A stretch of DNA of 64,000 nucleotides from an uncultured Candidatus Rokubacteria bacterium (GCA_963826115.1 CAWGVS010000012.1:128001-192000); one strand, 5' to 3'; positions 1 to 64,000 are shown, counted from the first letter of the stretch. The notes: generated by a model from the letters alone, not told the origin. A program made the numbers and translations.

Positions 1-2
1 TC

Positions 3-1061
3 GCCGCCGACGGGCGTGTCCTCGGGCGGGGCTTCTACAATCCCCGGCCCCAGATCGTCTGCCGGCTGATCACGCGCCACGACGAGCCCGTCGACGACGC
101 CTTCCTCCGCGGCCGGTTCGCCGCGGCGTGGGCCCTCCGGGGGACGCTCGGGTACGACGGCGACGCGACCCGCGTGGTCTTCGGCGAGGGCGACCGCCTC
201 CCGGGTCTGGTCATCGACCGCTACGGAGACGCCCTGGTCCTCCAGGCCCTGACGCGCGGCATGGCCGCGCGCGGCGCGCGGCTCGCCGAGCTCGCGGCCG
301 AGGTCACCGGCGCCCGGGCGGTGTACCGACGCGCCGACCCCACCGCCGCCGCCATCGAGGGCTTCGAGGACCGGGCGGGCTGGCTCGTGGGCGAGGGCCC
401 GGCGACGGTCGAGATCCGCGAGGGGCCCTGCCGTTTTCACGTCGACCTCGAGGCAGGCCAGAAGACCGGCTTCTACCTCGACCAGCGGGAGAACCGCGCC
501 GTCGTCGCCGCCCGGGCAACGGGGCGCGCCGTCCTCGACGCCTTCGCGTACACCGGAGCCTTCGGGGCGTGGGCGCTCCGGCAGGGCGCCGCCTCCGTGC
601 TCGCGCTCGACAGCTCGGGCGCCGCCTGCGAGCGAGCCGCGGCGCACCTCGCGGCGAACGCGCCGGCGGGCGGCGCCGCCGCGCACGAGGTCGTCGAGGC
701 CAACGCCTTCGACGGGCTCCGCGCCCTCGAGCGCGACGGCCGCCGCTTCGACCTCATCGTGCTCGACCCGCCGCCCTTCACGCGGCGGCGGGCGGCCGTC
801 GACGCGGCGCTCCGCGGCTACAAGGAGATCAACCTGCGGGCGGTCCGCTGCCTCCGCCCGGGCGGCCTTCTTGCCACCTTCTCGTGCTCCCACCACGTGA
901 GCCCGGCGCTGTTCGAGGACGTCTGCCGGACGGCGATCGAGGACGTCGGGCGCCCGGTGCGCGTCGAGGCGCGGCTCGCGCAGGCGCGCGACCACCCGGT
1001 GCTGCTGGCGGTGCCCGAGACGCGCTACCTGACGGGGCTGCTCCTGGAGGTCCTGGAGTAG
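3..1061 (+). CDS. rlmI: RlmI/RlmK-like class I SAM-dependent rRNA methyltransferase (5' truncated by window edge)
   Basis: Frame open from nt 3 (GRGFYNP); motifs EGDRLPGLVIDRY, GQKTGFYLDQRENR, VLDAFAYTGAF, FDLIVLDPPPF, TFSCSHH. Confidence 0.85.
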   Translation, partial: AADGRVLGRGFYNPRPQIVCRLITRHDEPVDDAFLRGRFAAAWALRGTLGYDGDATRVVFGEGDRLPGLVIDRYGDALVLQALTRGMAARGARLAELAAEVTGARAVYRRADPTAAAIEGFEDRAGWLVGEGPATVEIREGPCRFHVDLEAGQKTGFYLDQRENRAVVAARATGRAVLDAFAYTGAFGAWALRQGAASVLALDSSGAACERAAAHLAANAPAGGAAAHEVVEANAFDGLRALERDGRRFDLIVLDPPPFTRRRAAVDAALRGYKEINLRAVRCLRPGGLLATFSCSHHVSPALFEDVCRTAIEDVGRPVRVEARLAQARDHPVLLAVPETRYLTGLLLEVLE

Positions 1062-1074
1062 ACGGGCGCGCCGC

Positions 1075-1703
1075 TCAGGGGCCCGCCGCGCGCCGGGCCC
1101 GGACGCGGTAGACGAGAACGACCCCGGCCGCCACGAGGCCGACCACGACGATCCCGAGCGCGACCGCGTTGTAGCCCATCAGCACCTGCTTCGCCCACCC
1201 GAGATGCGTGCCGGCCAGCACGCCGAGCCCGACCACGAGCGCGTTCCACACGATGACGGACAGGCCCGCCCACCACAGCACCTTCCACGCCGAGAAGCCG
1301 GCCAGCCCGGCCGCCGGCATCACGAGCGCCCGGATCCCCGGGAAGAACCGGGACACGGCGACGGCGGCCACGCCGTAGCGGTCGAACCAGCGCTCGAGCA
1401 GCGCCAGCCGGTCCACGTTGACGAGCCGCCCGAAGCGTCCGAGGAGGAGCGCCGGGCCCCAGCGCCGCGCCACCCAGAAGATGGTCATGACGCCGACCTG
1501 GGTGCCCAGGATCGCGGCAAGCAGCACGAGCTCGTGGCCGAGCCGGCCCCGGCCGGCCAGGAACCCCGCGTAGAGCACGAGGACGTCCGTGGGCCACGGG
1601 GGAAGAAGCTCTCCAGGACGCAGCTCAGGAAGATGAGCGCGTAGATCGCGAGCGGCGGGATGCCGGGATCGAGGACGAGCTCGGCGAGACGCTCGAGATC
1701 CAC
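1075..1703 (-). CDS. DedA family membrane protein (single-base frameshift at ~1600)
   Basis: N-terminus MDLERL...LESFFP (ORF 1485..1703) continues as PWPTDVLVLYAGFLAG...SRFFPGIR...AG in the next frame; break lies in a C/G homopolymer at 1598-1602. Confidence 0.8.
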
Positions 1704-1718
1704 GGGCGCGCTGTCGCC

Positions 1719-2426
1719 CTACGCGCCCGGCTTGGCCGCGTCGCGCTCGACGGCGAAGGGGAGCGCGAGCACCCGGGGGAGCTCCCCCAGCCGATGATGG
1801 AACTCGAGCACGAGATGCCGGGCCGAATCCCGGAGGCGCAGGAAGTAGACGAAGCCCTCGAGCCGAGCCCCGGGCTGGAGCGTGCCCATGGGGAGCGCCC
1901 GGAGGTAGACGTCGGTGACCACGGGCGGACCCGGATAGTACCAGGGCCATCCCCACCAGCCGTACCGGTCCCACCACCAGTCGGAGGGCTCCGGCGCGAC
2001 GCGCCGGCGGATGACCGGCGGCGGGGAGCTGATCGCGGCGAGTCGCACGCCCTCCTCGACGCGCCAGCGGAGGATGCGCTCGACCTCGACGGGCGGGAGC
2101 GCCGTGTACTGGAAGCGTTCGTCGTCGAAGAGACGGAAGCTCGTGTAGTCGAAGTCCACCGGCGCCGCCGCGCCGTTGGAGAGGCTCACCAGGAACGGCG
2201 TGATGTAGTCCCGGAGGTCCCACGGGCTCCCGCGCCAGGCCGAGGGCTGCACGATCAGCTCGACACCCTCGGCCGCGACCCGGGCCGCCCCCTGGCTCGG
2301 GTCGACCTCGACACCCGTTGCCGGCACGGGCACGATCCGCGGCGCCGCGCACCCGGCGAGGAGCGCCAGAGCGAGCCCGGCGACGACACGGCTCCGAGGC
2401 GCGAAGGCGCCCCGCGGGCGCGTCAC
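1719..2426 (-). CDS. Hypothetical lipoprotein
   Basis: Signal peptide with lipobox LLAGC; coding-like composition; directly downstream of alaS. Confidence 0.7.
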   Translation of the reverse strand: MTRPRGAFAPRSRVVAGLALALLAGCAAPRIVPVPATGVEVDPSQGAARVAAEGVELIVQPSAWRGSPWDLRDYITPFLVSLSNGAAAPVDFDYTSFRLFDDERFQYTALPPVEVERILRWRVEEGVRLAAISSPPPVIRRRVAPEPSDWWWDRYGWWGWPWYYPGPPVVTDVYLRALPMGTLQPGARLEGFVYFLRLRDSARHLVLEFHHRLGELPRVLALPFAVERDAAKPGA

Positions 2427-2432
2427 GACCCG

Positions 2433-5120
<2,688 letters not shown>

Positions 5121-5203
5121 AGGTTCCACATGATACCATCGGCCGCCAACGGGGCTCCGGGCGACCCCGAGACGCCCGGGCCGCGGGGAGGACAGACCGT
5201 TCC

Positions 5204-6139
5204 ATGAAGAAGTGGCTGCGCCGGGCCGCCCGGCTGGCTCGTCCCTTCCGGGTCGCGGACGGCGGGCGCTTCCGCCTGTCGTCGATCGATCCCGGGGACA
5301 CGCGTGGCTTCGACTCGAAGCGGAACGCGCGAAGCCACCTCACGCGCGGCGTCGAGCTCCTGGGGGAGATGCAGGAGAAGCTCTACGCCCAGGACCGGTG
5401 GGCGCTCCTGCTGATCTTCCAGGCGATGGACGCGGCCGGCAAGGACGGCACGATCAAGCACGTCATGTCGGGCGTGAACCCCCAGGGGTGCCAGGTGTAC
5501 TCGTTCAAGGCCCCCTCCGACGAGGAGCTCGACCACGACTTCATGTGGCGCACCACCTGCCGCCTTCCCGAGCGCGGCCGGATCGGCATCTTCAACCGCT
5601 CCTACTACGAGGAGGTGCTGGTCGTCCGCGTCCATCCCGAGATCCTCGCCCGGGAGCGCCTGCCGGCCTCGCTCGTGACCCGCCGCCTCTGGCGGGAGCG
5701 CTACGAGGACATCAACGCGTTCGAGCGCTACCTCGTGCGGAACGGCACGGTCGTCCGGAAGTTCTTCCTCCACGTCTCCCGCGAGGAGCAGCGCCGGCGG
5801 TTCCTCGAGCGCCTCGACGAGCCCGAGAAGCACTGGAAGTTCTCGCTCGGCGACGTCCGCGAGCGCCGCCACTGGGCGGACTACATGGCCGCCTACGAGG
5901 ACATGATCCGCCAGACGAGCACGCCGGAGGCGCCCTGGTACGTCGTGCCCGCCGACCACAAGTGGTTCACCCGTCTGGTCGTGGGCTCGGCGATCCTCGA
6001 GGCGCTCGCCGGCCTCGACCTCGCCTTCCCGACCGTCGAGCCCGACCGCCTGAAGGAGCTCGAGGCCGCGCGGGTGACGCTCGCGAACGAGGCGCCGGAG
6101 CGCGGTCAGGCGGCCGGGCGCCGCCGCGAGTCGACGTAG
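5204..6139 (+). CDS. ppk2: Polyphosphate kinase 2 (class III-like, polyP:nucleotide phosphotransferase)
   Basis: QAMDAAGKDGTIKHV, FKAPSDEELDHD, FNRSYYEEVL, PWYVVPADHKW. Confidence 0.93.
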   Translation: MKKWLRRAARLARPFRVADGGRFRLSSIDPGDTRGFDSKRNARSHLTRGVELLGEMQEKLYAQDRWALLLIFQAMDAAGKDGTIKHVMSGVNPQGCQVYSFKAPSDEELDHDFMWRTTCRLPERGRIGIFNRSYYEEVLVVRVHPEILARERLPASLVTRRLWRERYEDINAFERYLVRNGTVVRKFFLHVSREEQRRRFLERLDEPEKHWKFSLGDVRERRHWADYMAAYEDMIRQTSTPEAPWYVVPADHKWFTRLVVGSAILEALAGLDLAFPTVEPDRLKELEAARVTLANEAPERGQAAGRRREST

Positions 6140-7404
6140 ACGTTCTCACCGCGCGTCTCCCGGAAGAAGAGGGAGGCCAGGCACGCGCAGAGGACGAGGA
6201 CCGCGGAGGCCGCGAAGCTCGCCTGGTACGCCTCGACCGGGTAGACTCGCGCGCCCGCGAGGGTCACCCCCGCCCAGTGGGCGTCGAGGATCGCGCCGAG
6301 CGGCCCCTGGGTCAGGGCGGCCCCCACGAACCCGCCGAGGTTCACCGCCGCCACCGCGATGCCGGCGAGCTCCGGCGGATTGACCTCGCGTCCAAGGGGC
6401 CACGTCAGCACGAAGGCTGCGCCCACCAGCCCCATCCCGAAGAGCAGCGCGTAGAGCCCGCCGAGCGGCAGGCGGCCGAGCGTGAGGACGAACACGGTCC
6501 AGCCGACGAAGTGGAGCGCCGTGAGAACCGTGTACGGGAGGCGCCGGCGCCGGAGCATGCGGTCCGAAACGAATCCGGTCAGCGGCCCGGCGATCAGGAG
6601 CGCCAGCGACGTGGCGGTCGCGTAGAGCGCCGCGTCCGTCATCCCGAGCCCGTAGACGTCGCGAAGACAGGGCACGATCCAGAAGATGAGGTTGTTCGTC
6701 GCGGAGTAGAGGAAGAAGAACGCGAGGAACGGCGGCCAGGTGTGTCGGTTCCCCAGCACCCGGCCGAGTCCCACGAAGACCGCGGCCCAGCCCGGCGCCG
6801 GCGCAGCCGCCGCCGGGTCGGCGACCGGTGGCCGGTCACGAACCAGGGCGACGCAGGCCATCGCGCCGGCCAGGGTGACCACCCCGACCGTGGCGAACGC
6901 GCCGCGCCATCCGAGACCCGCCGCGAGCCCGGCCATCGGCGCCGTCGCCACCAGCCCGCCGAGGACACCGATCGCCGCCGTCGTGGCGGAGAGGGTCCCG
7001 AAGTACGCCGCGGGGAACCACGCCGCCGCGATCTTGAGGGAGCCAACGAACATGACCGACGCCCCCGCGCCCACGAGGAAGCGCCCGGCGAAGAGGAGCG
7101 GGAAGCCGGACGCGAGAGCCATCATGAGCGTCCCGCCACCCATCACCAGGCCGCCCGTCGCCACCACCCACCGGGCGCCGAACCGGTCCAGCAGCACGCC
7201 GGCCGGGATCATCAGCCCCGCGTAGGAGTAGTAGTAGGTCGCGGACAGGAGCCCGATCAGGGTGCCCGTCGCGCCGAACGCCTGCATGAGCTCCTTGGCG
7301 AACACCCCGGGCGCGGCCCGGTGGAAGAACGCGAAGAGGAACAGGAACGCGGAGACGCCCCAGACGAGCCACGCGCGCGGGGGCGGGCGGCTCGCGCTCG
7401 TCAC
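6106..7404 (-). CDS. MFS transporter
   Basis: About 12 hydrophobic segments; motif A-like GVLLDRFGAR and GFVSDRMLRRR. Confidence 0.88.
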   Translation of the reverse strand: MTSASRPPPRAWLVWGVSAFLFLFAFFHRAAPGVFAKELMQAFGATGTLIGLLSATYYYSYAGLMIPAGVLLDRFGARWVVATGGLVMGGGTLMMALASGFPLLFAGRFLVGAGASVMFVGSLKIAAAWFPAAYFGTLSATTAAIGVLGGLVATAPMAGLAAGLGWRGAFATVGVVTLAGAMACVALVRDRPPVADPAAAAPAPGWAAVFVGLGRVLGNRHTWPPFLAFFFLYSATNNLIFWIVPCLRDVYGLGMTDAALYATATSLALLIAGPLTGFVSDRMLRRRRLPYTVLTALHFVGWTVFVLTLGRLPLGGLYALLFGMGLVGAAFVLTWPLGREVNPPELAGIAVAAVNLGGFVGAALTQGPLGAILDAHWAGVTLAGARVYPVEAYQASFAASAVLVLCACLASLFFRETRGENVYVDSRRRPAA

Positions 7405-7450
7405 GCGGGGCTCGCGGGGAGGCGGCGTCGGAGCCGCGGCGGCGCCGGGG

Positions 7451-7936
7451 TCAGCGCGGCCGGGCGGCCCAGCCCGCCCGGTTGTTGCGGATCTGGTTCG
7501 CGTGCACGTGGCCGTGATCGGCGTAGATCCGGAGCCACGCCTCCGTGGAATACGGGCCGCTCTCGGTGTGCGTCCCGGTGCGGCGCCAGTCGGCGTCCGT
7601 CATGGACTCGAGGAGCTGCGCCGTGGTCGTCCGGGCCGCCTCGAACGCGCGGAGGGCCGGCTCCCACGCGCGCTCCTGGTAGCGGAAGTGCCGCGCGTAC
7701 TCGGCCTCGTCGTAGCCCTGGATGGCCGGGTTGTTCTCGATCAGGAGCCGCCGGAGCCGGACGCCCGAGATCGTCTCGCTGTCGGCCAGGTGGTGGACCA
7801 CCTCGCGGGCGCTCCACTCCCCGGGGGCCGGGCGCCAGTCCCGCTCGTCGGGGCCGATGCCCGCCAGCGCCCGCACCACCTCGTCGTAGCCCGCCTTGTA
7901 CTTCGCGATCAGCTGCTGCCGTTCTGCCGGGATCAT
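7451..7936 (-). CDS. DinB/YfiT family metal-dependent protein
   Basis: WSAREVVHHLADSE, HTESG, HGHVHANQI; RBS GAGGAGG before ATG 7936. Confidence 0.85.
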   Translation of the reverse strand: MIPAERQQLIAKYKAGYDEVVRALAGIGPDERDWRPAPGEWSAREVVHHLADSETISGVRLRRLLIENNPAIQGYDEAEYARHFRYQERAWEPALRAFEAARTTTAQLLESMTDADWRRTGTHTESGPYSTEAWLRIYADHGHVHANQIRNNRAGWAARPR

Positions 7937-8039
7937 GTAGCGCCTCCTCGATCGATGGGAACGTGGCGCTCCCGTTGTCTCGCACTCGTCCGGCGCCGTC
8001 AACGGGGTGGTCGGGAGGTCGCCGGACCGGCGGTCGCCG

Positions 8040-8573
8040 CTAGAGCTCGGTCGCCTCGTCGAGGCCGCTGTCGCGGCAAAGCGTCCGGAGCACCTGGCGG
8101 ACGACGTCGCCCGGATACCCGCGGCGCCGAAGGTAGTCGTGGAGCCGCTGCGCGGCCCGATCGGGGGCGCGGCGCCGGAGGATCGCGAGGCGCCGGGCCG
8201 CGGCGACCTGGGCCCGCGCCAGCTCGCTCGTGTCCTCGAACGCGTGGGCCAGGGCCGCCTCCACGAGCGGCCGGGCGACGCCGCGGGCGCGGAGCTCGTC
8301 CCGGAGTCGCTGGCGACCGAACGACCGCCCGCGCGCCCGGGACTCGGCCCAGGTGGCGGCGAACGCGCGGTCGTCCACGTAGCCACGCGCCTCGAGGTCG
8401 GCCACCACCGCCTCGGCCACGTCCGGAGGCGCCCCTCGCCGGCGAAGGCGAGCGGCGAGATCGCGTCGCGTCCAGGCTTTGCGGGCGAGCAGATCGAGAG
8501 CGACGGTCCGGGCCCGGCGGGCGTCGAGCGCCGGCCGGGCCTCCCCGCGTCTGGTTCCGCGAGATGCAGTCAC
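8040..8573 (-). CDS. recX: Regulatory protein RecX (start uncertain)
   Basis: [41 protein letters not shown]; directly downstream of recA. Confidence 0.9.
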
Positions 8574-8605
8574 GGGCGCTCGGCCGTGACCGCCGGATCC
8601 GGTCG

Positions 8606-9655
8606 TCAGGCCCCGTTCGCGACGGGCTTGAGGCCGACGGCGTGGCGGACCGCAGTCTCCATCTCGGCCAGCATCTTCGGGTTGTCCTTGAGGAACTTCC
8701 GGGCGTTGTCCCGGCCCTGCCCGATGCGCTGGTCGCGATACGAGAACCACGTGCCGCTCTTCTCGACGAGCCCCTGCACCACCGCGAGGTCGAGCACGTT
8801 GGCCTCGCGGGAGATCCCCTCGCCGTACATCACGTCGAACTCGGCCTCGCGGAAGGGCGACGCGAGCTTGTTCTTCACCACTTTGACCTTCGTGTGGACG
8901 CCGACCGATTCCGTCCCCTGCTTGAGGGCGTCCATCCGCCGGATGTCCAGGCGAATCGAGGCGTAGAACTTGAGCGCGCGGCCCCCCGACGTCGTCTCGG
9001 GGCTGCCGAACATGACGCCGATCTTCTCGCGGATCTGATTGATGAAGATCACGGCGGTGCCGGAGCGCGCGATCGCGGCGGTGAGCTTCCGGAGGGCCTG
9101 CGACATGAGCCGCGCCTGGAGCCCCGGCAGCGACTCGCCCATCTCGCCCTCGAGCTCGGCCTTCGGCACGAGCGCCGCGACGGAGTCGATCACGATGACG
9201 TCGATCGCGCCCGAGCGGACCAGGTGCTCGGTGATCTCGAGCGCCTGCTCGCCCGTGTCGGGCTGCGAGATCAGGAGCTCGTCGATGTTCACGCCGAGCC
9301 GCTTGGCGTAGATGGCGTCGAGCGCGTGCTCGGCGTCGACGAACGCCGCGTAGCCGCCCGCGCGCTGGGCCTCGGCGATGACGTGGAGCGCGAGGGTGGT
9401 CTTGCCCGAGGACTCCGGCCCGTAGATCTCCGTCACCCGTCCTCGGGGAATCCCCCCGATGCCGAGCGCCACGTCGATGGTGAGCGCGCCGGTCGGGATG
9501 ACCGCCGTCTCCTCGAGCGCGCCCGAGGCGCCGAGCTTCATCACGGCGCCCTTGCCGAACTGGCGCTCGATCTGGGAGAGCGCCAGCTCGAGGGCCTGCC
9601 GCCGGTCCTTGTCTGCCTTCGATTCGGACTTCGACTCCGCCTTGGATTCCGCCAT
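8606..9655 (-). CDS. recA: Recombinase RecA (alternative in-frame start at 9721)
   Basis: [41 protein letters not shown]; RBS GGAGGG upstream of 9655. Confidence 0.99.
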
Positions 9656-9730
9656 CACGTCCCTCCGTTCGTCCCCGCGCGACCTGCGGGCCGCCGGGCT
9701 TGGTCGCGAGTCCTGCTCCATGTCGGCGCC

Positions 9731-9759
9731 ATTCTAGGAGGGCCCCACCGACATGTCAA
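9731..9759 (-). promoter_or_regulatory. Sigma70 promoter of recA
   Basis: Minus strand TTGACA (9759-9754)-N17-TAGAAT (9736-9731). Confidence 0.8.
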
Positions 9760-9780
9760 CAGAAGATGAGTACGCTACCG

Positions 9781-10380
9781 CTAGGGGTCACTGACTACTC
9801 CTCCCCCGACGGCTCGCGGAGTGGGGCCGCGGCGAGCACACTGTGGCGCGCACCTCCCGCGTCCGAGCTCCGACCGCATCAGGTGGAGCGCCGTCACATG
9901 CGTCTCGCCGAACGCCGGACCGGATCCGAGGACGCCGGCGAGCCCGCGCGCCTCGCGGGGGTCCCGGGCCCGGGCGAGCGTGACGTGGGGATGGAACGGC
10001 CGGGGCTCCGCCGGCAGACCCCGCGCGACCAGCCCGGCCTCCAGGGCGGCCTGGAGCGCCACCAGTCCGTCCGCCCCCGTGCCGACGCCCGCCCACAGGA
10101 CGCGGGGCGCCGCGCCCGAGGGGAAGCCGCCGAGCCCGCCGAGGGTCACGGTGAACGGCGGCACGGCCATCGCCGCGGCCGTCACCGCCTCGCGGACCCG
10201 CTCGAGCGTCACGGGCTCCACCTCCCCCAGAAACCGGAGCGTCAGATGCAAATTGTCCGGACGCACCCACGCGAGCCCGCGCGTCTGCCCCCGGAGCTCG
10301 TCGCATACCGCCGCGAGGCCCGCGCGCACGCGATCCGGCAGCAGCACCGCGACGAAGCAGCGCATCGTCTGGCCGCTCAC
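9781..10380 (-). CDS. thpR: RNA 2',3'-cyclic phosphodiesterase (2H family); C-terminus probably frameshifted near 9855
   Basis: Two HxT motifs (NLHLTLRFLG, FHPHVTLAR); located between cinA and recA. Confidence 0.9.
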   Translation of the reverse strand: MSGQTMRCFVAVLLPDRVRAGLAAVCDELRGQTRGLAWVRPDNLHLTLRFLGEVEPVTLERVREAVTAAAMAVPPFTVTLGGLGGFPSGAAPRVLWAGVGTGADGLVALQAALEAGLVARGLPAEPRPFHPHVTLARARDPREARGLAGVLGSGPAFGETHVTALHLMRSELGRGRCAPQCARRGPTPRAVGGGVVSDP

Positions 10381-10585
10381 CGTGCCCCGCTCGCCGCCGC
10401 GCGGCGTGGGCCCCGACGCCCATCATCGGAGCAACGTGGGTGCCAGGCCTCGGCCGACGGCCTCGCGATTCGATTCGCGCCGGCCGGCGCTCCGAACGAG
10501 CCCGCGAGCCCGAATCGCTCCGACCCCGGGCCGAGCACGCAGGCATACGGGGTGACGCCGCCAAGAGACATCGGCCGGCGCGCGC

Positions 10586-11818
10586 TCAGCCCGCCTCGAG
10601 GCAGCGACGGCGGAGGAGGTCGAGGGCCCGCACCGCGGAGAGCGCCTTGTTTCCCTCCCGGTCGCGGTCGAAGCGATGGCGCTCGACGACGGCCCCATCC
10701 CGATCCGCGAGCCCGATGAACACGGTCCCGACCGGCTTGGTCGGCGTGCCGCCGTCGGGCCCGGCGATCCCCGTCACGGAGACGCCGACGTCGGTGCCGG
10801 CGCGCTCGCGTGCCCCGCGCGCCATCGCCTCGGCGCACGCCGCGGACACCGCCCCGTGCTCCTTCAGCACGGAAGCCGGCACGCCGAGGAGGGCCTGCTT
10901 CGCCTCGTTGGAATAGACGACGAACCCCCGCTCGAAGTAGGCGGAGCTGCCCGGCACCTGCGTCAGGCGGTGTCCCACGAGCCCGCCGGTGCAGGACTCG
11001 GCGAGCGAGACGGTGAGGCCGCGGGCGCGGAGCAGCCGGCCCACCACGCTCTCGAGCGTCTCGTCGTCGATGCCGTACCACGCGGCGCCGAAGGCCCCGC
11101 GGAGCGCCGGCTCGACAAGGGCGAACGCCGCGTCGGCGGCGCCCGGCGACTCCGCTCGGATGCGGAGTCGCACCCGGCATTCCTCGCCCTCGTCGACGAC
11201 CTGACCGCTGACGCCCGTCGCGCCGCGAAGCGCCGACTGGAGCTCGGCCTCCACGGTCCCGGCGTCGAGTCCCACGAGGCGCAGCGTGCGGACGAGCGCG
11301 ACCGGGCCGGCGCCCGACCCCGCGAGGCGCGGCAGGAGATGCGCACGGGCCAGCGACACGGCGGCCGCCGGACCCGCGGGCGCGACGAGCACGACGGCGC
11401 TGCCGAGCTCCGCCAAGAGGCCCGGCTCGCCGGCCTCGACGGGCGTCACGACCGTCGCGCCCTGGGGCACGAGCGCCAGCTGCTCGGCCCGCCCGGGCAC
11501 CGCCTGTCCGCGCGCCGCGTAGGCGCCGGTGAGAGCCTCCAGCGCGCGGCTGCTCAGGACCAGCCGGCTGCCGAGACAGCGCGCGAGGGCCTGCCGGAGA
11601 GTGCCCGCGGCCTCGCCGTCGCCCACCGCCACGACGGCGCCACCTTCTGCCGCCGCCTCGCGGAGCGCCCGCTCGACCGGCTCCTCCTCGGCGGCGACGA
11701 TCCGCCGGGCCCGTACCGGATAGCCGGCGCGCTCCAGGACGCGGCCGACCGCCAGCGCCGCGTCGGCGCCCGCTCCCGCGGGATCGGCCGACACGGTCAC
11801 CAGCTCGACGGTCAGCAC
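10586..11818 (-). CDS. cinA: CinA-like protein with C-terminal NMN amidohydrolase (PncC) domain
   Basis: SLAESCTGGLVG, GSSAYF, GAVSAACAEAMA, SVTGIAGPDGGTPTKPVGTV. Confidence 0.9.
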   Translation of the reverse strand: MLTVELVTVSADPAGAGADAALAVGRVLERAGYPVRARRIVAAEEEPVERALREAAAEGGAVVAVGDGEAAGTLRQALARCLGSRLVLSSRALEALTGAYAARGQAVPGRAEQLALVPQGATVVTPVEAGEPGLLAELGSAVVLVAPAGPAAAVSLARAHLLPRLAGSGAGPVALVRTLRLVGLDAGTVEAELQSALRGATGVSGQVVDEGEECRVRLRIRAESPGAADAAFALVEPALRGAFGAAWYGIDDETLESVVGRLLRARGLTVSLAESCTGGLVGHRLTQVPGSSAYFERGFVVYSNEAKQALLGVPASVLKEHGAVSAACAEAMARGARERAGTDVGVSVTGIAGPDGGTPTKPVGTVFIGLADRDGAVVERHRFDRDREGNKALSAVRALDLLRRRCLEAG

Positions 11819-11822
11819 GGGG

Positions 11823-12323
11823 TCAGACGAGGTGGCGCAGCCGGTCGAGGGCCTGACCGAGGAGGCTCACGTACACGCCGGCGAGGATGTCGTCCGCCAC
11901 GATGCCGAAGCCTCCCGGCAGCGACTGGAGCCGGTTGATCCCGAGCGGCTTCACGACGTCGAAGACCCGGAAGGCGAGGAAGAGCCCGAGGACCCACGGC
12001 AGGGACCGCGGATTGCCCGCGCACGCGATCAGCATCCCGACGACCTCGTCGATGACGATCGCCGACGGGTCCGTCTCCCCGAGCCGCGCCTCCTCCCGCC
12101 CGGACGCCCAGATCCCGATCGCCGACAGGGCCACGGTCACGACGAGGATGGTCGCGTCCGTGGGGCGGAGCCACCAGACGGCGAGGGCGACCGGGAGGCT
12201 CGCGGCGGTGCCGGGCGCGACGGGCGCGTAGCCCAGCCCCCCGGCGGTCGCGATCCAGCGGGCGAGCGTCGAGCCGGGGCCCGGCGCGGCCGGCGGCTCA
12301 GCGGCGCGCGGCGGTCCCGACAA
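11823..12323 (-). CDS. pgpA: Phosphatidylglycerophosphatase A
   Basis: GLGYAPVAPGT, DPSAIVIDEVVG, FRVFDVVKP, GFGIVADDILAG. Confidence 0.93.
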   Translation of the reverse strand: MSGPPRAAEPPAAPGPGSTLARWIATAGGLGYAPVAPGTAASLPVALAVWWLRPTDATILVVTVALSAIGIWASGREEARLGETDPSAIVIDEVVGMLIACAGNPRSLPWVLGLFLAFRVFDVVKPLGINRLQSLPGGFGIVADDILAGVYVSLLGQALDRLRHLV

Positions 12324-13629
12324 GGTCGTAGCCGTCGACCTCGACGATCTCCACGGGGAGGCGACGGCCGGGGGCGAGGATCCGGTCGCGCAGGTACACG
12401 ACGCCGTCGATCTCCGGCGCCTGCGCTGCCGTCCGGCCCTCCCAGGCGAAGGCGGGATCCTCGCTCGGTCCGTCCACCAGCACCTCGTGAACGGAGCCGA
12501 GGAGCGCGGCCTGGCGGTCCCAGGCGAGGCGGTCCTGCGTCTCCTGAACCAGGCGGGCTCGCTCCTCGGCCACGTCGGCCGGCACTGGGTCGGGCAGCGT
12601 GGCGGCCGGCGTCCCCTCCTCCGCGGAGTAGACGAAGCTCCCCACCCGGTCGAAGCGCGCCTCGTCGAGGAAGGCGAGGAGCCCCTCGAACGCGGCCTCG
12701 GTCTCGCCCGGGAAGCCGACGAGCACCGTCGTGCGGAGGGTGGCGTCCGGGATCGCGTCCCGCAGCGCGCCGACGATCTCCATCATCCGCCGCCGCGTCA
12801 CGCCGCGCCGCATCGCGCGGAGGATCCCGTCGTCGGCGTGCTGGATCGGCATGTCCACGTAGGGAAGCGCGCGGGCCCGCCCGAGCTTCCGGAGGAGCGT
12901 GTCCGTGATGTGCGCCGGATGGAGATAGAGGTAGCGGAGCCACGGGACCGTCGTCTCGCCGAGCGCCACGAGGAGATCGCCGAAGTCCGGACGGCCCGGC
13001 CCGCCGGGGAGGTCCTTGCCCCACGCGAGCGTGTCCTGGGAGACGAGGACCACTTCCTGGACGCCGTCTCGCGCGAGCGCCTCGACCTCGGTCACGACGT
13101 CGGCGAGCGGCCGGCTCCGGTGACGCCCGCGCATCATCGGGATCGCGCAGAAGGTGCAGCCCATGTTGCAGCCCTCGGCGATCTTGACGTACGCGTACGG
13201 CACGCGGCCGAGGCGCACCCGCGGCGCGTCGGCGCGGTACACGTAGCCGGGCGGCGCGCCGGCCACCCACGCGTCGCGCGCGTCGAGCCGGCGGACCACG
13301 TCCACGATGCGCGGGAGCTCCCCGGTGCCGACCAGGGCGTCGACCTCCGGCAGCTCCGCCAGGAGCTCGGCGCCGTACCGCTGGGGGAGACACCCGGTGA
13401 CCACCAGGCGGCGCCCCGGCACCCGCGCCTTCCACGCCGTCAGCTCGAGGATCGTGTCGATCGACTCCTGCTTGGCCCGGTCGATGAACGCGCAGGTGTT
13501 GACCACGACGCAGTCGGCGGCCTCCGCCTCGTCGACGGGAGCCACCCCGTCCTGCTGGAGGAGCCCCAGCATGAGCTCCCCGTCGACCTGGTTCTTCGGG
13601 CAGCCGAGGCTCACGAGGTGGACGTTCAT
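12298..13629 (-). CDS. rimO: Ribosomal protein S12 methylthiotransferase
   Basis: SLGCPKNQVD, radical SAM KIAEGCNMGCTFCAIP, APEIDG TRAM region. Confidence 0.95.
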   Translation of the reverse strand: MNVHLVSLGCPKNQVDGELMLGLLQQDGVAPVDEAEAADCVVVNTCAFIDRAKQESIDTILELTAWKARVPGRRLVVTGCLPQRYGAELLAELPEVDALVGTGELPRIVDVVRRLDARDAWVAGAPPGYVYRADAPRVRLGRVPYAYVKIAEGCNMGCTFCAIPMMRGRHRSRPLADVVTEVEALARDGVQEVVLVSQDTLAWGKDLPGGPGRPDFGDLLVALGETTVPWLRYLYLHPAHITDTLLRKLGRARALPYVDMPIQHADDGILRAMRRGVTRRRMMEIVGALRDAIPDATLRTTVLVGFPGETEAAFEGLLAFLDEARFDRVGSFVYSAEEGTPAATLPDPVPADVAEERARLVQETQDRLAWDRQAALLGSVHEVLVDGPSEDPAFAWEGRTAAQAPEIDGVVYLRDRILAPGRRLPVEIVEVDGYDLVGTAARR

Positions 13630-13688
13630 GGCAGACGTCGAGTATAGCATCGGGCCTGCGGGCGCCCGGCCGCGCGCGCGGAGGCGCG

Positions 13689-14471
13689 TCAGTCCGGCCG
13701 GACGGCCACGCAGACGGTCAGGTAGCCGTGCCGCCGGACGGCCGGGACCCGACGGTACAGCCAGGCGAACAGGCGGACCGCCGGCGCGACGACGCCCGCG
13801 AGGCGGGAGCGCCGCGTGTGGAGCCACAGATCCAGCATCCGGAGCCAGCCCGGGATGAACAGGATCCCGGTGCGCGCGGTGACGTGGAACCCCGCCCCCT
13901 CCAGGAGTCGCTGGAGGGCCTTCGGGGTGAACGACTTCTCCATCCCGTAGCCGTAGAGGCCGACGAGGTTCAGCACATGCACCAGGAGCGGGCGGAGGAA
14001 CGGGTCGAGCTTGTTCGGGACGCCGACGATCGCGACGCCGCCCGGCGCGAGGACGCGGAAGATCTCGCGCACCGCCTGGGCGTACTCGGGAAAGTGCTCG
14101 ATCGTTCCCATCGAGTAGACGGCGTCGACCGAACGCTCGCGGAGCGGGATCGCGCGCACGTCCCCGACCACGAAGCCCGGGCGATGGCCGCGGAGGACCC
14201 GCCGGGCCTCACGCACGACGTCGATGGACACGTCGACGCCCATCGGGCTCGCGCCGCGCTCGGCCGCCCACCGGAGAATCTCGGTGTTCTTCGCCTCGTC
14301 CCAGAGGTCGGTCTTGAAGACGACGAGGTCGGCGAGCTTGGGGAGGTAGGTCTCGAAGAGCCAGCGCTCGCAGTCGAAGTAGTAGGCCGTCGACACCGCG
14401 CCCTTGAGCGAGGGGAAGTGGGCGCCGACGTCGTCCCAGAAGGTGGGCGGATCCCCGGTGGCGGGCCCCAT
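13689..14471 (-). CDS. Class I SAM-dependent methyltransferase
   Basis: GVDVS, VGDVRAIP, DAVYSMGTIEH, EIFRVLAPGG. Confidence 0.8.
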   Translation of the reverse strand: MGPATGDPPTFWDDVGAHFPSLKGAVSTAYYFDCERWLFETYLPKLADLVVFKTDLWDEAKNTEILRWAAERGASPMGVDVSIDVVREARRVLRGHRPGFVVGDVRAIPLRERSVDAVYSMGTIEHFPEYAQAVREIFRVLAPGGVAIVGVPNKLDPFLRPLLVHVLNLVGLYGYGMEKSFTPKALQRLLEGAGFHVTARTGILFIPGWLRMLDLWLHTRRSRLAGVVAPAVRLFAWLYRRVPAVRRHGYLTVCVAVRPD

Positions 14472-14556
14472 CGCGCCCTACCTTGCCACAGTCGCCGCCG
14501 GACCGCGAGACCCATTAACCCTACCTAAAAGGCGGGGTCCCGTGCTCCGGCGATGG

Positions 14557-14848
14557 CTACCGTCGTAGCCGCGTGATGCTGACGGCCGACACCGGCCGCG
14601 AGAAGCCCTTGAGCGGGATCTCCCCGAGCGGCTCGGTCTCGACCAGCGCGTCGAGCGTCGCCAGCACGCGAGCCGCGGCGAGGATCTGGCCGCCCCGTAG
14701 GACGAGGACGCGCGCGCCCGCGTCCATGACCCGACCCTCGGTCAGGAGGGCGAGCGCGAGCGGCCCGCAGGCCAGGGCGAGACACGCCGCGAGGCGCGAC
14801 CAGACGCGAGCGCTGGGACCCCGAGAGGACGGCGTCGCTCGTCTCCAT
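14557..14848 (-). pseudogene. Possible remnant or mini-gene: TM segment plus C-terminal fragment resembling class III nucleotide cyclases
   Basis: Frame ending at TAG 14557 reads LAACLALACGPLALALL...GGQILAAARV...VETEPLGEIPLKGFSRPVSAV; ATG 14848 is in another frame; minus-strand TATAAT at 14925-14920. Confidence 0.4.
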
Positions 14849-14952
14849 CCGGCCCCGGGGGACCGAAGGTCGCCCTGGGCCGGCTCGATCTGGTTCCGGA
14901 CGGGCCAGAAAGCCGCGTCATTATAGCGCCGGGAAGACCGACCGCCGCGCCC

Positions 14953-14981
14953 TTGACACCTGGAGCGCGGCCGACTAACGT
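14953..14981 (+). promoter_or_regulatory. Sigma70 promoter of trp leader/operon
   Basis: TTGACA (14953-14958)-N17-TAACGT (14976-14981). Confidence 0.75.
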
Positions 14982-14991
14982 GCAGGGCACC

Positions 14992-15090
14992 ATGCGACGC
15001 AGCGACGCGGCGTCTCTTCGGTCCATCGGACAGCGCTGGTGGTCGTGGTGCTGGTGGCGCCCCTCTGGGGAGGGAACCGGACCCGCGTAG
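14992..15090 (+). CDS. trpL: trp operon leader peptide (32 aa, MRRSDAASLRSIGQRWWSWCWWRPSGEGTGPA)
   Basis: Five TGG codons in seven consecutive codons, just after a promoter and before an attenuator terminator and trpE. Confidence 0.88.
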   Translation: MRRSDAASLRSIGQRWWSWCWWRPSGEGTGPA

Positions 15091-15121
15091 CGATCATCGG
15101 CGTAGCAAGCAGGAAAAAGTC

Positions 15122-15171
15122 GGAGCCGAGGTGAGCGGGACGGTCCCCGCGAGCCCCGGCTCTTTTGGTTT
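15122..15171 (+). terminator. Attenuator intrinsic terminator upstream of trpE
   Basis: GAGCCG (15123-15128) pairs with CGGCTC (15157-15162), followed by TTTTGGTTT. Confidence 0.75.
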
Positions 15172-15228
15172 CCACGAGGCGTCGAGACGACCCGCCGGCC
15201 AGGCTGGCCGGGGTGGGAGGAGCCGTCG

Positions 15229-16731
15229 ATGTCGAGTCGTGCCGAGTCGTCACTCACGTCCGCCCCGGGCGGACGGGCCGTCCGAGGCGGGGCGCCCAAC
15301 GTCCTGCCCGTCTCGCGGGAGCTCCTCGCCGATCTCGAGACCCCGATCTCCGCCTACCTCCGCCTCCGGGACCGCCCGTCGAGCTTCCTCCTGGAGAGCG
15401 TGGAGGGGCCGGAGCAGGTGGCCCGGTTCTCCGTGCTCGGCGGAGACCCCCGACTCGTCCTGGAGTGCGACGGCACGGAGGTCCGCGTCCTCCGGCCCGA
15501 CGGCAGCGTGATCGAGCGGGGGCGGCCCCTCGAGACGGTGGCGCGCTACCTCGGGCGCTATCGCGCCGCACGCGACCCCGAGCTGCCGCCGTTCACGGGA
15601 GGCTTCCTCGGCTACCTCGCGTACGACGCGATCCGGCTCTGGGAGCGCCTTCCCGATCGGCCACCCGACGACCTCGGCCTCCCGGTGTTCCGCCTGGCGC
15701 TGATGGACACGATCGTCGCCTTCGACCACCGCCGCCACACGATGCGCATCGTCGCGAACGCGTTCCTCGACGAGGACGGCGGCGCGGAGGCGGCCCAGGC
15801 GCGCGCGCACGAACGGATCGACCAGGTGCTCGACCGGCTGCAGGGGCCCCGGCCCGCCGAGCCATCGGCGGTCGCGACGGCGCTGTCCCCCCGGTCCAAC
15901 TGGACGCCCGAGACCTACTGCGCGGCCGTGGAGCGCGCTCAGGCGCACATCCGCGCCGGCGACATCTACCAGGTCATCCTCTCGCAGCGCTTCGCCACGC
16001 CGGTGCCCGGGCTCGACCCCCTCGCGATCTACCGGGCGCTCCGCGTGGTCAATCCCTCGCCGTACATGTTCCTCCTCGACGCCGGCGACGGCGCGACCCT
16101 GGTGGGCTCGTCGCCCGAGCGGCTGGTCCGCGAGGAGGACGGCCGGATCGAGATGCGCCCGCTCGCGGGGACGCGCCCGCGCGGCCGTGACCGGGACGAG
16201 GACGAGGCCCACGCGCGCGAGCTCCTCGCCGACCCCAAGGAGCGCGCCGAGCACGTGATGCTGGTCGATCTCACGCGGAACGACGTGGGGCGGGTCGCGC
16301 GATACGGGTCGGTCCGCGTGAGCGAGCTCCTGACGATCGAGCGCTACTCGCACGTGATGCACCTCGTCTCGCACGTCGAGGGCGCGCTCGCCCCCGGCCG
16401 GTCGGCGTGGGAGGTGCTCCAGGCGGTGTTCCCGCACGGCACCGTCAGCGGGGCGCCGAAGGTGCGGGCGATGGAGATCATCGACGCGCTCGAGCCCGTG
16501 GCCCGCGGGCCGTACGCGGGCTGCGTCGGCTACTTCGGCTTCGACGGCTCCCTCAACACCGCGATCACGATCCGCACCGTCCTCGTCCGGAACGGCACCG
16601 CCTACGTCCAGGCGGGCGCGGGCGTGGTCTACGACTCGGTGCCGGAGCGGGAGCAGGAGGAGTGCGTCGCCAAGGCGCGGGCGCTCATGGCCGCCATCGA
16701 GCGGGCCGGGCGGACCGGCGGGAGGCCGTGA
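15229..16731 (+). CDS. trpE: Anthranilate synthase component I
   Basis: [61 protein letters not shown]. Confidence 0.95.
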
Positions 16732-17345
16732 TGCTGTTGATGATCGACAACTACGATTCCTTCACCTACAACCTCGTCCAGTACCTCGGCGAGCTGGGCG
16801 CCGAGCTCTCCGTGTACCGGAACGACGCGATCACGGTGGACGAGGCCGAGCGGCTCGCCCCCGCGGGCATCGTCGTGTCGCCGGGCCCCGGGACGCCGCG
16901 CGACGCGGGTGTGTCGATGCCGCTCATCCAGCGCTGCGCCGAGCGTGTCCCGATCCTCGGGGTCTGCCTCGGCCACCAGGCGATCGGCGAGGTCTTCGGC
17001 GGGGTCGTCGAGCGCGCCCCGGTGCCGGTCCACGGGAAGACGGCCCTGATCCACCACGACGGTCGCGGCGTCTTCGCGGGCCTGCCGAGCCCGTTCGAGG
17101 CGACCCGGTACCACTCGCTCGTCGTCCGGCGCGCCGGCCTGCCGGCGTGCCTCGAGGTCTCGGCCGAGAGCGAGGACGGGCTCGTGATGGGGCTCCGCCA
17201 CCGCGCGTTCCCCGTCGAGGGCGTCCAGTTCCACCCGGAGTCGATCCTGACCGCGTCGGGGAAGGCGCTCCTCGGCAACTTCCTCGCCCGGCTCGGCGAG
17301 CCGGAGCCGGCGGGCGCGGGGCGCGACGCCCCGAGGGGCGAGTGA
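16731..17345 (+). CDS. trpG: Anthranilate synthase component II (glutamine amidotransferase)
   Basis: [37 protein letters not shown]; overlaps trpE stop. Confidence 0.93.
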
Positions 17346-18379
17346 TGGCGGTCGGGAGCGGGCCGCCGGGCGCGCCGCGGCGGCCCCGCGTCTTCAGCGG
17401 CATCCAGCCGTCGGGGGACGTCCACCTCGGGAACTACCTCGGCGCCATCAAGCGGTGGGTCGACGGGCAGCTCGACAAGGAGAACTACTTCTGCGTCGTG
17501 GACCTCCACTCGCTCACGGTGCCCCAGGACCCGGAGACCCTCCGGCGCCAGACCCGCTCGCTCGCGGCGCTCCTCCTGGCCGCGGGCCTCGACCCCGCCC
17601 AGTGCACGCTGTTCGTCCAGAGCCACGTGACCGCGCACGCGGAGGCCTGCTGGCTCCTGAACTGCGTGACGCCGCTCGGCTGGCTCCACCGGATGACGCA
17701 GTACAAGGACCGGGCCGCCCGCCAGGAGTCCGTCGGCGCGGGGCTCCTCGACTACCCGGTGCTGATGGCCGCCGACATCCTCCTCTACGACACCGACGAG
17801 GTGCCGGTGGGCGAGGACCAGCAGCAGCACGTCGAGCTCGCGCGCGACATTGCCGAGCGGTTCAATCGCCTCCACGGCGAGACCTTCGTCCTGCCGACCG
17901 CGGTGATCCCGACCGCCGGCGCCCGCGTGATGGGGCTCGACGACCCGACGGTCAAGATGTCCAAGAGCCAGGCCCACGCGCCCGGCCACGCGATCCGGAT
18001 CCTCGACGACCCGGACGTGATCCGCCGCGCGGTCTCGCGGGCGGTGACGGACTCGGGCAAGGAGATCCGCTTCTCGGACGACCCCGCCCGCGCGGGCGTG
18101 ACCAACCTCCTCGGGATCTATCAGGCCATCACGGACAAGAGCGAGCGGTCGGTGCAGGCGGACTTCGCCGACGCCCGCGGGTACGGCGACCTGAAGCGGC
18201 GCGTCGCCGACGTGATCGTCGGGGTCCTGGCGCCGATCCGGGAGCGCCACACCGAGCTGATGGCGGACCCCGCGGAGCTCGACCGGCTCCTCGCGCGCGG
18301 CGCGGAGCGGGCCCGCGCGGTCGCCGGGCCGAAGGTCGACGAGATGAAGCGGCGGATGGGCCTGATCCTGCCGGCGTGA
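17345..18379 (+). CDS. trpS: Tryptophan--tRNA ligase
   Basis: SGIQPSGDVHLGNYLGA, YPVLMAADILLY, VPVGEDQ, KMSKS. Confidence 0.97.
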   Translation: MAVGSGPPGAPRRPRVFSGIQPSGDVHLGNYLGAIKRWVDGQLDKENYFCVVDLHSLTVPQDPETLRRQTRSLAALLLAAGLDPAQCTLFVQSHVTAHAEACWLLNCVTPLGWLHRMTQYKDRAARQESVGAGLLDYPVLMAADILLYDTDEVPVGEDQQQHVELARDIAERFNRLHGETFVLPTAVIPTAGARVMGLDDPTVKMSKSQAHAPGHAIRILDDPDVIRRAVSRAVTDSGKEIRFSDDPARAGVTNLLGIYQAITDKSERSVQADFADARGYGDLKRRVADVIVGVLAPIRERHTELMADPAELDRLLARGAERARAVAGPKVDEMKRRMGLILPA

Positions 18380-18416
18380 GCGCGCCCGACTGGGCGGCCG
18401 GGGGCGAGCGGCGGGG

Positions 18417-18917
18417 CTACTCCGTGCGGTAGTTCGTGAACTGCATCTCGATCCCCAGGTCCTTCTCGCGGAGCAACTTGATCACGGCCTGGAGGTCGTC
18501 GCGGTTCTTGCCGAACACGCGGACGTGGTCCTCCTGGATCTGGGACTGGACCTTGAGCTTGGTGTCCTTGATGAGGCGCACGATCTCCTTGGCCTTCTCC
18601 ATCGGGATGCCCTGCTGGACGTCGATCTTCTGCCGCACCGTCCCGCCCGCCGCCGGCTCGACCGTCCCGTAAACCAGCGCCTTGAGCGGGACGCCCCGCC
18701 GGTGGAGCTTCGACTGGAGCACGTCAAGGACCTGCTTCAGGACGTAGTCGTTGTCGGTGTGGACCGTGATCGCGTCCTTCTCGAGACCGAGCTCGGTCTT
18801 GGTCTGCTTCAGGTCGTAGCGCGTCTGCACGTCGCGCGTCGCCTGGTGGACCGCGTCGGTGACCGCCTGGGGGTCCACCTTGCACGCCACGTCGAACGAG
18901 TTGTCACCCTTGGCCAT
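18417..18917 (-). CDS. yajQ: YajQ family nucleotide/c-di-GMP-binding protein
   Basis: [37 protein letters not shown]. Confidence 0.93.
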
Positions 18918-18932
18918 GGTTCCCTCCCGGCG

Positions 18933-19637
18933 TCAATGCTGGACGACGGCGACCCCCGGCGGCGGCACGAACACGAACAGGGAGTCGGCGAGCCCCGAGT
19001 TCACCACGACGTCCCCGAACCGCACGCTCACGGTGTTCGCGAGCTCGTCGTGGACGACCGCCTGCCGCACGAGCCAGGTCTTGGGGTCAACGGAGACGAT
19101 CAGGCGCGCGAGCAGGGGCTGCGGCTTCCGGGGGATGAGGTCGAGGACCACCAGCCCCTCCGCGTCGGTCGGCTGCGCGGGGTTGAGGAAGCGCGCGTCG
19201 AAGTGCTCCCGTACCTGCCCGAGCCCCTGCAGGAAGCTCCCGGCGGGGCCGGCGAGGGCAGCCGGCGCGGCGCTCACGTTCACCTGCTTGAGCTCCGGCG
19301 TGTAGATCCAGAGCCGGGTGCCGTCCGACACGATCTGCTGGGGCGTCGGCGTCTGGTACTCCCAGCGGAGCCGGCCGGGCTTCTTGAGGTAGAGCGTGCC
19401 GCGGGCGTCGATGGTCTGGTTGAGCATCTTGTTGTGGGCCAACTGCCGGAACGGCGCCTTGAGGTCCGTCACGCGCCGCTGGGCCTGCTCGAGGGCGGCC
19501 AAGGCCTCGTCGAGCGTCAGGGCCGCCGCGGGCGCGGGCCGGAGCGCCAGGACGCCGGCGAAGGCCAACACCAGACACAGCGCGAAGGTACCGAAGCGCG
19601 TCACGGCAAGCGGGGCGGGGCCGGCCGGAGCCGGCAT
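18933..19637 (-). CDS. lolA: Outer-membrane lipoprotein carrier protein
   Basis: Signal peptide; GTLYLKKPGRLRWEY, IVSDG..LWIY.PELKQV, FVFVPPPGV; near ftsK. Confidence 0.88.
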   Translation of the reverse strand: MPAPAGPAPLAVTRFGTFALCLVLAFAGVLALRPAPAAALTLDEALAALEQAQRRVTDLKAPFRQLAHNKMLNQTIDARGTLYLKKPGRLRWEYQTPTPQQIVSDGTRLWIYTPELKQVNVSAAPAALAGPAGSFLQGLGQVREHFDARFLNPAQPTDAEGLVVLDLIPRKPQPLLARLIVSVDPKTWLVRQAVVHDELANTVSVRFGDVVVNSGLADSLFVFVPPPGVAVVQH

Positions 19638-19642
19638 TGGAT

Positions 19643-19975
19643 CTAGAGCCCGAGCTCCTCGAGGGCCTCGACGATGACGGCCTTCGATGCCAGGTGGACG
19701 TCGTTCAGGTGAATGAGGTAGCCGGAGAGCCCGTCGGGGAGCTGGAAGGGGATCTCGCACTTCCGGCACCACTCCTGCCGGGTCGGGATCTCGATCCGAT
19801 AGGTCTGGATCACCCAGCGCAGCAGCTGGCTCTCGCGGCGCACCCCCACCCGCTGGGTCGGCACGCCGAAGGCCTCCTCGAACATCTGCGCGACGGCGCA
19901 CGCGCGGTCGCCGTCGGTCAGCCGACCGAACGCCTGCGGCCGCGTGCTCTGTCGTAGAAACTCGCTGAGCTTCAT
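19643..19975 (-). CDS. Small hypothetical protein, possible Zn-binding (CxxC...HLNDxH)
   Basis: Fills ftsK-lolA gap; RBS-like TAAGGA before ATG 19975; non-shadow amino-acid composition. Confidence 0.7.
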   Translation of the reverse strand: MKLSEFLRQSTRPQAFGRLTDGDRACAVAQMFEEAFGVPTQRVGVRRESQLLRWVIQTYRIEIPTRQEWCRKCEIPFQLPDGLSGYLIHLNDVHLASKAVIVEALEELGL

Positions 19976-20121
19976 CGCGTTCCTTACCATGCCCGACCGG
20001 CCCGGGCACTGTCAACAGTCTGAGCCGCTTCGGCGCGTGTCACTCTGGCATTCCGCACGGTATACCACCCGTCGTGGGCGCGTAACAAACGAGCCCTGCG
20101 GCGAGGGTTCCGCGGCCGGCG

Positions 20122-22410
20122 TCAGTGGGAGGCGGAGCGGCGCAGCAGGTACTCGGGGCCGACCAGGATCTGGCGCGGCTTGGCGCCGTCGCCCGGACCG
20201 ATGATGCGGTCCTGCTCCATGAGGTCGATGAAGCGCGCGGCCTTCGGGTAGCCGAGGCCCATGCGCCGCTGGATGAAGCTGATCGACGCCTGCTTCTGGC
20301 TCACGATCAGCTCGACGGCGCGCCAGTAGATGTCGTCGCGGTCGTCCTCGCCGCCGCCCCCGTTGCCCCCGCCCCGCTCGTCGCGGATGGGCTTGACCAG
20401 ACCCTCCTCGAAGACCGCCTGGCCCTGCTCCTTGAGGAAGCGGACCACCTCGCGGACCTCGGCCTCGGAGACCCACGCCCCGTGGATCCGGACCGGGCGG
20501 GAGGTCGCGGGCGGCACGAAGAGCATGTCGCCGCGGCCGATGAGCTGCTCGGCGCCGTTCTGGTCGAGAATGGTGCGCGAGTCCACCTTCGACGCCGCCT
20601 GGAAGGCGATCCGCGCCGGGAAGTTCGCCTTGATGAGGCCCGTGATCACGTCGACCGAGGGCCGCTGCGTCGCGATGATCAGGTGGATCCCCACCGCGCG
20701 GGCGATCTGCGCCAGCCGCGCGAGCGAGGTCTCCACCTCCCCGGCCGAGACCATCATCAGGTCGGCCAGCTCGTCCACGATGATGATCCAGTAGGGCAGC
20801 CGCTCGGCCGGCTCGACCGCCTGGTTGTACCCCTCGATGTTCCGGACCGACTTCTCCGCGAGGAGCTTGTAGCGATCGTCCATCCGCCCGACGATCCACC
20901 GGAGGCGGGAGGCCGCTTCCTTCGCGTCGGTCACGACCGGCGCCAGGAGGTGCGGCACGCCCTCGTACATCCCGAGCTCCAGGCGCTTGGGATCGATCAT
21001 GAGGAGGCGCGCCTCGGCGGGGGTGCGACGGAAGAGGATCGAGCAGATCATCGCGTTGAGCCCGGCCGACTTGCCGGCCCCCGTCGCCCCCGCGACGAGG
21101 AGGTGCGGCATCGACGCGAGGTCTGCGACGGCCGGCTGGCCGATCGCGTCGCGCCCGAGCGCGAGGGCCAGCGGGGCCTTCGATTCCTTGAACTCCTTCG
21201 AGAGGAGGATCTCGCGGAGAGACACGGTGGACGGCTCCGGATTCGGCACCTCGATGGCGACGCTCCCCCGCCCCGGCACCGGCCCGAAGACGCGCACCGC
21301 GCCGGCCTTCATCGCGAGCGCGAGGTCGTCCGCCAGGTTCACGACCTGGTTCACCTTGATCCCGGGGCCGGGCTCGAACTCGTAGCCGGTGATCACCGGG
21401 CCCGGGTTGATCCGCGCGATGTGGCCCTTCACGCCGAAGTCCTCGAGACGCTTCCGGAGGTGCTCGGCGTTCTGGCGGAGCTCCTCCTCGCTCTCCGTGC
21501 GGCGCGTCGCGCTGGCCACCGGGGCCTTGAGGAGCGACACGGGCGGCAGCTGGAACGTCGCGCCCGGGTGCGCGAACCCGAAGAGCTCCTGCTTCGCGCG
21601 GCGGCCGTCCGCCGAGCGGGATCGCTCCTCGCTCGCGCCGGCCCGATCCGCGGGCGGCCGGGGCGGCCGGTCCTCGCCGCGGGCGCGGGCCCGTTCCGGC
21701 GGCCGCTCCGCGGGAGCCGGCGACGACGCGGCCAGCTCGGGGTGCACGGCGATGGCGGGCGCCGGCGGAGCCGGGCGAGGCTCGACCAGGACGGGCGCCG
21801 GCGGCGCGGGCGCCACGGACGCCGCGGCGCGAGCCGCCGGCCGGCGGCTCCGGTCGAACCGCACGAGGGCGGCGAGGCGCGCGAACAGCGTCCGCGAGAG
21901 GCCCGCGTACGACGCCTGCGTCAGACAGAGGCCCGCGACGGCCATCAGCGTGAGGAGTAGCACCAGCCCCCCGACGTCGCCGAGCGTGCGGCGAAGGACA
22001 CCGGCGACGGCCCAGCCGAGCCAGCCGCCTCGGTGGAGCCAGACGCCGCCCGTCGGGCCCGAGAGCCGCGCCAGGAGCCCGGTCACCGCCAGCAGCCCGA
22101 GCGTCCCCCCGACGACGATCGAGAGCGTCCCGATGGCGATCGGCCGCGTGAAGGCCGCGAAGGCCCACACCATCAGCACGACGGGCACGAGGTAGGCAGC
22201 ATAGCCGACAGTCGTGAAGAGCGCCCATCCCACCCAGAGCCCCACGATCCCGACCCGCCCCCCCTGGTCGACCCAGCGGAGAGCGGGATCGTAGGACAGG
22301 AGCGCGACGCTCAGATAGGCGGCGAGGCCGAGCGCGACGACGCCCTGGGCTTCCCGGAGCCACCGGGCCGCGAGCTGCGGCTTGGCCGGCCGGGCCTTCG
22401 CCTTCGCCAT
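20122..22410 (-). CDS. ftsK: DNA translocase FtsK
   Basis: N-terminal TM domain, MPHLLVAGATGAGKS, IIVDELADLMM, ATQRPSVDVITG, gamma domain ASISFIQRR. Confidence 0.97.
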   Translation of the reverse strand: MAKAKARPAKPQLAARWLREAQGVVALGLAAYLSVALLSYDPALRWVDQGGRVGIVGLWVGWALFTTVGYAAYLVPVVLMVWAFAAFTRPIAIGTLSIVVGGTLGLLAVTGLLARLSGPTGGVWLHRGGWLGWAVAGVLRRTLGDVGGLVLLLTLMAVAGLCLTQASYAGLSRTLFARLAALVRFDRSRRPAARAAASVAPAPPAPVLVEPRPAPPAPAIAVHPELAASSPAPAERPPERARARGEDRPPRPPADRAGASEERSRSADGRRAKQELFGFAHPGATFQLPPVSLLKAPVASATRRTESEEELRQNAEHLRKRLEDFGVKGHIARINPGPVITGYEFEPGPGIKVNQVVNLADDLALAMKAGAVRVFGPVPGRGSVAIEVPNPEPSTVSLREILLSKEFKESKAPLALALGRDAIGQPAVADLASMPHLLVAGATGAGKSAGLNAMICSILFRRTPAEARLLMIDPKRLELGMYEGVPHLLAPVVTDAKEAASRLRWIVGRMDDRYKLLAEKSVRNIEGYNQAVEPAERLPYWIIIVDELADLMMVSAGEVETSLARLAQIARAVGIHLIIATQRPSVDVITGLIKANFPARIAFQAASKVDSRTILDQNGAEQLIGRGDMLFVPPATSRPVRIHGAWVSEAEVREVVRFLKEQGQAVFEEGLVKPIRDERGGGNGGGGEDDRDDIYWRAVELIVSQKQASISFIQRRMGLGYPKAARFIDLMEQDRIIGPGDGAKPRQILVGPEYLLRRSASH

Positions 22411-24122
22411 CAGACCTCCAGCACGATCGGCAGCACGATCGGCTTCCGGTCGTACCGCTGGTTGATGAAGCGGCGGAGGGTCCCGCGCAGGAGCGCGCCG
22501 AGCGCCTCGCGGCCGAGCGCCTCGTCCCGCGGCTCCGCGAGCGCTTCGCGCAGCGCGGCCCGCGCCTCCTCGAGGACGGCCTCCGACTCGCGCTCGTAGA
22601 CCCAGCCCCGCGAGACGATCTCCGGGCCCGCCACGACGCGGCCGCTCGCGCGCTCCACGGTGACCGCGACGACCACCATGCCGTCCTCGGCCAGGAGCTC
22701 GCGGTCCCGGAGAACGACGGGGCCCACGTCGCCCACGCCCTTGCCGTCGACGAGCACGCGCGCGAGCGGAACGCGCTCGAGCATCCGCGCGCCGGTCTTG
22801 GTGAGCTCGAGCCCCTGCCCGTCCTCCACCACGAACACGTGCTCGGCGGGAAGGCCGACCTCCTGCGCCAGCCGGGCGTGGGCCTGGAGATGCCGGTACT
22901 CGCCGTGGACGGGGACGAAGAACTGCGGCCGGACGAGATTCAGCATGAGCGTCAGCTCGTCCCGTGACGCGTGTCCCGACACGTGGACGAACGCCACCTC
23001 CTCCCACAAGACCTCGGCGCCCTGCCGGAGGAGGCGGTTGACCACGCGCGTGATCGTCCGCTCGTGGCCCGGGATGACGCGGGCCGAGAGGATCACGAGG
23101 TCGCCCTCGCCCACCCGGAGGTGCTTGTGCTCGGCCGCCGCCATGAGGGCGAGGGCCGAGTTCGGCTCCCCCTGGCTCCCGGTGGAGAGGATCACCTGGC
23201 GGTACGGCGGCAGCGCCGACAGCTCCTCGAGCGGCAGGAGGGTGCCCTCGGGCACGCGGAGGTAGCCGAGCTCCGCGGCCAGGCGCACGCTCGTCTCCAT
23301 GCTCCGCCCGAGGAGGGCGACCTTGCGCCCGAAGGTCTCGGCCAGGTCGAGCACCTGCTGGATCCGGTGCACGTGCGACGCGAAGGTCGCGATGATGATG
23401 CGGCCCGGCGCGCGCCGGACCCGCTCGGCGAGCGCCCGGCCCACCTCGTGCTCGGACGGGGTCGTCCCCGGCCGGCCGACGTTCGTGGAGTCGGCCATCA
23501 GGCAGAGGACCCCGCGCTCGCCGAGCTCGGCGAGCCGGTGGTAGTCGGAGCGCTCGCCGTCGATCGGGTGGGGATCGAACTTGAAGTCGCCCGTGTGGAC
23601 GAGGGTGCCCACCGGCGTCTCGATCCCGTAGCCGAGGCCGTCGACCACCGAGTGGGTCACGCGGATCGGCTCCACCCGGAAGCCGCCCACGTCGAACGCC
23701 CGGCGGGGCTCGACCGGCACGAGCCGCGCGCGGTCGAGAAGCCCGTGCTCGCGGAGGCGCTCACCGGCCAGGGCCAGAGCCATGCGGGGACCGTAGACGG
23801 GCACGTCCAGCTCCCGCAGGAGGTACGGGAGCGCCCCGATGTGGTCCTCGTGGGCGTGGGTGAGGACGACCCCGCGCACCTGCTCGCGCCGCGAGAGCAG
23901 CGGCGAGAAGTCCGGGATGACGTAGTCGACGCCGGGCATCTCGTCGTCCGGGAACATGAGGCCGCAGTCGACGGCCAGGAGGTCCTCGCCGGACTCGATC
24001 AGCATCATGTTGAGGCCGATCTCGCCGAGACCGCCGAGCGGGAGGATGCGAACCGAGGGCTCGATCGCAGGGTCGCCCGGGGCCCCGGCCGGCATGCTGG
24101 CCGGGACGACGCGGTGGGTCAT
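22410..24122 (-). CDS. rnj: Ribonuclease J
   Basis: LGGLGEIGLNM, THAHEDHIG, HTGDFK, STGSQGEP, HVSGHA, PVHGEYRH. Confidence 0.96.
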   Translation of the reverse strand: MTHRVVPASMPAGAPGDPAIEPSVRILPLGGLGEIGLNMMLIESGEDLLAVDCGLMFPDDEMPGVDYVIPDFSPLLSRREQVRGVVLTHAHEDHIGALPYLLRELDVPVYGPRMALALAGERLREHGLLDRARLVPVEPRRAFDVGGFRVEPIRVTHSVVDGLGYGIETPVGTLVHTGDFKFDPHPIDGERSDYHRLAELGERGVLCLMADSTNVGRPGTTPSEHEVGRALAERVRRAPGRIIIATFASHVHRIQQVLDLAETFGRKVALLGRSMETSVRLAAELGYLRVPEGTLLPLEELSALPPYRQVILSTGSQGEPNSALALMAAAEHKHLRVGEGDLVILSARVIPGHERTITRVVNRLLRQGAEVLWEEVAFVHVSGHASRDELTLMLNLVRPQFFVPVHGEYRHLQAHARLAQEVGLPAEHVFVVEDGQGLELTKTGARMLERVPLARVLVDGKGVGDVGPVVLRDRELLAEDGMVVVAVTVERASGRVVAGPEIVSRGWVYERESEAVLEEARAALREALAEPRDEALGREALGALLRGTLRRFINQRYDRKPIVLPIVLEV

Positions 24123-24295
24123 ACCTGGCGGTAGCCTATCACGCGGCCCTCGGAACCCCGCCAAAACCCCGCCGAGGGCCCGGATGACCAGGTATTACGT
24201 CGAGATCGGAGGCGCGGCGCCGTCGGGCCCCGGGCCGGGTCTCAAGCGCGCGGCGGAGGCGCGGGCCGTCCCCGCCCAGCCGCGGGCCGGCCGCG

Positions 24296-25156
24296 TCAGG
24301 GACGCGAGGTGGCGAGGGCGCCGGCCAGGCGCCCGAATTCCTCGAGCGACAGGGTCTCGGCCCGCCGCCCGCCGGCGATCCCGGCCTCGGCCAGCGCGGC
24401 GGCCAGCCGCGCCGCGCTCCCGAGACCCCCGCCCCGGAGGGCGTTCCCGAGCGTCTTCCGGCGCTGGCCGAAGGCGGCCCGCACCACGCGCGCAAAGCCG
24501 TCCTCGTCCGCGACCTCGAGCCGGGAAACGGACCGGAACGTCACCGTCACGACGGCCGACTCGACCGCCGGCGGGGGCCGGAAGGCGGCGGGTGGCACGA
24601 CCAGGAGCTGGGAGACGTCGGCCCAGCGCCGCCAGAACACGGAGAGCGCGCCGTACTCGCGCCCGCCCGGCGACGCGGCGAGGCGCTCGGCGACCTCGCG
24701 CTGGAGCATGAGGACGGCCCGGTCGAGCGTCGCGTGCGCGTCGAGGAGGCGCTCGAGGATGGCTTTCGACACGCTGTACGGGAGGTTACCGACGACGAGG
24801 ACGTGGCCACCCGGATCGGGACGGAGCGCGCGAAGCTCCTCGTAGGGAAAGCTGCGCGCGTCCGCCTCCCGGATCTCGACGCGGCCCGCCTCGGCCCAGT
24901 GCGTCGCCGCCGCCGCGAGCCGGTCGCGGAGCGCGGGATCGATCTCGAGCGCGACGAGCCCGCCGGCGCGCGCCGCGAGGGCGCGCGTCAGCGCGCCCGG
25001 CCCGGGGCCGATCTCGCAGACTAGGTCGGCCGGGGTGGCGCCGACGGCTTCCACGATCCGGGCCGCCACGTCGGGGTCCGCCAGAAAGTGCTGACCCAGC
25101 GCGCGGCGCCGACGCCCGGTCGGTCTCGGGCGGCCGGCGCGCCCCGCGGCGCTCAC
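24296..25156 (-). CDS. rsmA: 16S rRNA m6,2A1518/1519 dimethyltransferase
   Basis: LGQHFL, EIGPGPGALT, VGNLPY, MLQREVAERL, FRPPPAVES, QRRKTL. Confidence 0.96.
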   Translation of the reverse strand: MSAAGRAGRPRPTGRRRRALGQHFLADPDVAARIVEAVGATPADLVCEIGPGPGALTRALAARAGGLVALEIDPALRDRLAAAATHWAEAGRVEIREADARSFPYEELRALRPDPGGHVLVVGNLPYSVSKAILERLLDAHATLDRAVLMLQREVAERLAASPGGREYGALSVFWRRWADVSQLLVVPPAAFRPPPAVESAVVTVTFRSVSRLEVADEDGFARVVRAAFGQRRKTLGNALRGGGLGSAARLAAALAEAGIAGGRRAETLSLEEFGRLAGALATSRP

Positions 25157-25812
25157 GAGGCGGGCTCGGCGGCGGTCCGTCGGGCCCGGTGCTCGGCGAC
25201 GAGGGCCCCGTGGACCGCGCGCACCTGGGCCTGGGTCTCTTCAGGCGTGCCGGAGTTGTCGATGACGTAGTGCGCGTGGCGCGCCTTGTCGGCGAGCGGC
25301 ATCTGGCTCGCCACGCGTCGCTCGGCCTCGGGGCGCTCGAAGCCGTCGCGCCGCACGAGCCGTTCGAGCTGGACGTCGCGCTCCGCGTACACGACGACCA
25401 GGCGGTCCACGTGCGACGCCGCGCCGACCTCGATGAGGAGCGGAATGTCGAGGACGACCAGGCCGTGGAAGCTCTCGGCCGCCCACGCGTCGAGGATCGC
25501 CTGGCGCCGCGCGTGGATCGCGGGATGGGTGATCGCCTCGAGGGCCTTCCGGCGCGCGGGATCGGCGAAGACGACGGCCCCCAGGCGCTTCCGGTCGAGC
25601 TGGCCGTCGGGCCCGAGGATCTCCCGGCCGAACGCCTCGACGATCGCCCGCCAGGCGGGCTCGCCCGGACGCACGACCTCGCGCGCGAGCACGTCGGCGT
25701 CGACGAGGCGGCACCCGAGCTCGACGAGCTGCCGGCTCACGGCGGACTTGCCCGAGGCGATCCCACCGGTGAGCCCGACGAGGAGGAAGGGGCGCGACGC
25801 CGAGGCGGTCAT
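25153..25812 (-). CDS. coaE: Dephospho-CoA kinase
   Basis: GLTGGIASGKS, DADVLAR, LEAITHP, DIPLLIE, VIDNSG. Confidence 0.96.
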   Translation of the reverse strand: MTASASRPFLLVGLTGGIASGKSAVSRQLVELGCRLVDADVLAREVVRPGEPAWRAIVEAFGREILGPDGQLDRKRLGAVVFADPARRKALEAITHPAIHARRQAILDAWAAESFHGLVVLDIPLLIEVGAASHVDRLVVVYAERDVQLERLVRRDGFERPEAERRVASQMPLADKARHAHYVIDNSGTPEETQAQVRAVHGALVAEHRARRTAAEPAS

Positions 25813-25833
25813 CTGCCGTCCGCTCGCGCGTGA

Positions 25834-26685
25834 TCAGTCAGGCAGGCGGAACTCGCCCCGCGCCACGGTCACCGCCGAGCCGCCGACCTCGACCCGCTCG
25901 ATCCGGTCGGTCGCGCCGTCGACCCGGGCGAAGAGCAGGCTCGGCCGCTGGATCTCGACGCCCTGGCGGATCTCGATCTCCTCGCCGAAGGCGATCCGGC
26001 CGTGGCGCGCGAGGTGGCACGCGAGCGGGCCCGCCGCCGAGCCGGTCGCCGGGTCCTCCTGGACGCCGGCGCCCGGCGCGAAGGCGCGCGTCTTCCAGCG
26101 CCGTCCCGCTCCGGCGAAGCAGTTCGTGGTCCCGCGCGGCAGGAGCCGCGCGAGCGCCTGGAAGTCGGGGCGGAGCGCGGCCACCTCGGCCTCGCTCTCG
26201 AGCGCCACGTAGACGTGCCGGGGCCCATTGTCGTAGAGCTCGATCGGCAGGACGGCGCGCGCCACGCCGAGGGCCCGGAGGAGCGCGGCGCTCTCCGGGA
26301 AGGGCTCGATCCGTGGCACGGGCTGGACCATCCGGCCGAAGACGATCCGGGGGCCGTCGCGCTCGATCCGGACGGGCACGGGCCCGACGCCCGTCTCGAG
26401 GACGATCTCCGGGAGCTGGAGCGGCGCGGCCAGGACGAAGGCGGATCCGAGCACCGGGTGCCCGGCGAACGGCAGCTCGTGGTCCGGCGTGAAGATCCGG
26501 ATGCGCACGTGGCCCGGGCCCCGCGCGGGGTAGCAGAAGACGGTCTCCGACAGGTGCATCTCGAGCGCGAGGCGCTGGAGGAGCGACTCCGGGATCTTGC
26601 GGGCGTCCGTGAACACGGCGAGCGGGTTCCCCTCCAGCGGGCGGTCGGTGAAGACGTCGCAGATCACGTAGCGGAAGTCGGCCAT
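25834..26685 (-). CDS. PhzF family isomerase/epimerase
   Basis: [39 protein letters not shown]. Confidence 0.92.
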
Positions 26686-26729
26686 GTCCGTCCCTCAGTC
26701 AGCATCCGTGCACCGCGCAGGACTCCGCG

Positions 26730-27788
26730 TCACCCGCTCCGGCCCGGAGGCGCGGCGCGCCGGCCGCGCGCGTCCGTCGCCTGCATGGTACCCTCCGCGC
26801 CGGCTCGCGCGAACCGGCGTCGGCCGGCGGGCGACGGCGTGGCCCGGCCGCCCACCGTCGCGGCGTAGCGCGCCTTGAAGACCTCTCGAAACGACGCCGC
26901 GGCCGGCGACAGGGCCCGGTCGCCGAGCGTGAGGATGCCGACCCGGCGCGTGACCGCATCGTCGACGAGAGGTCGCACCGAGAGGGCCCGATCGCCCCGG
27001 GGCGGGAGCGCCGAGACCGGCACGACGGCGACGCCCAGCTCCGAGCGCACGAAGCTGAAGAGCGTCCCGAACTGGTGGAGCGTGATCGCGTGGTGGAGGT
27101 GCACCCCCGCCGCCAGCGCGGCGCCGTCGACGAGGCGCCGCAAGCCCGACTCCGGCGGCATCGAGATCAGCGGCTCCCGCTCCAGGTCGACGATCGACAG
27201 GGCGCGGCGCCGGGCCAGGGCATGCCGGCGCGGCAGCACGACCACGCACCGCTCCTCGCCGAGCGGCTCGGCGACGACCGGCTCGGTCACGCCGTGGACG
27301 TTGCCGATCCCGAGGTCCGCCACCGATCGGCGCACGTCGGCGACGATGGCATCCTGCACGCCTTCCCGCAGGTACAGGTCGATCCCGGGGAACCGGCGGC
27401 GGTACGTCGCCGTGGCCGCGGGCAGGACGAGGTAGGCGAGCGACATGAGGCTCGCCACGACCACGTACCCTCGCCGCTGGTCCGCGAGGTCGCGCATGTG
27501 GCCCAGGTGGCGGTCGAGGTCGCCCAGCAGGCGCTCGGCGGTCGGCAGGAACTCGCGCCCCGCGGCGGTGAGCGTCACGACGCGCGTGCTCCGCGTGAAC
27601 AGCGTCGTGCCCAGGGACCCCTCGAGACGCTGGAGCGCCCGCGACAGGCCGGGCTGGCTCACGCCGAGAAAGGCCGCCGCCTCGACGAAGCTGCGGAACC
27701 GCGCCAGCGCGACGACCGCCCGGAGCTGCCGCGACGAGACGTCCGCCGACGCGCGCATCGCGCCCCTCCTCTCTCCGCCGCCACTCAT
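26730..27788 (-). CDS. LysR family transcriptional regulator (start 27788 or 27758)
   Basis: HTH RSFVEAAAFLGVSQPGLSRALQRLE..LG..LF.RSTR; substrate-binding domain; divergent from the 27862 operon. Confidence 0.92.
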   Translation of the reverse strand: MSGGGERRGAMRASADVSSRQLRAVVALARFRSFVEAAAFLGVSQPGLSRALQRLEGSLGTTLFTRSTRVVTLTAAGREFLPTAERLLGDLDRHLGHMRDLADQRRGYVVVASLMSLAYLVLPAATATYRRRFPGIDLYLREGVQDAIVADVRRSVADLGIGNVHGVTEPVVAEPLGEERCVVVLPRRHALARRRALSIVDLEREPLISMPPESGLRRLVDGAALAAGVHLHHAITLHQFGTLFSFVRSELGVAVVPVSALPPRGDRALSVRPLVDDAVTRRVGILTLGDRALSPAAASFREVFKARYAATVGGRATPSPAGRRRFARAGAEGTMQATDARGRRAAPPGRSG

Positions 27789-27801
27789 GCACAGTATGCA
27801 T
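27787..27801. promoter_or_regulatory. Candidate LysR recognition site (ATGCA-N5-TGCAT, T-N11-A)
   Basis: Palindrome ATGCACAGTATGCAT in the AT-rich divergent intergenic region. Confidence 0.6.
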
Positions 27802-27861
27802 CGACGAGGCGTATCAATAAACAGATTGCACCGACGGGGCGATCCCGGCGACCCTCCGGGC

Positions 27862-28947
27862 ATGGACACCCTCGTCGACCCCTCCGTCGACCTGGTCGAG
27901 TGGTACTACGCGCAGGGCTTCTCGGACGGGCTGCCGGTGGTGCCGCCGACCCCGGAGAAGATCGTCGCGATGATCAGGGCGCTCGGCGGCGAGCCCGACC
28001 TGGTCGAGTGCCGCGTCCCCCCGCGGTGGGGCGACCTGACGCGCCGCGTGCTCGCGATCAATTTGGTGATGGCCGGCTGCACGCCCGCGTACGCGCCGGT
28101 CGTGCGCGCGGCGATGCTGGCGCTCAGCGCCCCGGCCTTCAACCTGAACGGCGTGCAGGCGACGACGCACATGGCGGCGCCGCTCCTCGTCGTGAACGGG
28201 CCGATCGCGCGCGAGATCGGGATGAACGCCGGCGGCAACTGCTTCGGGTCCGGCAACCGGGCGAACGCCACGATCGGCCGCGCGATCCGGCTGATCCTCC
28301 TCAACGTGGGCGGCGGCTGGCCGGGCGAGCTCGACCAGGCCACGCTCGGCCACCCCGGCAAGTACACGTACTGCATCGCCGAGAACGAGGCGGAGAGCCC
28401 GTTCGCCCCCTACCACGTCGACAAGGGCTTCGATCCCAGCGACTCCACGGTCTTCGTGCTCGCCGCCGAGCCGCCGCACAGCGTGACGAACCACGTCGCG
28501 AACGACCCGCCGGGGATCCTCGACTCCATCGTCTCCGCGATGTCCACCATCGCCCACAACAACGCGGTGACCTCCGGTCACTGCGCGGTCGTGCTGGGCC
28601 CCGAGCACGCGCGCACCATCGCCGGGCACGGCTGGCGACGGGCGGACGTCCGCAACTACCTGTGGATGAACGCCGGCAACCGGTTCGGCGACCTCGCGTT
28701 CGAGCACCGCTACGGCAAGGTCTACAATCGCAATCTGCCGGTCTGGTACCGGCGCGAGCCCGACTCGCGGATCCCCATCGTGCCGAGCCCCGATCACATC
28801 CACCTGTTCGTCGCGGGCGGCACGGCGGGACGCTTCTCCGCCTTCATCCCCGGCTGGGGGCACATGAGCAGTCCCGTGCTCCGCGGCATCGACGGCGCGG
28901 CGCCGGTCAAGGGGCCGATCTGCGTCGACGGCGCCTGCTACCTCTGA
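27862..28947 (+). CDS. Conserved protein of unknown function with DGLPVVPPT motif (typical partner of UGSC-type proteins)
   Basis: SDGLPVVPPT, AINLVMAGC.P.Y, VVNGPIA, NRANATIGRA, TLGHPGKY, AENE; C-terminal CVDGAC. Confidence 0.8.
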   Translation: MDTLVDPSVDLVEWYYAQGFSDGLPVVPPTPEKIVAMIRALGGEPDLVECRVPPRWGDLTRRVLAINLVMAGCTPAYAPVVRAAMLALSAPAFNLNGVQATTHMAAPLLVVNGPIAREIGMNAGGNCFGSGNRANATIGRAIRLILLNVGGGWPGELDQATLGHPGKYTYCIAENEAESPFAPYHVDKGFDPSDSTVFVLAAEPPHSVTNHVANDPPGILDSIVSAMSTIAHNNAVTSGHCAVVLGPEHARTIAGHGWRRADVRNYLWMNAGNRFGDLAFEHRYGKVYNRNLPVWYRREPDSRIPIVPSPDHIHLFVAGGTAGRFSAFIPGWGHMSSPVLRGIDGAAPVKGPICVDGACYL

Positions 28948-28967
28948 CCCGACAGGAGGCTCAACCC

Positions 28968-29517
28968 ATGAACTCGACCCTCCCGGCCCACGGCGTCCCG
29001 GTCTACGATCCGCGCGGCGCCGTGACCGCGACGCCCCGCCCGATCGCGCCGCGCGCCGCGCGACTCGAGGGCCTCCGCCTCGCCGTGCTCGACAACACCA
29101 AGTGGAACGCCAATCGGCTCCTGCGGAAGGCGGCGGAGCGGCTCGCCGCCGAGCACGGGCTCGGCGCGGTGCGCTACTACCGGAAGGAGAGCTTCTCCCG
29201 GGTGGCGGCCCCGGAGCTCCTCGCCGAGATCGCCGCCGAGCAACGACCTCGTGCTCACCGCCATCGGCGACTGAGGGTCCTGCACATCGTGCTGTATGCA
29301 CGACGGCATCCGCCTGGAGACCCTGGATCGACCGACCGCGGTGGTGGTGACGACCGAGTTCCGGCGCGAGGCCGAGCTCCAGCGGGCGGCGCTGAGGATG
29401 GACGCGCTCGTGCCCGTCGTGATCCAGCACCCGCTCAGCACGCTGACCGACGCGGAGATCGACGCGCGGGCCGCGGACGCCGCGGCGCAGGCCGCGCGGA
29501 TCTGGCTCGGGCGCTAG
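28968..29517 (+). CDS. UGSC-family selenoprotein (Sec TGA at 29272-29274; one extra base near 29236-29241)
   Basis: RBS AGGAGG then MNSTLP..YDP..LEGLRLAVLDNTKWNA..KESFSRVA.PELLAEIA, then after +1 shift NDLVLTAIGD-TGA-GSCTSCCMHDGIRLE...VVIQHPL. Confidence 0.85.
29281..29308 (+). promoter_or_regulatory. Putative bacterial SECIS element
   Basis: TCGTGC (29287-29292) / GCACGA (29298-29303) perfect stem with TGTAT loop, 18 nt after TGA; lower TGC/GCA pairing. Confidence 0.7.
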
Positions 29518-29524
29518 CGCGCGG

Positions 29525-30760
29525 GTGAGGCCCGGCGTGGCGGGGATCCTCGCGGGCATCCGGGTCGTGGACCTCACGCAGTACCTGTCCGGGCCGCAGG
29601 CGACCCTGTTCCTGGCCGGGCTCGGGGCCGAGGTGATCCACGTCGACAACCCGGCGACCGGCGACGTGACCGCCGACAGCGCGCCGTACCTGGGCCCGGA
29701 GGGCGTGTCGCTCGGCCGGCGGACGCCGGACGACCTCGGCGTGCCCTACCTCAAGCGCGCCCGGGGCAAGCGGGCGGTCACGCTGAACCTGAAGCACCCC
29801 GAGGGCCCGGGGCTCCTGCTCGGGCTGGTCCGCCGGTCCGACGTCGTGGTCGAGAACTGGACCGTGGGGACGGCGGCGCGGCTCGGCGTCGACTACGCGG
29901 CCTGCCGGGCGGTGAAGCCCGACGTCGTCTACTGCTCGATCACGGGCTTCGGGCAGACCGGCCCGGAGGCCGCCGCGAAGGCGTACGACACGATGGTGCA
30001 GGCCGCGTCGGGGCTGATGAGTCTCACCGGCGATCCCGACGGGCCGCCGACGAAGGCAGGGTCGGCGATGGCCGACACCGTGGCCGGCACGTTCGCCTTC
30101 GCGGGGATCCTGGCGGCGCTGCTGCACCGGTACCGGAGCGGCGAGGGCCAGCACGTCGACGTCAGCATGGTGGACTGTCTCCTCGCCCTCGTGCTCGACG
30201 AGTCCCCCGACGTGTGGCGGATGCTCGGCCTGCCGGGGCGCCAGGGCAATCGCATCCCGCGCGTCTCCCCGTTCAACGCCTATCCGACCGCGGACGGATG
30301 GATCGCCCTCGGCTGTGCCCATGACGCCGATTGGGCGCGCCTGCTCGAGGCGATCGAGCGCGCCGACGTGAAGGGCGACGCGGACCTCGGGACACCGGCC
30401 GGACGGATCGCCAACAACGGCCGCGTCGACGCCATCGTGGCGGCCTGGGCCCGCGAGCGCCCCACCGACCAGGCGATCGCCCGCCTGCGCGCGCACGGCG
30501 TGGCCTCGAGCCCCGTCCGCGACATCGACGCGCTGAAGGCGTGGCCCCAGCTCGCGGCGCGCGGCATGCTCGAGCCGCTTCGTCACCCCACGCTCGGGCC
30601 CTCGCCGGTGGTGGTGGCGCCCGGCTTCCCGCTGAAGTTCGGCGCGACGGAGGCGGGCTACGCGACCCCGGCCCCGCTCGTCGGCCAGGACAACGACGCG
30701 ATCTGGGGCGGCCTGCTCGGTCGGGACGTCGCGGCGCTCCGGACGCGCGGCGTGATCTGA
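29525..30760 (+). CDS. CaiB/BaiF family (class III) CoA-transferase
   Basis: LAGIRVVDLTQYLSGP, RGKRAVTLNLK, DVVVEN, SITGFGQTGP, AYDTMVQAASGLM, GEGQHVDVSM. Confidence 0.92.
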   Translation: MRPGVAGILAGIRVVDLTQYLSGPQATLFLAGLGAEVIHVDNPATGDVTADSAPYLGPEGVSLGRRTPDDLGVPYLKRARGKRAVTLNLKHPEGPGLLLGLVRRSDVVVENWTVGTAARLGVDYAACRAVKPDVVYCSITGFGQTGPEAAAKAYDTMVQAASGLMSLTGDPDGPPTKAGSAMADTVAGTFAFAGILAALLHRYRSGEGQHVDVSMVDCLLALVLDESPDVWRMLGLPGRQGNRIPRVSPFNAYPTADGWIALGCAHDADWARLLEAIERADVKGDADLGTPAGRIANNGRVDAIVAAWARERPTDQAIARLRAHGVASSPVRDIDALKAWPQLAARGMLEPLRHPTLGPSPVVVAPGFPLKFGATEAGYATPAPLVGQDNDAIWGGLLGRDVAALRTRGVI

Positions 30761-30797
30761 CGGGTCGGCCCCCGGGCCGCGCCCGCGCGGGCGCCCG

Positions 30798-33407
30798 CTA
30801 GACCTCGGCCCAGTCGCGGCCGTCCTTGACGTCGACGCGGAGCGGGACCGCGAGCGGCACGACCGTCTCCATGACCTCGGGCAGGAGCTGGCGCACCGCC
30901 GCCGTCTCGTCCTCCGGCACCTCGAGGAGCAGCTCGTCGTGGACCTGGAGCACCATGCGGCTCCGGAGCCTCCGGGCCGCGAGCTCGGGCCCGAGCCGCA
31001 CCATCGCGAGCTTGATGATGTCGGAGGCCGTCCCCTGGATCGGCGCGTTGGCCGCCATGCGCTCCGCGGCGTTCCGGACGGTGGGATTGCGCGCGCCGAG
31101 CTCCGGCAGGTACCGGCGCCTCCCGAGGAGCGTCGTGACGTAGCCCTGAGCCCGGCCCTCGGCGACCACGCGGTCGATGTAGGCCCGGACGCGCGGGTGG
31201 CTCGCGAAGTAGTCGTCGATGAACTTCTGGGCCTCCGCCCGGCCGATCGACACCGCCTGGGAGAGCCCGAAGCCCGAGAGCCCGTACAGGATCCCGAAGT
31301 TGACGACCTTCGCCAGGCGGCGCATCTCGGCCGTCACCGCGTCCGCGGGCACGCCCATGATCTGCGCCGCGGTGCGCGTGTGGATGTCCTCGCCCTGCCG
31401 GAACGCCTCGACCAGCGCCGGCTCTTCCGTGAAGTGGGCGAGGATCCGCAGCTCGATCTGGGAGTAGTCCGCGGCCACGAAGCGCCAGCCCGTCTCGGGG
31501 ATGAAGGCCTGGCGGATGCGGCGGCCGAGCTCGGTCCGGATCGGGATGTTCTGGAGGTTCGGGTTCGACGACGAGAGGCGCCCGGTCGCGGCGACGAGCT
31601 GGTTGAACGACGTGTGGATCCGGCCCGTCCGCGGGTGGATCAGCGCGGGGAGCGCGTCGGCGTAGGTGCCCTTGAGCTTCGACAGCTGGCGGTACTCGAG
31701 GATCTTCCCCGGCAGCGGGTGGCCGAGCGCCAGCTCCTCCAGCACGTCCACGTCGGTCGAGTAGCCGGTCTTGGTCTTCTTGACCGGCGGGAGCTTCAGC
31801 TTCTCGAACAGCACGACGGCGAGCTGCTTCGGCGAGTTCGGGTTGACCGCCTCGCCCGCGAGCTGGTGGATGTCCCGGAGGAGCGCGTCCAGCTGCGTGT
31901 CGAGCTCCTTCGCCAGCTGGCCGAGACGATCGGGATCGGCCCGGATGCCGATCCGCTCCAGGTCGGCCAGGATCGGCACGAGCGGCACCTCGAGCGTCTC
32001 GTAGAGGCGCTCGAGCCCGTGCTCCTGGAGGAGCGGCGCCTGGAACTCGCGGAGCCGCCACACGCCCTCGGCCCGCCCCCCGGTCCACGCGGCGACCTTC
32101 TCCGGGTCCGCCTCGCCGACGGGCGCGCCGGCGAGGAGCGTCGCGAGCGCGCCCGGGACCGCCGCCGCCCCCGCCTCGGCCGCCACTTGGTCGAGCGGAT
32201 AGCCGCTTCGCCCCGAGTTGAGGAGGTAGGCGGCCACCGCCGTGTCGTCGACCGCGTCCGCCCCCAGGGCGGTCCCGGTGGCGCGCGCCCAGGCGACGAG
32301 CCCCTTGGTGTCGTGGCCCACCAGGCGGACGCCCGCGGGCACCTCGGGCGGGCCCGCGTGATAGACGGCCCCCGCCGCCGGCGTGTAGGCCGCCACGCCG
32401 TGGAACGCGAGGTCGGGCGCGCTCCCGCTGAGCACCGGCTCGACGGCGACCGTGCCGCCGGCCCGCGTCAGGAACTCGCGCCACCCCGCCCGGTCGACGA
32501 CCGGTACCGCCGTCGCCGGCAAGGTGGCGGCCCGCGCCGGGACCTGGCGGAGCAGCGTCGTGAACTCGAGCTCCGTCCACAGCGCGCGGAGGCGCTCCCA
32601 CTCCGGCTCGCGGATGCGGAAGCGCTCGAGGTCGAACTCGATGGGGAGCGCGCCCTCGAGCACGGCCAGCTGGCGCGAGAGAAAGGCCTGGTCCCGGTTC
32701 TTCGCCAGCGTCTCGCGGAGCTTCGGACCGGTGACCACCGCGAGGTTCGCGTAGAGCGCGTCGAGCCCGCCGAACTCCCGGAGGAGCTTCTGTGCCGTCA
32801 CCTCGCCCACGCCCGGTACCCCGGGGATGTTGTCGATCGAGTCCCCCATGAGCCCGAGGATGTCCGGGATGCGCGCCGGCGGGACGCCCCACTTCTCCTC
32901 GACCTTCGCCGGGTCGTAGACGACCCGCTCCCCCGTCCGGCCGAGGACCGAGAGCACGGTGACCTGCGCGTTGACCAGCTGGAGCGCGTCCTTGTCCGCC
33001 GTCACCAGCACGAGCTCGATGCCCGAATCGCGGAGGCGCTGGGCGGCGGTGGCGAGGATGTCGTCCGCCTCGTAGCCCGGCAGCTCGAGGAGCGGCAGCC
33101 CGAGCGTCTCGACCGACCGGCGCACCCACGGGATCTGCTCGACGAGGTCCTTGGGCATCCCGGGCCGCTGGAGCTTGTACGCCTCGAACTGCTGGTGGCG
33201 GATGGTCGGCCCCGGCGCGTCCCACGCGATCCCCATGTAGGTCGGCTGGTCCTCGCGGAGGAGCTTCCAGAGCATCATGGTCATCCCGAGCGTCGCGTTC
33301 GTCGGGAGGCCCCGCGACGTCGAGAGGTGGCCGATGGCGTGATAGGCGCGATAGAGGTAGGAAGGGCCGTCGACGAGGTAGAAGCGCTCGGGCGCGGCGG
33401 CGCTCAC
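30798..33407 (-). CDS. polA: DNA polymerase I
   Basis: YLVDGPSYLYRAYHA, GYEADD, GDSIDNIPGVPGVG, TGRLSSSNPNLQNIP, ADYSQIELR, LQVHDELL. Confidence 0.97.
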   Translation of the reverse strand: MSAAAPERFYLVDGPSYLYRAYHAIGHLSTSRGLPTNATLGMTMMLWKLLREDQPTYMGIAWDAPGPTIRHQQFEAYKLQRPGMPKDLVEQIPWVRRSVETLGLPLLELPGYEADDILATAAQRLRDSGIELVLVTADKDALQLVNAQVTVLSVLGRTGERVVYDPAKVEEKWGVPPARIPDILGLMGDSIDNIPGVPGVGEVTAQKLLREFGGLDALYANLAVVTGPKLRETLAKNRDQAFLSRQLAVLEGALPIEFDLERFRIREPEWERLRALWTELEFTTLLRQVPARAATLPATAVPVVDRAGWREFLTRAGGTVAVEPVLSGSAPDLAFHGVAAYTPAAGAVYHAGPPEVPAGVRLVGHDTKGLVAWARATGTALGADAVDDTAVAAYLLNSGRSGYPLDQVAAEAGAAAVPGALATLLAGAPVGEADPEKVAAWTGGRAEGVWRLREFQAPLLQEHGLERLYETLEVPLVPILADLERIGIRADPDRLGQLAKELDTQLDALLRDIHQLAGEAVNPNSPKQLAVVLFEKLKLPPVKKTKTGYSTDVDVLEELALGHPLPGKILEYRQLSKLKGTYADALPALIHPRTGRIHTSFNQLVAATGRLSSSNPNLQNIPIRTELGRRIRQAFIPETGWRFVAADYSQIELRILAHFTEEPALVEAFRQGEDIHTRTAAQIMGVPADAVTAEMRRLAKVVNFGILYGLSGFGLSQAVSIGRAEAQKFIDDYFASHPRVRAYIDRVVAEGRAQGYVTTLLGRRRYLPELGARNPTVRNAAERMAANAPIQGTASDIIKLAMVRLGPELAARRLRSRMVLQVHDELLLEVPEDETAAVRQLLPEVMETVVPLAVPLRVDVKDGRDWAEV

Positions 33408-36400
33408 GGTGTCACTCCGCCGGTCTCCCCGGCTCCCATCACCCGAAAATACTCCCCGCGCACGAACTCCGCCACCGCGCGGTGGCGAAGGAGGAGCGCC
33501 CGGCCGCTCTCGAGCCCGGCCTCGCGCGCGAGCCGTGCCAGCACGTGGCCCGTCGTCGGAAGACAGTCCGGCGGCCGCGTCTGGGCGAGGCGCAGGGACC
33601 GGAGGAGCCGCCGCAGGAACTGGTGGGCGTCCAGGAGCTGGCCGGCCGTGTCCGCCGGCAGGAGGCCCTGCGCGCCGAGCGCGGCGAGCGCGCGCCGCGT
33701 CGACGGGGAGCGGAGCGCGCCGCGGCGGCCACCGTGGGCGAGCTGCAGGACCTGGACGAGGAACTCCACGTCGACCAGGCCGCCGGCGCCGAACTTCAGA
33801 TGGATGCGCCCGGGCCCCTCGCGGCCGAGCTCCTTCTCCATCCGGGTCCGCACGTGGCGGATCTCCGCGCGCTCCGCGTCCGAGAGCCCGGGGCCGAAGA
33901 CGCGGGCTCGCCGGAGGGCGACGAACCGCCGCGCGAGCGCGGCGTCGCCGAGGATGGGGCGGGCGCGCACGAGCGCCTGGCGCTCCCAGAGCGCGGCCTC
34001 GCCTCGGAGGTAGCGGTCGAGGGTCTCGAGCGAATGCGCCAGCGCGGTGGCCTTGCCCCCCTGGCGGAGCCGGAGGTCCACGCGGAACACCTGGCCCGTC
34101 CGTGTAATGGCGGTCAGGAGGGTATTGAGGCGGTCGACGATGCGATCGAAGAAGACGTGGCTCTCCGGCCCCGTCTCCCCCGGCCCGCCGTACAGCACCA
34201 CCAGGTCGAGATCGGAGCCGTAGTCGAGCTCGCGGCCGCCGAGCTTGCCCATGCCGACCACCAGCGCCGGCACCGGGCGCTCGCCGGCCACGGGCTCGCC
34301 GAGGACGGCGCGGGCCTCGGCGTACGCGACATCCCACGCGATCCCGACGCACGCCTCGGCCAGCTCCCCGAGCGCCCACGCGACCCGCGCCGGCGCCTCG
34401 CCGAGGATCAGGTCGCGCCAGGCGATCTCGAGCTCCTCCCGCTGCTTGAAGAGCCGCAGCCGGTCGGCGACGTCCGCCCCCGGGTCGGCGAAGTCCCGGA
34501 ATGCGTCCCGGAGCCGGCGCGCGGAGCGGGGCGCCGAGCCCGCTGCCGGGCCGAGCGTGTCGAGCAGCTCCGGTCGCGCGATCAGCGTCTGGGCGAGCCG
34601 CTCCGACCGCGTGAAGAACGTGAGCACGCCCCCCAGGAGCGTGGGCGTCTCGGCCAGTCGCGCGAGGTACGCGGTCCTCGGCCCCGCGGTGGCGACGAAG
34701 CGCTCCAGCGCGTCCAGGGCCGCGTCGGGGTCCGGCACCGCGCGGAGAGCATCGAGCGTCGCGGGCAGGAGCGTCCGGAGGGCGGTGCGGACGGCCGACG
34801 GCACCGCGACCAGCGCCGGCCCCTCCCAGAGGAGCCGGAGGTTCTGGCGGGCGCGCTCCGGATCCGCGAAGCCGACGGCGGCGATGGCCGCGGCGTCCCA
34901 GGGCGGCGCGTCCGGCGTCGCGCGACCCGCCGTGTCGAAGAAGCCCTCGAAGGCGGCGCGCACGGTCCGCCGCGTCCGGTCGTAGTCGAGGAGGAACGCC
35001 TCCGCGACCGCCTCCCGGTCCCCCGCGTATCCGAGGCGCCGCGCCAGCTTCGCCAGCTCGTCGGGATCCGCCGGCAGCGTGTGCGTCTGGAGCGCGTGGA
35101 GGAGCATGAGGCGATGCTCGACCGTCCGCAGGAAGACGTAGGCCCGCGCCAGCCGGCCCGACTCCTCCCACGAGAGGTATCCGCGCTCGGCGAGCCGGTG
35201 GAGGGCGCGCAGGCTGTTCCGCTCGCGGAGCCAGGGATCCTGCCCGCCGTAGAGGAGCTGGAGCGCCTGGATGTGGAACTCGATGTCGCGGATCCCGCCC
35301 ACGCCCAGCTTGACGTGGCGCTCCTGCTGACCGCGCGCGCGGAGGCGCCGGTCGATGCGGTTCTTCATCGCCCGGATCTCGCCGAGCGCTTCGCGCTCGA
35401 GCCCCGGGCGATAGACGATCTCGCGCGCGAGGTCGAGGAACGCCTGCCCCACTCGCTCGTCGCCCGCCGCCACCCGGGCCTTGATGAGCGCCTGGCGCTC
35501 CCACAAGGCGGCCCGCGCCTGGTGGTAGGCGCGGTACGCGGCGAGCGGGAGGGCGAGCGGCCCGCCGGTGCCCTCCGGGCGGAGGCGGAGGTCCACCCGG
35601 TAGACCGTGCCCTCCTCCGTCATCGCGGTGAGCGCCCCGACCAGCTGCTCGGCCAGCCGGGCGAAGTACGTGCGGCTCGAGACGACCTCCGGCCCGTCCG
35701 TCTCGCCCTCGGCGTCGTAGACGAAGCAGAGGTCGATGTCGGACGAGTAGTTGAGCTCCGCGCCCCCGTGCTTGCCGAGCGCGATCACGGCGAAGCCGGT
35801 CGGCGTGCGCTCTCCGCCCGCGCCCGCGTGTCCCGGCCGCCCGTAGCGCGCGTGGAGGGCGGGCTCCACGATCGCCCAGGCCTGCGCGAGGCAGGCGTCG
35901 GCGAGCTCCGACAGCTCCTGCGTGGTCGTGACGAGGTCGGCGTCCCCGAGGAGGTCGCGGAGGCCGATCCGGCAGAGCTCGCGGCGCTTCACCCGCCGGA
36001 GCGCGTTCAGCCGGGCCTCGTCGGTCCGGAACGGACGGCCGGCGCGCGCCACCTCCGCGTGCATGGCCTCGCGGGAGCGCGTCTGCATCACGCTCGGATC
36101 GAGGAGCCACGCGACCGTCTGCGGCGAGCGGATCAACGCGTCGCTCAGGAACTGGCTGGTCGCCGCGAGGGTGGACAGGATCGGGATCGCCTGGGGATGG
36201 GCGGCGAGCAGGCCGTAGAAGCCCCGCCGGTCCAGGGCCGCCCCCGCCAGGCGCTCGAGGTTGTTGAGCGCCATGTCGGGATCGGCGGAGGTCCCCACGT
36301 GGTGGAGGAGCCGCGGGAGCAGCGGCGCCAGCTGGTCGCGGAGATCGGGCGTCTCGGCCAGCCGCCGGAGGTTCGCCAGCGCGCCGCCGGGCTCCTGGAA

Positions 36401-36505
36401 CCCCAGCCGCGCGAGCGCCGCGAGACACGCCGGCGGCGGGACCGCCGGGTCGAGGAAATCGGCCGCCGGAGGAAGCGCGGGAGCGGCCGGCCGCTCCGTC
36501 AGCAC
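33404..36505 (-). CDS. glnE: Bifunctional glutamine synthetase adenylyltransferase/deadenylase
   Basis: Two NTase domains: LGKHGGAELNYSSDIDL and MGKLGGRELDYGSDLDL; VDLRLRP, WERQAL. Confidence 0.94.
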   Translation of the reverse strand: MLTERPAAPALPPAADFLDPAVPPPACLAALARLGFQEPGGALANLRRLAETPDLRDQLAPLLPRLLHHVGTSADPDMALNNLERLAGAALDRRGFYGLLAAHPQAIPILSTLAATSQFLSDALIRSPQTVAWLLDPSVMQTRSREAMHAEVARAGRPFRTDEARLNALRRVKRRELCRIGLRDLLGDADLVTTTQELSELADACLAQAWAIVEPALHARYGRPGHAGAGGERTPTGFAVIALGKHGGAELNYSSDIDLCFVYDAEGETDGPEVVSSRTYFARLAEQLVGALTAMTEEGTVYRVDLRLRPEGTGGPLALPLAAYRAYHQARAALWERQALIKARVAAGDERVGQAFLDLAREIVYRPGLEREALGEIRAMKNRIDRRLRARGQQERHVKLGVGGIRDIEFHIQALQLLYGGQDPWLRERNSLRALHRLAERGYLSWEESGRLARAYVFLRTVEHRLMLLHALQTHTLPADPDELAKLARRLGYAGDREAVAEAFLLDYDRTRRTVRAAFEGFFDTAGRATPDAPPWDAAAIAAVGFADPERARQNLRLLWEGPALVAVPSAVRTALRTLLPATLDALRAVPDPDAALDALERFVATAGPRTAYLARLAETPTLLGGVLTFFTRSERLAQTLIARPELLDTLGPAAGSAPRSARRLRDAFRDFADPGADVADRLRLFKQREELEIAWRDLILGEAPARVAWALGELAEACVGIAWDVAYAEARAVLGEPVAGERPVPALVVGMGKLGGRELDYGSDLDLVVLYGGPGETGPESHVFFDRIVDRLNTLLTAITRTGQVFRVDLRLRQGGKATALAHSLETLDRYLRGEAALWERQALVRARPILGDAALARRFVALRRARVFGPGLSDAERAEIRHVRTRMEKELGREGPGRIHLKFGAGGLVDVEFLVQVLQLAHGGRRGALRSPSTRRALAALGAQGLLPADTAGQLLDAHQFLRRLLRSLRLAQTRPPDCLPTTGHVLARLAREAGLESGRALLLRHRAVAEFVRGEYFRVMGAGETGGVTP

Positions 36506-36532
36506 GCGCGCGTCCCCTGGCCGGGCGGCGGG

Positions 36533-38369
<1,837 letters not shown>

Positions 38370-38373
<4 letters not shown>

Positions 38374-39980
38374 TGCTCGATGATCGGGTACACCAGCGCG
38401 GTCACGTGCGAGCTGATGCGCTTGAGGTTCGTGAGCACGTCGAGGTGGATCTCGGAGGTCTCCACGGACTCGGCGAGCCCCGCCCGGAGGCGGTCGATGT
38501 GCGATTGCCGGAGATCCCGCTCCCGCTGGCGCACCACCGGTCGCTGGTCGAGGACCTCCTGGGCGAGCGTGCGGTCGCTCGCCGTGAACGCGACGACGGC
38601 GCGCTCGAAGTTCTTCGACACCAGCGCGTGGAACTCGATGAGCTCCGCCTCGCCGGGCTCGGAGAAGCGTCGGCCCTGGTAGAGCTTCTTCCGGGCGAGC
38701 TCCATGAGGTTCTTGTCGATGATGTCGCCGATGTTCTCGAGGTTGCCGATGAACCCCAGGAGGGCGATCTCCCGGCGCGCGAGGTCCTCGGTCATGATCT
38801 GGCGGTCCAGGCGGGTAAGGTAGAGCTTGACCTCGCGCTCCAGGAAGTCCACCTGATCGTCCCGCCGCACCACGTCCTCGAGGAGCTCCTGGCTCCCGTT
38901 GCGAAAGACGATGGCCGCGTCGCGCAGCATCGCCTGGACGATGTCGGCCATCCGGGCCGCCTCGCGAGAGGCCTGGCCGATCGCCAGGCTGGGTTGCTCC
39001 ATGAATCGCGCGTCCAGGTAGCGCGTCCCGAAGCGCTGCTCCGACTCCGGCCGGTCCGGCACGGCGGCGATGATCGCCCGGGCCGCGAGCGGCTGGAAGG
39101 GCAGGAACACGAGGGAGATGGCCACGTTGAAGAAGGTATGGGCGTTGGCGATCTGGCGCGCGGGGTCCGACGCGCTGGCGGCCACCAGCGTCACGAACGG
39201 GTCGAGGAACGGGAGCACGATCGCCACCCCGAGGAGCTTGAAGCCGACGTGGGCCACGGCGACCCGGCGCGCTTCCGTCGACGAGCCGAGCGAGGCCGTG
39301 AGCGCCGTCACGCAGGTGCCGATGTTGGCGCCGAGGACGAGCGGGAGCGCGCTCGGCAGGGTGAGGAGCCCGTGCGACGCGAGCGCCAGCACGAGGCCGA
39401 TGGTGGCGGCCGAGGACGCGACCAGGGCCGCGAAAACCGCGGAGGCGGCGACGCCGAGAAGCGGCGTCTCGGCGAAGGCGAGCAGCGCCTGGGCGACGAT
39501 CGCGCTGTCCTTGAGCGGCTCCATCCCCTCGATCATCAGCTTCAGCCCGAGGAAGATCAGGCCGAACCCGAGGGTGGCGTGCCCCAGGTCCTTCAGGAGC
39601 CGCCGCTTCCCGAGGAAGGTCATCGCGAACCCGATCCCGACGAACAGCAGCGCGTAGTCGTAGATGTGGAACGCCAGCAGCTGGACGGTGAAGGTCGTCC
39701 CGATGTCGGCGCCCAGGATGATGCCCATCGCCTGGTAGAGCGTGAGGAGCCCCGCCTGGACGAAGCCGATCACCATGATCGTCGTCGCGGTCGACGACTG
39801 GATCAGCGCGGTCGCCGCGGCGCCCGTCAGGAGGGCCGTGAACCGGTTCGCCGTCAGGTGGGTCAGCACCTGGCGCAGGCGGGCGCCCGCGAGCCGCTGA
39901 AGCCCGTCGCCGGTGTGCTGCATCCCGTAGAGGAGGAGCGCCATCCCCCCGAGCAGGACGATCAGGAGCCGCGAGGTCAT
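38370..39980 (-). CDS. Na/Pi cotransporter family protein with PhoU domains
   Basis: LIQSSTAT, ILGADIGTT, LGANIGTC, QIANAHT.FN, C-terminal LENIGD and ETSEIHLD. Confidence 0.9.
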
Positions 39981-40600
39981 GGCGTGATCGCCTCGCGCGC
40001 CACGTCCGCCAGGTGGCCGGTCTCGTTGACCCCGAGCAACCGGCCGACCGGCAGCTCGACGCGCGTGATCGACGCGTTGGCGAGTCTGAACGACCAGATC
40101 GCGTTGAGCGGCCGGCCGAGCCAGCCGCACAGCGCGCTCGAGATGACGCCTCCGTGCGACACGACGAGGACGCGGCCGTCCGGATGCGCCGCGCTCAGCC
40201 CGTCGAGGGCCGTCCGCACCCGGTCGACCAGCACCGACATCGGCTCCCCGCCGGGGGCCGGATGGTCCACCGGCGCCTCGAGCCAGCGCCGGTAGTGGTC
40301 CCCGGCCCGCGCTTCCACGGTGTCGAGGGTCAGGCCCTCCCAGTCCCCCAGCCCGATCTCTCTGAGATCGGCGAGCGCGACCGGCGCGAGGCCCAGGCGC
40401 ATGCCGCACGCCGCGGCCGTGTCCCGCGCGCGGAGGAGCGGGCTCGTGTAGAGCGCGTCGAACCGGGTGCCGCCGAGGCCCGCGGCGAGGGCCGAGGCCT
40501 GGGCGCGGCCGCGCGGTGACAGGGGCGCGTCGAGCGCGCCCTGGAGGCGGCGCTCCGAGTTCCAGGTGGACTCGCCGTGGCGCACGAGCCAGCACTCCAT
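39977..40600 (-). CDS. Histidine phosphatase family protein
   Basis: LVRHGES.WN, SPL.RA..TA, LREI..G.WEG, VVSHGG. Confidence 0.9.
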   Translation of the reverse strand: MECWLVRHGESTWNSERRLQGALDAPLSPRGRAQASALAAGLGGTRFDALYTSPLLRARDTAAACGMRLGLAPVALADLREIGLGDWEGLTLDTVEARAGDHYRRWLEAPVDHPAPGGEPMSVLVDRVRTALDGLSAAHPDGRVLVVSHGGVISSALCGWLGRPLNAIWSFRLANASITRVELPVGRLLGVNETGHLADVAREAITP

Positions 40601-40607
40601 CAGAGGG

Positions 40608-42065
40608 CTAGGCTCGCGGCACGCGGTCCCGGAACGCGCGGAGACGGCGGAGCGTCGTCTCCCGTCCGAGGTCGGCCATCATGCCGAAGAGGGGCGGACT
40701 CGCGGTCTCGCCCGTGAGCGCCAGACGGATCGGCTGGGCAACGTCGACGAGCTTCAGCCCCAGCTCGCCGGCAAGCTGCCGGCAGGCCCCCTCGAGCTCG
40801 CTCTCGGTCCACGGCTCGAGCGCGGCCAGGCGCGCGAGGAGCCGGTCCAGACGAGGTCCGAGCGCCGGCGTCGCGAGCTTGCCGAGCGCGGTCGGGTCGT
40901 ACGCCACCGGGTCCTCGAAGTAGAAGCGCGCCCGGGGCGCCATGGCCGCGAGCGTGGTCGCGCGCGTCGCGAGGTTGGCGAGGGCGGCCAGGACGAGCGG
41001 TCGCGGCGGGCTCGCGATCCCGGCGCCTTCGAGGTGCGGCACGAACGCGCTCACCAGCGCGTCCCGGCCCGCGGGGTCCTCGACGAGCTGCTTCATCCAT
41101 GTCTGGTTCAGCCACTCGAGCTTCGTCTGGTCGAAGATCGCGGGCGTGGACCCAACGTGCTGGAGGTCGAAGAGCTGGATCAGCTCCTCCGTGGTGAACA
41201 CCTCCTGGTCCCCGTGCGCCCACCCGAGCCGCGCGAAGTAGTTCACCATCGCCTCGGGGAGGAACCCCTCGTCGCGGAACGCGAGCACGGACGTCGCCCC
41301 GTGGCGCTTCGACAGGCGCTTCCGGTCCGCGCCGAGGATCATCGGGATGTGCGCGAACACGGGCAGCGGGTAGCCGAGGGCCTGGTAGCAGAGGATCTGC
41401 TTCGGCGTGTTCGACAGGTGGTCGTTCCCGCGGATCACGTGGGTGATCTTCATCGTCACGTCGTCGACCACCACGCAGAAGTTGTAGGTCGGCGTGCCGT
41501 CCGAGCGGACGAGGATCCAGTCGTCGAGGGTCGCGTGGTCGAAGGTGACGTCCCCGTGGATCAGGTCCGGCACCACGGTCGTCCCGGCGTCCGGGATCCG
41601 GAGCCGGAGCGCCGCGGGGACGCCGGCACGCGGCGGGAGGTCGCGGCAGCGCCCGTCGTAGCGGAAGGTCTCCCCGCGGGCCTGGGCCGCCTCGCGCCGG
41701 GCGTCGAGCTCCTCCGGCGTGCAGTAGCACCGGTAGGCGCGGCCCTCGGCCAGGAGCCGCTCGGCGTGCGCGCGGTAGATCTCGAAGCGGCTGGTCTGGC
41801 GCGAGTACCCGCCGTAGGTGCCGTCGTCCTCGGGGCCCTCGCGGTCCCAGTCGAGGCCGAGCCACGTCAGCGCGTCGAGGATCTGGCGGATCGCCTCGTC
41901 GGTGGACCGGTCGCGGTCGGTGTCCTCGATCCGCAGGAGGAACGCCCCCCGGTGATGCCGGGCGAAGAGCCAGTTGAAGAGCGCCGTCCGGGCGCCGCCC
42001 ACGTGGAGGTGCCCGGTCGGGCTCGGCGCGAAGCGGACACGGACAGACTCGACCGGTGTGGCCAT
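40608..42065 (-). CDS. gltX: Glutamate--tRNA ligase
   Basis: RFAPSPTGHLHVGGARTAL, LRIEDTD, CYCT, ITHVIRG.DH, LSKRHG. Confidence 0.97.
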   Translation of the reverse strand: MATPVESVRVRFAPSPTGHLHVGGARTALFNWLFARHHRGAFLLRIEDTDRDRSTDEAIRQILDALTWLGLDWDREGPEDDGTYGGYSRQTSRFEIYRAHAERLLAEGRAYRCYCTPEELDARREAAQARGETFRYDGRCRDLPPRAGVPAALRLRIPDAGTTVVPDLIHGDVTFDHATLDDWILVRSDGTPTYNFCVVVDDVTMKITHVIRGNDHLSNTPKQILCYQALGYPLPVFAHIPMILGADRKRLSKRHGATSVLAFRDEGFLPEAMVNYFARLGWAHGDQEVFTTEELIQLFDLQHVGSTPAIFDQTKLEWLNQTWMKQLVEDPAGRDALVSAFVPHLEGAGIASPPRPLVLAALANLATRATTLAAMAPRARFYFEDPVAYDPTALGKLATPALGPRLDRLLARLAALEPWTESELEGACRQLAGELGLKLVDVAQPIRLALTGETASPPLFGMMADLGRETTLRRLRAFRDRVPRA

Positions 42066-42142
42066 AGGCGATTGATTCTAGAGGAAATCTACCCTGCCCC
42101 TCAAGGAACCGGCGCGCCGCCCGGTTGCCTCGAGGGCTCGCG

Positions 42143-43444
42143 TCAGCGGACGGCGGGCCCGGCGTGGGCTCGGCGGCGGCGCGCGGCCAGCTCGGGCGCC
42201 TCGCGCAGCGTCGTGGCCAGGATGGGGAGCGACGTCTTGAACGCCTGGACGCCGGTCCGCCGGATCACGGCCGGGGCCGTGCCGACGGAGGGGAAGCCCT
42301 GGGCGTCGGGCGCGAGGGACTCCCAGTTGGCGAACAGCCGACCCCAGTCGCTCTCCAGGCACGCGCGCATCTGCCGCCGGCCGAACAGGGGGTACCAGAA
42401 CGAGTCGTGGTAGAGCACGCTCGCCAGGTACGCCCACGGGGCCAGCACCGTCTTGAGCGACCACTCGATCGGCTTCTTCAGCGGCCCCCAGTAGATCTGG
42501 TGCTGCATGCGCGACGCGAAGGTCATGCGGCGGAACGGCCCGACGAAGTGCCAGTTCTCGGCGGCGGCCGTCGCGTCCCCGACGACGTCGATGTCGCGCA
42601 CGTCGCCCACGCCCAGGCCGGCCTCGTGGGCGAGCCGAATGTAGCGGATCTTCAGGGGATCGAACCCCATCAAGCGCGCGGCGACCGCGTCGATCGCGAC
42701 CTGGTCCCGGCTCGCCAGGATGACGTTCTTCACGTGCGGCGTCATGCAGCGCGGGCCCGGCCCGTCGCCGGCGAACGTGCCGTCCATCACCGCGAAGACG
42801 CCCCGGTGGATCCGCTGCTGGATCATCAGGAGGTCGACCAGCGTCTCGTGGATCACCGGGTGGGTCCAGTGGCGGCGCTCGTTGAGCAGGCCCCCGAAGG
42901 CGTTCTTCATCGCGCCCGTGGTCGTCGTGAACACGTGCGTCTTCACCGTCGGGAGGTGGACGATGTTCTCGCCCAGGAACCGCCGGGGGATGTGGAAGCC
43001 CTTCGGGTAGACGTCGTTCAGGCAGAGGAAGCGCCGCGTGAGGTCGCCCACCGCCTCGCGGATCGGGATCCACTCCTCGTCCCCCTCGTAGAGGTGGACG
43101 TTGCGGAGCCCGTGGGCCTCCACGACGGGCAGCTGCTTGTTCTCGCGCTCGCCCAGGTGGGCGTCGATCACCACCGTGCGGTTGTGGCACGCGTGGATCC
43201 GCGCGGGGTCGTAGCCGTCCTGCTTCATCGCCCGGATGACGCCGTCGAGCTGCCAGGGCGTCGTCGAGCTGCCCGGGAAGAAGAAGTGCCAGGAGATGTT
43301 GACCTTGAGCGCGGTGTCGGCGGCCGGGTCGATCACGTCGCGGTACCCGGCGAGGTTCAGGAGCTCGTGATAGTCGCCGAAGACCGTGCGCGGAGAGGTC
43401 CGCAGGATCGCCACCACGCTGCGTCGCGCGCCACCGGTCGGCAT
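42143..43444 (-). CDS. DUF362 domain protein
   Basis: LKVNISWH, TTPWQL, LPTVKTHVFT..TGAMKNAFG, ASRDQVAIDAVAARLMGFDP. Confidence 0.8.
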   Translation of the reverse strand: MPTGGARRSVVAILRTSPRTVFGDYHELLNLAGYRDVIDPAADTALKVNISWHFFFPGSSTTPWQLDGVIRAMKQDGYDPARIHACHNRTVVIDAHLGERENKQLPVVEAHGLRNVHLYEGDEEWIPIREAVGDLTRRFLCLNDVYPKGFHIPRRFLGENIVHLPTVKTHVFTTTTGAMKNAFGGLLNERRHWTHPVIHETLVDLLMIQQRIHRGVFAVMDGTFAGDGPGPRCMTPHVKNVILASRDQVAIDAVAARLMGFDPLKIRYIRLAHEAGLGVGDVRDIDVVGDATAAAENWHFVGPFRRMTFASRMQHQIYWGPLKKPIEWSLKTVLAPWAYLASVLYHDSFWYPLFGRRQMRACLESDWGRLFANWESLAPDAQGFPSVGTAPAVIRRTGVQAFKTSLPILATTLREAPELAARRRRAHAGPAVR

Positions 43445-43676
43445 CACGTGATTCTACCACTTGTCACCACTGCACCTCCGCACCGCTGGACCCGGCGCGG
43501 CGAGCGGCAGTCCGCACACGCGCCGGCGCGCGGGCTCTCTCGTGTCAGGCGTCCTCCCGTTGACACTCGCCACCCCGTGTGGTCCGATCGCGTGTTGGAC
43601 CACGCTCGTCGCGGTGATGGGCGCGGCCCGAACTCATTCTCGAGATGGGCCGCCACGTCGACCCAGGAGGATCTAG

Positions 43677-44501
43677 ATGATTCGGAGAGGCACGCGCATT
43701 GGGGTTCTAGCCATCATCGGGCTTCTGGCGCTGGCGTTGTGGCCGGGTGTCGCCCGCGCCCAGGCGCCGGCGGCGCAGGACACGCTGCAGGCCGTGATCA
43801 AGAAGGGCGAGCTGGTCGTCGGCACGTTCGATTTCTTCCCGCCGTGGGGCTACCGCGACGCCCAGAACAACATCGTCGGGATGGACGTCGACATCGCGAA
43901 GGACCTCGCCGAGCAGATGAAGGTGAAGCTCACGCTCGTGGCGGTGCCGACCGCGCCCGACCGGATCAACTTCCTGGTCGCCGGCAAGATCGACGTCGCG
44001 ATCTCGAACTTCACGGCCACGGTCGAGCGCTCGAAGACGATCACCTTCACCGAGCCGTACGTGATCGACGGGTTCGGCGTCATCTTCAACAAGACGGCGA
44101 AGATCAAGGACTGGCCGGACCTGAACGGGAAGAAGGTCGCGGTGACGACCGGCTCCACCGGCGAGATCCTGCTGTCGCAGAAGGCCCCCAAGGCGACGGC
44201 CCTCCGCTTCGACCAGGCGTCGGCGGCGCTGCTCGCGCTCCAGCAGGGCAAGGCCGACGCGCAGATCGAGGACTACACCTACACCGTCTACCACGCGGGC
44301 CGCGACCCGAAGAAGGCGCTCGGCTTCATCGAGAAGCCCTTCGACCTGAACCCGTACGCGTTCGGGGTCCGCAAGAACGACCAGGAGTGGCTCAACTTCC
44401 TGAACTTCTACATCTACAAGCTCCACCAGAGCGGGAAGATGAAGGAGCTCTACAAGAAGTGGTTCAACGCCGAGCCCGCCAAGGTCGCGCCTAGCTGGTA
44501 G
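43677..44501 (+). CDS. Polar amino-acid ABC transporter substrate-binding protein
   Basis: Signal peptide; FPPW, GMDVDIA, GKIDV, TVERSK.ITF. Confidence 0.92.
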   Translation: MIRRGTRIGVLAIIGLLALALWPGVARAQAPAAQDTLQAVIKKGELVVGTFDFFPPWGYRDAQNNIVGMDVDIAKDLAEQMKVKLTLVAVPTAPDRINFLVAGKIDVAISNFTATVERSKTITFTEPYVIDGFGVIFNKTAKIKDWPDLNGKKVAVTTGSTGEILLSQKAPKATALRFDQASAALLALQQGKADAQIEDYTYTVYHAGRDPKKALGFIEKPFDLNPYAFGVRKNDQEWLNFLNFYIYKLHQSGKMKELYKKWFNAEPAKVAPSW

Positions 44502-44517
44502 TCGGCTCTCGGGGACA

Positions 44518-44547
44518 CCGTCCGGGGCGGGCGCCCGCCCCGGACGG
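44518..44547. repeat. Perfect 30-bp palindrome between SBP and permease genes
   Basis: CCGTCCGGGGCGGGCGCCCGCCCCGGACGG equals its own reverse complement. Confidence 0.85.
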
Positions 44548-44585
44548 CGCCGCCCCGGCCTTCCCTGCCCGACCCCCCGACGCTC

Positions 44586-45254
44586 GTGCCCGGTTACGTC
44601 TTCCAGTTCCGCCTCGTGTTCCAGGAGTTCCCCTCGCTCCTCGAGGGCGCGCTCCTGACGATCCACCTCTCGCTCCTCACGCTCCTCCTGAGCCTCATCG
44701 TCGGCACCGCCTGCGCGATGTGCCGGCTGTCCCGAATCGCGTGGCTCCGGCGCCCCGCAACCTGGTACGTGGAGGTCGTCCGCAACACTCCCCTCCTGGT
44801 CCAGCTCTTCTTCATCTACTTCGGCCTCGGCCAGCTCAGCATCGACGTCCCCAACTATCTGGCCGCGCTCATCGGTCTCGTGCTCAACAACGGCGCCTAC
44901 CTCACCGAGATCGTGCGGGCGGGGATCGAGGCGATCCCGAAGGGCCAGCACGACGCGAGCGTGTCGCTCGGCATGAGCTACCCGCAGCGCATGCGCCACG
45001 TGATTTTCCCGCAGGCCTTCCGGGTGATCTACCCACCGCTGACCAACCAGTTCATCGGGATCATCCTGTTCTCGTCCCTCGTCTCGGTCATCGCGGTCGA
45101 GGATCTCGCCCTCCGTGGCAAGATGATCATCTCGCGCAACTTCCGGTCGTTCGAGACCTACATCGTGGTGACCCTCATGTACGTCGTGATGACGCTCGCG
45201 ATCTCGGTCGCGCTCAAGCTCCTGGGCCGGCGCATGTTCCGGCAGCTCGCCTGA
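44586..45254 (+). CDS. Amino-acid ABC transporter permease
   Basis: RNTPLLVQL, AYLTEIVRAGIEAIPKGQ. Confidence 0.92.
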   Translation: MPGYVFQFRLVFQEFPSLLEGALLTIHLSLLTLLLSLIVGTACAMCRLSRIAWLRRPATWYVEVVRNTPLLVQLFFIYFGLGQLSIDVPNYLAALIGLVLNNGAYLTEIVRAGIEAIPKGQHDASVSLGMSYPQRMRHVIFPQAFRVIYPPLTNQFIGIILFSSLVSVIAVEDLALRGKMIISRNFRSFETYIVVTLMYVVMTLAISVALKLLGRRMFRQLA

Positions 45255-45255
45255 G

Positions 45256-45930
45256 ATGGGCAACGTCCCGAACTTCACCCAAGATCAGCTGAACATCTGG
45301 GACGCGCAGCTCCTCGCGCTGGGGCTCTGGAACACGGTGCGGCTCTGCGGGCTCGGGCTCGTGCTCGGATCCGTCATCGCCTTCGGGGTCGGGCTGGCCC
45401 GCGGATCCAAGCGCCCCTGGCTCTGGATGCCGGCTGCCGCCTACATCGAAATCATCCGCGACTCGCCGATCCTCATGCAGCTCTACGTCATCTTCTTCGC
45501 GCTCCCCATCCTCCTGAAGATCGAGGTGCCGGTGTTCTGGGCGGGGGTCGTCGCCCTCGTCATCAACGGCAGCGCCTTCATGGCGGAGATCGTGCGGGCG
45601 GGAATCCAGTCGGTCGGGCGCGACCAGTGGGAGGCGGCGCGAAGCCTCGGGATGGGGTACCTCCAGATCATGCGGTGGATCGTCCTGCCGCAGGCGCTGC
45701 GCGTGATGATTCCGCCCGGCGTCGGCCTCTTCATCGGGCTGGTGAAGGACTCCTCGGTCGTCTCGGTGCTGAGCTACATCGAGCTGACCCGGGCGGGCCA
45801 GATCCTGATGGAGAAGACCTTCCTGTCGTTCCAGGTGTTCGGGATCGTGGCTGCGCTCTACTTCGCCATCTGCTACCCTCTCTCGCGTCTCGCCCTCTAC
45901 TCGGAGCGGAGGCTCAGGCTCGGTGGTTAA
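45256..45930 (+). CDS. Amino-acid ABC transporter permease
   Basis: [20 protein letters not shown]...[13 protein letters not shown]. Confidence 0.92.
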
Positions 45931-46645
45931 GGTCAGCCACGTCCACAAGTACTTCGGCCGGCTGCACGTCCTCGACGACGTGAGCCTCGAGGTCACGCGT
46001 GGCGAGGTCGTGGTGGTCATCGGGCCGAGCGGCTCCGGCAAGAGCACGCTCCTCCGGTGCCTCAACTATCTCGAGCCCGTGCAGTCGGGCGAGATCTGGG
46101 TCGACGGGGTGCGGCTCGACCACCACCGGACCAACATCCGCCAGGTCCGGGCCGAGGTCGGCATCGTCTTCCAGTCCTACAACCTGTTCCCGCACCTGAG
46201 CGCCCTCCGGAACGTCATGCTGGCGCCGATCGTGGTCCGGAGGCGGCCGGAGCCGGAGGTGCGCCAGGAGGCCCTCCGCCTGCTCGACAAGGTGGGCCTC
46301 GCCGACAAGGTGGACGCGTACCCCGGACAGCTCTCCGGCGGCCAGCAGCAGCGCGTCGCCATCGCGCGGGCCCTCGCCATGCAGCCCAAGCTCATGCTCT
46401 TCGACGAGGTCACCTCGGCGCTCGACCCCGAGCTCGTCCGCGAGGTGCTGGACGCCATGAAGCAGCTCGTCCGCGAGGGCATGACCATGCTCGTGGTGAC
46501 CCACGAGATGGGCTTCGCGCGCGAGGTCGCCCACCGGGTCGTCTTCATGGACGAGGGGCGCGTCGTCGAGGTCGGTTCGCCCCAGGAGGTCTTCGACCGG
46601 CCGCAGAACGCCCGGACGCAGGCCTTCCTGAGCAAGATCCTCTAG
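45923..46645 (+). CDS. Amino-acid ABC transporter ATP-binding protein (GlnQ-like)
   Basis: [43 protein letters not shown]. Confidence 0.95.
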
Positions 46646-46651
46646 CCGCGC

Positions 46652-47179
46652 ATGATCGGCCTGAACGTCCCGGCGCCGGACGTCGCCCTGAACGCGGTCG
46701 CGGAGGGCCAGGTCCGCCGGATCCGGCTCGGGGACTTCCGCGGCCGCTGGGTCGTGCTCTTCTTCTACCCCGCGGACTTCACCTTCGTGTGCCCGACGGA
46801 GATCCGCGGCTTCCAGGCGCGCCGGGCGGAGTTCGCGGAGCGCGGCGCGGAGATCCTGGCCGTGAGCGTCGACGACGTCGAGAGCCACCGCGCGTGGGCG
46901 GCCGAGCTCGGCGGCGTGGCGTTCCCGCTCCTGAGCGATCCCACCCGCGAAGCCACCCGCGCCTACGGAGTCCTCAACGAGGCCGACGGCCGGGCGTTCC
47001 GCGCCACGTTCATCGTCGGGCCCGACGGGCGGATCGCCTACTTCGTGGTGAGCCCCATGAACGTCGGGCGCAGCGTCGACGAGACGCTCCGCGTGCTCGA
47101 GGCGCTCCAGACGGGACGTCTCTGTCCCGCGGACTGGCGGCCGGGCGACCCGACGCTCGATCCGTCGCTCCGGTACTGA
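46652..47179 (+). CDS. ahpC: 2-Cys peroxiredoxin (AhpC/Prx1)
   Basis: FFYPADFTFVCPTE, GRSVDETLR, LCPADW. Confidence 0.9.
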   Translation: MIGLNVPAPDVALNAVAEGQVRRIRLGDFRGRWVVLFFYPADFTFVCPTEIRGFQARRAEFAERGAEILAVSVDDVESHRAWAAELGGVAFPLLSDPTREATRAYGVLNEADGRAFRATFIVGPDGRIAYFVVSPMNVGRSVDETLRVLEALQTGRLCPADWRPGDPTLDPSLRY

Positions 47180-47196
47180 CGCGGCCCGAGGCGACC

Positions 47197-47923
47197 GTGT
47201 CGACACCGGGCGAGCTGGGCGCCCAGAAGCGGGTCCTCGAGCGGAAGGTCCGCGCGCGCGAGTTCGTCTTCGGGATCCAGGACGGTCTCCTCAGCACCGT
47301 CGGGCTCCTGAGCGGCGTGTCGGCCGCCACCCAGAACGCGGAGATCGTGCTCCTCACCGGCATCGCCGCGGCGATCACGGGCGGCGTGTCCATGGCGACC
47401 GGCTCCTACCTCGCCGCGCGGACCGAGAAGGAGATCTTCGAGAAGGAGCTGCTCGACCAGACGCGGCTCGCGGCGGCGCAGCCGTACCTCGCGCAGGAGG
47501 CGCTCCTCGAGGCGCTGGTCGCGCGAGGGGCTCGATCGGCCGTCGGCCTACCGGGTCGTCCACATCTTCTCCCGGCACCGGGAGCTCCTGCTCCGGACGG
47601 TCCAGGAGAAGGTGCTCGGGCTCGGGTCGGCCGACATCTCCCAGCCGATCAAGGCCGGCCTGGTGATGTTCGTCTCCTTCGTCATCGGCGCGGCGATTCC
47701 CCTCGCCCCCCTCGTGCTCGTCGCGGGGCCGCTCGCGCTGCCGCTGTCGTGGACGCTGTCGATCGCGGTGCTGCTGGGCGTCGGCGTCCTGAAGGGGATC
47801 CTGACCGGGCGCCCGCTGCTGCGGTCGGGACTCGAGTTCGCCTCGGTGGCGCTCGGCTCCGCGGTGGTCGGCTGGCTCGTCGGGACGCTGTTCGAGCGGG
47901 CCTTCGGCGTCACCGTCCCTTAG
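47197..47923 (+). CDS. VIT1/CCC1 family Fe/Mn transporter (single-base frameshift at ~47525)
   Basis: VFGIQDGLLST, GGVSMATGSYLA; continues in shifted frame as LDRPSAYRVV...EKVLGLG...SFVIGAAIPLAP. Confidence 0.82.
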
Positions 47924-47943
47924 GCCCGGCGGCGCGGGCGCGG

Positions 47944-48819
47944 CTAGCGCGCCACGTAGAGGATCAGGACGACCGCGCCGCCCCAGAGCGCGACGTCGAG
48001 CATGAGCGCCCGGTCCGTCAGGAGGTGCTCCGACGGATCCCCGCCGAGGTCGCGGCGGTACAGGAGATAGAGGTAGCGGAAGATCCCGTAGAGGACGAAC
48101 GGGATCGTCAGCGGCAGGCGCGTGGTGCCGAGCTTCGCCTGCGTCTCCGGCGAGATCGTGTAGAGGGCGTAGGCCATGAGCGTCGATGCCGTCACCACCG
48201 CGATCATCTGGTCGAGCAGCTGCGGCGAGTACTCCGACAGGATCGGCCGGTGGTCCGCCGCCCCGGCCTCGAGCGCGAGCAGCTCGTGCCGGCGCTTCCC
48301 GAACGTCAGGAACAGCGCCAGCAGGATCGTGCACAGGAGCAGCCAGTTCGAGAGCTCGAGCCCGAGCACGACGACGCCGCCGAGGGCGCGCAGCACGAAC
48401 CCCATCGCGATGATCAGGCCGTCCACGATGACGACGTGCTTGAGCCCCGCCGAGTACGCGGTCAGGAGCACCGCGTAGGCGACCGCCACGGCGCCGAACG
48501 GCGCCGACACGAGGAGCGCGGCGACCGACGCGCCGATCAGGAGGACGATCCCCGCGACCAGCGCCACGCCGGCGGGCAGGCGGCCCGAGGCGACGGGGCG
48601 CTCGCGCTTCTGGGGGTGCGCGCGGTCCCGCTCGGCGTCCACCACGTCGTTGACGAGGTAGACGCCGCCGGACAGGAGGCAAAAGATCGCGAACGCGAAG
48701 ACCGACCGGGCCACGTGCGCCGGATCGTTGAGCCCCTGGGAAAAGATCAGGCCCGCGAAGACGAGGAGGTTCTTGGTCCACTGGCGCGGGCGGAGCGCGG
48801 TGACGAGGGCGCCGATCAT
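47944..48819 (-). CDS. UbiA-family decaprenyl-phosphate phosphoribosyltransferase-like protein
   Basis: LRPRQWTKNLLVF, YLVNDVVDAERDRAHPQKRERPVASG, FGKRRHE, YGIFRY. Confidence 0.88.
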   Translation of the reverse strand: MIGALVTALRPRQWTKNLLVFAGLIFSQGLNDPAHVARSVFAFAIFCLLSGGVYLVNDVVDAERDRAHPQKRERPVASGRLPAGVALVAGIVLLIGASVAALLVSAPFGAVAVAYAVLLTAYSAGLKHVVIVDGLIIAMGFVLRALGGVVVLGLELSNWLLLCTILLALFLTFGKRRHELLALEAGAADHRPILSEYSPQLLDQMIAVVTASTLMAYALYTISPETQAKLGTTRLPLTIPFVLYGIFRYLYLLYRRDLGGDPSEHLLTDRALMLDVALWGGAVVLILYVAR

Positions 48820-48830
48820 GGCGGCCGCGC

Positions 48831-49802
48831 CTAGCTCCGGCCCGTCGCGCGGAGGTGGTCGATCACGCGGCGGAGGGTCTCGTCGAGCGACACGCGGGGC
48901 CGGTGTCCGGCAACGCGCTCGGCTTTCCGGATGTCCGGCACCCGCCGGCGCAGGTCCTCGAACCCGGGCTGGTACGCCTCGTCGTACGGGACGAACACGA
49001 TCGACGCGCGGCTGCCCGTGAGCGCCCGCACCCGCTCGGCGAGCTCCGCGATCGTCACCTCGTCCGTCGTCCCCACGTTGAACACCTCGCCGACCGCGCC
49101 GGCGGCCGTCGCGAGGGTGACCGTCGCGCGCACGGTGTCCTCCACGTCCGTGAAGCACCGGGACTGGCGGCCGTCGCCGTAGACCGTGATCGGGCTCCCG
49201 TCGAGCGCCTGGCGGACGAAGCGCGGCACGACCATGCCGTACCGGCCGGTCTGCCGGGGCCCGATGGTGTTGAAGAACCGCACGATGGTCACCGGCAGGT
49301 CGTACTCGCGGTGGTACGCGAGCGCGAGAAACTCGTCGATCGCCTTCGAGCACGCATAGCTCCAGCGGCTCTTCGTCGTCGGCCCGAGGACCCGGTCGTC
49401 GTCCTCGGAGAGCGGCACCCGGTCGTTCTTGCCGTAGACCTCGGAGGTGGACGCGAGGACGACGCGGGGACGCGTCTCGCGCGCCGCGCGGAGGATGGTC
49501 TCGGTGCCGACGATGTTGGTCTCGATGGTCGCGACGGGCCGGTCGAGGATCAGCCGGACACCGACCGCCGCCGCCAGGTGATACACGACGTCGGCCGCGG
49601 CCACGAGCTTCCGCACCAGCGGCTCGTCCGTGACCGATCCCGCGCTGACCTCGAGCCGGGGGTGCCCCTCGACCGCCGCCAGGTTCGCGAGCCGGCCGGT
49701 GGAGAGGTCGTCGAGGATCGCCACCTCGTGGCCGGCGGCGAGCAAGGCCTCCGTCAGGTGCGACCCGATGAACCCCGCCCCGCCCGTGACCAGCGCTCGC
49801 AC
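48831..49802 (-). CDS. NAD-dependent nucleotide-sugar epimerase/dehydratase
   Basis: VTGGAGFIGSH, HLAAAVGV, ASTSEVYG, YACSK. Confidence 0.92.
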   Translation of the reverse strand: MRALVTGGAGFIGSHLTEALLAAGHEVAILDDLSTGRLANLAAVEGHPRLEVSAGSVTDEPLVRKLVAAADVVYHLAAAVGVRLILDRPVATIETNIVGTETILRAARETRPRVVLASTSEVYGKNDRVPLSEDDDRVLGPTTKSRWSYACSKAIDEFLALAYHREYDLPVTIVRFFNTIGPRQTGRYGMVVPRFVRQALDGSPITVYGDGRQSRCFTDVEDTVRATVTLATAAGAVGEVFNVGTTDEVTIAELAERVRALTGSRASIVFVPYDEAYQPGFEDLRRRVPDIRKAERVAGHRPRVSLDETLRRVIDHLRATGRS

Positions 49803-49819
49803 GCGCGCTCCGGCCCCGG

Positions 49820-51142
49820 TCAGAGGCGGACGACCCGAGTGCGGTCGACCCTGACGTCGCGGGTGGCGTTCCGCGTGTCGAACACGAGCCGGGCGTGCGT
49901 CACGATCCACTCGTAGTCCACCGCGTCGTGGTCGGTGTGGATCACCACGCAGTCGGCCGCCGCGACCGTCTCCCGGTCGAGCGGCACGGACGCGAGCTCG
50001 CGCGTCCCCAGCCGGAGGCGCGGCACCAGGGGATCGTGGTACGCCACCTCGAGACCACGCGCCTCCAGGAGCTCGAGGATCTTCAGCGCCGATGAGTTGC
50101 GGACGTCGCTGACGTTGCGCTTGAAGCTCACGCCGAGGAGCAGCACCCGGCGGCCGCGCACGTCGCCGCCGCGCTGCGCGAGGACCCGCGCCAGCTTCTC
50201 GACGACGAAGTACGGCATGTTCGCGTTGACCTCGGCCGCCCGGGTGATGAAGTTCGTGTAGAAGTCGTGCTCCTTCGCCTTCCACGCGAGGTAGATCGGG
50301 TCCACGGGGATGCAGTGCCCCCCGACGCCGGGGCCCGGGCGAAAGCTCATGAACCCGAACGGCTTGCTGGCGGCGGCGTCGACGACTTCCCAGACGTCGA
50401 CGCCCATCCGGTCGCACAGCATCGCGAGCTCGTTCACCAGCGCGATGTTCACGTTCCGGAAGATGTTCTCGAGGAGCTTCGCCGTCTCGGCCACCCGGGG
50501 TCCCGACACCGGCACCACCTTGATGACCGCCTTCTGGTAGAGGGCCTGCGCGAGCGCGGTGCAGGTCGGGGTCACGCCGCCCACGAGCTTCGGCGTGTTG
50601 GCCACGTGGTAGTGGAGGTTGCCGGGGTCCACGCGCTCCGGCGAGTACGCGAGGGCGAAGTCCCGGCCCACGCGGAGCCCGCCCGCCTCGAACGCCGGCA
50701 GCAGGACCTCCTCGGTCGTCCCGGGATACGTCGTGCTCTCGAGCACCACCAGCTGGCCGGGCCGGAGCCGGCCGGCGACCTCCGCGACGACGGCGCGCAC
50801 GAAGGAGAGGTCGGGCTCCCGGTTGGGCGTGAACGGCGTGGGGACGCAGATGACGATCGCATCGAGGGTCGCCGCGCCGTCCCAGGCGCTCGTCGCCTGG
50901 AGCCGCCCCTCCCGCACGAATTCGGCCACGGTGCGCGCGGGGACGTCCTCGACGTAGCTCTCGCCCCGGCCGACCGCCGCGACGCGCTCGGGGTCGGCGT
51001 CGATCCCGGTCACCCGGAAGCCCGCCCGCGCCAGCTCCACCGCGAGCGGGAGCCCCACGTAGCCGAGGCCGGCGACGCCGACCGCCGCGCGCCCGTCGGC
51101 CAGACGCGCCCGCAACGTCTCGAGGGGCGTCATGTCCGTCAT
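49820..51142 (-). CDS. Nucleotide-sugar (UDP-GlcNAc/ManNAc-type) 6-dehydrogenase
   Basis: GLGYVGLP, ICVPTP, ESTTYPGTT, SPERVDPGN, GVGGHCIPVDP. Confidence 0.93.
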   Translation of the reverse strand: MTDMTPLETLRARLADGRAAVGVAGLGYVGLPLAVELARAGFRVTGIDADPERVAAVGRGESYVEDVPARTVAEFVREGRLQATSAWDGAATLDAIVICVPTPFTPNREPDLSFVRAVVAEVAGRLRPGQLVVLESTTYPGTTEEVLLPAFEAGGLRVGRDFALAYSPERVDPGNLHYHVANTPKLVGGVTPTCTALAQALYQKAVIKVVPVSGPRVAETAKLLENIFRNVNIALVNELAMLCDRMGVDVWEVVDAAASKPFGFMSFRPGPGVGGHCIPVDPIYLAWKAKEHDFYTNFITRAAEVNANMPYFVVEKLARVLAQRGGDVRGRRVLLLGVSFKRNVSDVRNSSALKILELLEARGLEVAYHDPLVPRLRLGTRELASVPLDRETVAAADCVVIHTDHDAVDYEWIVTHARLVFDTRNATRDVRVDRTRVVRL

Positions 51143-51151
51143 CGCCGCGTC

Positions 51152-51180
51152 ATTATTGACAGTTCTGCCCGGAGTGTCAA
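51152..51180 (-). promoter_or_regulatory. Sigma70 promoter of the nucleotide-sugar dehydrogenase operon
   Basis: Minus strand TTGACA (51180-51175)-N17-AATAAT (51157-51152). Confidence 0.65.
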
Positions 51181-51203
51181 GGAAGCGCGGCCCGCGACCG
51201 CGC

Positions 51204-52967
51204 TCACTCGAGCCGGACGGACGCGCGGACGACCCCCACCCCGCGGGCCGCGCAGATCGCCTCCAGACGGCGGAGGCGCTCGGCCGGGATCTTCCGAGAG
51301 GCCACCACGACCTCCTCGACGCGATGCGCGCGCAGGACCGCCTCGAGGTCGTCGAGCGCGCCCAGCACCGGCACCCCGTGAATGCGCGTCCCCGCCTTCG
51401 CCCGATCGTCGTCGAGGAACCCCACCGCGTCCCGCGCGAGGTCGGCGTTGTTCCGGAGCTCCCGGAGCACCAGCTCGCCGCCGTCCCCGGCGCCGTAGAC
51501 GAGGACCGGGCGCGCGCCGGTGCGCGGAGCGCGGAGCGCCTCCCCGAGGAGGCGGAACGACACCCGGCTCGCGCTCACGAGCACCGTGACGAGGAGCAAG
51601 TTGAGCACGAACACCGCGCGGGACAGGCCCGCGAACCGCGTGGCGAACAGGAGATAGAGGACCGCCGCCACGGTCCCGAGCGCGAGGCCCCGCCAGATCC
51701 GGAGGAGGTCGTCGAGACCCGTGTACCGCCACATCCCCCGGTACGCCCCCGAAACCGCCAGTCCGCCGAGCTGGAAGACGAGGACCGGCGCGAGGGTGCG
51801 GATCAGCATCGGCTTGTTCGCGGCGAACGCGTCCTCGAAGCGCAGGACGTACGACGCGTAGTAGGCGACCACGATGAGGATCGCGTCCAGGACGACCGAG
51901 ACCACCTCCCGCTTGAACGGGAGGTCCTGGACGAGCCGGATCGCCGCCCGATCCGGCGGCGGCGACCCGGGCCGCGCGACCTCGACCCGGCTCAGGTGCA
52001 CCCCGAGGAGCGTCAGCGCGATCAGCAGGAGCGGGAGCAGGATGACGGCCGTCCCGAGGTCGGCCCGGTACGTGAGGAGGGCGGCCCCCCCGCCGAGGAT
52101 CGACAGCCCGAAGAGGACGGCGAGCGCGCGGCCCTCGCTGCCGCCGAGCGCCACCAGCCGGTGCGAGGTGTGGTCGCGGCCGCCCTGCGAGACCGGCTGC
52201 CCGCGGAGGAGCCGCGTGACCGTGACGAAGGTGGTGTCGAAGATCGGGATCAGCACCAGCAGCACGGGGACGGCGAGCACCGCGGTGATCCCGCGCGAGT
52301 AGTACGCCGCGTCGACGACGAGGCAGAGGCCGCTCAGGAAGAAGCCGAGGAAGAGGCTCCCCGCGTCGCCCATGAAGATCCGGGCCGGCGGGGCGTTCCG
52401 CACGAGGAAGCCGGTCACCGCGCCGACGAAGCCCGCGGTCATGGTCGCGGCGGCAAGGTCCCCGTCGAGGAGGAAGAGGGCCAGCCGGAACCCGCCCGCG
52501 ATGACCGCCATGCCGGCGGCCAGGCCGTCCATGTTGTCGAGCAGGTTGAAGGCGTTCGTGATGCCGACGACCCAGACCACGGTGAGCAGCACGTCGAGCA
52601 CCGGGACGCCGGTCAGCCGCAGCACGAAGTCGCGCTCCACCAGGAGCCCCGCGAGCACGATCTGCGCCACGAGCTTCACCTGGGGCCGGAGCGGACGGAC
52701 GTCGTCGAGGAGCCCCACCGCCCCCATCGCGAGCGCGATCAGGGTGAGCTCGGCCAGGCGCCCCCGGAGCCCGCCCGTCCACGCGAGGGCCGGCAGCACG
52801 CCGAGCATGATCGCCACGCCGCCCAGGAGGGCCACGGGCCGGCGGTGCCAGCGGTCGGCTCGGGGCGCGACGACGAGGCCGAGCCGGGGCGCCACGCGCT
52901 CGCAGGCGAGGGTCGCGGCGAGCGCGACGACGAGCGAGACTCCGAACGCGACGAGAACGACGGTCAC
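51204..52967 (-). CDS. WecA/MraY-family polyprenyl-phosphate HexNAc-1-P transferase fused to TM + Rossmann (CoA-binding-like) domain
   Basis: GLLDD, TNAFNLLDNMDGLA, IFMGDAGS, DHTSHRL; C-terminal YRGMWRY, VYGAGDGG, GFLDDD. Confidence 0.87.
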   Translation of the reverse strand: MTVVLVAFGVSLVVALAATLACERVAPRLGLVVAPRADRWHRRPVALLGGVAIMLGVLPALAWTGGLRGRLAELTLIALAMGAVGLLDDVRPLRPQVKLVAQIVLAGLLVERDFVLRLTGVPVLDVLLTVVWVVGITNAFNLLDNMDGLAAGMAVIAGGFRLALFLLDGDLAAATMTAGFVGAVTGFLVRNAPPARIFMGDAGSLFLGFFLSGLCLVVDAAYYSRGITAVLAVPVLLVLIPIFDTTFVTVTRLLRGQPVSQGGRDHTSHRLVALGGSEGRALAVLFGLSILGGGAALLTYRADLGTAVILLPLLLIALTLLGVHLSRVEVARPGSPPPDRAAIRLVQDLPFKREVVSVVLDAILIVVAYYASYVLRFEDAFAANKPMLIRTLAPVLVFQLGGLAVSGAYRGMWRYTGLDDLLRIWRGLALGTVAAVLYLLFATRFAGLSRAVFVLNLLLVTVLVSASRVSFRLLGEALRAPRTGARPVLVYGAGDGGELVLRELRNNADLARDAVGFLDDDRAKAGTRIHGVPVLGALDDLEAVLRAHRVEEVVVASRKIPAERLRRLEAICAARGVGVVRASVRLE

Positions 52968-52972
52968 GCGCG

Positions 52973-54913
52973 TCAGGACGCCACGGCCGCCGCCCCGCGG
53001 GGCGTGTCCGGCGTCGGCGGCGGGCCCGCCGCGGGCCGCCGGTCCACGAACATCCGGTGCCAGAGCTCGAGCACGAGCAGGCTCCACAGCTCGTGGTGCC
53101 ATCCGCGCGCGCCGCGCGCGTGCTCGTCCAGGAGCCGGCTCACCACCGGCGCGTGAAAGTAGCCGCGCGCCACCGTCCGCGAGTCCAGGAGCACGTCGTG
53201 GGCCAATGGACGGAGCTCCTCGCGGAGCCAGCGGTCGATCGGCACACCGAAGCCCTGCTTCGGCCGGTCCACCACCTCGGTGGGCAAGAGGGGACGCACC
53301 GCGCGCCGGAGGAGGTACTTCCCCGCGCGGCCGCGGACCTTCAGGTCCGACGGCAGGCTGGCGCAGAACTCCATCACGTCGGGGTCGAGGAAGGGCGAGC
53401 GGCCCTCGAGCCCGTGGGCCATGGTCGCGATGTCCACCTTCACGAGGAGGTCGTCGGGCAGGTACGTCCCGACGTCCACCAGGAGGGCGGCGTCGACCGG
53501 ATCCAGGCCTTCGGCGTCGCGGAACGGGGCCGCCAGGTGCTCGAGCGAGTCGCGGTCGCCCGCCGCCCGCCGGAACTCCTCGGTCACGAGGACCTGCTTC
53601 ACCCCTGGCTCGAGGTGGGCGGCCCAGCGCGCGTACCGGCGCGCGGGCGGCTCGGCGAGCCCGGCCAGGAACCGGCGGGCGTAGTCGACCCGCCGCCCGG
53701 CCGCCGGGAGCGCGCCGAGGAGCGCCGCCAGCGGCCGCGCCGCGGGACGCGCCAGGGTCGCGTAGCGGGCGGCGAGCCCGCTTGCCCGATGGCGACGGTA
53801 GCCCGCGAGGTTCTCGTCACCGCCGTCGCCGTTCAGCGCGACGGTCACGTGGCGCCGGGTGAGCTCAGCCAGGTAGAACGTCGGGATCGCCGACGAGTCC
53901 GCGTACGGCTCGTTGTAGTGCCAGAGGAGGCGCGGCAGCACGTCCACCGCCTCGGGCCGCACGACGAACTCGTGGTGGTCGCAGCCGTAGCGGCGCGCCA
54001 CCAGGCGCGCGTACCGGAGCTCGTCGTACGCCGGCTCCTCGAAGCCGATCGAGAAGGTCCGCACGGAGCCCGCGCCGGCCTCGGCCATGAGCGCCACCAC
54101 CGTGCTCGAGTCGATGCCGCCGCTCAGGAACGCCCCGAGCGGCACGTCGGCGACGAGGCGCGCGCGCACGGCGTCACGGAGGCGCGCCAAGAGCTCCGTC
54201 GCCGCGTCGTCCTCCGACATCCGCCGCTTCGGGAGATACTCGAGCCGCCAGTAGCGCTGGAGGCGCGTCTGGCCGTCCTCCACCACGAGACAGTGGCCCG
54301 GCGGGACCCGCCGGACGCCGGCGAAGGCCGAGCCCGGCGCCGGCACGTAGTGGAGCGTCAGGTAGTCCCAGAGGGCCCCCGCGTCCGCCCGCACCTCGAA
54401 GGCGGGATCGGCCAGAAAGGCCTTCGGCTCCGACGCGAACTCGAGCCCGTCCCGATCCAGCCGGTAGTAGAGGGGCTTCTTGCCCACCCGGTCGCGCGCG
54501 AGCAGGAGCCGGCGCCGGGCGCCGTCCCAGAGCGCGAACGCGAACATTCCGCGGAGCCGCGCCAGGCAGTCGACGCCGTGGGCGGCGTAGGCGGCCAGGA
54601 GCGCCTCGGTGTCCGAGCGGGTCCGGAACCGGTGGCCGCGCGCCTCGAGCTCGGCGCGCAGCTCGCGGAAGTTGTAGATCTCGCCGTTCAGGATCGCCTG
54701 GACGCGCGGGTCCTCGCCCGCCATCGGCTGGCGCGCGGCATCGCTGAGATCGACGATCGCCAGGCGGCGGTGCACGAGCCCCACGGCCCCGTCGCACCAG
54801 ATCGCCTGCCCGTCCGGCCCCCGGTGGGCGAGGAGGTCGCCCATCGCGCGAAGGCGCCCGGGGTCCACCGGCGCGCCGGTGCGGAAGTTCAGGCGGCCCG
54901 CGATCCCGCACAC
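52973..54913 (-). CDS. asnB: Asparagine synthase (glutamine-hydrolysing)-like amidotransferase
   Basis: (M)CGIAG, HRGPD, NGEIYNF, RDRVGKKPLYY, FLSGGIDSS, GDGGDE. Confidence 0.92.
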   Translation of the reverse strand: MCGIAGRLNFRTGAPVDPGRLRAMGDLLAHRGPDGQAIWCDGAVGLVHRRLAIVDLSDAARQPMAGEDPRVQAILNGEIYNFRELRAELEARGHRFRTRSDTEALLAAYAAHGVDCLARLRGMFAFALWDGARRRLLLARDRVGKKPLYYRLDRDGLEFASEPKAFLADPAFEVRADAGALWDYLTLHYVPAPGSAFAGVRRVPPGHCLVVEDGQTRLQRYWRLEYLPKRRMSEDDAATELLARLRDAVRARLVADVPLGAFLSGGIDSSTVVALMAEAGAGSVRTFSIGFEEPAYDELRYARLVARRYGCDHHEFVVRPEAVDVLPRLLWHYNEPYADSSAIPTFYLAELTRRHVTVALNGDGGDENLAGYRRHRASGLAARYATLARPAARPLAALLGALPAAGRRVDYARRFLAGLAEPPARRYARWAAHLEPGVKQVLVTEEFRRAAGDRDSLEHLAAPFRDAEGLDPVDAALLVDVGTYLPDDLLVKVDIATMAHGLEGRSPFLDPDVMEFCASLPSDLKVRGRAGKYLLRRAVRPLLPTEVVDRPKQGFGVPIDRWLREELRPLAHDVLLDSRTVARGYFHAPVVSRLLDEHARGARGWHHELWSLLVLELWHRMFVDRRPAAGPPPTPDTPRGAAAVAS

Positions 54914-54935
54914 GTCCGGCTGGATCCGGGGGCCG

Positions 54936-55925
<990 letters not shown>

Positions 55926-58580
55926 TCAGCCATCGAGCGCCGCGAGGGCGCGTTGCCGCTGGCGGAAGACGCCTGGCAGGTCGGGCTCGATCCGGACGCG
56001 GTCCACCGCGAAGCTCCCGCGCCCCGTCGCCTCCACCTGGACGGCCATCGGCGTGGGCGGGCCCTCGTGGACGAAGGGCACCTCGACGTCCACCGCGCGG
56101 CGCCCATCGCCGAGCTCGGCCGCGGTGACCGGCCGCTCCGCCAGGAGCCGCCGCTCGGCGAAGACGCGGAGGACCGCGCTCGCCTGTCCCGCGCTCCCGG
56201 CCCCGCCCCGCAGCGTGAACCGCGCCCGGTAGGCGCCCGGCGCGAGATAGAGGAGGGGCCGCGGCGGGCCCTTCGGGCCGTTCAGCACCACGCCGGGGCG
56301 GTCGATCCCGCGCTCGAACACGAGGGCGACGGCCCCGGGCGTCGCCGCGTCGCCGCCCAGTCGGCCCTCCGCGAGGATCGACTCGAGGCGGATCTCGCGG
56401 GTGAGCGCGCGCGTGAGCAGCCGGGCGTCGAGTCCCGTCGCCCGCTCGAAGGCCGGGGTCCACGTCTCGGCCGGCGCGGGGGCTCGGCCGAGCTCGCGGA
56501 CCGCGGCCACCCAGGCCGGGGCGGCCGCCGGGAGCCCCGCCGCCACGCGCCGCGCGTCCTCGCGCCGCCCGAGCTGGCGATAGGCCGTACCGAGCAGGAG
56601 CGCGACCTCCCCGTCGCCGGGGCGCGCGGCGAGCGCGCGCTCGAGATAGGGCACGGCGGCGTCCCACCGCCCCCAGCTCGCATACCCCTCGCCGATCTCG
56701 CGGGCGCCGGCCCGGATCTGGAACAGGGCCGTTCGCGCCTCGGGGAGAAAGCCGATGCGCACCCCGTAGAGGGCGGGCCGCGCGGGCCACCACCAGCGCG
56801 GCCGGAAGTGGACCGCTTGCCAGTCCCCGGCCGGGAGCGCGCGCCATCGGCGCGTCCAGCCGACGTCGATCCGGACCCGGCTCGGCTCGGGACCGTTGGC
56901 GACGAAGACGACGACTTCGTCGACCGGCGCCGGCGCCGCGAGGACGACGTCGTGGACCTGCGCCCCGCCCAGAAAGACCGTGCGGTCGTCCCGGTCGTAG
57001 GCGCCGGGATCGAGCGTGGCGACGCCCCCGTTCCACGTCGCGTCGTAGGGCCGGGGCCAGAGCAGGGCGGGCGCATCCACCACCCGGGGCGGGCGCGTCG
57101 CGTACACGGCGATCGTCGGATGGGCAAAGCCCAGGGGGGCGAGGGCGACCGTCCGCATGAGGGCGACCTCCTGCGGCAGGGACCGGAAGAACCGGCGGAG
57201 CGCGGGCGCCACCTCGACGCGTGAGTCCCAGCGGCCCTCGAGGTAGCGGTCGTGCTCGAGGCTGCTCGTCACCAGGATGTCGGCGGCCGCGCGCGCCTCG
57301 GCGAGCGGGCGCCGGGGCTCGAAGAAGCTCGCCTGCGGCCACTCGTTCACACCGAGCGGGAAGTAACCCTCCATCGCGATCCGCTCCGAGGGCGCGACGT
57401 GCGCCCCGAACCAGCGGCCGGCCAGCGCGCGCGTGTCCGGCAAGCTCAAGAGGACGTCCTGCCAGACGGAGCGTCCGAGATCCCCTACCAGGAGCCCGAG
57501 CGTCACCAGGAAGATGGCGAGCCGGACCCAGAGGTGCCCGCGGGCCCGCGTGGCGGCGCCGGCGATCGCGCGCGCGAGCAGGACCGCCGCCGGCGGCACG
57601 AGGTAGACGAAGAATCGCTCGTCCATCCACGGGATGATCGCGGCGGCCAGGAAGCCGGGCACCACGAAGGCCGCGAGGACGAGGTCCGCGGGACGGCGCC
57701 GCCAGAGCGCCGCGCCGAGTCCCGCGCCGAAGCCGAGCAGCATCGGCCAGCCCAGCCAGTCCCCCAGGAGCGCGAAGGCCCGGACGGCGCCGGGCCCCGC
57801 ACCTCCCGCGTGGCGCAGACCGAACCGGCCCAGCCAGGCGGCCCGATCCCACGCCGCCTCCAGCGCCGCCAGGAGGTGACCGCCCTGGATGAGCGCCCCG
57901 GCGGCCGTCCCGGCGACCAGCAGGACGGCGACCAGCAGAACGGGCCACCACAACGCCCGGCGCCGGCGCCACGCGAGCGTGAACGCGACGGCGAGCGGCG
58001 CGACGACCACGAAGCCGCCCGGTTTGAGCGCGAGCGTGACGGCCGCTCCGACGGCGGCGCCCGCGTACGCGAGCCCGCTCGCGCGCTGCGCCACCGTCAC
58101 GCAGGCCGCCAGCGTCAGGGTGAGCGCGAGCACCATCGGCACGTCCCGGTACGGGTAGTGGGAGTGGAACGTGTGGAGCGGCGACACCGCCACGAAGGCG
58201 GCCGCCAGGAGGCCCGCCCGGCGGCCGAAGGCGCGCGCGCCGAGCCAGAACGTCGCGACGATCGTGAGCGTCCCCAGAACGGCCGTGAGGACGGCGAGCG
58301 TGCTGCCGACCAGCGCGAAGGTCCAGGACGGCGGGTATCCGAGCACGCGCCCCGCCAGGTCGGCCGCCTCCAGGGCGACCCGGCTCAGGAACCCGTGGGC
58401 CGCGCCGAACCGGGCGGGTCCGAGCGGCCCGCCGAGGAAGAGGTGCCAGGCGCTCCAGACCGCGAGGTGCGCGTCCGCGTGATAGATGAAGCCGTCGCCG
58501 AGCCCGTGGAGAATGCCCCAGAAGCGGAGGATCGCGCCGACGAGGACGATCGACGCGAGCCACGCGGCGCGGGATCCCAC
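55926..58580 (-). CDS. GT-C (ArnT/PMT-like) membrane glycosyltransferase with extracellular/TPR C-terminus
   Basis: N-terminal multi-TM region (ILRFWG, GLLAAAFVAVSPLH..HSH, ALKP, ERF); TPR-like AVPYLERALAARP...LGTAYRQLGR. Confidence 0.7.
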   Translation of the reverse strand: MGSRAAWLASIVLVGAILRFWGILHGLGDGFIYHADAHLAVWSAWHLFLGGPLGPARFGAAHGFLSRVALEAADLAGRVLGYPPSWTFALVGSTLAVLTAVLGTLTIVATFWLGARAFGRRAGLLAAAFVAVSPLHTFHSHYPYRDVPMVLALTLTLAACVTVAQRASGLAYAGAAVGAAVTLALKPGGFVVVAPLAVAFTLAWRRRRALWWPVLLVAVLLVAGTAAGALIQGGHLLAALEAAWDRAAWLGRFGLRHAGGAGPGAVRAFALLGDWLGWPMLLGFGAGLGAALWRRRPADLVLAAFVVPGFLAAAIIPWMDERFFVYLVPPAAVLLARAIAGAATRARGHLWVRLAIFLVTLGLLVGDLGRSVWQDVLLSLPDTRALAGRWFGAHVAPSERIAMEGYFPLGVNEWPQASFFEPRRPLAEARAAADILVTSSLEHDRYLEGRWDSRVEVAPALRRFFRSLPQEVALMRTVALAPLGFAHPTIAVYATRPPRVVDAPALLWPRPYDATWNGGVATLDPGAYDRDDRTVFLGGAQVHDVVLAAPAPVDEVVVFVANGPEPSRVRIDVGWTRRWRALPAGDWQAVHFRPRWWWPARPALYGVRIGFLPEARTALFQIRAGAREIGEGYASWGRWDAAVPYLERALAARPGDGEVALLLGTAYRQLGRREDARRVAAGLPAAAPAWVAAVRELGRAPAPAETWTPAFERATGLDARLLTRALTREIRLESILAEGRLGGDAATPGAVALVFERGIDRPGVVLNGPKGPPRPLLYLAPGAYRARFTLRGGAGSAGQASAVLRVFAERRLLAERPVTAAELGDGRRAVDVEVPFVHEGPPTPMAVQVEATGRGSFAVDRVRIEPDLPGVFRQRQRALAALDG

Positions 58581-58642
58581 CTACCGGCCCCCGGCCGCCT
58601 CGCCCCGCCGGATGGCCGCTCGTGTCATGCGGGCGACCGCCG

Positions 58643-59962
58643 TCAGTCGCGGCCGACGGCCGCCAGCGCCCGCTCCGTCGCCGACGCGAACTCCTCGACC
58701 TCGCGCTCGCCCATCGGCGTCGACAGGCAGCCGAGCCCCGACGTGTGGACCAGGACCCCCGCGTGGAAGAGCGCGAGAAACAGTCGCTCCATGCGCGCCT
58801 CGGCCGCCTGGTCGATGTCGCGATAGCTGCGGAGCGGCCGATCCGTGAAGAGCAGCCGGAAGAGCGAGCCTTCGCCGGTCGCCTGACCGGGCACGCCCGC
58901 GGCGCGGAAGACCTCGTTGACGCGCGCGCGCAGCCGCGCGCCGAGCGTCTCCAGCCGGTCGAACGCCTCCGGCGTCATGGCGCGCATGGTCGCGAGCCCC
59001 CCGGTCATGCTGACCGGGTTCGCGCTGAACGTCCCGCCGGAGGCGATCCGCGGCCCCCGCGTGCCCGGGTCGAACACCTCCATCACCTCGGCGCGGCCGC
59101 CGGTGGCGCCGACGGGAAAGCCGCCGCCGATGATCTTGCCGAAGGCGGTGAGGTCCGGGTCGCCGCCGTAGCGCCCCTGGGCGCCCCCGTAGCCGACCCG
59201 GAAGGAGATGACCTCGTCGTAGATGAGGAGGATCCCGCGCTGGCGCGTGACCTGGCGGAGGAAGGCGAGGAACCCCTCGGCCGGCGGGATGAAGCCCATG
59301 CGGTTCGACAGGGGGTCCACGACCACCGCCGCCAGCTCGGCCGCGTGACGCGTGACGAGCCGCTCGCAGGCGTCGAAGTCGTTCCACGGCAGGACGAGCG
59401 TCTCCTGTACCCGGTGCTTCGGCACGCCCCCCGAGGACGGGGTGCTGGCCGGCGCGTCCTCCGGGCCCCAGTCGTCGGGGCGCGAGCTGTAGCTCACCTG
59501 GACGTCGTCGTAGTAGCCGTGGTACGCGCCCTCGAACTTGGCGATCCGGTCGCGGCCCGTGTAGGCGCGCGCCGCCTTGATCGCCATCATGACCGCCTCG
59601 GTGCCCGAGTTGCCGAAGCGGATCCGCTCGAGGCCCGGCACGCGCTCCACGAGCAGCTCGGCGAGGGCCACCTCCTCGGGGGTCGACGCGGCGAACGCGG
59701 TGCCGCGCGCGAGCTGCCGGCTGACCGCCTCGACGAGCGGGGGAAAGGCGTGGCCGTGGATCAGCGCGGTGAAGTTGTTGACGGCGTCGAGCCGCTCCAC
59801 GCCGTCGGCGTCGGTCACGCGGCACCCCTGCCCCCCGGTCAGGTAGAAGGGGTGCGGGCGGACGTGGAAGTTCGCCTTGGACGTCCCGCCGGGAATGACC
59901 TGCCGCGCGCGCTCGAACAGCGCGCGCGAGTGCGATCGGGGATCGTCGAACCGCGTACCCAT
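58643..59962 (-). CDS. Class III PLP aminotransferase (GSA-aminomutase-like)
   Basis: NSGTEAVM.AI.AAR, KFEGAYHG, IYDEVISFR, FGKIIGGGFPVGA. Confidence 0.9.
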   Translation of the reverse strand: MGTRFDDPRSHSRALFERARQVIPGGTSKANFHVRPHPFYLTGGQGCRVTDADGVERLDAVNNFTALIHGHAFPPLVEAVSRQLARGTAFAASTPEEVALAELLVERVPGLERIRFGNSGTEAVMMAIKAARAYTGRDRIAKFEGAYHGYYDDVQVSYSSRPDDWGPEDAPASTPSSGGVPKHRVQETLVLPWNDFDACERLVTRHAAELAAVVVDPLSNRMGFIPPAEGFLAFLRQVTRQRGILLIYDEVISFRVGYGGAQGRYGGDPDLTAFGKIIGGGFPVGATGGRAEVMEVFDPGTRGPRIASGGTFSANPVSMTGGLATMRAMTPEAFDRLETLGARLRARVNEVFRAAGVPGQATGEGSLFRLLFTDRPLRSYRDIDQAAEARMERLFLALFHAGVLVHTSGLGCLSTPMGEREVEEFASATERALAAVGRD

Positions 59963-60041
59963 GCTCGCCTCCGTCCTGCGCGGCGCCGGCCGCGGGCCTG
60001 GTCGCCGCCCGCCCCGGTCGGGTTGTCGCGCCGTCAGCCGG

Positions 60042-62078
60042 TCACAGGCGGATGTCGAGCCAGCCCAGCGGGGTCACGGTCGCCCGCTCCCCGGCCCGCA
60101 GGAGCGCGGTCGTCGTCGCCGCCTCGACGATCGCCGGGCCCGCCAGCGCCTGCCCCGGCGCCACCGCGTCGAGATCGTAGACCGGCACCTCGCGCCAGCC
60201 GTCCAGGTAGACGCGCCGCCGGCTCCGCGGTGCGGCGGGTGGCCGTGCGGCGAGCGCGGGCTCCTCGGGCAGGGCCGGCAGCTCGCCGACCACCGCCAGG
60301 CGCGCGTTGACGAGCACGACCTCCTGGTCGGGCGCCGCGTAGGTGTAGAGCTCCTCGTGGCGCTTGTGGAACCGCGCGACGATCTCCGCCATCGCGTCCG
60401 GCGCCTCCAGGTCGACATCACCGAGCGGGACGTTGACCTCGAAGATCTGCTCGCCATAGCGCATGTCCACCGCGCGCTGGATCCGCACCGGGCCCGAGAA
60501 CGCGTCGGCCAGGCGGCGCCGGCCCTCCTCCTCCATCGACGCGAAGACCTGGCGCAGCTGAGCCGCCCCGATCCGCCGCGCGTCGCCGATGTGCGTCCGC
60601 ACCGCCTCGTAGCGGAGATCGGTGGCGAGCATCCCCCAGGCCGAGAGGACAGCCGCGACCCGCGGCACCACCACGCGCCCGATCTCGAGCCGCCGGGCGA
60701 CGTCGGTCACGTGGAGGGCGGCCGCGCCGCCGAACGCGAGGAGCGCGAACCGCCTGGGGTCGACGCCACGCCGGACCGAGACGACGCGGATCCCCTCGGC
60801 CATGACCGTGTTGATGACGCGGTGGATGCCCTCGGCGGCCACCATCCGATCGGTCCCGAGCCGCTGGGCGATCGCGTCGACCGCGCGCTGGGCGGCTCCG
60901 AGGTCGAGCCGCGCGCGGCCGCCGAGGAAGTTGCCGGCGTCGAGGTAGCCCAGGGCCAGGTTCGCGTCCGTCACCGTCGCGGCCGTCCCGCCCTTGCCGT
61001 AGCAGGCCGGTCCCGGCTCGGCGCCCGCGCTCTCCGGCCCGACGCGCAGCGTCCCGCCGGCGTCCACGCGCGCGATCGATCCGCCGCCCGCGCCGATCGA
61101 CACGATGTCGAGGCTCGGCAGCGCGACCTTCTGGCCCGCCACGGCCCGGTCCGTGGAGAGCTGCGGCTCGCCGTGCTCCACGAGCGAGATGTCGGTGCTG
61201 GTCCCGCCCATGTCGAAGGGGATCAGGTTGCCCTCGCCGAGGAGCCGCGCGCAGTAGCGGCTTCCCGCCACCCCGCCGGCGGGGCCCGAGAGGACGGCGC
61301 CGGCCGCGAGCCGCACCGCGTCGGCGATCGGCGCCACGCCGCCGTGGGACTGGATGATGAGCACCGGGCCGGCGTAGCCCGACTGGGCCAGGCGCTCGGC
61401 GAGGCGCGACAGGTAACGCGAGAGCGCGGGGCCGACGTAGGCGTTGACCACCGTCGTGCAGACCCGCTCGTACTCCTTGATCTGGGGCAGCACCTCCGAG
61501 GAGAGCGAGACGTAGGCGTCCGGCAGCGCCCGGCGAAGCGCCCGCTCGGTGGCCCGCTCGTGGCGCCCGTCCCGGTAGGCGTGGAGGTAGCAGACCGCCA
61601 CCGCCTCCACTCCGGCCCGCCGGAGATCCGCGATGGCGCGGTCGAGCGCCTTGCGATCGAGCGCGGTCTCGACCCGGCCGTCGGCGCGCATGCGCTCCTT
61701 GACCCCGAGCCGCCGCGCGCGGGGCACGAGGGGCTCCGGGGCCGGCATCCGGAGGTTGTACCGGTCGTCCTTCAGCCCCTCCCGCATCTCGATCACGTCG
61801 CGATGGCCGGCGGTCGTGAGGAGCCCGACGCGCGCCCCCTTGCGCTCGAGGAGCGCGTTGGTCGCCACCGTGGTCCCGTGAACGATCCGCTCGGTGTCGC
61901 GGAGGAGCGTCGCCCGGTCGACGCCGAGCGTCTCCGCGAGGAGACCGAGACCCTCCATGACGCCGAGCGACTGGTCCTGCGGCGTGGACGCCGCCTTGGC
62001 GAGTGTCACGCGCCCGCGCTCGTCGACGGCCACGAGGTCGGTGAAGGTGCCGCCGACGTCGATCCCGATCCGGTACAC
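60042..62078 (-). CDS. Hydantoinase/oxoprolinase alpha (A) subunit
   Basis: IGIDVGGTFTD, HGTTVATNALL, SGPAGG, DMGGTSTD, IGAGGGS, GPACYG. Confidence 0.93.
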   Translation of the reverse strand: MYRIGIDVGGTFTDLVAVDERGRVTLAKAASTPQDQSLGVMEGLGLLAETLGVDRATLLRDTERIVHGTTVATNALLERKGARVGLLTTAGHRDVIEMREGLKDDRYNLRMPAPEPLVPRARRLGVKERMRADGRVETALDRKALDRAIADLRRAGVEAVAVCYLHAYRDGRHERATERALRRALPDAYVSLSSEVLPQIKEYERVCTTVVNAYVGPALSRYLSRLAERLAQSGYAGPVLIIQSHGGVAPIADAVRLAAGAVLSGPAGGVAGSRYCARLLGEGNLIPFDMGGTSTDISLVEHGEPQLSTDRAVAGQKVALPSLDIVSIGAGGGSIARVDAGGTLRVGPESAGAEPGPACYGKGGTAATVTDANLALGYLDAGNFLGGRARLDLGAAQRAVDAIAQRLGTDRMVAAEGIHRVINTVMAEGIRVVSVRRGVDPRRFALLAFGGAAALHVTDVARRLEIGRVVVPRVAAVLSAWGMLATDLRYEAVRTHIGDARRIGAAQLRQVFASMEEEGRRRLADAFSGPVRIQRAVDMRYGEQIFEVNVPLGDVDLEAPDAMAEIVARFHKRHEELYTYAAPDQEVVLVNARLAVVGELPALPEEPALAARPPAAPRSRRRVYLDGWREVPVYDLDAVAPGQALAGPAIVEAATTTALLRAGERATVTPLGWLDIRL

Positions 62079-62079
62079 G

Positions 62080-63798
62080 TCAGCGGCCCTTCCGCGCCGC
62101 GCGGGCTGCCTTCGCCCGCGGCGCCCGGCCGGCGCGGGGCGCCGCCGGTCCTCGCGTCACGAATCCGTTCTCGCGGTCGTAGGCGCGCGCCTCGGGCGCA
62201 CGCCGCCGGGGATCGCCGTAGCCGCCGCCCCCGCCCGACTCCACCAGGAAGACGTCCCCGGGCCGCACGACGACGCCGACCTCCTTCGTCTTGAGGACGC
62301 GGTCGCGGCGGCCGCGCGAGCGGAGGCGGTAGCGGTGCGGCAGCCCGTCCTGCCCGCCCAGGATCCCGTACGGCGCGTGCCGCGTGCCGTCACCCGCGGT
62401 GTTCGCCCGGGCGGGCTCCGCGATCTCCGCGTGGAGATCGAGGACCGAGCCGGGGCCGCCCCGGTACTGTCCGTCCCCGCCCGAGTCCGGCCGGAACTCG
62501 TGCCGGGCGAAGAAGAGCGGGAAGCGCACCTCCGTCACCTCGACGCTCCCGAACTTGATGCCACCGGCCGCCTGGCCCTCGCCCGCGGTCGGCCAGCCAT
62601 CCCCCGCGGAGGATGCGCCGCCGCCCGGCCGCGCGTGGAACATGTGCCAGATGAACGGGCGGCCGCTCCGCGGATCCTTGCCCTGGATCGCGATGCGGAA
62701 GCGCCGCCCCCAGCCCGCCAGCACGCGGTCCGGGCACGCCGGGGCGAGCGCCTTGATGACCGACTCGGCGATCTCCTGGGCGCAGTGGTTCGTGCAGAGG
62801 GTGAGCGGCGCGGGCGGGTTCGCCCATACGACCGTGCCCGCCTTGGCCACCACCGTGAGCGGGCGGAAGGTCCCGTCGTTCTTCGGCGTGTCGGGATCGA
62901 TCAGGTACGCGAGGGCCATGGCCACGGCCGACCGCATGTTCGGGTAGGAGGAGTTCACGAAGCCGGTCACCTGGGGGTGGGAGTCGCTGAGGTCGACCGT
63001 CAGGTCGCTCCCGCGCTTGGTCACCTTCGCCCGGATGTAGACGTCGCGGAAGCCGTGGCCGTCGTCGTCCAGGACCGCCTCGCCCCGGTAGACGCCGTCC
63101 TTCCAGCCCGCGATGCACGCGCGCGCCTGGCGCTCGGCGCCGTCCAGGATCGCGTCGATCGCCGGCCCGACGGTCGGCGCGCCGTACTCGTCGAGCAGCG
63201 CCAGGAGCCGCCGCTCGCCGACGCGGGCGGAGCCGATCATCGCCGCCAGGTCGCCCTGGAAGTCGCGCGGGTGGCGGACGTTCGTCGCGATCATCTTGAG
63301 CACGTCGTCCCGGACCACGCCGGCCTCGTAGAGACGGAGCGGCGTGATGCGGAGCCCCTCCTGCCAGATCTCGGTCGCGCCGGGGTTGTAGGCGCCGTGG
63401 GTCGCGCCGCCGATGTCGCTCTGGTGGGAGCGGTTGATCGACCAGAACACGAGGCGCTGGCCGGCGAAGACCGGCACGAAGGCGGTCAGGTCGGGCAGGT
63501 GGTTGTTGCCGTGGTAGGGGTCGTTCAGGAGGTAGACGTCGCCGGGGCGCACGCGGTCCCCGAAGAACTCCTGCACGGACCGGACGGCCCACGGGATCGC
63601 GCCCACGTGGATCGGGACGTGCTCGGCCTGGGCGACCAGGCGGCCCTCGGCGTCGCAGAGCGCCGTGGAGAAGTCCCGGCTCGAGTTGAGGATCTGCGAG
63701 TACGAGGTGCGCAGCATCGCCTCGCCCATCTCCTGGACGATGGCCTCGAGGCGGTGCTGGATGACCGACACGGTGATCGGATCGACGCGGTCGCCCAC
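62080..63798 (-). CDS. Hydantoinase B/oxoprolinase family subunit
   Basis: EMGEAMLRTSYS, DFSTAL, NDPY.GNNHLPD, HQSDIGG, GGGGYGDP. Confidence 0.93.
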   Translation of the reverse strand: MGDRVDPITVSVIQHRLEAIVQEMGEAMLRTSYSQILNSSRDFSTALCDAEGRLVAQAEHVPIHVGAIPWAVRSVQEFFGDRVRPGDVYLLNDPYHGNNHLPDLTAFVPVFAGQRLVFWSINRSHQSDIGGATHGAYNPGATEIWQEGLRITPLRLYEAGVVRDDVLKMIATNVRHPRDFQGDLAAMIGSARVGERRLLALLDEYGAPTVGPAIDAILDGAERQARACIAGWKDGVYRGEAVLDDDGHGFRDVYIRAKVTKRGSDLTVDLSDSHPQVTGFVNSSYPNMRSAVAMALAYLIDPDTPKNDGTFRPLTVVAKAGTVVWANPPAPLTLCTNHCAQEIAESVIKALAPACPDRVLAGWGRRFRIAIQGKDPRSGRPFIWHMFHARPGGGASSAGDGWPTAGEGQAAGGIKFGSVEVTEVRFPLFFARHEFRPDSGGDGQYRGGPGSVLDLHAEIAEPARANTAGDGTRHAPYGILGGQDGLPHRYRLRSRGRRDRVLKTKEVGVVVRPGDVFLVESGGGGGYGDPRRRAPEARAYDRENGFVTRGPAAPRAGRAPRAKAARAARKGR

Positions 63799-64000
63799 GG
63801 GTAGCCCTCCTTGGCGCGGACCATCTTACTCGACGGGCCCAACCCCGCCCAGGGGGCGGCCGTCTGAAAACGCGGCCTTCGGGGACCCCTTTGCTAGAAT
63901 TCGACTTTGCGCCCGTATTTCTCGCGGTTTCCAGGACTGGAGGACTCCATCGTGCTCTCGCCCGGCGCACTCGGCACGTCGCTCACCCTGCTGGGCCTGG

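Follow-up and report, generated by a model that had tools for sequence, protein, structure and literature searches.

The window analysed here, a 64,000-nt stretch of DNA from an uncultured Candidatus Rokubacteria bacterium (GCA_963826115.1 CAWGVS010000012.1:128001-192000), contains at 27862-30760 a cassette of three genes, encoding a partner protein with a DGLPVVPPT motif, a UGSC selenoprotein and a family III CoA-transferase (Table 1; positions are counted from the first letter of the window). The partner stop is separated from the UGSC start by 20 nt, and the UGSC stop from the CoA-transferase start by 7 nt. The elements described in a first-pass annotation of this DNA (reading frames, ribosome-binding site, neighbours and stops) were all found in place.

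Table 1. Features of the UGSC locus
Feature	Position	Strand	Evidence or remark
LysR-family transcriptional regulator	26730..27758	-	PF00126 + PF03466; divergent from putative operon
Palindrome ATGCACAGTATGCAT	27787..27801	.	In 103-nt divergent intergenic region; fits T-N11-A
Partner protein, 361 aa, DGLPVVPPT motif	27862..28947	+	Unannotated large family; predicted large subunit
AGGAGG ribosome-binding site of UGSC gene	28954..28959	+	Sequence; 8 nt ahead of ATG
UGSC gene, N-terminal part, frame A	28968..29238	+	PF24696 positions 2-82, E 8.5e-20
Single-extra-base site	29237..29241	+	One-base gap vs both orthologues; moves gene into +1 frame
UGSC gene, C-terminal part, frame B	29242..29517	+	PF24696 positions 83-171, E 2.4e-27
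SECIS hairpin	29287..29303	+	12 nt after TGA; RNAalifold covariation
Family III (CaiB/BaiF/Frc-type) CoA-transferase, 411 aa	29525..30760	+	PF02515; last gene of cassette

The regulator is of the LysR type, having both the N-terminal HTH_1 and the substrate-binding domain, and its best NCBIfam matches all fell far under the cut-offs. Its ORF was listed as 26730..27869, but the ATG at 27758 is the likely start, as judged by alignment with the orthologue of genome G014 (79% identity, aligned over 27767-26820). The palindrome ATGCACAGTATGCAT is a candidate LysR box; between the two sequences compared, it is kept save one base in the G014 intergenic region.

The UGSC gene could not be read in one uninterrupted frame, and a +1 shift near 29239 was required. 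From its ATG, frame A reads MNSTLP...PELLAEIAAE; frame B (+1) reads ...NDLVLTAIGD-TGA-GSCTSCCMHDGIRLE...IWLGR, ending at a TAG stop (29515-29517), and its TGA (29272-29274) is the Sec codon of a D-U-G-S-C motif. Against PF24696 (cut-off 25 bits) the two halves scored 72 and 96.6 bits. They match adjoining parts of this one profile, meaning that they join without loss of a residue, far beyond what would be expected by chance. In NF041046 they cover positions 2-57 and 59-144, with 33.5 and 93.7 bits; each half alone falls short of the cut-off of 125, which is reached only by a rough sum of both.

Homologue similarity was found on both sides of the TGA, as attested by the Pfam profile, and the homologues align either TGA or Cys at 29272, bearing out the proposal of a UGSC-type selenoprotein gene. 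The Sec column was occupied by TGA in 20 of 20 aligned relatives, and the Cys-form homologues read IGD-C-GSC at this site. Every listed UGSC match contained exactly one TGA (41 of 41 related genomes), with up to 12 matches in a single genome among the relatives searched. The gene, which encodes Sec and is split in this assembly, belongs as an ordinary member to the known UGSC family (NF041046, PF24696; the 'UGSC-containing protein' of Zhang and Gladyshev 2007/2008). It matches the family profile over its whole length and has in common with the family the D-U-G-S-C motif, a SECIS hairpin, a size of ~180 aa and the occurrence of homologues in Cys form; it differs in that the copy of this assembly is broken by one extra base.

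The TGA would be decoded as selenocysteine with the aid of the hairpin that follows it. This hairpin has a stem of 6 bp (29287-29292 with 29298-29303) and a UGUAU loop. RNAalifold on 21 UGSC genes returned six pairs, two of them compensatory (CG:11/GC:10; UA:15/GU:6), and the 70-nt local fold had z = -2.7. The SECIS region is identical to that of the orthologues. When the genome was checked for the Sec machinery, selA, selB, selD and tRNA-Sec were all found, with scores above the cut-offs.

The description of the gene as 'cryptic' was not supported: the split amounts to one extra base, absent from orthologues and close strains, and is probably a consensus error of the assembly. Read alignment placed this base at 29239 (A) or 29237. 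The G003 and G014 orthologues are intact in one frame, and one base was absent at 29239 or 29237 in all five listed bridging contigs (4 runs, 4 other studies). These contigs come from other runs, and no metagenome run compared matched above 0.36 of the words sampled, which leaves some chance that the extra base is genuine. At the extra-base site, the depth from records beyond those listed was 8.1 of 10.9 in run X1 and 2.6 of 4.6 in run X3. Frame switches were seen in 3 of the 86 long ORFs of G000, the present genome, that are conserved with G003, which makes an assembly error likelier than a fresh pseudogene. One of these genes contained three such switches, yet its longest aligned segment (222 aa) was 92% identical to the G003 protein.

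A possible but less probable origin of the split is an inactivation that is very recent and confined to this strain. The copy of this strain would then be a fresh pseudogene, with the two further UGSC-partner pairs of the genome, both intact, supplying the function. The extra base does stand in the assembly, at a site that is not a homopolymer, the comparison reads are not from the source sample, and the switches in 3 of 86 genes could equally be true pseudogenes. Nevertheless, no second lesion was found (start, ribosome-binding site, TGA, SECIS and both frames are intact), the base is absent from close strains of four other studies, and the eight neighbour genes common with G014 are all intact; moreover, the gene with three switches and no other decay looks like a product of consensus error. 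A programmed origin of any kind is very improbable, and it is hardly credible that ribosomes skip a base at GAG-C-AAC to give the full-length selenoprotein. Both frames do stay open, and the site is followed in the zero frame by CAA, a type of codon that is rare in very GC-rich genomes; however, the site has neither a stop nor a slippery motif and is not conserved, as the protein is encoded in one frame in the two orthologues, the two paralogues and the bridging contigs of close strains, and a split of such kind occurred in none of the ~150 listed UGSC matches of relatives. As a caution, the "cryptic" split that attracted notice is most likely an assembly indel error.

The UGSC family is already known and has profile models. 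The partner family, in contrast, has none in Pfam or NCBIfam, and the 361-aa protein found no sequence match there or in the PDB, although the family is large (7,724 cluster representatives at E<=1e-3). The AF2 model of the partner had a pLDDT of 83.4.

Adjacency, natural fusions and co-folding all upheld the suggestion that the DGLPVVPPT protein is a true partner of the selenoprotein. A partner paralogue adjoins all three UGSC genes of this genome. In relatives, both genes were present, in either order, in 18 of 19 UGSC-centred loci (in the remaining one no partner lay within 1.5 kb) and in 20 of 29 partner-centred loci. G036 and G021 together contained four natural U-P fusion genes, and the 150 best partner-family representatives included 48 fusions (44 U-P, 4 P-U).

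Co-folding of the partner with a UGSC protein gave an ipSAE of 0.84, the best control reaching 0.00; in place of the broken gene of the window, a Cys-form homologue with 64% identity to the G003 orthologue served as the UGSC chain. Of 80 solved complexes 58 attained this mark, as did 2 of 110 mismatched pairs; these counts are rough, as own alignments were used. At least 92% of the contacts agreed between runs, and the pLDDT of the partner was at least 90. As no relative of the partner by sequence is found in the PDB, the co-fold is unlikely to be a mere reproduction of a known structure.

The predicted interface contains C100, equivalent to the Sec, and the invariant partner residues P29, N67, T102, N148, G151 and G155. 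According to the predicted contacts, the N-terminal DPRG arm of UGSC would pack against the DGLPVVPPT and AINxVMAG elements of the partner, and the Sec/Cys pair faces the conserved NLxGVQATTH and RLxLxNVGG, suggesting that the active site lies at the interface. UGSC would accordingly not act alone but in a heteromer with the 361-aa protein. The complex is well supported, and the two proteins most likely form a two-subunit enzyme.

The UGSC model showed a flavodoxin-like three-layer fold, in which the U-x-x-C pair sits where a strand passes into a helix. All 36 structural matches shown were of the alpha/beta type (e.g., lumazine synthase and flavodoxin-like FMN reductases), and thioredoxin was absent from them. 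Convergence can place nucleophiles at such junctions of flavodoxin-like folds, a reservation that applies to the GrdB/PrdB likeness described next.

Aligned by hhalign with the GRDB-family profile, UGSC gave a probability of 91.8% (E 7.5e-7), Sec falling on Sec, in an alignment of only 83 columns with 24% identity and shallow profiles (Neff about 3). The single-sequence version gave 41%, and the partner, run as a negative control against the same profile, 0.6%. In four distant GRDB-family members the motif reads U-G-S-C-H-R-C. Judging from these profiles, the Sec module of UGSC is distantly related to the corresponding domain of glycine/proline-reductase B proteins. GrdB/PrdB (PF07355) likewise have a UxxC at a strand-helix junction, then LE..G(I/V)PT and a G.P...P(L/I)G segment, and like UGSC they work with a second, larger substrate-binding component. 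The N-terminal domain of PF07355, on the other hand, is absent from UGSC; neither the UGSC halves nor the fusion proteins P0245 and P0248 matched PF07355 (PF24696 was their sole match), although P0249, another protein of this genome, did. The partner is itself unrelated to GrdB, and among 25 partner sequences there was no match to the pyruvoyl (GrdE/PrdA) Pfam families at E<=5. The hosts also appear to differ, UGSC being found in bacteria of soil and wetland whose gene contexts are of aerobic type, and GrdB/PrdB in Stickland fermenters.

The third gene of the cassette belongs, over its full length (PF02515 positions 1-366 of 366, E 2.9e-110), to the family III CoA-transferases, which include CaiB, BaiF, Frc, and the succinyl-CoA:mesaconate and succinate-glutarate transferases. 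It differs from these named enzymes in that it falls under every NCBIfam equivalog cut-off, even the best matches being far below, and no substrate pair was assigned. The partner-UGSC-CoA-transferase cassette occurs in all three genomes with this orthologue (G000, G003 and G014), in G003 within a different genomic context, and a second paralogue group has a CoA-transferase beside it as well. Across the family the link is not general, however: of 20 wide loci, just 5 had a CoA-transferase within ~6 kb. The CoA-transferase link of the first-pass annotation therefore holds for these two groups and does not extend to the family at large. The LysR linkage was likewise confirmed in part, the regulator being the divergent neighbour in two of the three genomes.

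Because the Sec module is kin to glycine/proline-reductase B, we infer that the pair catalyses a redox step dependent on Sec. This step would most likely be reductive, with a carboxylic acid or the corresponding CoA thioester as substrate, and would end in a selenenyl-sulfide, to be re-reduced by a thiol system; the CoA-transferase of this locus would serve to form the thioester or to recycle it. As a whole, the data are best explained by an ordinary UGSC gene that has been split, a heteromer with the Sec at its interface, Sec-dependent redox chemistry and a CoA-transferase cassette, a reading to which we assign a probability of about 0.6.

It is unlikely that the pair is instead a metal or iron-sulfur hydro-lyase, in which the Sec and Cys of UGSC and residues of the partner would ligate an interface cluster, acting on dicarboxylates as class I fumarate hydratase does. 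Class I fumarate hydratases were indeed the best Foldseek matches of the partner model (E 5e-5, probability 0.96), but with a TM-score of just 0.25 and an rmsd of 17 A. The gene contexts offer some support, with TRAP dicarboxylate-type binding proteins as neighbours and MoxR-type AAA and VWA CoxE-like genes upstream of pairs in G036 (and in G021, as judged by eye from N-terminal sequence only), and both systems are linked to contexts of dicarboxylate type and exist in two-subunit and fused forms (archaeal two-subunit fumarase, 7xky). Yet the partner gave no Pfam Fumerase signal, and conservation revealed no three-Cys pattern that could supply the 4Fe-4S ligands; its only near-invariant Cys, C73, is Ala in two of the four fusion proteins. 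Even less probable is a free-standing, thioredoxin-like thiol-disulfide oxidoreductase with merely incidental neighbours, the place that reviews, in their searchable text, give UGSC on account of its UxxC motif (PMC2398784, PMC13188914). The flavodoxin-like fold and the lack of thioredoxin among the 36 matches shown argue against it, and adjacency, fusions and co-fold bind UGSC to its partner.

In the searchable text of reviews from 2007 to 2026, UGSC is listed as of unknown function and counted among the most abundant selenoprotein families in aquatic metagenomes (PMC1976440, PMC2398784, PMC9312934, PMC13188914). A UGSC/'Unknown_1' fusion was reported in 2008 (PMC2398784), and apart from this remark the searchable literature names neither a function nor a partner. 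Tentatively, UGSC might supply the Sec subunit to an undescribed and very large group of enzymes, either two-subunit or fused, in which the DGLPVVPPT family is catalytic and the Sec module shares GrdB/PrdB-type ancestry. If so, soil and aquatic bacteria would perform a Stickland-type, Sec-dependent reduction of organic acids or CoA esters, each genome having many paralogues specific for different substrates. The locus itself is ordinary, yet it makes the UGSC family definite enough to test, with a partner that looks obligate, fusions in either order, a confidently predicted Sec interface, a distant GrdB/PrdB link, and carboxylate/CoA contexts. Experimenters may be guided by it as to which two genes to co-express and which classes of substrate and reductant to try.

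Pairing has exceptions: a conserved subfamily of the partner, with no UGSC nearby, lies between mreB and cspA in six published loci. In keeping with a carboxylate or CoA context, we observed beside other UGSC-partner pairs genes for TRAP DctP binding proteins, as well as thiolase-like, ChsH2-like, and amidase or formamidase genes.

The UGSC gene of the window can be read across two frames. Translation from the ATG at 28968 gives MNSTLP...PELLAEIAAE, and the +1 frame continues with ...NDLVLTAIGD-TGA-GSCTSCCMHDGIRLE...IWLGR. The first piece matched positions 2-82 of the Pfam family PF24696 (UGSC; E 8.5e-20) and the second positions 83-171 (E 2.4e-27); for NCBIfam NF041046, the corresponding ranges were 2-57 and 59-144. 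Since the two pieces fit adjoining parts of one profile, the protein that the first-pass annotation had pieced together is correct.

Four lines of sequence evidence, namely the decoding machinery, the TGA in relatives, the motif with its Cys forms and a hairpin, identify the window gene as a predicted Sec-encoding selenoprotein gene. The machinery that this reading presupposed was found in the genome: selA and selB are adjacent, with tRNA-Sec 1.2 kb off (contig C8), and selD is present; with its in-frame TGA (see the table), selD appears to encode a selenophosphate synthetase that is itself a selenoprotein. PF24696 was matched in 41/41 related genomes searched, with exactly one TGA in each of the matches listed (the unpublished genome G038 is included in two 41/41 tallies, in a 24/41 tally and in one of the nine UGSC-less partner-centred loci). 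When 20 relatives were aligned, the TGA column fell within an invariant D-U-G-(S/A)-C motif, and public protein sets contain Cys forms with IGD-C-GSC, so that homologues carry TGA or Cys at position 29272, as had been anticipated. The hairpin 3' of the TGA has the same sequence in the window copy as in its orthologues; over 21 genes, two of its six pairs change on both sides with pairing kept (CG 11 vs GC 10; UA 15 vs GU 6). Rfam and ARAGORN gave no matches on the window, and no Rfam family reached the gathering score for the hairpin. All in all, the window gene genuinely belongs to an already known selenoprotein family and is an ordinary representative of it.

Features of the UGSC region (window positions) and two further TGA-containing genes of the source genome, G000
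Feature	Position	Strand	Remarks
Dephospho-CoA kinase-like and PhzF-like genes	25153-26685		downstream of LysR; by eye
Palindrome ATGCACAGTATGCAT	27787-27801		nearly conserved between the two LysR-bearing genomes
Partner ORF	27862-28947	+	361 aa, DGLPVVPPT motif
AGGAGG RBS	28954-28959	+	5' of ATG 28968
UGSC gene	28968-29517	+	two frames joined by a +1 shift
Extra base	~29235-29241		one-base gap in the DNA of the G003 and G014 orthologues when aligned
Sec TGA	29272-29274	+	
Hairpin	29287-29303		12 nt 3' of TGA; 6-bp stem, 5-nt loop with GU
UGSC stop codon	29515-29517	+	
Family III CoA-transferase	29525-30760	+	PF02515, full length, E 2.9e-110
DNA polymerase I gene	30798-33500		convergent on the CoA-transferase; by eye
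selD (L011)	G000:C5:561687-562604		one in-frame TGA
GRDB-family (PF07355) selenoprotein gene (L121/L122)	G000:C5:1416836-1417741		outside the window; in-frame TGA, motif T-U-P-V-C

Among the three UGSC genes of the genome, two are uninterrupted and the window copy alone is split. Its orthologues in the related genomes G003 and G014, picked via their partner proteins (93% and 91% identity), are both uninterrupted. We also placed on the window Logan contigs from four metagenome runs (X1-X4) of four studies: among the matches listed, all five pieces that span the site are one base shorter, the missing base being placed at 29239 (X1, X2, X4) or 29237 (X3), the site depth for X1 and X3 coming partly from records outside those matches. 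The highest share of sampled words in any run was 0.36 (0.05 in the single RNA run), meaning that the runs represent relatives and not the source sample's own reads. As a gauge of the assembly, we compared 158 long frames without stops, drawn from 400 kb of G003, with the source genome by blastn and local tblastn; 134 matched, 86 of them at ≥80% coverage and ≥80% identity. Three of these 86 conserved genes switch frame in the source genome from one segment to the next, the adjoining segments having ≥78% identity. (A looser screen, with a stop-free fraction below 0.9, flagged 10/86, mostly from upstream non-coding extensions, and was tightened to give the three.) The enolase-superfamily-like gene at C5:53850-55067 (named by eye) runs through frames 2, 3, 1 and 2, hence three switches; it shows no further decay, and its longest segment shares 92% identity with the intact orthologue in G003; C5:395305-396151 and C5:400652-401815 show one switch apiece. 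This pattern fits residual indel errors in the assembly. Around the cassette, all eight genes in common with G014 are intact.

We therefore put the probability that the split is an assembly error at about 65%, and the description of the gene as cryptic probably falls away with it, the split being probably an artefact given that orthologues and bridging pieces lack the extra base. A recent real mutation in the source genome is a possible, though less likely, explanation of the extra base. Programmed frameshifting is very unlikely, because the site has neither a slippery motif nor a stop context and no relative shares the shift; for anything other than an error or a recent mutation there is hardly any room.

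The product of the partner ORF matched nothing in Pfam or NCBIfam. A partner paralogue (45-46% identity) lies beside each of the genome's three UGSC genes, in either order, and in relatives both genes were present in 18/19 UGSC-centred and 20/29 partner-centred loci (1.5-kb flank on each side). Two of the exceptions end at a contig boundary, and the partnerless UGSC gene L030 (G018:C201) sits between permease-like and IlvD-like dehydratase genes (names by eye). A "solo" partner subfamily, with the C-terminal tail GWLGTKNGSRP, is found between mreB-like and cspA-like (cold-shock) genes (by eye) at the six published loci of family f2 genomes whose context was inspected (L057, L059, L063, L067, L068 and L070), with L056 of G038 counted in addition to these, and no UGSC signal was detected within 1.5 kb of the solo genes. 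The "one TGA" flags raised for some partner paralogues turned out to be ordinary C-terminal stop codons read through, not Sec. In the protein atlas the partner occurs in unnamed clusters only; PF24696 occurs in 41% of the members of the nearest named cluster (score 0.89), which we take as a lead only.

Natural fusions join the two proteins in single chains. Two related genomes, G036 and G021, carry four fusion genes that encode UGSC-linker-partner chains of 530-560 aa; in all four the Sec codon lies within the UGSC part. Among 1.84 billion cluster representatives, the partner profile retrieved 7,724 at E<=1e-3 (2,471 at E<=1e-30); the best 150 of these 7,724 comprise 93 partners alone, 44 with UGSC N-terminal to the partner (U-P), four in the opposite order (P-U) and nine with tandem partner matches (P-P or P-P-P). 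Many U-P forms start directly C-terminal to Sec, and each of the four P-U forms finishes at ...GD just ahead of it, as expected from gene callers halting at TGA. The nine multi-match chains (P0250, P0254, P0256, P0273, P0280, P0293 and others) have two or three partner-profile matches each; tandem fusion of two or three domains accounts for six, at 709-741 aa, and in the other three (258-616 aa) a single domain may have been matched in pieces. P0124, the sole "longer" UGSC hit, proved to be a gene-call run-through over a frameshift and an intergenic spacer, not a true fusion. Public gene calls handle the TGA poorly: P0125 has W at the Sec position, i.e., TGA translated as Trp, and many others end at the TGA or start again 3' of it. 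UGSC fusions are consequently hidden in databases; a passage of the 2008 GOS paper (PMC2398784) describes UGSC fused to a conserved domain named "Unknown_1".

The partner model (pLDDT 83.4, pTM 0.85) had class I fumarate hydratases as top PDB matches (Foldseek probability 0.96, TM only 0.25), followed more weakly by Toblerone-fold cyclic amide hydrolases; no sequence relative was found in the PDB, even by profile search. The UGSC model (pLDDT 90.5) shows a flavodoxin-like alpha/beta/alpha sandwich instead of a thioredoxin fold, and Sec opens helix 103-118 immediately after strand 94-100. For co-folding, the window's partner was combined with P0130, a Cys-form UGSC stand-in with 64% identity to the G003 orthologue and the same motif, DxGSCTSCC. 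The ipSAE was 0.84 in three runs vs 0.00 for three controls, a mark reached by 58/80 solved complexes and 2/110 mismatched pairs, a rough guide given the user-supplied alignments. The runs share at least 92% of contacts, with partner pLDDT of at least 90. On the UGSC side, the predicted interface comprises the N-terminal arm 6-19 with its conserved DPRG, the FSKD loop, and the stretch 100-106, made up of the Cys that stands in for Sec and its CxxC neighbours; the partner contributes 28-31 (the end of DGLPVVPPT), 54-70, 94-103 (NLNGVQATTH) and 144-159, segments with many invariant columns. The co-fold thus supports binding at the level of a model. With adjacency and fusions, it leaves the proposed two-component enzyme well supported. 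The value lies in this idea, since the partner family, large as it is, is covered by no profile model of Pfam or NCBIfam; the UGSC family was already known.

The GRDB-family selenoprotein encoded elsewhere in the genome offers a comparison. The PF07355 model stops just 5' of its Sec, leaving the Sec domain uncovered. We built a GRDB-family profile from 17 proteins of relatives, four distant members of which have U-G-S-C-H-R-C, and hhalign matched UGSC to it with a probability of 91.8% (E 7.5e-7, 83 columns), Sec on Sec and with the LE..G(I/V)PT and G.P...P(L/I)G segments after Sec in register. A relationship of the partner to the same family was rejected (0.6%), so that base composition alone is insufficient to explain the UGSC match. 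Hence we read UGSC as putatively and distantly related to the Sec domain that glycine/proline-reductase B proteins carry: it would share that domain with GrdB/PrdB, yet it lies outside PF07355, and the partner gave no GrdE/PrdA signal. UGSC may be such a Sec domain standing apart from a different large subunit or, in the fusions, joined to it again. By analogy, we hypothesize that Sec would attack a substrate bound by the large subunit and that the Cys next to Sec would resolve the adduct. Full-text searches yielded no paper linking UGSC to GrdB/PrdB beyond lists, and none tying it to a CoA-transferase.

The link to the CoA-transferase, proposed from the window, holds locally and is not general. 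The partner, UGSC and CoA-transferase genes are separated by 20 and 7 nt, and both G003 and G014 retain the cassette. None of nine other tested G003 genes (≥150 aa) matched anywhere in the window; with its surroundings different and the cassette retained, the three genes evidently travel together. In a second paralogue group, seen in G000, G003, G014 and G019, the genes run CoA-transferase-UGSC-partner. Overall, a CoA-transferase lies within ~6 kb in 5/20 wide loci; four further 1.5-kb loci contain one. TRAP DctP binding proteins adjoin the pair at two loci; neighbours of further pairs include a thiolase-like and ChsH2-like pair, an amidase, formamidase-like and cyclase-like proteins, a luciferase-like monooxygenase, and a MoxR-type AAA protein with a VWA CoxE-like protein. 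The common thread is small organic acids, their thioesters or amides, with no single substrate standing out. In two genomes, partner-UGSC pairs of one paralogue type have the MoxR and CoxE-like genes directly upstream (L102:8216-11381 in G036; L108:922-3239 in G021, there by N-terminal sequence and by eye only), a hint that insertion of a cofactor or metal may be assisted.

The ORF divergent from the cassette encodes a LysR regulator, as first annotated. Such a regulator accompanies the cassette in two of the three genomes; in G003 the divergent gene is not LysR, its first 45 residues appearing class IV aminotransferase-like by eye. A scan of 26500-31200 for sigma-70 promoters and terminators gave none above shuffles. 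The PhzF-like gene and the LysR gene are syntenic with G014.
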